A stretch of DNA of 62,696 bases, filler included, from Squatina squatina (Eukaryota), in the NCBI GenBank assembly GCA_031763465.1. It is 4 parts of 4 records of this genome, joined end to end, with 100 filler letters (N's around TTAATTAATTAA, not from the genome) between each part and the next. Parts side by side here need not be neighbours in the genome. Positions count along the whole stretch, not along the records: positions 50,676 to 62,696 come from JARFOE010000149.1; 3 more parts are not named here. One strand, given 5' to 3'. The notes under the pieces were generated by a model. That model was not told the origin of the DNA and did not search any database. It saw only the letters and a program-made list of their open reading frames with translations. This document shows positions 1-62,696 of the stretch, in pieces. Each line of letters opens with the position of its first letter. The stretch's first letter is position 1. The position numbers and the translations under genes were made by a program.

Positions 1-2264
1 TACCAAAGTAGCAAGCATTGATAGTCATGAAACTCTTTCAGTAGTCCAAGTGGAACTTCTTCTTGTTCATGAAGGGAGTAGAGTTGGGAATCGGGGTCTG
101 TGATACTATTAACACTGTCCTGCATATGGTAAAAGTGCACAACTTTCTCATATTACAGGCGGGTTTCGATGGGAAAATTAATAAAGGAGCTTCCCTGGCT
201 AACAAGACATATGTCACTTGCCTGGTGCATTGATGCACTACTGGTTGTGACATTTGACAAATATCTTTTACTGTTGTTTGTGTTTGCTTTTGCTTCTGTT
301 TAATCTTACTTTAAAATAAACTCGATTTGTAGTTTGTAGCATCAAATTCATGATCAGAGGGGTATTTGTTACAGAGGTTTGGATATATTGTTCCCTATGG
401 ATGATCAGTGGGATTAGTGCTCACCCAGGACACGCTGCCGGCAAGATGACATGTGGACAAGGTCAGGCTTTGCTCTATGGGGAGCGAGGAATTGTCGGCG
501 GAAGCAGTCCTTTGTGCTGAAGAGGGGGACAGAATCTGGAGAGCGCTGAAATTGTAACAGCTGGATCACGGGTGCTTTATCCTCGAATCTCAGCTGAACA
601 ACTGCCAGCAGAAAGCCAGCTTTCCGTTGAGTTAGTGAAGTGCCGATGCTGTCAGCTCCTGGTGCATGCGTGCTGCACATCCAGTGGCAAATCTATAAGG
701 TTGCTTTGAGTGTGTCGACCAATGTACACCGCAAAATTAATGCAAAAGCAGTTTGGAAGCAGCTCCCATTATTTGGCTGGTAAAATATTCTGCCTGCTGC
801 AATAGGAGATGGGCAGTGCAATAAAACTCGACTGTAGATCAAAGCAGCACAATTAGATTACAATTGCAGGTAGTGCAATCAATAGCTGTTATTGTGAACA
901 GCGATCCTTTATCAGTAAACAGAAAGGAGTGATTTAAACATGCATTTTCATCCTGNNNNNNNNNNNNNNNNNNNNNNNNNNNNNNNNNNNNNNNNNNNNN
1001 NNNNNNNNNNNNNNNNNNNNNNNNNNNNNNNNNNNNNNNNNNNNNNNNNNNNNNNTAATCCGTGTGTTTTGACAAATGTGAGCAGACACTGATGCATTAA
1101 GGTGTCCTCGAAGCACGGTGCGTTCGTGGCCTGGAGCAGTGGCGCAGATTGTAATCTCAGAGTTATCTGATTATTTATTACTCGTTAATGCAGCTAAAGG
1201 GCCTGTGCAACGCTCGGAGTCCACTGTAACAAATTTGACTTCAAACTTTTAAAGCTGGGTAGAAAGCTGCAAATCGGCACTTATTTGTTTTGCACACGTG
1301 CAGATCGCCATTTTTTTTCGATCCCCAAAAAAGTCCTGAGATTTAGGCGTTCCATCGCGAGGTCACGAGTGATGCTTATTTCACTCTGAAATCGAGTCTC
1401 TTGCGATGGAATCGTGAGAGTTGTCAATACTGGAGAGAGGTCTATTGTTTCCTCTGTTACTGGCATTCCCTTGTTAACGGAGAGGGGTGAGTATTTGGGT
1501 GACTCGAAACGAAGGTCTAACATCTGTGGTTGTGGAGGGGAATTTTGATTCCTACTGAGTTGATCTCATCCTTCTGCGATGCTGCCACACTATTCTGTGT
1601 TCTGTTCAGAATCTCCTCTTCCATTGACATGACAAACAGAGGAATTCCCACAGGGAAACCCATGGTCAGAAATTACATCCTTTATAGTGAGTGGTGGGGA
1701 GAAAATTTGCAAATGACCAGAGAGTCCCTCACTGGTTCAAGTCAGCAGCTAACCAGTGAGAAGTGTTACAAATGCTGCCGGTCACGCTGAGATATCAGCA
1801 TGACCTCCCCGTGTTCGGAGCCCCTTTAATTTCAGCACTTCCACCACAATCAGCTGACCTCACTGAGCCACTTCTATCCCACCACGTGTTACGCAGACAA
1901 CGGTGGAGGCTGCAACAGCCGGAGCCTTCACGTGTGACTTTGTCCTGTCATTACCATTACATTGACGAGAAAACGTTGCTGAAGGGGTAGGCGGGAATAT
2001 CATATTGTTGCCAAAACAGGATGGAAAACTGGCCCCATTTCGACCCTCCTCTCGATTCCGCTGCCACCATTGCACGGCAATAACACCCATTATTCTGAAA
2101 GAATTCGGGGCTTATATGTGTGGACTACAGGTGAGGACAGAATTAGGCTCGACTATGAAGCCTCCCACAACTGAATATCTCAAAGTCACATTGATTAGAC
2201 TTAGACATGTTAATATGGTCACAAGTTGGGGAATGGAGGGCTGCTTGTACCTGTGGAGCAGTCC

Positions 2265-2520
2265 TGCATTTCTATAACTCCCTTCATATCCTCAGAAGAT
2301 CCCAAAGCTATTCACAGCTGATGAAGTGTTTTGAAGCACAGTCATTGCTGTAGACAAACAGAGCAGCTAATGCGCGCACAGCAAGGTCCCAAAGACAGCA
2401 ATTTGATAAATGACCAGTTAATCTGTTTTAGGTGTTATTGTTTTAGGTGTAAATGTTGCTCAGGACATGGGGGGATCCCTCCTTGCTCTTTTTCTAATAC
2501 TACCATGGTATCTTTTAACA
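2265..2520 (-). mobile_element. SacSINE1/DeuSINE-like SINE, Deu-domain and 3' tail, diverged
   Basis: Reverse complement reads TAAAAGATACCATGGTAG...AAGAGCAAGGAG...TCCTGAGCAACATTT...AACAGATTAACTGGTCATT...CTTGCTGTGCGCGCATTAGCTGC...CTTTGGGATCTTCTGAGG, matching the recalled dogfish SacSINE1 consensus. Confidence 0.75.
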
Positions 2521-3118
2521 GGCAGCCCCCATTGTAAAGGGCCCAAAACAAACAAATAAAAATAAGCCTCACTCTTTGGGGGGGTGTTCATGTCACAATC
2601 CAAGGTTGCACCTCCCAGACTGTCCCTATATTGACCATTTGGCCAGGCTGGTAGGCCTGGACTCACCTGTGAGAACTCCCAGCCCTGCCCCCACCCCGAC
2701 ACCTGCTGGCATGGGGTCGAGTGAGATCGATTAACCACAAGATAAAGGATTCCACTGCACTCTCAGTTTCTGTCTGCCCTTGCACATCGCCCATCCATCT
2801 TCTCATTTAGTTTTGAAGCCCATCCATCATGAAATGAAGCCAACCCGTTAAGTGTGCACGCACCACTTTGTCCCTTACAGTTTGTATGTGAACACTTCAG
2901 TCAGCAACATTTTTACGACCAGAGTTTATTACTAAAATGAAATTGCAACAGAGCAAAAACAAATGATTCAGAACTGTTGGGAATCTGGAGATAGAAATTT
3001 ATTGGTCTACAAAACACGACATTTGGAATGCTTGCTAACCACCCTTCAGTGAACATAAATTAAACTTGCAGATGAATTGAAGCCTTTTGCAGAATGGCAG
3101 GAGCTTTGAAAAGATTTT

Positions 3119-3371
3119 GGGGTCGAAATTCCCCTTTTTTTCATCCCTTTTGTGCCTCAGAGGGTCGCTAACCAGGTGAAGAATTCATTTTCGGCGTATC
3201 GGGGCATTCAGCTCGCCTCCCGGTGAATTCTCCGGGAGGTCCCGGAGGCACAAGGGCCCTTGCGCCTCGCCCCGGGAATTTCAGGGCGGGTTGGCGCGCC
3301 ATGTCATCAAAGGCCTTTGTGCCCTGCCGCGCCCCTGTTGTGCCCCGCGGGGGAAATTCCTCTGCCGGACG
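3119..3371. mobile_element. GC-rich non-autonomous DNA transposon end (PIF/Harbinger-like terminus GGGGTCGAAATT)
   Basis: Abrupt GC/CpG-rich block starting GGGGTCGAAATTCCCC; related termini at ~4902 (GGCCCTGAAATTG), 9436-9453 (GGGGCAATTTCAGCCCC) and ~38846-38858. Confidence 0.45.
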
Positions 3372-5367
3372 NNNNNNNNNNNNNNNNNNNNNNNNNNNNN
3401 NNNNNNNNNNNNNNNNNNNNNNNNNNNNNNNNNNNNNNNNNNNNNNNNNNNNNNNNNNNNNNNNNNNNNNNGACTAATTGGCCGCCCTTAATTTTTAAAC
3501 TCGGCGAGTTTATTTCACCCCAACCTCCAGTATTCTGTCTCTCTGTCCTTGCCAATAAGAATCATTTCAAAAACATCCAATCTAGACTAATATTTGAGTG
3601 TAACTTTCACCGCTTTGTAGCCTCTGTAAGATCGATGACAGTCGTATTGTACAGACTCCATGTCCTGATCTTTATAGCTTCATCTTATGTGTTTGGGGGA
3701 AAGAACATTTGAGTTAACCTACACATCAAGGGTCAAGAGCCAACTTAGTTGAAATACATGGAGTTAGCTGGGGGAGGCCAGCACTCAGATCTGAAATATA
3801 TGAAGACACTTAAACCAGTGAAATATGGGTAGGTTTCCCTTGGAAGCTAGATATTGAATTTTTTGTGAAGGAGCGATACTTAAAGTATTTAGCATTTCAG
3901 CTCGTGGCTGAGAGCACAGGTAATTCAATTATACACAGCTCCTGGGACTTACACTAGCAAGAAAGAGACAGATTACTCAGGCAGGTGATTAGTGAGTAGA
4001 GCCGAGAGATTTCCACAGTACTACATTGCTTTGCTGTATCAGTAGGTAGTTACGTTTAGAGCAATCAATACCTGCAGCGTGTNNNNNNNNNNNNNNNNNN
4101 NNNNNNNNNNNNNNNNNNNNNNNNNNNNNNNNNNNNNNNNNNNNNNNNNNNNNNNNNNNNNNNNNNNNNNNNNNNNNNNNNNAAGACATGGGAGTGTCAG
4201 ACCCTATGAAGATATTACAAGCTGGATGGGAGCTAATGAACACAGCAATGAAGGAACACTATGAAATGTGGCTCAAATACAGCGCCGAGAGCTATTGTGA
4301 ATTCTATTACAGGAAGAAATTGCATTGGGCCAAAGTTGTAAAATTTATTTCGCTGTACTCTGTCCTCCAGAGCTTCAAAAAATCAAAGAAAAATCAGATA
4401 CTAGTCAGCTTGACAGAGTTACGCGAGCGTGAGTAGAGACAGAATTGGCTCAGATTGTCACTGGGGACAGTGATTTCTTTATCAGGAAGCTAACTCAGAG
4501 ACAGAAGGCATTGGTAGCGTGATTGGTTTGGTGATATGTAGAGCCAGGCTTGTTTATGCTCCAGCTCTAGGTTCACAGTATTACAGATTTATAACTCAAT
4601 GTGTCCCACTGGTGAACTTTCAGTGCAATTTTGTTGCGCTGTGGACACTAGTCCACTGGGAGCTGGATTGAGAGGGGCCAAACTCATATAATAAGAGAGA
4701 GGAGTCTCATCATTCTCCATATAGGCGAGGAATTGAATCCACATCTCAAAAGACTGCAGTAACAGCAATCAAACCCACTGCCTGACCAAGTACTTCATAA
4801 GACTGAGATCTCGGTTTACACCAGATTCAAATCTAGGCCCGTGGCTTAAAAGCCAAGATTTAAATTTACTGCTCCATCAACTTCTTCAACAGTGAGAGGA
4901 CGGCCCTGAAATTGCGATCTCCCCGGGTGGGTATGATGTTCCCACGCACCCAGGGAGACATTGCAAATGCCGTTTCTTGGGCTGCAATGCACAAGCCTGT
5001 AGAACCAGCATTTGCGATTTGCCAAGATTTTTCTGGACAGATCCAATGCTTAGGCTGGAAAACAGATTTCCAGCGCTGAGATTTGCGAGAGTTTTGAAAA
5101 GCTTGCATTGGAAATCTGTTTTACCTATTTATGCATGGTAAAACCTATTGTATATTCTTGGTTTTACCAGCGTAAGAGTTAAAAAAAAAATTAAATTAAA
5201 AAAAAACCATGGTACATTACTTAAAAACCATTCCCAGTAAGGTAAGTATGTTGTTAAACATTTTTAANNNNNNNNNNNNNNNNNNNNNNNNNNNNNNNNN
5301 NNNNNNNNNNNNNNNNNNNNNNNNNNNNNNNNNNNNNNNNNNNNNNNNNNNNNNNNNNNNNNNNNNN

Positions 5368-6190
5368 GTTCACCCTCCCCCTCCAGAATGTCCTGCAGCC
5401 GCTCAGTGACATCCTTGACCCTTGCACCAGGGAGGCAACACACCATTCTGGAATCACGTCTATGGCCGCAGAAACGCCTGTCTATTCCCCTTACAAGGAA
5501 TCCCCGGTCACTATAGCTCTCCCACTCTTTTTCCTCCCCTCCTGTGCAGCTGAGCCACTCATGGTGCCACGGACTTGGCTGCTGCTGCCTTCCCCTGAGA
5601 AACCATCTCCCCCAACAGTATCCAAAATGAAAAACCTGTAGAGAGAGGGAAATGGACCCAGGGGACTCCTGCACTACCTGCCTGTTCGTCTTAGCCTGTC
5701 TGGCTGTCACCTATTCACTTTCTGCCTATGTATTCTTTACCTGCGGTGTGACCACTTCACGAAACGTGCTATCCACGATGATCTCAGCCTCATGGATGTT
5801 CCACAGTAAATCCATCAGCAGCTCTAGCTCCGTAATGCAGTTAGCCAGTAGTTGCAGCTGGAGACACTTCCTGCACACATGGTCGCCACGGAAGTGTCCC
5901 TGATTTCCCACATAGCGCAGGAGGAGCACTGAACATGGCGGAGCTATCTAGCCATGTCTTACCCTTTATTTACTCCTTTACTTTTGGTTCCTCTAATTTA
6001 AAAATATTAAATACACTAGGGACCTTACTTCACTTTAAACACTTCTTAATATAAACTAGAGACCTTACTTTTACTTTTACTGTAAAGACTGGACAGAAGA
6101 AATACTAGAAATACTCACCAGGTCCTACTTACCAATCAGCTGTTCCTCTGCACCAGCAACACTTTCTGATTCACAATCTCACTTCTGGAA
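5368..6190 (-). mobile_element. CR1-type LINE 5' end: 5'UTR plus degenerate ORF1 (zinc finger, coiled coil, SGNH esterase-like)
   Basis: ORF1 ATG at 5955; frames give CSSCAMWEI..HVCRKCLQLQLL and VRGIDRRFCGHRRDSRMVCCLPGARVKDV; paralogous to 8788-9236. Confidence 0.85.
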
Positions 6191-6367
6191 CTCAGCCGTT
6201 GGTCTCAGTAGAGAGAGATAGCTCCCTCGCAGGTCCACTCTGCCTCTGCTACCATTGCCTCCGACGGNNNNNNNNNNNNNNNNNNNNNNNNNNNNNNNNN
6301 NNNNNNNNNNNNNNNNNNNNNNNNNNNNNNNNNNNNNNNNNNNNNNNNNNNNNNNNNNNNNNNNNNN

Positions 6368-6503
6368 AAGGGGTCAAGTGATAAGGGGAGAATGCGGGAA
6401 CAGGTACTGAATTTGGATGATCTGCCGTGATCATATTGAACGGCGGAACAGGCCCGAAGGACCGAATGGCCGACTCCTGCTCCTATTTTCTATGGTTCTA
6501 TGT
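6368..6503 (+). mobile_element. CR1/HER1 LINE 3' tail
   Basis: GATCTGCCGTGATCATATTGAACGGCGGAACAGG...GAATGGCCGACTCCTGCTCCTATTTTCTATGGTTCTATG; same tail occurs many times in the window. Confidence 0.8.
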
Positions 6504-7696
6504 TACCTGTTTCAGGGTCCGACTTACTGCCATTCAGAGCCCTGATCAGACCCCCTGAGACTCTTCCTCCATTTGATTGAATTCCAGCTGAACACATTCA
6601 CTTTAGAGAACAAAGGATAACAGCATTGGAGAGGGTGTTGCTATGACAGTAATGCTGGTGCATTAGGGTTAGCAGATCCATGTTTTCTGCACGTTGGGAA
6701 GTCAGCCCAACTTTAACTGTGGAGAGCAGCAAAACTAAATCTGCTATTTTAATGGGCACACACATGGCCCTCCTGCTCTCCAGCAGGCACATGAAAGGCC
6801 TCGGACTGAGGCTGGGGTCTGAACTGAGGCTGCTTAGTCAGAACAGGATTGGATTCAGCCATGGTGCCCATCATGGTCAAATAGCCTGCCAACACTCACT
6901 GTCCAGACTTGCCACTTGGGTGAGGAGAAGGAGGAGGAGCACTGACACCTGTCGAACTGTATCCCAGCAAGAAGTTAACACTTCATAGAATCACAGCAAC
7001 TGCAGGGCCGAAGGCCTTTTGGCCCATCGTACCTGTGCTGGTGTGAGCCCTTCAACTGGAAAGGTGAGCAGCAGAGAAATAGTTAATTTTTCTGGGATAA
7101 TATTGAGTAATTGCTGCAGTAGGAACAGAAGATAGACACTGTCATCTTAATCTCAGTTTGTTGTGCAGAGTCAATAAAAGTTCTTTGACTGCTGTGGTGA
7201 ACTCGCCCTGGAACGTGAAAGCTAACAGATTTTCGTCATCACATTGTGACAAAGCCCACAAGGAACAGCACGTTGTGATCATTCGTTCCTTCTTGATAGC
7301 CTTCCAGTGTATATAAGCAGCAACAGATTAAAGAAGCTACATTTTAAAACTTAATTACATGACCTTGCGGGATCAGCATTAATTAAACTTGTAAATGAAG
7401 TTAATTGGAGATGTTCCCAGATGAAAGGCAATTTTGAAGAGCATGACTGAAACTGAGAAGATGGTGTGAAAACTTCAGCACAGCTCGGAGAGAAAAAAAA
7501 GGGAAATGATGCCCACTTGGGGAGAGGTACGAGACGGTGGCCACAACCTTCCCTCAGCAGAGTCAATCGGCTAGAAAGTCATGTTTACAGTATTAGTGTC
7601 CAACTGTTTTATGATTGTGTGACATTCCCTGTCCTCTATTTTAACTGAGCAGTTAACTCAGTCCGTTTATTGTTGTACGTTGATACCACACACAAT

Positions 7697-7798
7697 GGGG
7701 TAGATCTTGATTGGGTGACAGGCAGCCCATTTTACATCGCTCCCAATTTTTATTTCCATTGAAGTTAAAAGTTATCGCACAAAGTCACGATCCACCCC
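7697..7798. mobile_element. ~100-bp MITE (Harbinger-like)
   Basis: 14-bp terminal inverted repeats GGGGTAGATCTTGA / TCACGATCCACCCC (2 mismatches) flanked by a 3-bp AAT direct repeat (7694-7696, 7799-7801). Confidence 0.6.
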
Positions 7799-7917
7799 AA
7801 TCACTTCTGGGCTGATCTCACTGCCTGATGCTGGGGCTATGGAGAATATCAACAGGGTTATCATTCCCAGTACCAAACTGCGGGCCAGTAACACGGTGCT
7901 ATGCTGTACTCCTCAAC

Positions 7918-8152
7918 AATAACAACAACAACAACAACTTGTACTAATATGGCACCTTTAATGTAGTAAAACATCCCAAGGCACTTCACAGGATTATTAT
8001 GAGACAAAAGATTTGACACCGAGCCACATAAGGAGAAATTTGTGCAGATGGCCAAAAGCTTGGTCAAAGAGGTTTTAAGGAGCCTCTTAAAAGAGGAAAG
8101 AGAGGGAGAGAGGCCGAGAGTTTTAGGCCGGGAATTACAGGGCTGAGGTCCT
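7918..8152 (-). mobile_element. L2-type LINE 3' end with (TTG)n tail
   Basis: Reverse complement matches 19470-19695 (CCTTAAAACC...GTGAAGTGCCTTGGGA...GCTATA...CAAGTTGTTGTTG). Confidence 0.75.
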
Positions 8153-8252
8153 NNNNNNNNNNNNNNNNNNNNNNNNNNNNNNNNNNNNNNNNNNNNNNNN
8201 NNNNNNNNNNNNNNNNNNNNNNNNNNNNNNNNNNNNNNNNNNNNNNNNNNNN

Positions 8253-8690
8253 AGTTCTCATATATGGCAGAGTTGACATGCAGTGCCTGCAAAATGATGT
8301 GCGCACAGTCAATGGCACCCTGCCCCATGAGGAAGCCATGTGCTCACTCTGCATGCTGCTCTCTGGCAAGAGAGAATGAAACATAGTCAGCTCTCTTTGA
8401 ATAGATGGACAGCAAACTGTGAGATATTTCAAATATCTCCAGCTCCTTCCTGAAATGAGCCAGAGGCATAAAAGTTCATCGCTACAGTCAGCTTCACAGC
8501 CACTGGCACTGCCCTCGCCCTGCTCTGAAGTTATAGTTGTAGCTGCAGCAGGTGGCAGATTTCAGTGAGGACATCCTTACTGAAGTGTTGACATTGTTCC
8601 TCGCTGAGGATCAGATAGGAGAATTGTTCCCTGAGCACACTAGGTGGATATGGCCTCCTGCTGAGAGCCCTTCTTCCCATCCTCTTCCTG
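8253..8690 (-). mobile_element. PIF/Harbinger (HARBI1-like) DDE transposase fragment, pseudogenised
   Basis: Minus-strand translation RRPYPPSVLREQFSYLILSEEQC ... AVPVAVKLTVAMNFYASGSFQEGAGDI*NISQFAVH ... QGAIDCAH (first catalytic D motif, GAIDCTH-like); contains stops and deletions. Confidence 0.85.
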
Positions 8691-8691
8691 C

Positions 8692-8752
8692 AGTGTCAAC
8701 TGTGGCTCAGTGGGTAGCACACTCGTCTCTCAGTCAAAGGTTGTGGGGTCAA
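8692..8752 (+). mobile_element. tRNA-derived SINE head (SacSINE1-like)
   Basis: A box TGGCTCAGTGGG and B-box-like GGGTCAAA; matches 24502-24632. Confidence 0.65.
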
Positions 8753-9236
8753 ATTTAATATAATTTAAAGTAATTAAAGGGTAAGGCATGGCAGGAGAGC
8801 TCAGACAAGTGACATGCTCCTCCTGCACTATGTGGGAAATCAGAGACACTTCCAGTGTCGCTGCCAACCATGTGTGCAGGAAATGTATCCAGCTGCAACT
8901 ACTGGCAGATCGCATTGCAGCGCTAGAGCTGCAGATGGATTCATTCTGGAGTATCCACAATGCTGAGATGAGTGTGGATAGCACATTTAGTGATGTGGTC
9001 ACACCAGAGTAAAGAGTGCACAGGCAGGAAGGGAATGGGTGACCACCAGGCACAGTAGAGAAGGCTGGTAGTGCAGGAATCCCCTGTGGCCATCACCCTC
9101 TCTAACAGATATACCGCTTTGGATATTGTTGGGGGAGATGGCTTATCAGGGGAAGGCAACAGCAGCCAAGTTCATGGCACCATGGGTGGCTCTGCTGCAC
9201 AGGAGGGGAGGAAAACGAGTGGGAGAGCAATAGTGA
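8753..9236 (+). mobile_element. CR1-type LINE ORF1 fragment
   Basis: MAGELRQVTCSSCTMWEIRD..HVCRKCIQLQLLADRIAALELQ and LSNRYTALD..GRAIV, with an internal stop. Confidence 0.85.
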
Positions 9237-12200
9237 NNNNNNNNNNNNNNNNNNNNNNNNNNNNNNNNNNNNNNNNNNNNNNNNNNNNNNNNNNNNNNNN
9301 NNNNNNNNNNNNNNNNNNNNNNNNNNNNNNNNNNNNCCAGACAATTTCCCAGGAGGCGATAGGTGCCCCGCCCTGGGCGAAAATTATTTAATGCCCCGTT
9401 AGCACCCCATAGAGGCGCTAATGGGGCTATAAAAGGGGGCAATTTCAGCCCCTAAATATCATTTACATTTACACGGCTTCTAAAATGTAGGCTGCAAATT
9501 GAAAGGGAAATATTCCCCCTGCCTCACAAGATTGTTTCTGGACAGCTCCTACCTTTTTGGATGCAGACAACCTGACTCCAGCATTTATGTGTTGAAGGAA
9601 TGGTTACTATTAAACTTCCTTTTGATTGTAGAAGTGTTAACTGAGTCACCCCAATCATCACTAACCCCCCAAAAAACAGCAGCAGTATGGGCATTTTGAA
9701 AAAACCTCCCCACTACCCCTCTGCCCACTTGCAACAATTTCTAGTGGATGTTCCATGTGTTTTAGTAGCTGCAGGTTTTATCATCTTGAAGACACATCTT
9801 CTTCACAGGGAAACACAACCTGACTAAACTTCTATGCTTTGCAAGACTGGTGCATACAGTGACAAATTCTCCTCTATCAAAATGTGGCAGTATGTAATTT
9901 ATTTCAGAGTATCACTGTGCCTCCAACCCCAGTAAAGTTAGATGTATTGATTAATGTATCTGTTGTTTAGAAAGTGGCGAATACAGGGATGATTCATNNN
10001 NNNNNNNNNNNNNNNNNNNNNNNNNNNNNNNNNNNNNNNNNNNNNNNNNNNNNNNNNNNNNNNNNNNNNNNNNNNNNNNNNNNNNNNNNNNNNNNNNTAG
10101 CCTCTGACACTGTAACCTCTCCTTGTGTTATACTCATCCCCTCATTGTTGTTGTGGTGTGGAGGGCCAGAAACCTCATTAATATGCTGCCAGCATGGGGT
10201 AGAAAGATGAGCTACGCAGTTTATTCTGTAGCTAGAAAAGGCATCGTATTTATTATCCCTAATTACCAGCCACCTACTTAATCTCTGTAGCCTCATGAAA
10301 CATTACACTTATGCAAAAAAAAATCAAACAAATTAAAACAGGCTGCTTCATGACTAATGCTTACTGTGGAAATTATTTCACATAACAAATTGCACTCACA
10401 GCAATCTGTGATATTGTATTACACTCCTGCACAATTATTTCTCAGTACTGAGTTTCTCGTTGCAGAACTTATGTTGTATGCAGTTTTCAGTTCAGTTTAT
10501 TTTTTGTGTGTGTGTGTGAATTTTGTGCTCATTGAGGTGATGGGTACTAGTACTATGAACAGAACATCCGTTTTGGGAACCTGCTGTCGACATCCGACAT
10601 TCCCAGGTCACTTATTGGAAGGTCAGATGCTGAGTGTGGCTCCCTGTACTCATCTCAACAACGTATCTCAGTCTCAAACTCAGATAGCGCCTCTTATCCA
10701 TAGCAGTCTGACATCTTANNNNNNNNNNNNNNNNNNNNNNNNNNNNNNNNNNNNNNNNNNNNNNNNNNNNNNNNNNNNNNNNNNNNNNNNNNNNNNNNNN
10801 NNNNNNNNNNNNNNNNNNATATTTCATAAAATAACTGTACAAACAGCATCTCATTAATATGTGTTGCTGTCTCCTGGAGGTTCAATCTGTATTTTGCAGA
10901 TAATGCTTGCAGGTTGAAAGACATTGTCTTCATAGTTTTGTTGCAGATTTTCTGACAGACCAATGGGTGGCTTCTGTTACTGGCATTTGGCAAGGTTGGA
11001 AAATTCAGTTTAGAATTCAGACAGATAGGGCTATCACTGAACCTGACTCTGACTGAGTGAGCTGACATTTATAGCAGTCACTTCCATGATACCTTTGTGA
11101 ATGTCCTTCTGAATGCTTTTTTTTTCGCTCTCCTCTGTTTGGATTCGCTACAAAAATAATTAATTTTCTTCAATTTGGACTTTATGCTTTGATCCACACT
11201 GGTTGTTGAATGAAGAAGGCTTTATTTAATCAGAGCTTTAAAGGGAGCTCAGTGAGTTTAGTCAGGTCCAAACGAATTAGGCTGGAACGAGAACTGACTG
11301 TTATTCGAACAGAAAATCTGCCTTTCACAATCTACTGACACTCAGGGCTTATAATCGCCAAATACATGAAAGCCAGAGGAACAAACGTAAAAATGCAGAG
11401 ACGCGGAATTTGCTCAAAGTGCTTTCCCTTTTGATCTGCGACTGAACTGCTATATATATTCTTCACTTTAAAGTCCGTGCTGAAAATGACCCGAGGGAAC
11501 ATCTGTTACAGTAGAATTAGCTCGACGCTGTGGAACCATCTGGAATGTTCTGCTGTCGATTTATCAACCATCGACTATCGAATTAAGTGCTTGCAATGCA
11601 AGGCTGCAAGACAGTAACTGGCCATATGGTAACTGCNNNNNNNNNNNNNNNNNNNNNNNNNNNNNNNNNNNNNNNNNNNNNNNNNNNNNNNNNNNNNNNN
11701 NNNNNNNNNNNNNNNNNNNNNNNNNNNNNNNNNNNNGAGATCACAGGGGGAAGTGGAATATGGTTTGGTTCAAATACGAAGCAACGCTCCTAATCTTAAG
11801 GCACAAAGTCCCCTTTTATCAGACATTCCAGTTTAGCTACAGTGCACTGTCAGTCAAAAATGAGTCAAAACAAAGAAATGTTGCAGCACATTCTTTTATT
11901 CAAGAATCTGTGAATTGATACCAGGAATTACGGTCAGCTCCTCATTTACTGTAAGTTGCTTCCTGCAATTCACCAAACTGTCATTCAGTGATAACTAAAC
12001 GCACACCTTCTAATGTAAACTCGTGATATTGTAGCAACAGTGTTTAAATATGAAAACTTTCACTATACTTATAAACTTGCTAATCTCCCATGCCAGTGCT
12101 AACCCCGCCTCATTGTAAGTGTTCCTTCTATAACACTCTGAACGAAAGTGGTCATTGTAGAAGTGTTCCCTGTAAAACTGCCTCACTAACTGTAAAACCA

Positions 12201-14019
12201 TTTCTTCAGAGGACCTGCTGTAAAACAGCCTTGGGATAAGGAGAAGTCCTTGTTTGCGTTTTTTTTAAATGAGCCTTGTAAACTGAAAAGGCTTTTTGCT
12301 GTATCTGTGTAATCGATGCGTGTGTGCAAAACATGATTTGGATTGGTAGGAAGGTCAATAAAAAGGAATATAATTGCATCTTCATGTAAACGGACATGAC
12401 GACTGGATAAGTAACTAAAACAAAATCTTTCTGCATTAACAGGGCTGGAGATTTGTGTTTGGTGAAAGGTGTGTCTAGAACACACTGTTGCACATGAAGT
12501 TAGAACTGTGTCAAGCTGACCGTGTATAATGCAAGTTCTTCTGTTTCTATTGCAGAAATCCCTCGGTGCAAGTGACTTCTTTTTAGAGCTTGACTCGGCT
12601 ACAAGCATTTGCAATTTGTTCTATGACAGTGCACCAAGTGGGAGCTATGGCACCATGACCTATTTGACAAAAGCTGTTGCTACCTATGTACAAGACTTCC
12701 TGCCAAACACTGGCTGTCTGATGCAGTAGAAACATGAGCTGAGAAGCAGTAATCAACCAGCATGACAAAGAGCATCCTACTGATGTCATTGTTTTTATGC
12801 TCTATTATGAAGAGTTTTAAGTGAAGGTATTTCTAATAAAATTATGATACTTGAATTGTAATAATGCATGGGATAATATGAGCTGTGTATCAGGTGAGGT
12901 TTCTTTATATACAGCTATTATTTATTTAACAATTATAATAAATTTTACATTTGTAGTGCAGAATTTCACTCCCAGAAGACTGGCAACTTTGAAGATTCAT
13001 TTATAAATATATTTAACTTTATATCAAAATTACAGGCCGCATTTTCAAACACTGTGCCTGGAATCATTACATGGAGCGACGTTTTCACTTTCACAGTCCC
13101 AGGAGGATAGGGACCATCGTGTTCTGCTGACTGTTTGTTTATCCACATCTGCATTAATCCTTAAAACCCTCAGTTTGATTATTCACTCATCCTTTTTTTA
13201 ATGGAGTTGCTTGGCTCAGCACTAACTGCTCCTGGTGGGAATCTATTCTCCACTTACCTTTGTGGACAAAAGAATTTTTCTAATCTCTAGTCAGGCTAAA
13301 GGCATGTTGATTTTTCACTTGCATCCCCCATTTCTGCCATTACAGTTCAGGTCAAATAATCTTACATCTACATTATCCAGGCCGTTCCGAATTGTAAATA
13401 CCTGTGACCATTTCCCTTCTCGACCACCGGTCCCTCAATGAAACAAATTCCATTCCATGAGCCTCTTCTCAATTTAGTTCTTCGACTGCTCAGTTATCCG
13501 TGTCTCCTCGGGCTGGGTGTTTTTTGTTCATTTGTGACGTGAACACTGATGTTACAAAATCTACTCAATTGCCATGATTGTGTTTGTTGCCATAATATTA
13601 AAGCTTTGGGGTTATGTTCTAGGATTGCATCTGCTCATGGTGGGGGAGTAGTGTCCGAGTTTGCAGATAATACTAAAATAAGGAGGGATTCTGAGGACCA
13701 CAAACTCTACCCTCAGCACGGTGGTGATTGTAAAACAGCTGTTTTTAGCTGAACATCAGTCTGAAACTTCCCAGTGTGGCGACAATGGCCCTTGAAATTA
13801 TTTCTATTTTGATCAAGAAACAAGTGTTACTGCCTCTTGAATGGACTTATATACTGTCTGGTCGAATATCCTTCCCTGTAATCTATTACCTTACCTATTA
13901 CCTGATGAAAACTCTGTCTGACTTCCCTTCTTACTTCTGACTTCCTAATTTTTAACCTGCATTGTTAGCATTTCAACCCTTCACCACAATCTAAGAAAAT
14001 CAATGTGGCAGTAAATCAT

Positions 14020-14117
14020 GGGTATAGAATTAGGACTTGGGCGGCAGTGCCAAGCGGGCAGCCAACTTACTATCACGTTACTATCGCCTGTTTTGCGCCC
14101 AAGACAAACTTTGACTC
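14020..14117. mobile_element. possible ~100-bp MITE
   Basis: Imperfect terminal inverted repeats (..CTTGGGCG / CGCCCAAG..) and possible CAT direct repeat. Confidence 0.35.
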
Positions 14118-16419
14118 CATGAGCTCAGGCACCCAAAGGTTTATCTTAACTGGGTTAACACCTCCACTAAGATAACAAACAGAGTAATGTCATCCAAACA
14201 TGTTCGGCATCCGTTCACTAATAGTGAGAACAATTTTGCACTGCTGCCTGTTATTTCAGTAGAAAGTCCCCGAGAACAGAGTGAATCTCCAGGTCTCCTT
14301 AAAGTTGGTGAATGGTCTCTTTACAAAGTGCTAGAGCAGTGAGGGTTGCAGGTAACCTTGTGGTTTGAGGTCTCTCGGGAATGTTGTAGCCCACACGGAA
14401 ATGATGGGCCGAATGGTCCCCTNNNNNNNNNNAATTTGGATCAAATGGTTTGATTGTCTGATTTTTTTTCTCATGACCTTCTGGACGATCCCTTTGGTCC
14501 AGCACTTAAACTGCAAATTCCAAATGGCCTGCCATAGGTGGAAGTGTGCAATAACATCCCTATTGGGATCGTGAAATGCCTACACTCTCCAATCTTCCAT
14601 CCCGATCTCAGACTATGGTTGAGGGATTCTGATGTACTTTAAGTAGGTTTTAATATAGTGCTCTGGTGGTCATCCATCATTCATGTCCTTCAGCACTACT
14701 TATTGCTGTCCAATGTCACTTCATTTTGTGTGGAAGGATCACAAATTATTGAAGTTACAGATTCACATCCACTTGATGCAATATTATTGTCTAGTCAAGG
14801 ATACAGGATAGCTGAGCATTCCCATATATAATTTTGTTCAGGTACTTGAGCGATACGAGCTCTTTCCTGATAAGCAGATGCCTCTTCATATTAGCAGTGG
14901 AAAGCGATCCTGTGAAGCTGTGAAAAAAATGTGACGGTCTAAATGTTAGGGAATAGTAATGGCACCAAATTGTTAACTCTCTTGCATAAAGAGACACACT
15001 AAATCACACACTTTGAAAAAGGATGTAAAATTGATTGAAGGAGGCAGCAGAAGACTGCTTTATCAGTTATGGTGCAGATGGAGATGCTGTTCGCAATCAA
15101 TGTACCCTGCATATACCATCTGTCCATTAATCTCTTACTTTTAAACTTGCTGACAGCTATTTAACCTAAGATGGCCGGAGGATCTTTTGAATTTTGTCAT
15201 GTTCCGGTTAAGTAAACTCTGTNNNNNNNNNNNNNNNNNNNNNNNNNNNNNNNNNNNNNNNNNNNNNNNNNNNNNNNNNNNNNNNNNNNNNNNNNNNNNN
15301 NNNNNNNNNNNNNNNNNNNNNNATGAGGTTGGCGGCCATGGAGGGAAGATCTCCAGAGGAGATGAGGTCTTAATTTAGTTTAGCTAAGTTAAACTCGACA
15401 CAGCTGTGAAAAACAAGCCCAAGCATAAGGCTTCCCTGTGATGTAAACTGTGTGGCCCCAAAGCAACTGTTGTACTTACCAAAACAAAAATAAAATGTTT
15501 AATTAGAGATTTGACCTATAAACAAAGAGTTTAATTTCCAGTCAATGGCCAATGGCTTACTGTGCAGTGTAAGTTGCACGTGATGAATTAGCTGAAACAT
15601 TGAGCGGTATGGAGACTGAAGATGAGATGTGTCCTTGATCTATGCACCTAATTAGTTTTTTTCATGCAGTACTTGTCAGGTTAATTACTTGGCAGAATTT
15701 TGGCTCTTAGCATTGTTCACTGTCAATCCATTCTATCACAGCACTGGATAAGGATCATTAGAGAATTCAAATGCTTTGTCCTTCTTTGAAAATCTTGACC
15801 TAATATTTGTGCATTTGCTTCGCTCAGCTGAAAGGTTAGTGCGAAGTACTGAGGGGTTCAGGTTTGTCCAAACCTGATGCTGCCCGACAGTAAGTATGAG
15901 CACTCAACTTTTAATTCATCTCTTTTCTAGATAAGTTGACCAAATGTCACTCTTTACTCCTGGTTGTTATAATCCTGATTCGAGTCAGATGCTTTGAGCT
16001 TATTAACTAAGTCAGTTGGTTCTCAAGGGAAATTGTCTCTGCTTGACTCAAGTCATTACTCGGGTGCTTGACTGTAAGTGTTAGCATGAAATGTGTGCTG
16101 AGAAAGGCAACACCTAATTAATTGCAATGGATGTAGAGGGGACCAGGACAACAGGGACTTAAAAGGGGATCTGACCACAGTCCAGCTCCTCACCTTGGAC
16201 ACTCCTGAAAATTGAAGTTGAAAAGTAAACAGGTACATTTGTAGAAACCTGAAAAAAAGGCAATGAAAAAATTAATCCAAGGAAATTGTTCCTCACTGTG
16301 AAGAGTTCAAATCCCAGGGAACACAAGATAAAAGTTTGCTGAGGATGCAAAAGTTTGGCAAAACAGCAAGGATGACGGGGGCAGATCCCATTTAAAAGGG
16401 TACAGGCGAGGTGATACAT

Positions 16420-16567
16420 TGCGGGCAGAGACAGTCAAGAGGAGACTTAATGGAGTTTTTTTTTTATTTGTGAAGGGTTTCGATAGAGTGAATAAAGAAA
16501 GACGATGATCTCTGGTTGGGGACTCAGGGGCGAGGGATCATTCACTAAGAGAATTAGGAGAGGCTAG
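16420..16567 (+). mobile_element. CR1 LINE ORF2 3' fragment
   Basis: AGAGGAGACTTAATGGAG...GTGAAGGGTTTCGATAGAGTG (RGDL..KGFDRV motif). Confidence 0.6.
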
Positions 16568-16667
16568 NNNNNNNNNNNNNNNNNNNNNNNNNNNNNNNNN
16601 NNNNNNNNNNNTTAATTAATTAANNNNNNNNNNNNNNNNNNNNNNNNNNNNNNNNNNNNNNNNNNNN
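16568..16667. other. artificial scaffold linker N44-TTAATTAATTAA-N44
   Basis: Palindromic 12-mer with TAA stops in all six frames, centred in exactly 44+44 N; identical at 30873-30972 and 50576-50675. Confidence 0.95.
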
Positions 16668-16780
16668 TTCGTCCTCCATAGTATGAGTGCTAACTTGGGT
16701 TGCCCAGTCTATATGCAGATTAAAGTCCCCCATGATTACTGTGTTACCCTTGTTACATGCACTTCTAATTTACTGATTTA
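16668..16780 (-). mobile_element. CR1 LINE APE endonuclease fragment
   Basis: Minus strand GTAATCATGGGGGACTTTAAT = VIMGDFN motif. Confidence 0.75.
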
Positions 16781-17084
16781 TACGTTAACTAGCTCAGACT
16801 TGGGGGATCTTAACTAGCTGGGGGAGCCCAGTTATGACCTCTGTAAAATTAATTTTAATTAGTACTGAACTGTGTTGTGGGCCTATAATTGTCAGGAAGT
16901 GGCACGAGGTATGAAATTTATAACTCATCGGTTCGAGTTGAGTTCAAACTCAGAAGTGAAATGGAAATGCTACTTTTTTAAATTTATTTTTTTCCCAGTT
17001 TCCTTCGCTCCCTCTTTCCAGCTGGGTTACAATTCCATTTCCGTTGGTTGCTCCCTGGTAACCTTTCCAAGGGATCATTCCTCA

Positions 17085-17335
17085 TGTGAACTCAGACAGT
17101 GAGTTTTAACAGACTATTTGACTGTGGAAGCCCTCACACCTGAGCCCAATCCTGTCCTCATATCACATCCACACCCTGGATGCTGATCAAGAGCAGGGAC
17201 CCTGGGTAATGTCCCCCTCCACAGTGCAGAGGATACTGAGGCAAAATGTGACACCCTGAAGCCGTGGCTTGCACTCTATCTGGGATGTGAGTGATATCCC
17301 ATCACAGCTGAACACTCATTGTCTAGGCTGACAAG
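17085..17335. repeat. unclassified ancient interspersed repeat (also ~2125-2205 and ~6835-6910)
   Basis: Reverse complement of 17085-17160 (TGAGGACAGGATTGGGCTCAG...GTCAAATAGTCTGTTAAAACTCACTGTCTGAG) aligns by eye with 6838-6910 and 2127-2200. Confidence 0.5.
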
Positions 17336-17689
17336 GGATGACACTGATGTGGTATCAGAGGGCACCTGTTAACAGCAATCTCTACTCCAGTGAGGAGTCA
17401 GCGCCTTCAGTAGAGGAGGGGAGAAAATTGGGAAACAGAGATGGAAGCTAGAGGCCGGGGTTTAGGGATAGTCCTGGTCTGAACCCCTCTGTGTGTTCAG
17501 ACTCCGATTTAATTGTTGAATTCTTTCTTTCTCAGAAACAGAAATTCAACAGGCCTGTGAATGAGTTAACACTATCTAAAATTGATATATACTCTCACTG
17601 GGATGAAGCACTGTTTTTCAAATCCAGGGTCTTAGACCATTAAGAAAATAAAAGCCACACACAGACATTAGAAAAATGATTCTGCTCAC

Positions 17690-17786
17690 CCGGAGTTGGA
17701 GCAGGAGTGGATTTTCCACTGCTTTGCCCAAGCAATTTGACATGGCTAGCAGGAAACCATCCTTTTTGACGCTTTTTACCTCTGGC
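17690..17786 (-). CDS. ITSN2: Intersectin-2 exon, end of SH3D domain
   Basis: 97-nt ag|...|gtgagc exon encoding [32 protein letters not shown]; in phase with the upstream exon. Confidence 0.93.
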
Positions 17787-19083
17787 CTACAAGTGAAACA
17801 GAACAAAAAAAATATGAAAACAAGTAATGGAATGAAAGACATTTCTCAATCAGTGTCTGAGGTAGTATGCTGCAGTTTAATTTCATCCTTGTTTTGCTGC
17901 AGTTCCTTTCCTTTCCATTAGATGGTGCTCCATCCAGGAGCCTAAAATAACATGAAATCAGCCAAGAAAGTACAAGTGCGAGGCATTCTCAAGAGTGAAG
18001 CTTACAACCTTCCAGCAGGAGCCAAAGACTTAAACCACTTCAATTACAAACCCATTTCCCTGTGCAACTTTCCTTTATATTGTCATCCTGGAAGACACAT
18101 GACTTGCCCCTGGCTATGAGAGCACTGTTTGCTACCAGACAGTGGCAGTAGTATACACAAGCCATAAATTAACTTAACGAAAAGTCACCCATACAACAGA
18201 AATATCGCATTATTCACCAACTTGGACTTTCAACACTGGATCTAAATAGTTGACTGACTGGGACAATGTGGGTTTAGTGATGCAAAGAGAGACAAAATAA
18301 AAAGGTATGGAGCAAGAAAGGACATCTGGCCTGTAAATATCCCTGAGGGTAGACGGCCAAAAATTCCACATTACGTTCTAAATGTGGCTTTAGCAATGGG
18401 TCATACAGAGTAAGCAGTCAATAATCACACACTAGTCCCCTTCATTTTTCATCTTTTTTAATGAACACCATATTCCATGTTTGCTGTTCCACTGTGAAAT
18501 CCATGTTATTCATAAATCCTTCAGTTTAGTTTGTTGATACCCCATGAATGTTACTTCCCTTATGCCTGTCCTCATAGCTTAGTAACTACCTTTCTTTCTC
18601 TTAAAATAAAAGGTGTAACGACTGAAGTGTGATGGATTAGACTCAATTACCCACAAAGCCCCTGTTCAGAACAGTCATTATGAAGCAGGTGTTTAAATTG
18701 CACATGCACAGAATTTTAAAAAATCCTTTTTTTAAAACAACTGTCCGATTCAAAAATGAAAACGCCTGAGGGAATGCACGGACTGTGTCAGATGGCCATA
18801 CCCTCATCTAGACTCACTTGAAAAACATGTCTCCAAATGGGGAGTCCCTGTATCCAATTCAGTTTCCCTGGAGGCAATTCCACTAGTTTCCTTTTTGATA
18901 TTTTCACAAATGAGGAATATTTTATTTATAGCTTGACAAGACAGAAGTTATAGAAGAAAACTACCACAACTGCACATTTATTTTCTTTATCTCTCTTTAT
19001 CTACAGTAACTCAATGACCATGCAATAATGGCAACTGACATTCTTTGTGTTTATCAATGTTTATTGTCGATTAAAATGCTTAC

Positions 19084-19205
19084 CTGTAACTCACCCTGCC
19101 ACCATCCAGAGGCATTTTTCTTCAAAATAAGTATCAACTGGCCTGGGACGAGGCTGAGCTGCTCAGTACCTGTAGCGGTGTACGCTGAGGTTACCTGAGC
19201 AATCT
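19084..19205 (-). CDS. ITSN2: Intersectin-2 exon, start of SH3D domain
   Basis: 122-nt cag|...|gtaagc exon encoding [41 protein letters not shown]; VTSAY and WWQGE favour ITSN2 over ITSN1. Confidence 0.93.
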
Positions 19206-19469
19206 CTGTAAGAAAATATTGAACAAGTTACAACAGCCTCCAGGAGACTATTATACTCAAAATCCCTAAATTAAAAATCTAAAAAAGAAACTTCAGAACT
19301 TCTATTTTATGACAGCAGTTTTGACATTACATACTTCATTCCATCATAGGTGGAAAATATTTCTNNNNNNNNNNNNNNNNNNNNNNNNNNNNNNNNNNNN
19401 NNNNNNNNNNNNNNNNNNNNNNNNNNNNNNNNNNNNNNNNNNNNNNNNNNNNNNNNNNNNNNNNAACAG

Positions 19470-19695
19470 AAGTTTGCCTTCAGCTGCCAAGGCCCTACAC
19501 TTTGGAATTCCCTCCCTAAGCCTCTTTCCTCCTTTAAGACGCTCCTTAAAACCAATCTCTTTGACCAAGCTTTTGGTCATCTGCACTCATATCTCTATGT
19601 GGCCTGGTGTCAAATTTTGTTTTATAATGCTCCTGTGAAGTGCCTTGGGACGTTTTATTACGTTAAAGATGCTATATAAATACAAGTTGTTGTTG
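19470..19695 (+). mobile_element. L2-type LINE 3' end
   Basis: AFSCQGPTLWNSLP..FKTLLKTNLF C-terminal motif followed by GTGAAGTGCCTTGGGA...GCTATATAAATACAAGTTGTTG tail. Confidence 0.8.
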
Positions 19696-20759
19696 GTGTT
19701 ACATAAGTCTTGTACTAATGTCTAATGATGGAAAAAAATACATATTGTGAAGGTTGCAAATGACTTGTAGTACTTGAAAAGATAATGAATTTCTAAAGCA
19801 TTGCACCAAATCTATGGTTTGGATAAGCGATGCAGTATCAGTTGCTATTTAGGGGTTGTATTACAGGTCTGTAAACGCACTGTTGCTTTTTAATTTGAGA
19901 TTTATTCATCCTCGGGCTCAGTAAGTTTTTGCTCCGGTTCACATGTTTCTAAGATTGAATGAACAGTTACGTTTTTTTTTCTGGTGCAGTTATAAGATTT
20001 ACCCAGCTTATTGCAGGAATATTGAAAACTGTGTGCCGACAGCAAGTGATGGAAGAATGTCCACTAACCATCTTCTAATGGATGAACACTTTATTCAGCA
20101 TGAAACTACTCCATACTTCACATTGTTGAAGCAAACACTACACGCAAGTCTTCATTAAAAGCAATTTGGCCCCAATTTTCCCTTTGACATCTTGCTGATA
20201 ACACTACTCCAGTTGCTACTAAGCCATTTTACAAGCCATCAAAGATTTGCATTGGCTACGTCCAAGGATTCTTTCACATTCTACAAGTGGCAAAGCATCG
20301 GAAAGGCTCCAGGGTGGTTGACAACATAGCAGGATCACACTTTGTACATTTTTATCCAATGTTCCCTGTTTCCAATGAGAAATTAATACCACAGAAAGGA
20401 AGGACATTTAAAAGAAATAAAAATTTGGTTTGCTCATGAAGCACTAAGTCCAATATTAATCTTTCAACCTCCTCCAAACGCAATCTGATGTGCTGGCATC
20501 TTATTTTACCAAGGAATTCTGTGTCTAATTTTCAATTGACACACCCTTCAAAACAGCGGCTGTGTGTCATTTAGAACTCCCGTGTCGACAATCGGGCACT
20601 CCTCTCTCTCCCACACCCTCCCACCCCCGCAGAATATCCAAATGCAGCCATGTTACCANNNNNNNNNNNNNNNNNNNNNNNNNNNNNNNNNNNNNNNNNN
20701 NNNNNNNNNNNNNNNNNNNNNNNNNNNNNNNNNNNNNNNNNNNNNNNNNNNNNNNNNNA

Positions 20760-21020
20760 TGTGGGAGGCCAGCCAGGAGTGTGTTGGAATAGTCAAGTCT
20801 AGGGGTAACAAAGGCATGGATGAGGGTTTCAGCAGATGAGCTGAGGCAAGGGCGGAGACAGGCAATGTTATGTTGGTGGAAATAGGCGGTCTTAGTTATG
20901 GCGCGGATATGTGGTCAGAATCTAATTTCAGGGTCAAATATAACACTGAGGTTGCGAATAGTGTGGTTCAGCCCCAGACAGATGCTAGGGAGAGGGATGG
21001 AGTCGGTGGATAGGAAACAA
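20760..21020 (-). mobile_element. L2-type LINE ORF2 fragment
   Basis: Minus strand reads like TAYFH..IA.L.P.LSSSAETLIHAFVTPRLDYSNTLLAGLP. Confidence 0.7.
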
Positions 21021-21813
21021 AGTTTGTATCAACAATCCATGTAATCTCTTGCCTGCCTGTCAGCTGCCATGGGGTCTGGAACAGGGCACAAGCAATATAA
21101 AGCTGTTTTCTCTTCTAAACAGAGAATACAGTACAAGTTGGGATTATTGTAGGAATATAGTCAAAAAGGTTTCAGTTCTCAAATTAGCATGATATATCTG
21201 GCATTAGATTCCCAATCAAATCAACTGGGCTCTGTAAAGTATTATTGAAGCCCATAAATTACTTTTAGTTTTATATTGAAATTATCTATACCCTTCCAAC
21301 ATATATTATTTTTGTCTTAAAGATAGAACTATGTTAGGCTTTAAAATGCTGGAAAATGAATTAAGTAAAGTAGCAAAAAAAAGTTTCAGGGAGGAAGAGG
21401 AGGTAAATGCCACTGGAAAATAAATGTCTTGCTTTCAGCACGCGCATCTCCCTTCAGTAATATCTAAATCCACCTCATTTGCAAATTGTGTTTTGCACAC
21501 TTTAGTTTTTTTCCCCCACAATAAAAATGATTGAACATTGTTGCAGCTTAAGTCGTGCCAAGTCCATGTCCTACTGTACTTTATCTAAGTCCTTGTCTTT
21601 ACATGACAAAGGACTGCTTTTTCAGCAGTCAGCTTTTGCTAGGTTTCTAGGTTGACTTGTACGAGAATGGACCCTTGTATGAAATACACAGGCTGTTCAC
21701 ATCCATGGAACTGTATCCTACCTAGCATGGCTTAGCACTTATGGGAATTAGGAGGGATGAAAATTAAAATATATGGATCATTTCACCATCCTGGGAAATA
21801 GAGAATTACTCAC

Positions 21814-21951
21814 CTAAATGAAGGAGGTGTCAATTCTGGGGGAAGTGTGAGAGGAAGAGGTTGACCAGACCTGGCCATTTCTATCAAATGCATTGCTAAA
21901 ATAAACTCTTCTGCTCTGAGCTTTCCATCCTGATCAACATCTGCCAGGTTC
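21814..21951 (-). CDS. ITSN2: Intersectin-2 exon, second EH domain
   Basis: 138-nt cag|...|gtgagt exon encoding (W)[45 protein letters not shown](R), EF-hand of EH2. Confidence 0.92.
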
Positions 21952-22599
21952 CTGTAATTCAACAGTGTGTCAGAGGAAGAGGCTTAATACATATTGTCAT
22001 GTTGCCGAACTGAACAACAAAATAGTTTCTCTGAACATATGGACAACAAGTTGATTCTATAGCACAAGACAAAAAGAAACACTGAACTTTTTGTCAAGGG
22101 TCACAATTTCAAGGAATGATTTGTTCAAAGGCTGCTGCTTTCACCAGGATTTCTGTAATGCACAAGAGTGGGCAACAGCCAATGTGGGGCCATTTAAAAT
22201 ATTTTGTAGTCTCTTTCAAATGCTTTGAATTTCTTTTTCTTCAGCTATTTTGAAAGTGACCAAGGCTCAAGTCACCATGTATTGGCTAGGCATCACCACA
22301 CAGGATGGGAAGTCAAATCAGGACTGCTTAAATACATCTTCGCACCACTGGTGATACAGTGGCACCAACAAAGGCCTTGACATTGGGAGATGTTCGGTCT
22401 TCCCGACTGAACAGGAAGACAAATTAGTAATGTTTGCTCATTTTGTTCAACAAAAAGCATTTTAAACCCAGCCATCATCTAGCTCCCCTTATCCGAGTGG
22501 TCTTTCCCAGCCATAAGTACAAGCCGGCACCCTCCATACTCTGACCGTAGATTACTGCTTCTTCCCACTCCTTGCGCTCTGCCATCTGAGGCAATTCTT

Positions 22600-23175
22600 T
22601 GAGTTATTCAATTTCCACATATGGTGTTAACTCCCAGATCTACCTTTCCACCATCTCCCTCAAATCTTCCATTGACTTTGGGTTGCCAGATTACTTACTC
22701 AATATCCAGTCTTAGATGAGCCGCAATTTCCTGTAGTTAAACACTGGGAAGGCCAAAGCCATTGTAGTCGGCCCCCTGGCACAAACTCCGTTCTCTTGCC
22801 CCTCCCCAGCAATTGTCTCAGGCTGAACCAGTCTGTTTGCTACCTTGGTGTCCTATTGGAACAAAAACTGAGCTTCCAATTCCATGTCCTCTGCATCACT
22901 AAGATGGTCTATTCTCACCTCCATAACATCACAACCTCTGCCCCTACCAGCCCACCCGTCAATGAAACCTTCATCTATGTCTTTGTTTACTCCAGACACA
23001 ACTAATTCCAGGTTCTCCTAGCCGGCAGCCATTCTCTACCCTTCGCTTCAGCGCATCCAAAATTCTGCTGCTCATAAGCCGTCCCACATCTAGTCCCAAT
23101 CAGTCTTGTCCATGCTAACCTACATTGGTTCCTGGTTCCCCCAATACATCCAATTTAAAATTCTCATCCTTGTAA
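22600..23175 (+). mobile_element. L2-type LINE ORF2 fragment, degenerate
   Basis: LRLNQSVCYLGVLL..LSF..H...K..Y.HL.NI and ETFIYVFVYSR motifs. Confidence 0.65.
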
Positions 23176-23182
23176 AGACAGA

Positions 23183-23314
23183 TTTGCATTTATAGAGCAC
23201 CTTTCACGACCACTGGTGTCCCAAAGCACTTTACAGCCAATAAAGTACTGTCTGAAGTGTAGTCACTGTTGTAATGTAGGAAACACAGCAGCCAACTTGC
23301 GCACAGCAAGCTCC
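23183..23314 (-). mobile_element. SacSINE1-like SINE 3' half
   Basis: GGAGCTTGCTGTGCGCAAGTTGGCTGCTGTGTTTCCTACATTACAACAGTGACTACACTTCA...GGCTGTAAAGTGCTTTGGGAC on the minus strand. Confidence 0.8.
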
Positions 23315-23414
23315 NNNNNNNNNNNNNNNNNNNNNNNNNNNNNNNNNNNNNNNNNNNNNNNNNNNNNNNNNNNNNNNNNNNNNNNNNNNNNNNNNNNNNN
23401 NNNNNNNNNNNNNN

Positions 23415-23995
23415 CATGGGTTTTTCCTTTACTGACCAACCTGCCATTTAGGACCTGGTCAAAAGCCTGGCTAAAATCCACGAAGACTACATCAAATGTG
23501 CTATCCTCATCAACCCTCCTTGTTACCTCCTCAAAAAATTCAATTAATTTAGTCAGACATGACCTTACCTTAACAAATCCATGCTGACTGTCCTTGATTA
23601 ATCTGTGCCTTTCAAAAGGACGATTAATACGGTCGCTTAGAATTTTTTGCAACAATTTACCCACCATTGAGTTTTGGCTGACTGGCCTGTAATTACACTG
23701 TTACACTGTCTGTCCCTTTCTTCTTTCTTAAACAATGGCCTCCAGCACCACGCCTGCATTGGAAAATGATGGTCAGAGCCTCCGCTATTTCCTCCCTGGC
23801 TTCTCTTAACAACCTGGGATACATTTCATCCGGGCCTGCCGATTTATCTACTTTCAAAGATGCTAACCTCTTAATATTTCCTCTCACTACGTTTATCTTA
23901 TCTAATATTTCACACTCCTCCTCCTTAATTAACTACAATGTCCGTATTTTCCCCCCTTTTGTGAAAATGGACGCAAAGTATTCATGAAGAACCAT
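23415..23995 (-). mobile_element. CR1 LINE reverse transcriptase fragment
   Basis: KSAGPDEMYPRLLRE and SQHGFVKVRSCLTKLIEFFEEVT..DVVFVDFSQAFD motifs. Confidence 0.9.
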
Positions 23996-24501
23996 ACACA
24001 AATTAAGACGTATATGGTTCTGAAGACACCTGTAGGCTCTAGTATTGATTCTCATGTAGTATCTAACTCACAATGTGATCGACAGACATAACCCATGTTT
24101 GGAAGGACAAAATATATAATTACACTGCCAAGCCTTTTTCGGGGCTCAAGTGGGCATAGTATGAAATTTTAACATACCCACCATTCCGTTTTACTGAAAA
24201 CCTGGACAACACTAGATTATCTGTAATACAGGTGAGACAATACTTGTCCTCAAAAAAGCTATGCATCAAGTATAGTATGGAACAAATTCCGAGTTTCCTG
24301 CAATAATTAGTGTTGGTGTTTACGGTATAACAATAGCTGAATGCTGATTATGTAACCAAGCAACTTGCAAACTTGACCTTTGTAACAATGATGTATGCGT
24401 CAACAACTGTTATAACTGTACTGTAGCCAGGAAGTTCAGGTCTAGGCCCACTCTATTGTCACCTGAATTGTGCAAGGTGAAAGTCTCTCGATTATTTACT
24501 C

Positions 24502-24632
24502 GGTGTCAGCCTTGGATCAGCGGTAGCACTCACCTTCAAGTCAGAGCGTTGTGGGTTCAAGCCCCATTCCAGAAACTTGAGCACGTAATCTAGGCCGACA
24601 CTTCAGTGCAGTACTGAGTGCACCGTCGGGGG
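24502..24632 (+). mobile_element. SacSINE1-like SINE tRNA-derived head
   Basis: GTGTCAGCCTTGGATCAGCGGTAGCAC...GGTTCAAGCCCCATTCCAGAAACTTGAGCAC...CAGTGCAGTACTGAG with A and B boxes. Confidence 0.75.
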
Positions 24633-26864
24633 AGCTTTTTTTTCCCCCAGNNNNNNNNNNNNNNNNNNNNNNNNNNNNNNNNNNNNNNNNNNNNNNNNNN
24701 NNNNNNNNNNNNNNNNNNNNNNNNNNNNNNNNNNNNNNNNNNNNNNNNNNATTCCCTGAAGTGAGGCACTCCACTACCACAGATAACCCTGCACCCTCAG
24801 GCTCAGCTGAGAAATAACTATAGTATCTGGTGGCAATGAGACTAACTTCTGCAACATTACTATGAAGCAACCACCTTGAACACTTTTCTATCAGGTCAGT
24901 TTGTTCAGAATCTATATACGTTCTTCTATTCACAGAAGTCCCAGAAAACCATCTACTAATCTGTGGCTGAAGGACGTCAATTGTCAAAAGGTGATGCACA
25001 CCTGTTCAAACATACACACACACGTAAAGTGTGAGCATATTCCTTTATAATAGATACACTATACAAATGAAACATCAATATTCATCGCACACAGCCGCAC
25101 GCTGATATAAGCACTTAACTCGTAACTGCAATCATCGCCACAGGGGCTAAGAGCAACAACTCAATGTAGTTACACCAAAAGAGAGATAATTCAAAAGCAT
25201 CTCCTCACAACAGAATTAAACAGTTTTCAAGAGCACTTCGACAAATTTTTTTTTTAAATCATCTAAATTATTTGAAATGGTTTGTGTTGAGTCTCATCAT
25301 TACTGCAGTCATTGCAAAACTGCTACAGCTCTAAAAGTGCAGCAGCGCACGAGAACATCAACAATTTCAACTGTGAAGCACCAATGTTCTGCCACTTCAC
25401 ATAAATTTCCATATTTAAAGGTCATCATATATCCAGTTACTCTGTGCTGTCTATTGGACAATACAGTGTAACCCATTATTTTGTAATAAAACTGCAAAAG
25501 TACTATATTACTGCTGTCATCAGTTTCAGATTTGCATTGTGGGCTTATTTCATGCTCCAATTTTAGTTATCTCCCTCTTCATGCCACAAATCAATTTCTC
25601 ATTAGCAACCTGCTTCCACGTCTATGCTAATCAACTGCTATAGGTACATTAGTCAGGGAAGGGAGAGTAGGAGGCGGGAAAGAGTGACCCAGACAGCTAT
25701 TCGTTGACAGCCTTCATGGTAGAGCCAGAAGCATTACACAACGCAATGCACAGTGTATTACTATGCTGCTAAGGGATAGCTCTGTGCAATACCGACCTGA
25801 CACTTGTAGGCCACAAGGTCTTAATGCCATAAATAGGCATATTCTTTAGTCAGTTACAGGGCAATTGCTCTTAGGCACATCCTGAGATTAATTACAGAGT
25901 ACTTTTCCTTGCTGACAATGTTTCTCTGAAACCAGCAGGAAATTATTTTTTTTAATACTTTGTACTTTCTAAAGCGTGTGACAGAAATTTGCATGTGTGG
26001 CACCTGAAATGTGATAGATGCTTCTCAAAGTTTAGATATTTAATAATAGGTCTCCAGTGGCATTGTTCATGGGTAGTTTGAGGCACACTTCACACTCCAA
26101 AGTGAAGCTTAGCTGATTAACTTGGCCTAAACCTTAAAGATCAGAGCTCTTAATATGCTAATTTAGAAATATTGTATCTACTGATAAACTGGTGAAGTCA
26201 ATCAGAGGGCTGTTATAAATGCTAATAAATTTCCAGGCCAACAAATGACTTCCTTTCTCTTTCCTTAAGGTTGCTTTACATCTGTAATAAAGTGTGATAA
26301 GCTGAAGCACAATATCTGGAGCATGACAGATATGCACTAGCTGCAAAACATATAGCCGGCAGGCTAATTATCAAAGTAAACAGATCTGCAACACCAACTA
26401 ACAAGCCGGATTCATCAGAAACATTATGCTCTTTCAATAAGCTGTGAAGATGATGGCAATATGAACAGTGAAAGACACAGAATAATTGTAACATACAAGC
26501 TCACATGAAGACCAAAAATAACCCTTGTAAAAACAACCGATATCATGCATCCTCTTGGGTTATAGACATTGTAATGTATACACAATAGGACAGATTTTGC
26601 TGTAGCAGGGAATCTAACAGTGTCTGCTGTTAGACAATCCCTCACCTGTTTAGGTTTGAAATTTTTTTGCGTGTCAAGTTGTTGAAAGTGCGAGCTGATA
26701 ACATTGCTGCAAGGTAAACAGGGCATCTGGGATGTGAGTGAACAGAGCAAGCAGCTGTGAATTTCCTTAACCAATCAGATTGAAGGATTGAGAAGTAAAC
26801 AGTGCAAGGGCTGAGAAGGAAGTATAAATTAGAGCGGGTGAATTCAAGTCAAATCAGGTACAGA

Positions 26865-26873
26865 AAGAGAGGG

Positions 26874-26920
<47 letters not shown>

Positions 26921-26935
26921 GACAGACAGGAAAAG
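26865..26935. repeat. (GA)n/(GACA)n microsatellite
   Basis: Directly visible; runs into an assembly gap. Confidence 0.9.
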
Positions 26936-27206
26936 NNNNNNNNNNNNNNNNNNNNNNNNNNNNNNNNNNNNNNNNNNNNNNNNNNNNNNNNNNNNNNNNN
27001 NNNNNNNNNNNNNNNNNNNNNNNNNNNNNNNNNNNTGAAAAATACCCAATAAACATTTTTAAAAACAGCTTTGATATTTTATGCTTTGATCTGCAAATGT
27101 TGTAATTTTGTGTTTTCGTCATTTTTGTCTTTCCTTGTTACAACTTGGTAGCTAGGTTTTTATCTCACTTTCTTGTTTAAACAAACTTATCCATAATTTA
27201 ATACAG

Positions 27207-27406
27207 ATCGCATTTTGAAGGAATGCAAGAAGATTTTCGAAGATGTACATAAGGATTTTTACAGTGTTGACAGAATTTTAACAAAGTTTGGGTTGTGGCG
27301 GCAGAAATTTCCTGATTCATATTATGATGCTTATATTGGACTTTGTCTCCAAAAAATTCTGAATCCTTTAATCCGTATGCAGCTGATCGGCTGGAACCCT
27401 CTTAAA
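27207..27406 (+). CDS. GCFC2: GC-rich sequence DNA-binding factor 2 (GCFC domain) internal exon
   Basis: 200-nt cag|...|gtaagt exon: (D)[66 protein letters not shown]; KFPDSYY and WNPLK favour GCFC2 over the paralogue PAXBP1. Confidence 0.88.
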
Positions 27407-30400
27407 GTAAGTGTTGAATTGTTATTCATAGTTAGAGCTTATGGTGGGCAAAACATTAAAACTTCTCACTACCGATTGCATTATAAATCTTCATTGTCGA
27501 ATAACATAGAAAAAGATATCCCTGTAGATGGGGAAAGTATATCTCTTGTGCTTGTGAGCTCTGTATGTGGAGGATGTATACTAATTGACCATGGTGTGTC
27601 GATAATATAATTGGGGTGGCATTGTGTCTGATGACTCTCAAACACTGTCGGCCCTGTTATAAGTGATGCATTTTCCACATGTTATCTGCCCAGAGTGTGT
27701 TCTTTTTGAAACAAAAACGTGTGTAACTTTAAAATAAAAGTATATTGCAAAATTAAACACACTAGTGGCTGGTTTGATCATTGATGTAATCTTCCTGCAT
27801 TATAGTGTCACAGTTTAATGTCAAAATTTTATTTGAAGTTGCTATTTATTATTAGTTGGAACCCAATATCCTTAACTAAGTTATGCAAGCTTCCAGAGGG
27901 ATGCCATTATCTGTATCAACAGTGATTTGGGAGCAGGTCCTTTGCCCACCTTTTCACTTGTGGAAATCTTTACGACAGTGGTTGAGGATACCACACTTCG
28001 ATCTGCGTCTTTCCAGCATTTTTTATATTTATTTTATCTGGATTTTTTTGTTGTATGATAGACATAATGTTCCAGCGGCAGCCTTCTAGACAACAGGGGT
28101 CATTGGATTGTCAACTGCCGGAACGTGACTGATTGATTTAAAAAAAAAAAAATTTCTTCCCCATCACTCCGCTTCATAGCTGAGGAAGTTTCAAGGCCAA
28201 ATGTCGTGCTCCCATTAGACCTGGCTTAGATGAGCGAGCATAACACAGATCAGGGTTTCAACAAAGGATCATCCTAGTCTGTGTAATTCAATTCCATTGA
28301 GCCATGGGGACCAGCAGAAAGAGTTTCTGAAATTTAGAAAAACATTTTGTGCAAACACACAGTTCAGAGTGCTTCTGTTCATTATTCTTTGTTACGTAGT
28401 ATGATTTAAAGAAAAGCCAACTGCAACATGAAAGTAAGATTTTTTTTTTTAAGTGCTTGGTTTGTCATCTGCCTTCACTATATTTACTGACATTCACTTT
28501 TGTAACATAGTATCTGAAAAAATGCTGTTTAATACTTTCCTCTTTGTTGGTGTTACTGCCAGTAATATACTGATTACCAGTACAGCTTTATTCTAATTTT
28601 AAAAATATACCAGTTTGGAAAGAAACTTTACATCTTGATCTGTATCAGTAAAATAAAAATAGTTACTAAAGAATTCTATTTCTATACAGTGGGTAACTTT
28701 CAATATAAAGTACTTGCCTCCTGTCCACCACCCTCATCTAAGCAATGTGGAAAATGGTTTAGAGCAGGAAAAAAAAACAGGATGATAAAATATTAAAACT
28801 CAAGACGTTTAATACCACATTAGCAAACGACCTAGCTTTATAGTTTACTTTACCTCTGTGAAACTGAACATATGGTAGATCCATTATCGCAGCACAAATA
28901 ATTTGCACTGACTACAAAAAGTTCTAAAATAGAAAGTTCAAGCCAAACCCAAAATGGAGTACACCATAGCTTTTATGATATCCAAGCTTCAAGAACCAAT
29001 AATTAAGAAAGGTTTAGACTCCTAAGTAATCAAGAGGTTAACCCTGGCGTTTTTCCATTAACCTTGGTGCACAAAGGAAAAATGTTGTCATCTATACTTT
29101 TGAGAAAATTTGACTTCGAGTTGAGCTGAATAGAACATGGTATTCAATCTGTTAATATACGTGCAGCTGGTCAAGGGCTTCCCTGCACCCTCCTCCCTTA
29201 AACATCACAATTCTACTGCCAAGCAGAAGATCAAGGACAGTCACTTCAGAGAGCACATAATACCTGAAATTAAGGGATTTGGAGCAGAAACTCGGCATCA
29301 CTAGATCCAGTGTACGAGGGCCAACAATGTCATCAGGGTGTTAATTATCTTTGGTCTTGAGATTTTCTGGAATAACGGNNNNNNNNNNNNNNNNNNNNNN
29401 NNNNNNNNNNNNNNNNNNNNNNNNNNNNNNNNNNNNNNNNNNNNNNNNNNNNNNNNNNNNNNNNNNNNNNNNNNNNNNATTCCCAGGCTTGAAAATGTAA
29501 CTCGTGCATTATATCCTGTACATTGATATGTAGAAATGCTAGATTGATAGAAACACTAGGTTTATGCTGTTCAAGACACCCTCTTCAAATCTAACTACAA
29601 ATTTATACAAAGGATCCTTCTGCAGACAGGGCATTTTAAACTTTAATTGCAAAACTATATTGAGCATTTTTTTTTAAAAAACAGAAAATAAGCTACCCCC
29701 AGTTCAGCTAACATAATTTACAGCATACAACTAGTAGGTATTGAATTTATTCAGTTTAAATTGCTGCAGGACACAGCAAAACCTCCAGGAACATATATTC
29801 CGGATCTCCAGTATTTCTTCTTTGCCTTCTAAGGCACTGGATTTGGGGGAGAGCCTTGTGTGTGGCAGTGGTGATGGCCAGTGAAACAAGTGAGGCACAC
29901 TAGCATCCACAATGGTATATTGTAGTATCTGTGTCACAGGCTGAGACTGGTTAGTTTAGCACAGATCATAGACTTGACTGCACCTTCCCACTTTACTTGG
30001 ATCATGTAGTCTATTTAACAAATGAGCCATTGGGGTAGCTCCAACACAAACTTTACGTAGAAACTTGATAGTGTATTGAAACTTTAAAAAAAAATTCTAG
30101 GCTAGGTGATGAATGGTTATGAAAAATGCATAGAATCTGTAGAATATTGAAATCAAATGCTTGCATAACTTTCATATTGGTAAGCACAGTTTCTTACTGA
30201 ATTGACGGGGACCTCAGAACTAGGAGGGTGTGGCACAGGCTTCATGTTAAAATCAAAAGTGCTATACTCTGAGAAAGCATCACGCAGGTACATTAGGTTA
30301 TCATCTAGTCTCTTTTCTAACTTCAGCACTTCAATCTGCTGAATTTCAGGGCTATACAGTTCATAGCAGATCTCAACACCTAGAATGAATAAGAAACACC

Positions 30401-30872
30401 ATTAATTTGCTACAAATTTAATTCAAAATTGTCAAACTATAGAACAGTAACTACAAAGCAACCCTTAATGACAATTGCCAATATGCCCAATACCAAATGT
30501 GGTCCTGCTGTTCCCTTGCGTTTTTCTTGGCAATTGTGCACAAGAGGCAAAACGTATCGAGGCATAAAAACAAATTAAACATTGGCTACCAATTTTTTGG
30601 GTTGGTAAATCTAAAACCATGCTATTGACAACTCTTATTACTGAGCTCAACACTAAAGGTTTAAAAGTTTGTTAAAATTCATACAAGCAGTAGTGTCCAT
30701 GCAAAGCAGTTTCACCAATACTGCAGTTATTGTCTGGCAGTTAAAGCACGGAGGCTGCTTTGAAGTCATTTTAGGTCTTAACACCTGATTTACACTAGGA
30801 AGTTCTGATCTGTTCAGGAGCCTTGCACCAATGCTAAACTTGAACTGAAGTCGGATGTGGAGGTCCGAGCTG

Positions 30873-30972
30873 NNNNNNNNNNNNNNNNNNNNNNNNNNNN
30901 NNNNNNNNNNNNNNNNTTAATTAATTAANNNNNNNNNNNNNNNNNNNNNNNNNNNNNNNNNNNNNNNNNNNN
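30873..30972. other. artificial scaffold linker N44-TTAATTAATTAA-N44
   Basis: Same linker as 16568-16667. Confidence 0.95.
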
Positions 30973-31431
30973 ATCATCACTTCTCACAACTGTAATTGAT
31001 TCTTTCACCAATAATGCTACCACCCTCTTTTATCACACATTCTGCCTGAAAATTCTCTGGACTGCACCTTTTTCTGCCCAATATCTCGATAAATAACATC
31101 ACCCAAAGATTGTAACAACCCTTACTCCATACACTGGCTACGAGAAGATGTCACATGTAGTAACATGAATTCTCCCTTCATTACAGACAGCAGATTATAT
31201 AAGCTCTCTAACAAATTGAGGCATGAATCCAGAAGTGCTTTATTTAAATAGGTTATTGCTTGGTGGCTTGGTTACATTTTGGTATTTTCTATCAGAGTTT
31301 GGTCAAAAATGCTTTATTTGAATCATTTTTTTGGATATTGTACATTGTTCAGTCACAAGTTCAATTTTATTACAGCCATGTTCCAGACACTGATCAATAG
31401 TTGATCTTATTTGAATTTATATTAAATTTAG

Positions 31432-31652
31432 GGTTGATGTGGCTGCAGCAGTTCAAACCGGAAGTGAATCTGCGGCATACATGTGAGCAGGGTGATCGGC
31501 TGCCCAGCTATGGCTGGCTAATGCACGATGGGATAAACTTTGGAGTGCAGGAAGTTAAAGATAACGATTTCATACTAACGACCGAGTTTGTGAAACGTAT
31601 TGGTGGGCAGCATGGAGGAGATTGGACATGGAGAATTACTGCCAAACCACAG
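31432..31652 (+). CDS. MOGS: Mannosyl-oligosaccharide glucosidase (glucosidase I, GH63) exon
   Basis: tag|...|gtatgt exon: [34 protein letters not shown]....[20 protein letters not shown]. Confidence 0.95.
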
Positions 31653-31974
31653 GTATGTCCATTTATAGAAGAAAAACTCAATCTATTTTTACTCGTCATA
31701 TGATAAGCAATCAGCCTTCCTTCACCGCTGGCCAACAGGTGATGTTACACTTCGGAGAAAGTTCCATTAAAAATAGAAACTCCACCCACAGCTTCAAATA
31801 GAGTATTTTTCAACCTATGTTTTTTCCTTAACTCTTATTTTATGTTTGAAATGGTCTACAGACTATGTTGGAATTTGCATCAGCTCTTTAGAAACTTATG
31901 AAAAGATTATTTGGCACTGCAAGGCTGATTTCTACCACACTGTACCTCTATCTTGTAATGCATTTAATTTGTCT

Positions 31975-32122
31975 CTATTAAAACCTACCTCTTTGGCCAT
32001 GTTTTTGGTCATCTCTGCTAATATCTCCTTATATGGCTCAGTATCAAATTTTGTCTGATTACAACTGTGAAGCGCCTTGGGACGTTTTACTACATTAAAG
32101 GTGTTATATAAGCACAAGTTGC
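31975..32122 (+). mobile_element. L2-type LINE 3' tail in MOGS intron
   Basis: Matches 19545-19690. Confidence 0.7.
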
Positions 32123-32934
32123 TAGTACTGTGTGTCCAGTGGCTTTCACTGGCAATTCATTTCCTTCACTAACCTGAAATACTGCTTTTTAAATTAAATC
32201 TCTTTGAACCTTTGTTGGGGTGAACAATTTATATATCCCATAATATGAATCCACTTGATAATTCTGAGAGCTTTTAGGTGGTCTTGAGGTGGCCTCTTTT
32301 CAGTAAGAATAACCCACCTCTGGTGAGAGTCCTGAGGTCTTTTTTTGCCTAAATGGCACCATTTTAAGGGCAGCAGTTCCTTGCTTTGTTGACAAGCGAA
32401 ATACTGCGNNNNNNNNNNNNNNNNNNNNNNNNNNNNNNNNNNNNNNNNNNNNNNNNNNNNNNNNNNNNNNNNNNNNNNNNNNNNNNNNNNNNNNNNNNNN
32501 NNNNNNNNTTTCACAACCTTAGGATGTCCCAAAGTGCTTTACAGCTAATGAAATACTTTTTGAAGTGTAGTCACTGTTATATTAACACAACCGGTGATTA
32601 CTATATTCATTCAGCAAGGCTACAGGAGATCTGTGTAAATGACTGACTTCCATTATTGTTCATCATAGTCCAGACATTGCAAGTAAGAGGTCACATACCA
32701 AACATCACACTGTGAAGTGTCACACTTTGTTACAGATGCAAAATTATTTAGAAAAAGAATGCATGTTATTTACATGGAGCCCAGTTGTCCTCTGATTGCC
32801 ACCGAAGAAATAAAACATTCAATCTCATGCAGTCCTTACTTACTTTAGTTCATGCTAGTGAAATGCACTTGATCTATGAATCGCTGTTTTATATACCTAT
32901 CACTAATGGCTGTGAATCTAGACTCAAAGAATAG

Positions 32935-34496
32935 AGGTGGAAACAATCATTTGATGAAAAATTTGATAGCATTTTCCAATTGCCAGATAAGGGCTTTCCC
33001 CCTCAACAAATTAAATTTGCTAAAGCTGTTTTCAGTAATACAATTGGTGGGATGGGGTATTTCTACGGTCAGTCATATGTTCAGTCCAAATACAATGAGT
33101 ATCCATTGCCTTACCTGGAGGGCCCACTGTACACTGCAGTTCCATCCCGTTCATTCTTTCCCCGAGGATTCCTCTGGGATGAAGGGTTCCATCAACTTCT
33201 GATCAGTAAATGGGATCCATCTATCAGTAAAGAGGTAATTGGACACTGGTTAAATATGATGAATATCGAAGGTTGGATACCCAGAGAGCAGATTCTGGAC
33301 AATGAGGCACGCAGTAAAGTGCCAGCAGAGTTTATCGTACNNNNNNNNNNNNNNNNNNNNNNNNNNNNNNNNNNNNNNNNNNNNNNNNNNNNNNNNNNNN
33401 NNNNNNNNNNNNNNNNNNNNNNNNNNNNNNNNNNNNNNNNGAGTTTATCGTACAGAGAAATGAAAATGCCAATCCTCCTACACTCTTCCTGACATTACAA
33501 AAACTGATAGAAGATTTGAATGGGCAATTGTCTGCAGAAGACAAGTCTTACCTGAAGAGACTCTTTCCACGTTTGAAGACTTGGTACGATTGGTACAATT
33601 CAACCCAAGTTGGGTCCCTACCATCAACCTATCGTTGGAGGGGTCGCGACACTGACACCAACCTGTTCCTTAATCCAAAAACTCTAACCTCTGGGCTTGA
33701 TGATTACCCACGAGCGTCACACCCTTCTGAGGATGAACGTCATGTGGATCTTCGCTGCTGGATGACATTAGCATCGAAGATCATGACAGATATTGCAAAA
33801 ATCCTTGGAGAACCACATCAAGACTATCAGAACATGTACGAAAAACTGAGTGACAACTCTTTGCTTCAAGAACTGCACTGGTCTGAGGATCTGAAGGCAT
33901 TCAGTGATTATGGGAATCATACTCAGTCCATCATCCTAGAGCGAGAGAAGATCTATGTGCCACCTGGTCAACCTCGACAGCATGTCCAACCTGCCAGGCT
34001 TATCCGTTCTGTTCGGAAACAGCCAAAGCCTCAGTACGTGAATGCTTTTGGCTATGTGAGTCTGTTTCCATTCCTGCTTCAAATCCTGCAACCTGATTCC
34101 CCAAAACTTCAACATATCTTGAAGGATATGAGGGACGAGGAGAAACTCTGGACCCCTTATGGCCTACGCTCACTTTCAAAATCCAGCCCCCTCTACTTGA
34201 AACGCAACACCGAATATGACCCACCTTACTGGCGTGGCCCCATTTGGATTAACATGAACTACCTTGTAGTTCGGGCACTGCATTACTATTCCACTCAAAA
34301 CGGACCATATAGGAAAATGGCAGCAACACTATACCAGGAGCTGAGGACTAACCTCATATCAAATATGTATAAGCAGTTTGTACAGACCGGTTACTTGTGG
34401 GAGCAATATAATGATAGTACTGGCAGAGGGCAGGGTAGTCACCCCTTTACTGGTTGGTCTTCTTTGATTGTTCTAATAATGGCAGAGCAATATTAA
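32935..34496 (+). CDS. MOGS: MOGS terminal coding exon (GH63 catalytic domain), interrupted by a false assembly gap
   Basis: GYFYGQS..LYTAVPSRSFFPRGFLWDEGFH..EGWIPREQIL..NANPPT..PKTLTSGLDDYPRASHP..YWRGPIWIN..WEQY..FTGWS..MAEQY, stop TAA at 34494-34496; 5' boundary inferred from AATAG at 32930-32934. Confidence 0.95.
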
Positions 34497-36153
34497 TGCT
34501 CTCACCAGTGTCATCCCGTATAACGGTTTAGGGCTGTGCCGAGGGATTATTTTGTGATTGAATATTTCATTATTTCAATGACTGAATCTTTCAATACACA
34601 AAATGATTCTGGTTAAACTTCCTGCATGTTAATGGGAGAGAAATTCAACATTGTTGCGTATGTTTTATGATAAAACAGGCACAACGATGACAAATTTAGC
34701 AGTACAACAGCTCACGCCCAGTCTGCGCGTGTTCGGGAGACTGCTAAATCTTCAAGGCCTTTATTAGGCGGCCCTGGCGGCTGCCTAAAACAGGCATTAG
34801 GCCCCTTGAATATGTTAATGAAGGGCCGAATGCTTGTTTAAGGTCCCCTTAAAGAAATTGGTAAGCACTTAGCGGAGCAGGCNNNNNNNNNNNNNNNNNN
34901 NNNNNNNNNNNNNNNNNNNNNNNNNNNNNNNNNNNNNNNNNNNNNNNNNNNNNNNNNNNNNNNNNNNNNNNNNNNNNNNNNNAAAGAAATTGGTAAGCAC
35001 TTAGCGGAGCAGGCACCGGGTGTGATTCCAGTGCCGGCAACAAACAGGTACGCTTCTCTAAAAGCATTTACTTTAATGTGGAACCAGGAGGAGGAGGAGA
35101 AAGAGAAGGAGGAGTGTTCCACCCAGTTCACAGCACTACTGAGAGCCTCCGTTGGCACGCAATCGCTCCCTCCCCCCGGACTTGCTGAGAGCCGCTGTCA
35201 GCCGACGATTCCCCACCCCATCCCCTGCTCCTGGGCTCACTGAAAGCCACGATCGCCCTGCCCTCCTCCCTTGCAGGAGCTACCCGAGAGCCTCGCTCCT
35301 CCCAGTTCCCTACCTTTTAAAAGTAAATCCCCATTTGAATTGCTGAAGACAAACTTAATTTATAATGAATGGATTTCTTATTAAAGTTTTAGTTTAGAGG
35401 TTTAATATCCTGACTACCTTTTACTTCACTGATGAGTGATTGGATGAGTGTTCGTCACACTCTTCAGAGAATGTGTTCAACTCCTCACATACTGAAAGGA
35501 GGCAGATTGCTGTTTGATGTATTTGAAAGAGTAGATGAAGGATTCAGTGTTAGGTTTTAATGGGGGTCTGATAATTCTGCCACTATTGTAATCCTGTTAA
35601 CAGACTAAATGTCGCTAATGTTTCTTTATTGCAATGATACCAGAATCTGAACGGCTGGACCAATATTTACCACAATAACTGGTTTTATAGGAAGACTGTT
35701 AATTTAGAGTTTGGAATCTGTCCTCTTTAATTAATGGCACAGCCCTTTCATAGGTTTATATTCAATCCCTCCGGTGCCCCATGGTCCCATTTGTATGTTT
35801 GCAGTGCTGGATTTCTCATTTTGTGTGACATTTTGTAAATAAATTGATGTCAAGTGGAAGAAATCAGGTAGTAGCAATTTCAAAACAAGTGGTCAAGAAC
35901 ACAAGATATCCACCTACATCACAAAGCTATCTCTAGGATATGTAGACTGCACATAAACAAAACAATATTGGGCAAGTTCTGATGACTTCAGACAAAGTTT
36001 CATTTTTATAAAACTGGCCATTCCCATTATAGAATGTGTATATGTTTTAAAAGNNNNNNNNNNNNNNNNNNNNNNNNNNNNNNNNNNNNNNNNNNNNNNN
36101 NNNNNNNNNNNNNNNNNNNNNNNNNNNNNNNNNNNNNNNNNNNNNNNNNNNNN

Positions 36154-36660
36154 GCTTTGAGGAACCTCTTGAGAAAGAAACTGTCATGTTCTTCATATAG
36201 TGTTGACTGGAGCTGGATCTTAGAGAGGTCCTCCGGGGAGATCATGTGAAATCGGATTTTATCCATCAGTTCGTGGGTCAGCTCAGTTTTCTTCTTGGTA
36301 ATAATCCAGGTTTCCACGGCTTTGAACAATGTCAGTTCATTCCAGATGACAATGTCAGACCTCAGGAGCAGAGTATTGAGCTGCTCTCCAGTAAACTCAT
36401 ACCAGGTAGGTGATCTGACGAAAGACTCACAGTTCCACGCAAAATACTCCAAGCAAATCTCTTTCAGCAGTGGGTCCTTGACACTCTCCGCATAGTTATA
36501 GAGCTCCAGCTGGTGTTTGAAGGAGGGATCTTGGGGGAGGAGTTTGTAGAAGAGTTTATCGCAGTAATCCCGAATAGCAGTCACCCCGTAATTGGAAGCC
36601 ATGTTGTGAATGCACTTGATTGATGACAGGTTGATATCGATTTTCTTGGTGTAAAAATAC
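36154..36660 (-). CDS. LGALS3BP: Galectin-3-binding protein-like exon (BTB end plus BACK domain), truncated by gap
   Basis: Acceptor cctcag|G then YFYTKKIDINLSSIKCIHNMASNYG..LLPQDPSFKHQLELY..AWNCE..LLRSDIV..EL.LFKAVETW..KIRFHMISPEDL; LLPQDPSF is typical of LGALS3BP rather than BTBD17. Confidence 0.88.
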
Positions 36661-36785
36661 CTGAGGAGGAAAAAGGCTAGTGAGAAGAGACGAGCGAGCT
36701 TGTGAATATATTAAACAGCAGCATGCATTTCAAGTGACTTCATGTGTCCCCATTTACAATGGAAGCTGCGCAATAAACCTATAAT

Positions 36786-36988
36786 CACAGAATGATATAG
36801 CACAGAAGGAGGCCATTCAGCCCATCGTGCCTGTGCCGGCTCTGTGAATGACCTAGCCATTTAGCCCCACTCCCCTGCTCTATCCTGTAAGACTGTGAGA
36901 TTATGGAAGGTAAATCATGTTTGACAAATTTATTAGAGTTCTTTGAGGAAGTAATGAGCAGGGTGGATAAAGGGGAACCAGTAGATGT
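36786..36988. mobile_element. CR1 tail (minus, ~36786-36895) abutting CR1 RT fragment (plus, ~36900-36988)
   Basis: CACAGAAGGAGGCCATTCAGCCCATC tail; GKSCLTNLLEFFEEVMSRVDKGEPVD. Confidence 0.8.
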
Positions 36989-37088
36989 NNNNNNNNNNNN
37001 NNNNNNNNNNNNNNNNNNNNNNNNNNNNNNNNNNNNNNNNNNNNNNNNNNNNNNNNNNNNNNNNNNNNNNNNNNNNNNNNNNNNNNNN

Positions 37089-37891
37089 TCTCCACTCCCC
37101 CTCTCCTTTCCACACTCTCCCCTGTCTCCTCTCCCCTTCTCCTCTATCCACTCTCTCCTCTCCCCACTCTCCTCCCCCTCTCCTCTCCCACTCTCCACTC
37201 TTCTCTCCCCCTCTCCCCCCTCCCCACTCTCCTCTCCCTCTCCTCTCCCCCTCTTCCCTTCTCTCCTCTCCCTCTCCCCACTTTCCTCTCCCCACTCTCC
37301 TATATCACTCTCTCCTCTCTCCCTCTCTCCTCTCCCTTCTCTCCTCACTCCATCTACTCTCCCCCTCTACTCTGCCCCTCTCCCCCTCACCACTCTCCTC
37401 TCCCCACTCTCCTCTCCCACTCTTCCCCTCTCTCCTCTCCCTCTCCCCACTCTCCTCTTCCCCTCTCCTCTCCCCACTCCGCTCTCCCCCTCACCTCTCC
37501 CCCTCTCCTCTCCACACTCTTCTCTCCCTGTCTCCTCTCTCCTCACACTCCTCTCCCCTCTCCCCAGTCTCCTCTCCACCTCTCCCCTCTCCCCACTCTC
37601 CTCTCTCTCTCCCCACTCTCCTCTCCCCACTCTCCTATCCCCACTCTCCTCTCCCTGTGTGTCCCCTCCACACTCTCCTCTCTTCACTCTCCCCGCTCTC
37701 TCCTCTCCCACCTCTCCACTCCCCCTCTCCCTTCCCCACTCTCCCCTGTCTCCTCTCTCCTGTCTCCTCTCCCCTTCTCCTCTATCCACTCTCTCCTCTC
37801 CCCACTCTCCTCCCCCTCTCCTTTCCCACTCTCCACTCTTCTCTCCCCTCTCCCCCTTTCCCCTCTCCCCACTCTCCTCTCCCTCTCCTCT
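37089..37891. repeat. polypyrimidine/polypurine low-complexity tract (CTCTCC/CCCACT units)
   Basis: ~800 bp almost purely C/T on the + strand; internal block duplication (37089-37210 resembles 37713-37850). Confidence 0.95.
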
Positions 37892-37991
37892 NNNNNNNNN
37901 NNNNNNNNNNNNNNNNNNNNNNNNNNNNNNNNNNNNNNNNNNNNNNNNNNNNNNNNNNNNNNNNNNNNNNNNNNNNNNNNNNNNNNNNNNN

Positions 37992-38858
37992 AGTCTTCTG
38001 ACACATTGCTCCTCAGGTAAGTTGAGGGAAGAAAATTGCTGACAGAAGATCCCACGGGGATAAAGCCACCTCTGCATATTAGCACAGTTCCTTCCTCTAC
38101 CTTCACCCTCTTGATGGTGTGGAGCAGGTGGGCCTCCCCCTTCCTTTGTTGTGTGGCCTCTGCCTGTGCCTATCTGCTAGTCCCTCTGCAGCTTCGGGTT
38201 TTGCCCATGTGCTGTGCTGGGGCTGCCTCAACTACTCCTCTCCTTTGGGGATTTCTCTGCTGCACCCTTTGATGATGTATTTGCCTCCACCTCCTACTTC
38301 TAAGCAGGTACTTCCTAAGATGGAGCAGCAGGAGATGGTTGACGACCAGACCTTCACCCATGGTGCAATGTGAATAAATCTCAAGAATGGCCTTGCAGAA
38401 CTATGTGGCACTTGAAGATAATTTTTTCCTTGTTGCTTATCTCTTGAATTCATTGTCGCAACAACATGGGACTGAGCGTATGACCACCCTCCTCGTCAAT
38501 GCCGCATTTCCCACTAACTGCTTCACTGACTTTTCAATCGTGGCGGTGCATCCGGGGCCGACTCTGCAGTGACAGCTTTTGCCGTCGCTGCAAACCGCAG
38601 ATGCATGTAACATTTTTCATTCTGCCGGTTCGCTCTTGAGGTGGCACGCACGGTGATGACGTCACAATCACTGTGCGCTGCCAATATGAGTGCCACACTG
38701 GCCTGCGGAGGCATCTCCTCTGGGCGCCTCCGCAAATCATGCCATGAATCTCCCGCAAGGTGATCCCTGCACCGCCAATGGGAAAAGACACCTTAACTCC
38801 CTGGGAGTGCCTCCAGCGGGCGCTGATCAGGCAATAAGAGAGCATGAATTTTGCCCCC
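37992..38858 (-). mobile_element. PIF/Harbinger element left end with transposase N-terminus
   Basis: Minus RWLYPRGIFCQQFSSLNLPEEQCVRRL aligns with the 8600-8670 transposase N-terminus; GGGGGCAAAATTC terminus at ~38846-38858. Confidence 0.65.
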
Positions 38859-38865
38859 TGAATCT

Positions 38866-39912
38866 ATTTGGGTTAAGTTAAGGAACAAAAAAGGAGCTGG
38901 GTGTATACTATAGGCCACCAAATAATAGGAAGGAGGTAGAGGAGCAAATTGGCCAGCAAATTTCTGAAAGATGCACGAACTTTAGAGTAATGATAATTAT
39001 CCTAGTGCAGACTGGGAAAATAACAGAGTAAAGGTCAAGAACTGAAAAAGGAAATAAGAGGGGCAAAGAGAGTGTATGAGAATAGTAGATTAGTTGGTAA
39101 CATAAAAGGGGATTCTCAGTTTTATAATTCTATAAATAGTAAAAGAGTAGTCAAAGGGACAGATATGCCGATCAGAGACTAAAATGAAATGATCTTATGG
39201 AAGTAAAGGGTCAGGCTGAGGTACTAAATGAATACTTTGCATCTGTCTTCACTAGAGAGGAGGATGCTGCCAATGTTACAGTAAAGGAGGAGGCAGTAGA
39301 GCAATTGGATAGGATAAAAATAAAGAGGAGGTACTAAAAAGGTTGGCAGTGCTCAAAGTAGAAAAGTCACCCGGTCTGGATCACATGCGTCCAAGGTTGC
39401 TGAGGGAAGTAAGGGTCTAAGTTGAGGAGGCTCTGGCCACAATCTTCCAATCCTCCGTGGATATGGGAGTGGTGCCAGTGGACATAGGAGTGCAAATGTT
39501 ACACCCTTGTTCAAAATAGTGAAGAGGGATAAATCCGGCAACTACAGGCCAGTCAGCCTAACATCGATGGTGGGGAAACTTTTAGAGAAATTAAGCTGGG
39601 ACAAAATTAATTGGCATTTGGAAAAATATGGGTTAATAAATTAATTTGTTAAAGGCAAATATGTTTGACTAACTTGATTGAGTTCTTCAACGGAGAGGGT
39701 TGATAAATGTATTGATGTTGTCTACATGGTCTTTCAAAAGGCGTTTGATACAGTATCACATAATAGAATTGAGCAAAATTGATCCTATGGAATTAAATGG
39801 ACAGTGGCAGTGTGGATACAAAATTGGCTAAAGGACTGAAAGCAGAGAAAAGTGGTGAACAGTTGTTTTTCAGACTAGAGGGAAGTGTGCAGGGGTTGAT
39901 GTTAGGACCAGC
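38866..39912 (+). mobile_element. CR1 LINE ORF2 (endonuclease to RT), degenerate with deletions
   Basis: GVYYRPP-like, AEVLNEYFASVFTRE, KSPG.D, GNYRPVSLTSMVGK and FQKAFD motifs with frameshifts. Confidence 0.85.
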
Positions 39913-40190
39913 ATTTCTAACCCCTTTAGTCCCTCCCGACAAACCTCTGCTGCTACTTCCTGGTTTATTTCAGTCACGTGATCAAGTTCCAGTACTTGTA
40001 ATCGGATACAGTTCCGAGCTGAAGAATAAAATTAATGCAGAGTGTGAATAATAATTAACGTCATAATTAAACTTCCACAGTTTAGAAAGAAACTAACGAT
40101 AGAAGAATCTGCCAATTATGGACTGTCGTTCTTAAGAGACAACATTTTTTCATTTGACTCAACAGCTCGATTCTTGCATTGACAGAATGT

Positions 40191-40383
40191 AACAGAGAGG
40201 AGCGGATGTTTAAAGAGTGGGAACAGAGGAGTGGCTGTTTACAGAGCGGAACAGAGGAGCGGCTGTTTACAGAGCGGAACAGAGGAGCGGCTGCTTACAG
40301 AGCGGGAACAGGGAGGAGCAGCTGTTTGCAGAGCAGAAACAGAGAGTAGCGGCTGTTTGCAGAGCGGGAACAGAGGAGCGGCG
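40191..40383 (+). repeat. ~28-31-bp tandem repeat (AGAGCGGAACAGAGGAGCGGCTGTTTAC) x ~7
   Basis: Directly visible; followed by sequence resembling the CR1 5'UTR at 6111-6150. Confidence 0.85.
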
Positions 40384-40725
40384 CCGAGGCTCCGATTAAA
40401 ATATTTTAAAAATCAGAGTGACGTCACAGGAAAGCAGGTAAGTGATTGGTTGGTGAGTGTGTCTCTTCTATTTCTCTTTCCTCTCTCTAAACGAGGGCAT
40501 TAGTTAAACTAAGAGCGGGGAAATTTAAAAAAATTCAGTCAGGTGAGTATAACAGTAAGTGAACTAACAATAAGCGTATTAGCACAGAGCAGCTTCACCT
40601 GAGTGCAGATTTCACCAAAGTGCAANNNNNNNNNNNNNNNNNNNNNNNNNNNNNNNNNNNNNNNNNNNNNNNNNNNNNNNNNNNNNNNNNNNNNNNNNNN
40701 NNNNNNNNNNNNNNNNNNNNNNNNN

Positions 40726-41053
40726 TGCACCTCCCCTTTTCCTAATCTGTCACCATTCAAATAATAATCTGCCTTCTTGTTCTTGCCACCAAAGTGGATA
40801 ACTTCACATTTATCCACATTATACTGCATCTGACATGTATCTGCCCACTCACCTAACCTATCCAAGTCACCCTGCATCCTCATGACACCCTCCTCGCAGC
40901 TAACACTGCCACCCAGCTTCGTGTCATCCGCAAACTTGGAGATGTTACATTCAAGTTGAGGTAAGGTCAGATCAGCCATGATCTCATTGAATGGTGGAGC
41001 AGGCTCGAGGGGCCAAATGGCTTACTCCTGCTCCTATTTCTTATGTTCTTATG
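40726..41053. mobile_element. CR1 RT fragment (minus, 40726-40950) joined to CR1 tail (plus, 40951-41053)
   Basis: CNISKFADDTKLGG..QGDLDRL.EW...QMQYNVDKCEVIHFG; tail GATCAGCCATGATCTCATTGAATGG...TTATGTTCTTATG. Confidence 0.88.
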
Positions 41054-41106
41054 TACTGGACAGCACTGATTAATAACTGAAGAAGAATGGAAAGTACTGT
41101 CCTTAC

Positions 41107-41202
41107 CATGGATGTAATGGTGCAACCTGCAGAGAGATGATGTCTCTACACCCGGCTCCCAAAGCCCAAATCACTTCATGGCCAACTGGATCTGTTGAAC
41201 TC
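41107..41202 (-). CDS. FBXO41: F-box only protein 41 exon
   Basis: 96-nt cag|...|gtaagg exon: SSTDPVGHEVIWALGAGCRDIISLQVAPLHP. Confidence 0.93.
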
Positions 41203-42111
41203 CTGAAAATATAACATAAAGATAAAGCTGAGTTAAAACAAACTGATGGAACGCAAATCAATGTAAAACTACAGTCGTAGCAGTCTCCAAAAGTACCTTT
41301 GCAGTATCTGTCATTCCCTCTCCAGTTACATGATGATGATACGTCCAGAATCACAAATATGGTCTGTGGACTTAGGGTTACGAACTTAAGAAAAAAACAA
41401 GAAATGGACATTTTGCTCAAGCCCATTCCCGCCATTGTCCAGATACCATTCACACTGTCATGTCTGTACATTCCTCTCCACCCTCACCTTCAACAAATGC
41501 GAGTAGCTCATGGACTTCCGTGTCATAAAGATTGAGACCATCCATTCAGCTGCATCTCCCATTTCACCCCTTCCCCAGCAGAATTTCCACAAAGCTTCCT
41601 TTTCCCATACTCCTGAACTTGCATCTCTCTCTAGTTTCTCTCCTATCTTTATTCATTCCAAGGTCCATCGCCTCATCCCTCCCTCTGTAACCTTCTCCAG
41701 CCCTCCAAGAAACAAAGCNNNNNNNNNNNNNNNNNNNNNNNNNNNNNNNNNNNNNNNNNNNNNNNNNNNNNNNNNNNNNNNNNNNNNNNNNNNNNNNNNN
41801 NNNNNNNNNNNNNNNNNNTTAAAAGAATAGGTGAATGAGTATTAGTTTTTGGGATTGTCTATATAAACTGCAGAGTCTTCTCCACTTCTGTACTTTCCCA
41901 TGTTCGTTGCAAATTTCTCCTTTTTTGTCCTCTGTGTTCTTCAGATGGACAACTGTATAATTCTGTGCAATACCCAAGTATTTCCTCATTATCAAATCCA
42001 ATCTCTCTCCATTCTGCTCATCTATACATTACATGCTCAACATATAGCAGCCGCAATTATTTCTCCCAGTACAGCTCAGATAAGTTGTAAAAGAATGACC
42101 ATTTTACTCAC

Positions 42112-42264
42112 CTGTAAGTTACTGCTTGTAGTGCACGGCAGTAACAGCTTGCCAACCAAAGTGAGCGGTCAGTCAGGATGTTTGGACAATGAGAGACCTT
42201 CAGAATTAGGAGGTTACTGCCAGCAGCCTTCAGCAGGGACTCCAGCCCAGTCTCCAGACAGCCA
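42112..42264 (-). CDS. FBXO41: F-box only protein 41 exon
   Basis: 153-nt cag|...|gtgagt exon: GCLETGLESLLKAAGSNLLILKVSHCPNILTDRSLWLASCYCRALQAVTY; phases match both neighbours. Confidence 0.94.
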
Positions 42265-43033
42265 CTGGCATGACAAAATTAAACACGTGTTCATTTGTAT
42301 ATGTACTGAAAACATATATTGGGCTCAATATTTCCTCTCGACACCAGAGCTCGTTGCAATTAGACTTCCCTTGTGGCACAACTGTTGTTAGTACCAGATC
42401 TCTGCCTTCTCCACTCCCAGCATTTTGCAACTGCTATCCAACAACATTGCCAAGTATAATCAGACTTTTGCAAATTGATAACATGATTGCCAATAGCACT
42501 TTGGTCTCAACCACTCAGAATTAAAACATGTTGTTGAACCCAGTCACAAAATATTTCAAATTCCTTCAATTACCATACAGAGCTGGATACAAAGTGTGTG
42601 GAAACCAGAAATAGAAATAGGAGCAAGGAGGTAAAGTATTCTTTTTCGCCAGGTTAGTTGTCCTACTCGTATTTTTCTCATCTTTAGTGCAACAATATAG
42701 AATTACATTAATGTCAATTAATTTAGGAGCCGATTTACAAGAGGTTTGGAGTATAATTCTGTACTTATTGAAAGTCGAAGTGACTTAATATGATTTGACA
42801 GCAAATTTTGGAAGCTGGATTCAATTGAACAATCATTTGGGTTGCTGTCTCTGAATGAAATACTTCCCTGCGTGCATTTTCTTTTCTCTGGTTTAGACTC
42901 AGCTCCCAATAGCATGAAACCTACCCCAGCAGCAGCACTGGTAGATTTACAGGCTAAGTATATTAATCAAATAACCAACAGTGGATATCAACTGTTACAC
43001 AAGAGTCTTGATAATGTAGGAGATGATGCTCAC

Positions 43034-43149
43034 TGTGTGCTTTTAAAATATTCTTCCTTACTCTCCTTCTTCCCCTTTGGTCGAGGTTTGATGCTTTGCA
43101 GAGTAAGTGAGTGCGTCTGTGTACACCACTGGGAAAGGGTCACCATGAA
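43034..43149 (-). CDS. FBXO41: F-box only protein 41 exon
   Basis: 116-nt ttcag|...|gtgagc exon: FMVTLSQWCTQTHSLTLQSIKPRPKGKKESKEEYFKST. Confidence 0.92.
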
Positions 43150-43177
43150 CTGAAACATACAGAATATCTGGTTCGTA

Positions 43178-46006
43178 TGATTACAATCCAAACAGTTTTC
43201 TGATTACAGACCATAGAGTACTGTGATTACAATCCATACAGTTTTATGATTCCAGTCCATATAGTAGTCTGATTACAGTCCATATAGTATTCTGATTACA
43301 GTCCACACTTGTACTCTGATCACAGTCAATAAAGTATTCTGAATACAGTACACACAGTACACCGATTACAGTCCATACAGTATTCCGATTACAGTCCACA
43401 CAGTACTCTGGTTACTGCCCACACAGTATTCTGATTACAGTACATAGAGTACTCTGATTACAGCCCATAAAGTACTTTGATTACAGTCCAAACAGTATTC
43501 TGATTACAGTCCACACAGTACTCTGATTATAGTCCATATAGTACTCTGATTACAGTCCATGCCGTGTTCTGATTACAGCCCAAATAGTACTCTCACAGTC
43601 CATACAGTATTCTGATTACAGCCCATACAGTATTCTGATTACAGTCCACACCGTATACTGATTGCAATCCATATAATACACTGATTACAGTTCATACAGT
43701 ATTCTAATTACAGTCCACACAATACTCTAATTGCAGTCCATATAGTACTCTGATTACTGTCCGCATGGTACTCTGATTACATTCCATACAGTACTTTGAG
43801 TACAATCCATACAGTGTTGTGATTACAAACCAGTATTCTGATACATTTCACACAGTTCTCTGATTACATTCCATACAGTATACTGATTACAAACCATAGA
43901 GTACACTGATTACAGTCCACGCAGTATTCTGATTGCAGTCCATATAATACACTGATTACAGTCCATACAGTATTCTAATTACAGTCCACACAATACTCTG
44001 ATTACAGTCCATATAGTACTCTGATTACAGTCCATACAGTATTATGATTACCATGCATAGAGTGCTCTGATTACAATCCATACACTACTTTGATTACAAT
44101 CCATACATTATTATGATTACAGTCCATACAGTATTCTGATATATTTCGCACAGTTCTCTGATTATATTCCATTCAGTCTTCTGATTACAACCCATAGAGT
44201 ACTCTGTTTACAGTCAATAAAGTCTGCTGTTTGCAGTCCTTACAGTATTCTGATTATAGTCCACACAGTACTCTGATTATAGTCCATAGAGTACTCTGAC
44301 TGCAATTCATACAGTTTTCTGCTTACAGTACACACAGTACTCTGATAACAGTTCATACAGTATTTTGATATGAGTCCATATAGTACACCGATTACAGTCC
44401 ATACAGTATTCAGATTGCAGTCCATATAATTCTCTGATTACCATCGATACAATATTCTGAATACAATCCATATGGTACACGATTACAGAACATTCAGTAC
44501 TCTGATTAGACCCCGCACAATATTCAGGTGATAGTCCATACATTATTCAGATTACAGTCCATACAGTCCTCTGATTACAGCCAATACAGTATTCTGAGTA
44601 CAACGCATGCAACACTCTGATTACACTCCATACAATATTCTGATTACAGTCCACACAGTATTCTGATTACAGTCCATAGAGTACTCTGATTACAGCCCAT
44701 ACAGTACTTTGATTACAGTCCAAACAGTATTCAGTTTACAGTCCACACAGTACTCTGATTACAGTCCATATAGTACTCCGATTACAGTACATACAATATT
44801 CCGATTATAGCCCATAGAGTACTCTGAATGCAGTCAATAACGTATTCTGATTGCAGCCCATACAATATTCTGATTACAGTCCACACAGTATTCTAATTAC
44901 AGTACATATAATACACTGATTACAGTCCATACAGTATTCTGATTGCAGTCCACACAGTACTCTGATTACAGTCCACATGGTACTCTGAATTCAGTGCATA
45001 CAGTACTTTGATTACAGTCCAAACAGTATTCTGATTACAGTCCACACAGTACTCTGGTTATAGTCCATATAGTACTCCGATTACAGTCCATACGGTATTT
45101 TGATTACAGTCCATATTTAATCTGACTACAATCCATACAGTTTTCTGAATGCAGTCCACACAGTACTCTGATTACCGTCCATATAGTACTCTGATTACAG
45201 TCCAAACAGTATTCTGATTACAGTCCACACAGTACTCTTGTTATAGTCCATATAGTACTCCGATTACAGTCCATACAGTATTTTGATTACAGTCCATATT
45301 TAATCTGACTACAATCCATACAGTATTCTGATTGCAGTCCACACAGTACTCTGATTACCGTCCATATAGTGCTCTGATTACAGTCCATACAGTATTCTGA
45401 TTACAGTCCACACTTGTACTCTGATCACAGTCCATATAGTACTCGGAATGCAGTCCATACTCTACTCTGATCACAGTCAATAAAGTATTCTGATTACAGT
45501 CCACACAGTAATCTTAATACAGTGCAGACAGTTCTCTGATTACAGTTCATACCGTATTTTGATAAGAGTCCATATAGTACACCAATTACGGTCCTTAAAG
45601 TATTCAGATTATCATCCATACAGTATTCTGAATACAATCTATTCGGTACGCTGATTACAGTCCATTCAGTACTCTGATTAGACCCCGCACAGTACTCAGG
45701 TGACAGTCCATACATTATTCGGATTACAGTCCATATAGTACTCTGATTACAGCCGATACAGTATTCTGAGTACAATCCATACAGTACTCTGAATACACTC
45801 CATACAATATTCTGATTACAGCCCACACAGTATTCTTATTACAGTACTTAGAGTACTCTGATTACAGCCCATACAGTACTTTGATTACAGTCCAAACAGT
45901 ATTCTTATTACAGTCCACACAGTACTCTGGTTATAGTCCATATAGTACTCCGATTACAGTCCATACAGTATTTTGATTACAGTCCATATTTAATCTGACT
46001 ACAATC
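43178..46006. repeat. 23-bp tandem satellite/minisatellite (CTGATTACAGTCCAYACAGTAYT), ~120 units, intronic in FBXO41
   Basis: Directly visible; head-to-tail units with no unique spacers; runs into a gap. Confidence 0.97.
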
Positions 46007-46209
46007 NNNNNNNNNNNNNNNNNNNNNNNNNNNNNNNNNNNNNNNNNNNNNNNNNNNNNNNNNNNNNNNNNNNNNNNNNNNNNNNNNNNNNNNNNNNNNN
46101 NNNNNNTTTTCAGAGATCTTCTCCAATGAATAATTGGTCAATGTTTTGTGGACCCACTGCAGTTCGAGAACCACTGATCAACAGTGTCAGGATATAGTGC
46201 AGTACTTAC

Positions 46210-46571
46210 TGGTACCCAGTCGGTTAGCCCTGGCACGGTTTGATCCAAATTGCTGTGGCTCTGTTGAACTTTTACTTTCTGGTTCCCATACTTCCGCCTC
46301 CGATTCAGTTGTTCTAGATCCTGCATCTGACACATCACCTTCTTCTCCCTCTGTACTGTTGCGATATGGTCTACGGTGCCAGTTTTCAACAGCTTGCCTC
46401 CGTAGTGCTGAACTCCGTGACATGGGATCCCTGACGCACCTACCCTCTGAGTTGCGGTTTTGTTTATGATAATAGTTCCTTTCTGGACTCTGTTCAACGT
46501 GCTGCATATCTACAGACGGCGTAAAACTGTCACTATCATAGCATCGTGACACAGGGGCTACTGGCTTCGGT
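46210..46571 (-). CDS. FBXO41: F-box only protein 41 exon (acceptor position approximate)
   Basis: CYDSDS...SSALRRQAVENWHRRPYRNSTEGEEGDVSDAGSRTTESEAE; GTAAGT donor at 46209-46204. Confidence 0.88.
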
Positions 46572-46891
46572 CTAGTGGAAACAGCACCGGCATAAAAAAG
46601 AAAGGTTAATAGATCTCCTGAGCTGAAAAGAATAAATTGCTCATTGCATTAAATATTTTATTAACCTACATCAGCTAACATTTTTATATAACTCAGAACT
46701 ATAAACATCAAACTGCTTGGAGATTCAGAGCAGACAAAAATAAATAAGAAATAATGAGCCATTCAGTCTTTCAAGTTTACCTTTCCAGTGANNNNNNNNN
46801 NNNNNNNNNNNNNNNNNNNNNNNNNNNNNNNNNNNNNNNNNNNNNNNNNNNNNNNNNNNNNNNNNNNNNNNNNNNNNNNNNNNNNNNNNNN

Positions 46892-47310
46892 TGTTCTCCT
46901 TAAAGTAGAGAAGGTTAAGGGGACACCTGGTTGAGATGTTCAAAATTATGAATGGTTTTGATAAGAATAAATATGGGGAAATTGTTTCCATTACCGAAAG
47001 GATCAGTAACCAGAGGACACAGATTTAAAGTAATTGTCAAAAGAACCAGAGGCAACACGAGGGAACATTTTTTTTTGTATACAGCAAGTTGTTCCGATTT
47101 GGAATGCACTGCCTGAAAGGGTGATGGAATTGGATTCAATAATAACTTACAAAAGGAAATTGGATAAATACTTGAAGGGAAAAAAATTCCAGGGCTATGG
47201 GGAATGAGCAGGCAAGTGGGACGAATTGGATAGCTCTTTCAAAGAGCTGGCACAGGCATGTTGGACTGAATGGCCTCCTTCTGTACTGTTTCATTCTATG
47301 ATTCTATGCT
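46892..47310 (+). mobile_element. CR1 LINE 3' end
   Basis: RRLRGHLVEMFKIMNGFD..TRGH.FK..WNALP and tail GGCCTCCTTCTGT...CTATGATTCTATG. Confidence 0.85.
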
Positions 47311-47435
47311 AAAAGTATATGCAAGACTTTTATGGATGATTATGATAAACACTTGGCACAAGCCCAGTACTAATTATTTATAAATCCATATTCACCATTC
47401 TTTATAATATTACTGATCACAGCAAATATACTTAC

Positions 47436-48267
47436 TGCTGTTTCCTGGCTAGCTCCTGGTCCTTCTGCACTAAATCTTGTTTCAATGTAGCCAGCATCTC
47501 TACACTCACATCGACCTGGCGTGATAACTCGGAGGCCTTTTCTTCAAGGTCTTGCTTTTCTCGACTCAACTTCACGCTTTCCTGTTTGGCTTTCTCCAAC
47601 TCTGAGCTTTTTTTTTCAAGTTCTGTCTGGAGCTTATCTACACGGGCTGTGATCTTCTGCTCCACTTCCTCGGAGAGCTTCTCCAGGCGTTCATTCAAGT
47701 CTAGTTTTTCAAGGGCTTGGATCTTTAATCGAGCCAGCNNNNNNNNNNNNNNNNNNNNNNNNNNNNNNNNNNNNNNNNNNNNNNNNNNNNNNNNNNNNNN
47801 NNNNNNNNNNNNNNNNNNNNNNNNNNNNNNNNNNNNNNCTTTAATCGAGCCAGCCCTTCCTCATAAACAGCATCCACCGCTGCTGCAGCTAGAGCAGAAG
47901 GAGGAGCTGAAGAGGTCATTGCCTTTCTCATGAGTATTTCGTTTACTGGAACCTCAACCTCAGGCAAGTAACAGGTGGAACCAAGTGGTAATTCCTCCCC
48001 ACACTGTAAATCATATAAATATCTCTGCTCTTTGCTCCGGAACGAGGTGCTTTCAAAGATTTCTTTGCAGGAAGCAGGTATCAGAATTGACTTGTCAAGC
48101 TCTGAAGACAGAACACTAGCATCACAGATGCTGTTGGACTTAGAAAGGACATAAAGTGTCTCATACGTGTGATTGCATTCCAGATGAGCTCGCAATGAAG
48201 ACAGACTCCTGAAACGCTTGTGTTCCCCACACCTTGGACAGCGGTAGGGTAGGTCCAAAGAGGCCAT
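47436..48267 (-). CDS. FBXO41: F-box only protein 41 first coding exon (C2H2-like N-terminus plus coiled coil), split by a false gap
   Basis: MASLDLPYRCPRCGEHKRFRSLSSLRAHLE..YEEGLARLKIQALEKL..ELSRQVDVSVEMLATLKQDLV..RKQ; donor gtaagt at 47435-47430. Confidence 0.96.
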
Positions 48268-48530
48268 TCCTCAAAGAGCCCCACGATATGGACATTCAGT
48301 GCACTGCTCATGGAGAGGGCCGTTTCTCATACTGAAGTATTGTGTTCATAAATCTTCAGAGGTAGAACACAAAAAGACAATGCAGAGTGAAGTTTATGAG
48401 ACATCACGGTGCAGACATTCTGACTGTCCTNNNNNNNNNNNNNNNNNNNNNNNNNNNNNNNNNNNNNNNNNNNNNNNNNNNNNNNNNNNNNNNNNNNNNN
48501 NNNNNNNNNNNNNNNNNNNNNNNNNNNNNN

Positions 48531-48678
48531 TGGCCCTTACGGCTAAAGGGATCAGGGGGTATGGAGAGAAAGCAGGTACGGGGTACTGAGTTGCATGATC
48601 AGCCATGGTCATACTGAATGGCGGTGCAGGCTCGAAGGGCCGAATGGCCTACTCCTGCACCTAATTTCTATGTTTCTA
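48531..48678 (+). mobile_element. CR1/HER1 LINE 3' tail
   Basis: GATCAGCCATGGTCATACTGAATGGCGGTGCAGGCTCGAAGGGCCGAATGGCCTACTCCTGC..TTCTATGTTTCTA. Confidence 0.85.
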
Positions 48679-49184
48679 CATGAGGGATTAATCTCATGTT
48701 GGGCTTTAGGTTTCATTTTCTCGGGAAGATTTGTGTTAGATTTTATTTTAGGCTTTGAGACAGTATTTCACTGAAACCAGATAAAGAGAATAAATCCCAC
48801 AGAGAGGCCCATAGAATGACCCATGACCTCAGCCATACCAAGCTATGCCAAGTTGGGGCTTTTGATTTAGTTGAATTTGGCCAACAATAGAGGCTTAACT
48901 ATACTTTTTAATTATCATAGTATGTTTAAGTTAACCAGTGTGTAAGAACAGAATAGAATTTAATGATTCACTTCATGATGGAATAGTATGGGAATTGTAA
49001 TGGTTAGCATATTAGCCAGCTGCAGACATAAAAAAAACCTGATAGATAATGAGCAAACATGAACAGTAGTCTCTGAGCTTGGTATGTGTCAAGTCATTGA
49101 CTTCAGACTAGGGAGGACTCTGGGGAAGAGATAAGGACCCATGGCTTTGAAAGCCTTGAAGGGACAGGGTCGAACGAGATTTCA

Positions 49185-49392
49185 GCTCTGGAATTCCTTT
49201 CATAAACTTCTTCACCTCTTTCCTCTCCTTTAAGACCCTCCTTAAAACCCAACTCTCTGACCAAACCTTTTAGTCACTTCCCTAACGTCTCTTTCTTTGG
49301 TTTGGTGTCAGTTTTTGCGTGGTAACGCTTTCGGAAAGCGCCTTGGGATGTTTTTCTATGCTAAAGGCACTACATAAATGCAAGTTGTTGTA
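49185..49392 (+). mobile_element. L2-type LINE 3' end
   Basis: Matches 19500-19690. Confidence 0.7.
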
Positions 49393-49935
49393 AACATAGA
49401 TTAGCCAAAGTACACCCAAGGCTTGAACACTGCTCGCATAACTGGCACCTCATATCTAGGCTGTATTCAACTGAGATTCCAGAAGTGTAAGCACAGTGCT
49501 TTAACCCACTGCACCTATATTTTCCAAATAATGAAAAGATTTGCCCAACATTTCTTCAACTGTCTCTTTAAAAGGTGGAGGTAGAAACAGTTGCACATAT
49601 TGTGTAGTCTTTTCATTGGTCCTAGACTGTTGCTCAGACTGTTAGATTTACTCATGTTACCAAAAAGAATCTTGAATTATTTTTTGTAGTTTAATTTTGC
49701 CATGCCATTTCACCCCTTGTGTTTGCCAATATGTTGTTTATCTGCAGCTTACGTAACTGATTCCCTCAAAAGAAGCAAATCGACAATTCTAATTTAGAGA
49801 TCAGTTGGGGATTTTCATGAAGCCAAAATACTCATNNNNNNNNNNNNNNNNNNNNNNNNNNNNNNNNNNNNNNNNNNNNNNNNNNNNNNNNNNNNNNNNN
49901 NNNNNNNNNNNNNNNNNNNNNNNNNNNNNNNNNNN

Positions 49936-50350
49936 GGCCTGGGGATTTATCCATCTTCAGAGGTGCTAAACCCCTGAATACTTCCTCTTTCACTATGTTT
50001 ATTTCATTTAAAATTAGCACTTCTCCCTCCGATTTCAATGGCTGTGTCGTCTCTCTCTTTTGTGAAAACAGACACAAAGTATTCATTAAGAAACATACCC
50101 ACATCCTCCGCCTCCACACACAGCTTACCTTCAGAGTCCCTACTCGGTCCTACTCTTTCTTTGATTATCTTCTTGCTCTTAATGTATTTAGAAAACATCT
50201 TGGGTTTTCTTGATTTTGCTTGCCAATATTTTTTCGTGCACCCTCTTTCTTTTTAATTTCACCCCTGCACTCTATACTCTTCCAGGGTTTCTGCAGTATT
50301 CAGCTCTCGGTATCTGTTATAATCTTCCCTTTTTTTCTTTATCCCACCCT
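49936..50350 (-). mobile_element. CR1 LINE ORF2 fragment
   Basis: FSKYIKSK..KERVGP.RD..FLNEYFVSVFTKE and LKMDKSPG motifs. Confidence 0.85.
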
Positions 50351-50575
50351 TGACATTCAGGGGGCTCTAGCGGCAGCTAATTCGTCCTTTCTTGGCGGCG
50401 TTAAAGTAACGTTAAATCGGCATTAATGACCTAACGCCAATTTTGGGCACTAACTTTACTGGTGGGAAATTCGTCTCCCGTTAACGCTGGCGCTAAATGG
50501 GCGTTACACCTGTAGTGCTGGAAACTCAGCGTCCAGCGCTAGATGCCGTCAATGAAGTCATCAGTAGGCGCAATG

Positions 50576-50675
50576 NNNNNNNNNNNNNNNNNNNNNNNNN
50601 NNNNNNNNNNNNNNNNNNNTTAATTAATTAANNNNNNNNNNNNNNNNNNNNNNNNNNNNNNNNNNNNNNNNNNNN
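50576..50675. other. artificial scaffold linker N44-TTAATTAATTAA-N44
   Basis: Same linker as 16568-16667. Confidence 0.95.
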
Positions 50676-50910
50676 TCTTGCACCATCTCTTAATGTCCCT
50701 TAATCTTTTCTGCCTTCCACCCTATCACAAACCTTTTGTTCTTTCTCCCCCTCCCAGCTTTTCCTGCCCTGGCACTTGCTTAAAAACCTGCTACAATTCT
50801 AACTTTTTCCAGTTCTGACAAAGTGTCATCGAGCTGAAACGTTAACTCTGTTTCTCTCTCCACAGGTGCTGCCTGACCTGCTGAGTATTTCCAGCATTCT
50901 CTGTTTTTAA
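50676..50910 (+). mobile_element. Penelope-like element 3' end (pseudo-LTR) with degenerate hammerhead motif
   Basis: 50677-50750 matches 62298-62375 downstream of the GIY-YIG ORF; CTGACAA..GAAACGTT at 50815-50843. Confidence 0.7.
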
Positions 50911-51483
50911 ATCAGAGTATGTGTTAGTTTGGTCATTTTTTGTTGCTCCGAACTAAAAACTATAATAAAATTATGCAGGGAGGACTATTCAAAAGTGGAC
51001 ATTAAGAAGAAGCAATTTAAATTTGTTTGAACTTAAAGTTATAAATAACAACTGTGGTGAATGCAGAGTTGGTGAGTCCATGAAGTTTATTTACAATACA
51101 GTTCTGTAATTGCAGACCTTTGCAAATCCTGAACCTAAGCACCAAAATTACAGGTTATGAGCATTACAAATCAGGATCAGACACCATCTGCTAAACATGG
51201 CATCAAATCACCAACATGCACATTAAAACAATTATAAGCTGAAACTTAATATTTACCTGCAACTTTTGTTCGGATTTGCATATTCTCTTGNNNNNNNNNN
51301 NNNNNNNNNNNNNNNNNNNNNNNNNNNNNNNNNNNNNNNNNNNNNNNNNNNNNNNNNNNNNNNNNNNNNNNNNNNNNNNNNNNNNNNNNNGGTTAGTTGG
51401 AAGGGTTCGGAAGGGTCAAACTGAGGGAGACACACCATTCGGAAGCTGAGTTCACGCTGAGTCCAACGCCGTAAATGTTTGCT

Positions 51484-52668
51484 TAAAAAATCCATGAACG
51501 CCTTCTTTTAAAAATTCACATTTTATCGAAAATCACATTCTTTTCATTTAGCCAGGACTATCGCTTAAACCATGGCATAAATGCTGACAAATGACATGTT
51601 CACCGATTCGCCATGTTCTGTACTAAAATCTCTCACAGAAAGCAAAACCATGAGATAGTTTGTTTGGCTTCAGGGCTGCATGAAAGCTAAGCGCTCCCGG
51701 TTTCGGCACTACGGCGCCCTCACGCCCCGTCCCACTCGTAGAATCACCCTTCGCGACACGCGAGCTGCGCTCTGCGCGCCGCTGACCCGTCCTACGGGGC
51801 GAGTTTTCGGCCAGCCACGGCTAAACGGTGCATCGCATGTTGAAAAGTTAGCTCTGGCTACTAGACTTGCTATCTATGAAGATGGTGACAAAGTTCCAGC
51901 CACCTGCAGTCGCTATAAATAACACTTTAGGACAACTGAATACACCTATTTGCCATATGTAGCCTCTGACCGGGACTCGTGTGACGCGTCTGCGCCGGTT
52001 CAGCTCGGGTAACTTCCAGGCTGTACACAGTGTGACGTCAGAGGCGGCCGCGCCGGCCGCCGGCCGGTCAAGGTCAGATCGGGCTCACGCCACTCGCGCC
52101 TCAGGCGGCTACAATGTGAACGTAGGTACAGTCTCGAAAAGCAATGGGTCGGTGATGTCACTGTTGCTTTGTGGATCCCGGTCAGAGGCTACGTATGACA
52201 AATATGGTGCACTCAATGGTCCAAAAGTACCACTTATAGCGATCGGAGGTGGCTGGAACTTTGTCACGATGTTCACGGATAGCAAGGCTAGCAATCAGAG
52301 CCATATTTTTTAACATGCGATGCACCGTTTAGCCGTGGATGGCCGAAAGCCCGCCCCGTAAACCGGGTCGGCGGCGCGCAGTGCGCAGGTCGCGTGTCGC
52401 GAAGGACGATTCTACAAGTGAGACGCAGGCGGGAGGGCGCCGTAGTGCCGAAACCGGGAGCGCTCGGCTTCCATGCAGCCGTGCAACCAAACAAACTATC
52501 TCACGGTTTTGCATTCTGTGAGAGATTGTAGCGCAGAGCATGACGAATCGGTGAACATGACATTTGTCAGCATTTACGCCATAATTTACGTGACAGACCT
52601 GGCAAACTGAAAAGAATGATACTTTTGACAAAATGTTAATTTTTAAAAAAGGCCGTCGATGGATTTTT
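51484..52668. repeat. long imperfect inverted repeat / foldback element (arms ~51484-51977 and ~52173-52668)
   Basis: e.g. GCGCTCCCGGTTTCGGCACTACGGCGCCCTC from 51691 is the exact reverse complement of GAGGGCGCCGTAGTGCCGAAACCGGGAGCGC at ~52433-52463; alignment continues along both arms. Confidence 0.95.
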
Positions 52669-52989
52669 AAAAAATTTGCATTATAAAAGATTTACAGTTT
52701 CATAGATTTTTCCATTTCTACTCAGTATTATAAATCTTTAACCATGGGACTCTACAAGGAGTATTTGTTTAAAAAAGCTACATCATACCAAAAAATCTTC
52801 TGACTGGTAACTCATGAGCCACGTGCAGCTCCTGCTCCAAGCCCAGACAATGCAGCTTCTGAAACTTAATTTGTGCATTCCCTGATTTGGCCATTAATTT
52901 TACAGGCGTGGAGATTTTGCCTCGGTGATGGATATACCCTAGCTCAGAATACCAAGATCTGTTTGTATTAGCAACTTGATATACATGTA

Positions 52990-53675
52990 AATAAATGGAA
53001 ATTAATCTAAGAGGCCAGAGTTGGAGGGGTGAGATAAACAGTTTTAGCAAGGTTGCAAACAGTCTGGTTCAGCCAGATATAATGGCCAAGGAGGGAGATG
53101 GAATCCCTGGCAAAGAATCAGTTCGTGGTGGGGGTCAAAGACAATGGCTTTGGTCTACCCCATGTTTTCGGGAAGAAACTGGAGTTCACCCAGGACTGGA
53201 TGTCGGACAGGCAGTATGACAAGAGCCAGTGGAGGGGTTGGGAGGGTGTGGCGAAGTAGAGCTAGGTGCCTTCAGCATACATTTGGAACCGGACGTCACA
53301 TTGTCAGAGGGGCAGCATATAGGCAAGAAATGGAGCACTTCAGAGATAATGGTGCAGAGGCAAGAGAGAAGCCATTGCAGAAGATTGTATGGGTACAACT
53401 GGATAAGAGTCGAACCAGGTGAGGGCAGTCCCATTCAACTGGACGATGCAGGAGAGGTGTTGGATAAAGATGGTGCAGTCAACCGCAGCAAAGGCTGAAG
53501 ACACGTCGAGAAGGATGAGGGGGGAATAGTTTAACGCGGTCACTTGCGTCTTTGATAAGAGTTGTTTCAGTACTGTCGCATGGCAGAAACCTGATTGGAG
53601 AGATTCAAACATGAAGTTGCGGGAAAGACGGGCGCAGATCTGGGAGGCGACAACACATTCAAGGACTTGGAGAGG
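52990..53675 (-). mobile_element. L2-type LINE RT fragment
   Basis: VLECVVASQI..FESLQSGF..LILLDVSSAFAAVD...L....LNGTALTWFDSY. Confidence 0.8.
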
Positions 53676-53679
53676 AAAG

Positions 53680-54475
53680 GAAACAGAAACATAGAAAATA
53701 GGAGCAGGAGTAGGCCATTTGGCCCTTTGGACCTGCTCTGTCATTCAATACGATCATGGCTGATCCTCCAACTCAGTACCATGTTCCCACTTTCTCCCCA
53801 TATCCCTTAATGCCTTGAGTATCAAGAAATATATCTATCTCCTTCTTAAATAAGTTNNNNNNNNNNNNNNNNNNNNNNNNNNNNNNNNNNNNNNNNNNNN
53901 NNNNNNNNNNNNNNNNNNNNNNNNNNNNNNNNNNNNNNNNNNNNNNNNNNNNNNNNAAAGAGGCTGCAAAGGGATATAGATAGGTTAAATGAATGGGCAC
54001 AATATTCGCACATGGAGTATAATTTGGAAAAAATTCAGTATATCTACTTCTGTAGGAAAACTCTCAAAGCAGAATATTACTTAAATGGAGAGAAGCTACA
54101 GAATGTTGTGGTACAGAGTGATCTGGGTGTCCTCGTACTGGAAACACAAACAGTTGGTATGCAGATACAGCATTTACTTAGGAAGGCAAATGGAATGTTG
54201 GCCGTTATTGAGTGTAAAAGTAGGGAAGTCTTGCTACAACTGCACAGGGCGGTGGTGAGACCACGGCTGTGTGCAATTTCGGTCTCATTTTTCAGGAGCA
54301 ATATATTTGCATTGGAGGCAGTTCAGTAAAGATTCACCAGGTTGATTCCTGAGATGAAGTGTTTGTCTCATGAGGAAAGGCTGAGTAGGTTTGGCCTTTG
54401 CTCACTCGTGTTTAGAAGTTTGAGAGGTGATCTTATGGAATCATATAAGAGTCAGAGGGGGCTCGACAGGGAGGA
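53680..54475. mobile_element. CR1 tail (minus, 53680-53856) and CR1 ORF2 3' fragment (plus, 53957-54475)
   Basis: AACATAGAAAATAGGAGCAGGAGTAGGCCATT tail; YYLNGEKL..DLGVLV..KANGML..LEAVQ..LRGDL. Confidence 0.8.
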
Positions 54476-55322
54476 TGGGAGGAATCCACTTAAGGCGGAA
54501 TTGAGGAGCACCTTCTGTCCCCAAACTTAATCTGCTTATTAGCTGTTCAATGTGAGGACTCAGGTTCCATTGGGCCACAATTCTTTGGTAGTGGATGAGA
54601 ATTTATTTACTTATAGGCGGGAGTGGAGGCACTTTGAATCATAAACCCGTCACAGTGCTGTAAAGAATAATGTGCCCAAGGATGAGCTGAACCCCTGTCC
54701 TGGAGTTTATGCAATTCTTTCAGACAGTTTTCTTGCTTGCCATTTCAAGAACAATAAAATTTCAGCAGGAAAACGTCAGTGCCAGCGGAGCATAACAGAT
54801 AATGTGTTTCACTATATTATCAGAATATTGCAGTTTCAAGTGGGGTGTGGCGGTGGGTTTGCATATTGAGTTCCAATGTAGATCGGATCTGTTTACCACC
54901 CGACCATTTCTAAAAATCCCTGACATCATATAACGGAAATATCCAAATTCCTTTTGCTCACAGAAGCTGACTGGACATTTTTTAACATTGCGGATCTGGG
55001 TGCACGGCAGGATTTGTGGAAAAGATACTTTCGTTCACATTCTTTCTCTCTGTATGTCATCTTTCTTATCTCCATCATTTCACTCTCGCAGAACGAACTG
55101 AAGGGAGGAGGGAGAAAGTTCTATCTCCGAATTGCAATCTCTGTTCCACATTCATTCAAGAAGGAGAAGAATTCGAATTGTCCATTTTAACTTTAACACG
55201 GTATGAACAGTGCCGGAGGAGAGACAAGTGGTTTTGTTGAGATTGGGGTCCAAAGACAATTTTTGTAAGATTTAGACAAATTCTGGGAAGGTTGTTCAGC
55301 ATCAAACGTTTAGCACAATATA

Positions 55323-55361
55323 TGAGCACAATGGGTTAGCAGTCCATGGCCTTAACCTCTC
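55323..55361 (-). pseudogene. tRNA-Ser(GCT) fragment (D arm to variable arm)
   Basis: Minus CGAGAGGTTAAGGCCATGGACTGCTAACCCATTGTGCTC vs canonical CGAGTGGTTAAGGCGATGGACTGCTAATCCATTGTGCTC. Confidence 0.7.
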
Positions 55362-55669
55362 GATACCGGCTCCGACAACTGAGCCATTGCATTTGCTTTT
55401 TTTTGCATCCGAACAGAAATACAAGAAAGTCCCCTTCTCCGTTGGTCCTGCCTGTGCACACACATTGTCAATTTTGAAAATGTACAATCAGCTTCGGTAA
55501 TCAAAAGGCCTTGTATTACCTCAGAAGAGTGCCTAATCGCAAGATCAGCTTTTAAACAGACCAGGCAACCTGCCCATGCCGGATTGATTCCAGGCCAATA
55601 TACAATCCTGTTTATTTAGACCACATTTAGTGTAATGTTTGCAATTCTGATCACGAGATTCTAAACAGG

Positions 55670-56140
55670 TTATAGAGGCACTGGAGACGTTTCAGATAGG
55701 ATTAGGAAGATGATCCCAGATATGTGAGTGGGCATAAATCAGGGAAGGATGAACACATTGGGTCTCATTTCTTTTGAAAAGACAAGGCTGGGGGTGACCG
55801 AATCGAGGTTTTTAAAATTATGAATCTTTTAGGGAAAGTCGATCTAGAGAGAGTGTTTCCATCTGTGAGGAAGAGTATAACTAGGGGCCACCAATTGAAG
55901 AAAGTCACCAAGAAATCAAGCATGGAATACAGAAGAGTGGTGAGAATGTGGAACTCGCGACCACAGGGAGTGGTTCAATCGAATAGTATAGATTCATTTA
56001 AGAGGAGGCGAGACAAACATATGCGGCTGAAGGGAATAGAAGATTATGCTGATAGTGTTTGATGAGGAAAGTCATGAGGAGGCTCGAGTGGAACATAAAC
56101 ACACGCCATGATTGGTCCGAATGGCCTGTTTCTGTGCCGT
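55670..56140 (+). mobile_element. CR1 LINE 3' end
   Basis: GDRIEVFKIM..TRGHQLK..RVVRMWNS.P and tail CCGAATGGCCTGTTTCTGTGC. Confidence 0.8.
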
Positions 56141-56340
56141 ATATCCGATTTAATGCTGTTAGTTTGGCAGCACGAAACCAATTCAGAAGCCAACATCACA
56201 CATCTTTTCAGTGCGAGAGAAAGCAGCACCGACTAATTTCCACGGCAGAGGGTGTTATAAGAAGTTGTGGAGATTGATGCTGAATGTAAATTCATCCCAA
56301 TTCAGGTGAGATCCTGGGTGCAGAAATCAAAATGTAAAGA

Positions 56341-56380
56341 TCCTACTTTAGCCGGAATCGAACACGAGTGTAAGACATCC
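56341..56380 (-). pseudogene. tRNA 3'-half remnant (Tyr-like)
   Basis: Minus ..GTGTTCGATTCCGGCTAAAGTAGGA resembles tRNA-Tyr GGTTCGATTCCGGCTCGAAGGA. Confidence 0.4.
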
Positions 56381-56599
56381 AATAAAACACAGCACTGAAT
56401 ACACCTGGAGGCATTCCTCTTAACTCGGGTGATTTTCATATTGCTCCTCTCAAGTTCTGGGATTTCAGACATTACGGGGAAAATGGCGCAAATGCACACG
56501 TTTTTAATTTAAAATATTTATACCTTCTACAATGTCGATCATTGTGAGAAGCATATTTTAGTCTAAAAGTACGAGGTGCTATTCCGGGATTCATCAGTT

Positions 56600-57620
56600 G
56601 TTGGAAAAGAGAGGAAGGGAGGGACCCAATAATTACAGGCCAGTCAGCCTGACCTCGGTGGTGGGAAAATTATTGGAAAAAAATCCCAAGGGACCGAATA
56701 ACACTTCATTTAGAAAGACATGGATTAATCAAGGACAGTCAGCATGCATTTGTTACAAAAGAATTCTGTCTGTCTAACTGGATTGAATTATTTGAGGAGG
56801 GAACAAGTAAGGTCGATGATGGTAGTGCGTTAGGTGCCGTCTGTATGGATTTTAGCAATGCTTTTGATAAGGTCCCATATGTCAGACTGGTCAAGAAAGT
56901 AACATCCCATTAGATCCAAGGCAAAGTGGCAAATTGAATCCAAATTTTGCTCAGAGACCGAAGGAAAGTGTAATGCTCGATGGATGTTTTAGTGATTGTA
57001 AGGCTGTTTCCGGTGGTATTACACTGGGTTAATTACTAGGTTCCTTGCTCTTTGTGGTCTATCTCAATGATTTAGACTTCAATGTAGAGGATATGATTGG
57101 GAAGTTTGCAGATGGTACAAACATTGGCCGTATGTTTGATAATGAAAATTAAATCTGTAGAGTGCAGGAAGATACCACTGGACTGGCCTGGTCGGCAGAA
57201 CAGAGGCAACTTGAATTCAGTCTGGAGAAGTGTGAGGTAATACATTTGGGGAGGGCTAACAAGGAAAGCGAATAGACAATAAATGGCAGAACACTGGGAA
57301 GTGTAGACGAGCAGAAGGACCTTGCAGTGTATGTCCAGAGAACACTGAAGGCAGCAAGAAAGATAGTTAATGTGGTTAAGAAGACATTTATTACCGAGGC
57401 TTGGAATATAAGAACAGGGAGGTTTTACTTGAACTGTATAAACCTCTCGTTGGGCCATAGCTAGATTACTGTGTGTAGTTCTGGTGACCACATTACAGGA
57501 AAGATGTGATTGCACTAGAGAGGGTCCAGAGGAGATTTATGAGGATATTGCCTGGACTGAAGAATTTTACCTGCGAGGAAACATTGGATAGGCGGAGTTG
57601 TTTTCGTTGGAAAAGAGCAT
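56600..57620 (+). mobile_element. CR1 LINE RT fragment, degenerate
   Basis: NYRPVSLTSVVGKLLE, SQHAF, MDFSNAFDKVP, KFADG (from FADD) and LERVQRRF motifs. Confidence 0.88.
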
Positions 57621-57746
57621 ATATGAGTCATTTGAGACTTGACAGGAGCTAAGTGAAGGATGCTTGAGAGTGTAAGTTGAATTTGGACAAGGAACTTTCA
57701 GGCGATTGACAAAACAATCAACAATATCAAGTACTTAATACAGTAA

Positions 57747-57828
57747 CGACGAGGGTGGGATTCAAACCCATGTGTGCAGAGAACAATAGATTCGCAGTCC
57801 ATCGCCTTAACCGGTCGGCCACCTCGTC
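57747..57828 (-). tRNA. tRNA-Ser(GCT)-derived gene/pseudogene with anticodon changed to GCG
   Basis: Minus: GACGAGGTGGCCGACCGGTTAAGGCGATGGACTGCGAATCTATTGTTCTCTGCACACATGGGTTTGAATCCCACCCTCGTCG (82 nt); acceptor stem intact, long variable arm, T-loop TTTGAAT instead of TTCGAAT. Confidence 0.85.
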
Positions 57829-57975
57829 TCACGTGCAGCTACAGCTCAGTTATTTCATTCTTGCTTTTTGTAACCAAACAGAACTATTCTGCAAGAAAGT
57901 CCCCTTCACCGCTTGTTCTGCCCGTGCACACAGACCAACAATATTGAAACTGTGCAATCAGCTTCTGAAATCAGC

Positions 57976-58049
57976 GGACCTTCCGTTCCTTCAAACACAG
58001 GATCTTCCTATTTAATGACAGGTGCATTAACCAGCTAAGTCACAGAACC
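57976..58049 (-). pseudogene. tRNA-Thr(AGT)-derived pseudogene
   Basis: Minus GGTTCTGTGACTTAGCTGGTTAATGCACCTGTCATTAAATAGGAAGATCCTGTGTTTGAAG vs canonical GGCTCCGTGGCTTAGCTGGTTAAAGCGCCTGTCTAGTAAACAGGAGATCCTGGGTTCGAAT. Confidence 0.7.
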
Positions 58050-58801
58050 AAATTACACCAGTTATGCATCTCTGGCACACATTGATATCGATCAGCTACC
58101 TGTCACCGCCATTTGGAGTCCAAGCCGCTTTGTATTTGTCCCTTCCGCCATGTGTTTCGATGATGTCTGCATCTTCCACTGCATTTATCTCAGTGTCAAT
58201 CTGTGAGTTAATTCTGAATGAATGTCTGTGTTTGTTTCTTACATGAAATAACTGAGAGCATCAGACAATTATTTCTCTGACACTGTGGTAGTAATGAGCC
58301 AACAATGAAAACAAGATAGTTTTTATTGTGAGGCAGCAAATACCATATTCAATCTTGAAAGACTCAGGTTCAGTTTTCTGCAAAAAGACACTGTGACCCC
58401 AAACTGTTTCCAATACGCCACCTTTTACTTTCATGTCAGAAACACTGCCATTGGACCGCAAGGTGATTCATAACCAATAAACACAGAAGTGAGGCGGTAA
58501 AACGGTATTTGTAGCAAGGGTGGTGAGACTGTGGAATACACTTGGACAGAGCAGCAGATTTAAAACAAGGTTTAAAAACCGGTACCGTGAGGGAGGACGG
58601 GGAGAGAGAGGCCAGTGAGCTGCAGGAAAGGCACAAATCAGCTTCGGTCATTTCTCCATAACCACAGCATAGTTGCGCATGGCACGGATATTATTGCTGT
58701 TAAATATGCATCAAATGCACCGTATCTTTGAGCTGTTTCTGGTTCTGCCCTGTTACAGTCACAGGAACATAGAAGCAGGAGGCGGCCATTCAGCCCCACG
58801 A

Positions 58802-59162
58802 ACCTGCTCCGCCATTCAATGAGATCTTGGCTGATCTGTACTTTAACTCCATCTACCTGCTCCACCATTCAATGAGATCAAGATTGATCTGTACTTTAAC
58901 TCCATCTACCTGCTCCGCCATTCAATCAGATCAATGCTGATCTGTACTTTAACTCCATCAACTGCTCCACCATTCAATGTGATCAATGCTGATCTGTACT
59001 TTAATTCCATCTACCTGCTCCACTATTATATTTGATCAATGCTGATCTGTACTTTAACTCCATCTACCTGCTCCACCATTCAATATGATCAATGCTGATC
59101 TGTACTTTAACTCCATCTACCTGCTCCACCATTCAATATGATCAATGCTGATCTGTACTTTA
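58802..59162. repeat. 53-bp minisatellite x ~7 derived from a minus-strand CR1 3' tail
   Basis: Unit ACCTGCTCCACCATTCAATATGATCAATGCTGATCTGTACTTTAACTCCATCT, directly continuing the CR1 tail at 58760-58801. Confidence 0.92.
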
Positions 59163-59262
59163 NNNNNNNNNNNNNNNNNNNNNNNNNNNNNNNNNNNNNN
59201 NNNNNNNNNNNNNNNNNNNNNNNNNNNNNNNNNNNNNNNNNNNNNNNNNNNNNNNNNNNNNN

Positions 59263-59779
59263 TCTTCAACTGCTTCATCAATGATCTTCCCGCCATCATA
59301 AAGGTCAGAAATGGGGATGTTCGTTGATGATGGAACAGTGTTCAGTTCCATTCGCAACTCCCCAGATAATGAAGCAGTTCACACCCGCACAGCAAGATTT
59401 GGACGACATTCAGGCTTGGGCTGATTAGTGGCAAGTAACATTCGCGCCACACAAGTGCCAGACAATGACTATCTCTAACAAGCAAGAGTCTAACCACTGC
59501 CCTTTGATATTCAACGGCATTACTATCGCTGAAGCCCCACTGTCAACATCCTGGAGGTCATCATTTACCATAAACTTAACTGTACCAGTCACATAAATAC
59601 TGTGGCCACAAGAGCAGGTCTGAGGCTGGGAATTCTGTGGCGAGCGTCTCGCCTCCTGACTCCCCAAAGCCTTTCCATCATCTACAAGGCACAAATCAGG
59701 AGTATGATGGAATACACCCACTTGCCTGGATGCAGCTCCAACAACACTCAAGAAGCTCAACTTCCAGGACAAAGCAACC
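59263..59779 (+). mobile_element. CR1-group LINE RT fragment (different subfamily)
   Basis: FNCFINDLP...GMFVDD..W...WQVTFAPHKC and LSIIYKAQIRSMMEY motifs. Confidence 0.8.
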
Positions 59780-59879
59780 NNNNNNNNNNNNNNNNNNNNN
59801 NNNNNNNNNNNNNNNNNNNNNNNNNNNNNNNNNNNNNNNNNNNNNNNNNNNNNNNNNNNNNNNNNNNNNNNNNNNNNNN

Positions 59880-60241
59880 TGTTGGTGCGGCAGTTGTTGT
59901 TGGTGCGGCAGTTGTTGTTGGTGCTCCAGTTGTTGTTGGTGCTCCAGTTGTTGTAGGTGCGGCAGTTGTTGTAGGTGCGGCAGTTGTTGGTGCGGCAGTT
60001 GTAGCCGCGACAGTTGTTGTTGGTGCTCCAGTTGTTGTAAATGCGGCAGTTGTTGTTGGTGCGGCAGTTTTTATTGGTGCTGCAGTTGTTGTAGGTGCGG
60101 CAGTTGTTGTTGGTGCGGCAGTTGTTGATGCTCCAGTTGTTGTAGGCATTCCAGTTGTTGTTGTTGCTCCAGTTGTTGTTGGTGCTCCAGTTGTTGTTGG
60201 CGCTCCAGTTGATGTTTGCCCTCCTCCCATCTTGAGAAGAC
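59880..60241 (-). CDS. putative Thr/Ala/Pro-rich (mucin-like) repeat exon, 18-bp units encoding PTTT(A/G)A; truncated by gap
   Basis: Acceptor ctctttatccag|GT at 60243-60242, then LLKMGGGQTSTGAPTTTGAPTTT..AAPTTTAAPT; CCA/CCT variants are synonymous in this frame. Confidence 0.5.
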
Positions 60242-60359
60242 CTGGATAAAGAGGCGGTGATAAATAAACCTGGTAATTGTACTGTTGGATTCAAACATCT
60301 GAAACAGTAAGGCACAATGTCAGCTGCTCTGTGTAGGTCTCTCCTACAGGCAGAAACAG

Positions 60360-60860
60360 GTGCCTTGGAGGCAGAGCAATCCAGGATTACTAGATTGATC
60401 CCTGGGATGAGAGTGTTGTCTTATGATGAGAGATTGAGTAGATTGGGCCTATACTCTCTGGTGTTTAGAAAAATGAGAGGTGATCTCATTAAAACATGTA
60501 AGATTCTGAGGGGCATTGACAGGATAGAGGCTAAGAAGTTGTTCCCCCTGGCTGGAGAGCCAGGAACTAGGGGGCATAATCTCAAGATAAGACTGAGATG
60601 AGGAGGAATTTCTTTAATGAGAGAGTTGTGAATCTTTGGAATTCTCTACCCCAATAGATCTGTGGACGCTGTGTCGTTGAGGATACTCAAGGCTGAGATC
60701 AATAGATTTTTGGACTCTAGGGGAATCAAGGGATATGGGGATTGGGCGGGAAAGTGGAGTTGAGGTCGAAGATCAGCCATGATCTTATTAAATGGTGGAG
60801 CAGGCTCGAGAGGCTGAATGGCCGACTCCTGCTCCTATTTCCTCTGCTCTTAAGTTTTTA
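60360..60860 (+). mobile_element. CR1 LINE 3' end
   Basis: RLIPGMRVLSYDERLSRLGLYSL.FRKMRGDLIKT.KIL.G.D..TRGHNLKIR plus tail. Confidence 0.9.
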
Positions 60861-61472
60861 TGTAAATGTGGATAAAGATCACAGCATTTTGCTGCAAATA
60901 GCGAAGAAAGAAAATAAATAAATTGTATTTAGATAGCGCCTTAGTGTAGTCACTGCTGTAGTTGTCCCTCTTTGTGGTCTGTTACTGCTTCCCCTCCCTA
61001 GCCACAAATCCAGATCATGAATAATATCTTGGGATCTCACGATAGGACAAAGAGCAAATCATTGCCATTAACTCCAATTTGAATAATACTGCAATGTTTT
61101 CGCTTTGGTTCAGGAGCAAGATTACCTATAGAGCTGTGGAGACTGTGTCATACTACAGAGCTTTGGATCAGGGTGGCTTTACGATAGGCACACAGCACAA
61201 AAAACTTGTTCTGTTGGACTGCGCACACTGGTCCAAGTAGATACCTCCCAGTTCTAATCACAGTCCCTCTCCCACACTGCTAGATGGAATATAAGAAAAA
61301 CTTTGTCATCTCAGAGGCAATTCCTGACTCACCTCTAGCCCTCAGTTCGATCTCTCCATCAAAGCCTTTCTTTGTGGGTGGCGTTTCCATGCCTTTATTT
61401 TGTCAATGCTGCTACACCCGTGCTTCTCTTCTCAAGTTCTTCATGGGCAGCATCCTACACATGCTTCCCATA

Positions 61473-61696
61473 AAAACATAAGAAATAAAAGCAGGAGTAG
61501 GCCATTCGGCCCCTCGAGCTTGCTCCGCCATTCAATGAGATCAACCTGCTCAACCTTTCCTCATAAGATAACCTTTCCATACCCAGAATCAACCTAGTGA
61601 ACCTTCTCTGAACTGCCTCCAAAGCCAGTATATCCTTCCTTAAATAAGGGGACCAAAACTGTACGCAGTACTCCAGGTGTGGTTTCACCAGTGCCC
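61473..61696 (-). mobile_element. CR1 LINE fragment with internal deletion joined to tail
   Basis: [36 protein letters not shown]. Confidence 0.88.
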
Positions 61697-61796
61697 NNNN
61701 NNNNNNNNNNNNNNNNNNNNNNNNNNNNNNNNNNNNNNNNNNNNNNNNNNNNNNNNNNNNNNNNNNNNNNNNNNNNNNNNNNNNNNNNNNNNNNNN

Positions 61797-62375
61797 CACC
61801 TCCATCTTCCCACAGCACCTTCCCATGCAAGTGCAGGAGGTGCAACACCTACCCTTTCACCTCCTCCCTTCTCACCGTCCAGGGCCCCAAACACTACTTC
61901 CAGTTGAAACAAGGATTTATTTGTAATTATTTCAATTTCATATACTGTATTTGCTGCTCACTATGCGGCCTCCTCCACATTGGGGAGACCAAATACAAGT
62001 TGGTTGATCGCTTTGCTGAACAACTCCTTTTAATCCGCAAGTGTAACCCTGAGCTCACTTGCCATTTTAATTTTCCACCCTGTTCCCGCTCTGATCTCTC
62101 TGTCCTCAGCCTCCCACACTGTTCCAATGAAGCTCAAGGACTTTACAACCTTCCAGAACTCCATATAGAGTTCAACAATTTCAGATCATAACCATTGCTC
62201 CCATTTTTTTTTCCAGACAGCAGGTGCTGGTAATGATTCTACTGTTGCCATCTAGACCCATCTTTTGGTTCTTTGTCCTATTACCAGCCACTTTTACCTT
62301 GCACCATCATCCGTTTTGTCAGTTAATCACTTGTGCCTTCCACCCTATCACAGACCAACCCTTTTGTTCTTTCCT
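61797..62375 (+). mobile_element. Penelope-like retroelement GIY-YIG endonuclease C-terminus and 3' region
   Basis: TFPCKCRRCNTYP..IYCICCSLCGLLHIGETK..L.DRFAE..CHFN, a GIY-YIG with CxxC insert typical of Neptune-type PLEs. Confidence 0.85.
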
Positions 62376-62574
62376 TCACCGTATGCTCTGATTGCCCAGT
62401 TACACATTAAATCAAGCCATCAACCATAATAATTTCATTCTCACCACTCATTCCACTGGTTCAATTTGCTTTCAGTCCCTGAATATGACACATTGATTTT
62501 TTCAGTCTGAGGCATTAGGGTGAATTTCTGCAGAAGTTCTCTCGCTTGTCCATTGTTAACTTCAACAGAAGAGT

Positions 62575-62696
62575 CATAGTAATTACAGCACAGAAGGAGG
62601 CCATTTGGCCAGTCGAGTCCATGCCGGCTCTCTGTAGAGCAATCCAGTCAGTCCCATTCCCCTACTGTATATCTGTAGCCCTGCAAGTTTATTTCC
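62575..62696 (-). mobile_element. CR1 LINE 3' tail
   Basis: CACAGAAGGAGGCCATTTGGCCAGTCGAGTCCATGCCGGCTCTC, as at 36800-36845. Confidence 0.8.

What the first reader, a model, noticed from the sequence alone, without database searches (positions are those of the whole stretch)
51484..52668. CpG-rich 1.2-kb foldback element: ~500-bp imperfect inverted arms around a ~195-bp GC-rich core
Seen: the left arm (~51484-51977) and right arm (~52173-52668) are reverse complements along their whole length, by eye roughly 75-85% identical. TTAA occurs at both outer ends (51483-51486, 52667-52670). The core holds GTGTGACGCGTC, a CRE-like TGACGTCA (~52033), GCGGCCGCGCCGGCCGCCGGCCGG and a small hairpin AAAGCAA..TTGCTTT (52138-52170). 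The arms have diverged from each other, yet both keep dense CpG in a window that is otherwise CpG-depleted; a decayed methylated repeat would have lost CpGs first. Inference: either a young non-autonomous DNA transposon whose master already had long imperfect TIRs (TTAA would fit Kolobok or piggyBac; long TIRs suggest an undescribed foldback family), or an unmethylated, constrained element such as a bidirectional regulatory module or a long-hairpin RNA source. It matches none of the repeat families I recognise here.
Basis: partly seen in the sequence, partly recalled or inferred. Interest (0 to 1): 0.7.

Follow-up and report, generated by a model that had tools for sequence, protein, structure and literature searches.

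The report
Foreign marine transposon in shark assembly
The long mirror-image stretch is a broken copy of a non-coding jumping-DNA element that is abundant in a different marine animal whose DNA is also present in this shark assembly, so it is likely contamination joined to shark DNA, though a very recent jump into the shark is not excluded.

Summary
The foldback is real: the arms are 84% identical and CpG-rich. Its ends were misplaced. TTAA lies about 95 bp inside the arms and is no target-site duplication. The full element is about 1,375 bp, with ~590-bp imperfect arms ending CACGG...CCGTG, the signature of CMC (Chapaev-like) cut-and-paste transposons. This copy lacks 3 bp on the left and ~90 bp on the right. 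The family has only 5 loci in the 1.5-Gb host assembly but is very abundant in public run X1 (organism A), which lacks the host flank. One of the five loci, an unplaced contig, matches an X1 contig at 223 of 223 bases across an insertion junction, so organism-A DNA is in this assembly. The window copy shows no CpG decay (3 of 29 differences, against 18 of 50 in host rDNA pseudogenes). Best reading: a foreign non-autonomous transposon chimerically joined to shark DNA (0.6). A very recent horizontal transfer remains open (0.3), because the copy has private variants and lies in one contig with host DNA. No reads of the host were available. The scan had not noted this family before.

The parts
51291..51390 (.). 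100-N scaffold gap of unknown size; the first three bases of the element (CAC) are missing here
   Evidence: CAC precedes 51391 in an X1 contig (table 5c); no suffix-prefix overlap between the two contigs
51391..51977 (+).
   Evidence: L004, L005, L011; X1, X3 cover 51391-51476
51978..52172 (+). Non-coding GC-rich core (~195 bp); its first ~110 bp, with TGTGACGTCA, are shared with relative L004
   Evidence: spanned by X2 record 14; no Rfam match; no Pfam match in 5 open frames over the element
52173..52683 (-). Right terminal inverted repeat, cut short; the family sequence is lost at 52677-52683 and about 90 bp with the CCGTG end are absent
   Evidence: X3 record 18, 29 X1 loose ends behind 52677; L004 matches to 52683
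52684..52912 (.). Unique AT-rich, CpG-poor DNA, likely host; the junction with the element is the disputed join
   Evidence: no other match in G000; CpG o/e 0.26; no cover from 52719 on in X1, X2, X3, X10
52913..53856 (.). Host repeats, including a very abundant short repeat at 53685-53856 (SINE/LINE-tail type; label recalled)
   Evidence: 92 candidates, 40 scored; 11,357 candidates, 40 scored, 92-96% identity

Best explanation
This is a truncated copy of a ~1.4-kb non-coding element with ~590-bp inverted arms and CACGG...CCGTG ends, likely a non-autonomous CMC (Chapaev-like) DNA transposon native to another marine animal (organism A), and likely joined to shark DNA by a library or assembly chimera. 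In its home genome a DDE transposase supplied by an autonomous partner would bind the arms, cut at the CAC/GTG ends and paste the element elsewhere (inferred from the ends, the abundance and empty paralogous sites; no partner was found). Its CpGs are intact because it has not sat in the shark's CpG-decaying genome (inferred). Shown: structure, true ends, truncation, abundance in run X1, rarity in G000, organism-A DNA in G000, lack of CpG decay. Inferred: the superfamily, the mechanism of mobility, and that the join at 52683 is artificial.
For: (1) Ends: L004 and L011 both stop at CCGTG. X3 record 18 runs from the right arm into the reverse complement of 51476-51391 with 4 bases left; an X1 contig has CAC before 51391. 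Two X1 contigs match the L011 flank up to position 27/28 and then go on differently, as empty paralogous sites would (records 2, 3). CAC...GTG ends are the Chapaev hallmark (PMC4079192), and a CMC element with CACGG ends is described (PMC12810828). (2) Abundance elsewhere: 8,168 X1 contigs were laid on 51391-53856, summed depth 5,452-114,344 on the element, 0 on 52719-53631 and 168-1,682 on the host repeat. (3) Rarity here: 5 loci in 1.52 Gb. (4) Foreign DNA in G000: X1 record 1 (338 nt, depth 18) equals L011 1-223 with 0 differences across the element-flank junction. The 34 contigs reached through the element or through the repeats beside it have median CpG o/e 0.82, and 3 of 34 carry a host-type repeat. 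For 40 evenly spaced unplaced contigs the figures are 0.36 and 20 of 40. Flank-only values are 0.99 for L005 and 1.00 for L006. (5) X2, X3 and X4 hold trace depth (up to 32) of L011's other repeats too, so there the element travels with organism-A-type DNA. (6) No CpG decay: 3 of 29 majority differences from X1 are CpG transitions, with 9% expected without hypermutation, against 18 of 50 in three host rDNA pseudogenes (Fisher p = 0.017). (7) Both ends are missing and there is no target-site duplication. A similar host-to-foreign join in the middle of another small transposon occurs in L100.
Against: The copy lies in one contig with host repeats and has private variants along its whole length, which is what a true single-copy insertion at normal coverage would look like; X1 holds only 0.64 of its words. 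No second animal 18S was found (8 matches, 23 of 192 candidates scored; those compared match the host type), and the COX1 search gave only 2 broken hits. 0 of 40 sampled contigs carry organism-A-type repeats, and 5 loci are few for so abundant a family. L026 and L107 have intact ends of another A-type repeat beside CpG-poor DNA with host repeat fragments. The contig before the gap ends in unique DNA, and its last four bases, CTTG, fit the C..G pattern of the two known flanks. X1 does not cover L011 507-690, 1151-1242 or 1335-1374. The CpG test used 37 element rows of the 40 shown; 66 rows were not shown. Absence from scaffolds is weak evidence: only 10 of 78 host-repeat hits lie on scaffolds.
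Confidence: 0.6

Rival explanations
1. A real, very recent horizontal transfer: one copy from organism A's lineage entered this shark's germ line, by transposition or by capture at a DNA break, and lost its right end. The foreign contigs in the assembly are a separate matter.
For: One contig joins the element to host DNA. Private variants run along the copy. The left neighbour ends in unique DNA with a fitting 4-mer. Chapaev transposons have crossed between lampreys, fishes and insects at 79-99% identity (PMC4079192).
Against: It needs a coincidence: the donor's DNA also contaminates the assembly. The element is non-coding, both ends are broken, no TSD is seen and no second placed copy exists. 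Differences from the family show no CpG excess, so none need have arisen in the shark.
Confidence: 0.3
2. A resident shark family whose young copies collapsed in a short-read assembly, with X1 being another cartilaginous fish.
For: The assembly is fragmented (1,152,659 contigs), contigs under ~500 bp are absent from the 40 sampled, and X1 has some depth on the host repeat.
Against: X1 has no cover on 52719-53631 at 80% likeness and about 100-fold less depth on an 11,357-candidate host repeat than on the element; X2, X3 and X10 have none. The other four loci sit on CpG-rich contigs without host repeats.
Confidence: 0.05
3. A constrained, unmethylated regulatory element or long-hairpin RNA gene of the shark.
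For: Dense CpG, a CRE-like word kept in L004, a stable predicted fold (-477.6 kcal/mol as DNA, no shuffles), and two pieces in one RNA run, X10.
Against: No Rfam match. It is a many-copy family elsewhere. X10 is a seawater sample, and its contigs do not show transcription. Arm mismatches give G-U pairs in 14 (plus strand) or 32 (minus strand) of 73 cases, with no test of selection.
Confidence: 0.03

Closest known systems
Chapaev transposons (CMC supergroup; PMC4079192, part 1 of 6 and search passages read)
   Same: Inverted repeats with 5'-CAC and GTG-3' ends; non-autonomous derivatives; marine hosts; known to cross species.
   Different: No transposase here; TSD not readable; arms are ~590 bp against 11-19 bp for the Chapaev3 families listed in PMC3014272 (passages read); flanks do not fit TWA, so not Chapaev3.
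CNEST, a fungal CMC element sister to Chapaev and Mirage (PMC12810828, passages read)
   Same: Ends begin CACGG; its clade includes unclassified animal transposases.
   Different: 7.2 kb, autonomous, 33-bp arms, TA duplication; the two flanks read here begin CT.
Foldback-type elements (FB, Galileo, Tetris; recalled; Tetris seen only as a search listing)
   Same: Long inverted arms that can fold back around a short core.
   Different: No internal tandem modules in the arms; CAC/GTG ends point to CMC.
Contaminant transposons in assemblies, such as BovB in Haemonchus contortus (PMC6542046, passages read)
   Same: A repeat abundant in one animal turns up in another's assembly and mimics horizontal transfer; flanks and reads decide.
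   Different: Here one flank is host DNA within the same contig, and the read-level test could not be run.

Membership tests
CMC supergroup / Chapaev | Terminal inverted repeats with 5'-CAC and GTG-3' ends (PMC4079192) | tested here: met
   L004 and L011 end CCGTG; CAC precedes 51391 in an X1 contig; L005 reads GACGG at that place, so 2 of 3 G000 loci that reach the end are intact
CMC supergroup / Chapaev | 3- to 4-bp target-site duplication | tested here: inconclusive
   No copy with both flanks; single flanks read CTCG (L004) and CTGG (L011); the letters of the X1 empty-site contigs were not shown
CMC supergroup / Chapaev | DDE transposase with C(2)C and H(3-4)H motifs in an autonomous partner (PMC12730594) | not testable with these tools
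   The element is non-coding (0 Pfam hits in 19 frames, 5 of them over the element); no longer copy in viral, metagenome or prokaryote collections; no Chapaev protein was held as a query
Chapaev3 subgroup | TWA duplication between A and T | tested here: not met
   2 of 2 readable flanks begin CT (feature)
CACTA / EnSpm | CACTA motif at the ends | tested here: not met
   Ends are CACGG (feature)
Kolobok or piggyBac | TTAA target-site duplication outside the ends (recalled) | tested here: not met
   TTAA lies ~95 bp inside the arm and reads TTCA in L004 and L005
Transib / TransibSU | 5-bp duplication and RSS-like 7-bp ends (PMC4411706) | tested here: inconclusive
   Ends share CAC only; TSD length is unknown
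Foldback (FB/Galileo type) | Modular, internally repeated long arms (recalled) | tested here: not met
   No direct-repeat family of 20 nt or more with two copies in one arm
Already catalogued repeat (Repbase, Dfam) | Match to a library consensus | not testable with these tools
   No such library is offered; Rfam gave 0 matches
Horizontal transposon transfer | Reads or PCR link the element to host DNA on both sides | not testable with these tools
   None of the 14 runs listed holds all the words (best 0.64); only one side is linked, and only in the assembly

The most novel reading that the evidence does not exclude
A CMC-type transposon family with unusually long (~590-bp) imperfect arms, abundant in a marine animal, has very recently entered a shark germ line, a lineage reported to be poor in DNA transposons.
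Probability: 0.28. Interest if true: 0.55.

Novelty: new member of a known kind. Interest (0 to 1): 0.25.

Why it matters
Mostly as a warning: this assembly holds contigs of a second animal, some apparently joined to shark DNA, so CpG-rich oddities found in it need a read-level check. The element itself is a possibly uncatalogued non-autonomous CMC family with very long arms. If the insertion is real, it would be a near-contemporary transfer into a cartilaginous fish; the elephant shark mobilome is almost all retroelements (PMC4350176, passages read).

Tried and rejected
TTAA as target-site duplication: rejected. Structured RNA family: 0 Rfam matches at E <= 1. Coding: 0 Pfam hits in 19 frames. 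Viral or prokaryotic origin: 0 matches in viral contigs, metagenome contigs and prokaryote genomes, exact patterns only. Naming the foreign taxon through markers in G000: 2 broken COX1 hits, not examined beyond open frames; 18S hits of host type only; no tRNA gene in 13 loci. Summed contig depth is not a copy number; the ratio to depth 18 says only 'very many'. The contig-end test was uninformative (22 of 72 ends hit a repeat in a small sample). The host SINE control (ratio 3.3; 12 copies, 4 CpG sites) is biased by how sites were called, so the rDNA control is preferred. Literature searches; none of the listings describes this family, but they are word searches. The Yuan and Wessler 2011 paper was not held. 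Supplements were not read; those of PMC4079192 (TSD tables) could bear on the Chapaev subgroup. Earlier findings of the scan: nothing on this sequence or these words; one unrelated note for the contamination words.

Full report
Observation. The two arms exist as described. 51483-51977 aligns to the reverse complement of 52173-52671 at 421 of 500 columns, with 73 substitutions (46 transitions) and 6 gap columns; the score is 593 against at most -259 in 100 shuffles. CpG o/e is 1.16 over 51391-52683, against a median of 0.38 for the 40 gap-free pieces of the window; only the piece that holds the element reaches 0.8. The stretch lies at G000:C149:1052541-1053733, 92 bases after a 100-N gap.

True ends. 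A search of the host genome gave three partial relatives at 74-90% identity (L004, L005, L006), and a terminal pattern gave a fourth (L011). In the alignment TTAA is an internal word of the arm, read TTCA in L004 and L005, next to a 4-bp insertion in the window's left arm. L004 and L011 both end in CCGTG; L005 reads GACGG at the same place. In public contigs, X3 record 18 passes from the right arm (52433-52673) straight into the reverse complement of 51476-51391. 29 X1 contigs leave the window behind 52677 with the family's own continuation, and one X1 contig has CAC before 51391. The full element is therefore about 1,375 bp: two ~590-bp arms and a ~195-bp core. The window copy lacks CAC on the left and ~90 bp on the right. 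X2 record 14 spans both arm-core junctions with 6 other letters and 4 gaps in 497, so the architecture and the arm-to-arm divergence belong to the family and are not an assembly foldback.

What kind of element. CAC...GTG ends with a 3- to 4-bp duplication are the Chapaev hallmarks (PMC4079192). The wider CMCT group shares CA..TG ends and 2- to 5-bp duplications (PMC12730594, passages), and CNEST has CACGG ends (PMC12810828). Two X1 contigs carry the L011 flank up to position 27/28 without the element, as empty paralogous sites would. No copy has both flanks, so the duplication is unread; the two single flanks begin CTCG and CTGG, which excludes TWA, TA and TTAA. There is no Pfam match in 5 frames over the element (19 frames tested in all) and no Rfam match. 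No autonomous partner was found. It works like a non-autonomous CMC element; membership in Chapaev proper is not shown.

Where it lives. Of 14 runs listed, 12 hold part of the stretch, the best 0.64 of the words. In X1 (organism A) 8,168 contigs were laid, with summed depth of 5,452-114,344 on the element, none on 52719-53631 and 168-1,682 on a host repeat that has 11,357 candidates in G000. X2, X3 and X10 gave 16, 16 and 2 contigs, all on the element. Summed depth is no copy number, but the contrast with a single contig at depth 18 means very many copies. In G000 the DNA search and three patterns found 5 loci in all.

Foreign DNA in the assembly. X1 record 1 (338 nt, depth 18) equals L011 1-223 with no difference, across the junction of element and flank. 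Since X1 lacks the host's flank, L011 is DNA of organism A's kind. The repeats beside L011 lead to 14 more contigs, and one of those repeats has 25 matches, all on unplaced contigs. The 34 contigs so collected have median CpG o/e 0.82 and a host-type repeat in 3 of 34; 40 evenly spaced unplaced contigs have 0.36 and 20 of 40. This is partly circular, as the contigs were picked by CpG-rich repeats, but the flanks alone of L005 and L006 give 0.99 and 1.00. Absence from scaffolds counts little, since only 10 of 78 host-repeat hits are on scaffolds.

Has the copy lived in the shark? Of the 40 difference rows shown (66 were not shown), 37 fall in the element and 29 have the other letter in at least 66% of X1's depth. 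Of these 29, 3 are CpG-loss transitions and 1 is a CpG found only in the window; 9% is expected without CpG hypermutation and 29% at four times the rate (P = 0.017). Three host rDNA pseudogenes with the same CpG density have 18 of 50 (rate ratio 3.5; Fisher p = 0.017). The copy's differences therefore look as if they arose outside this genome. That argues against long residence but not against a very recent arrival.

The join. Right of 52683 come 229 bases of unique, CpG-poor DNA and then host repeats. Either a chimeric molecule or assembly path joined foreign and host DNA there, or the insertion is real. For a chimera: the proven foreign DNA, two broken ends, no duplication, no overlap with the left contig where graph neighbours overlap by 77, and a mid-element join of the same type in L100. 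For a real insertion: private variants along the whole copy, a single contig, a unique left neighbour whose last four bases fit the flank pattern, few family loci, none of 40 sampled contigs foreign, no foreign 18S, and intact foreign-type ends beside host-like DNA in L026 and L107. Read-level tests are what separate the two (PMC6542046), and no host reads were served. I put the chimera at 0.6, recent transfer at 0.3, a resident family at 0.05 and a regulatory or RNA role at 0.03.

Host and novelty. The host is a shark according to other notes on this genome (unchecked AI notes) and its repeat types (recalled). No earlier finding matches this sequence. Seven paper searches listed no description of such a family; Repbase and Dfam could not be searched. 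It is best filed as a new member of a known kind, of low interest unless the junction proves real.

Noticed in passing
L004-L006, L011, L015-L028, L092-L107: A set of 34 unplaced contigs (553-4,200 nt) with their own small transposons and GC-rich minisatellites, median CpG o/e 0.82; probably a second animal co-assembled in G000.
   Followed up: partly
L100 674-833; L026 1-61 and 643-765; L107 300-345 and 716-763: Three contigs join host-type repeats to organism-A-type repeats: mid-element in L100, at intact ends in L026 and L107. They are either further chimeras or real insertions.
   Followed up: partly
L005 6-14: A second CACGG-starting sequence with several CACGTG words behind it, possibly the end of another CMC element; single in G000.
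   Followed up: partly
window 51274-51281 and 52675-52682: The same 8-mer, ATTTGCAT, lies 9 bases before the end of the left contig and at the right junction; noticed after the fact and possibly chance.
   Followed up: no
L108 1-77 and L109 1147-1223: Two rDNA contigs overlap by exactly 77 bases, which suggests the assembler's word length; the element's contig has no such overlap with its left neighbour.
   Followed up: yes
L110, L113, L114: Dispersed 18S rDNA pseudogenes with CpG decay about 3.5 times the other substitution rate.
   Followed up: yes
L029, L030: Two broken COX1-like stretches with internal stops, probably nuclear copies of mitochondrial DNA.
   Followed up: no
L004 750-1032: A CpG-rich degenerate minisatellite built on CCGAC words flanks the relative's end.
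   Followed up: no
L018 about 330-420: A tRNA-like stretch, possibly a SINE head, in a foreign-type contig; ARAGORN calls no gene.
   Followed up: partly
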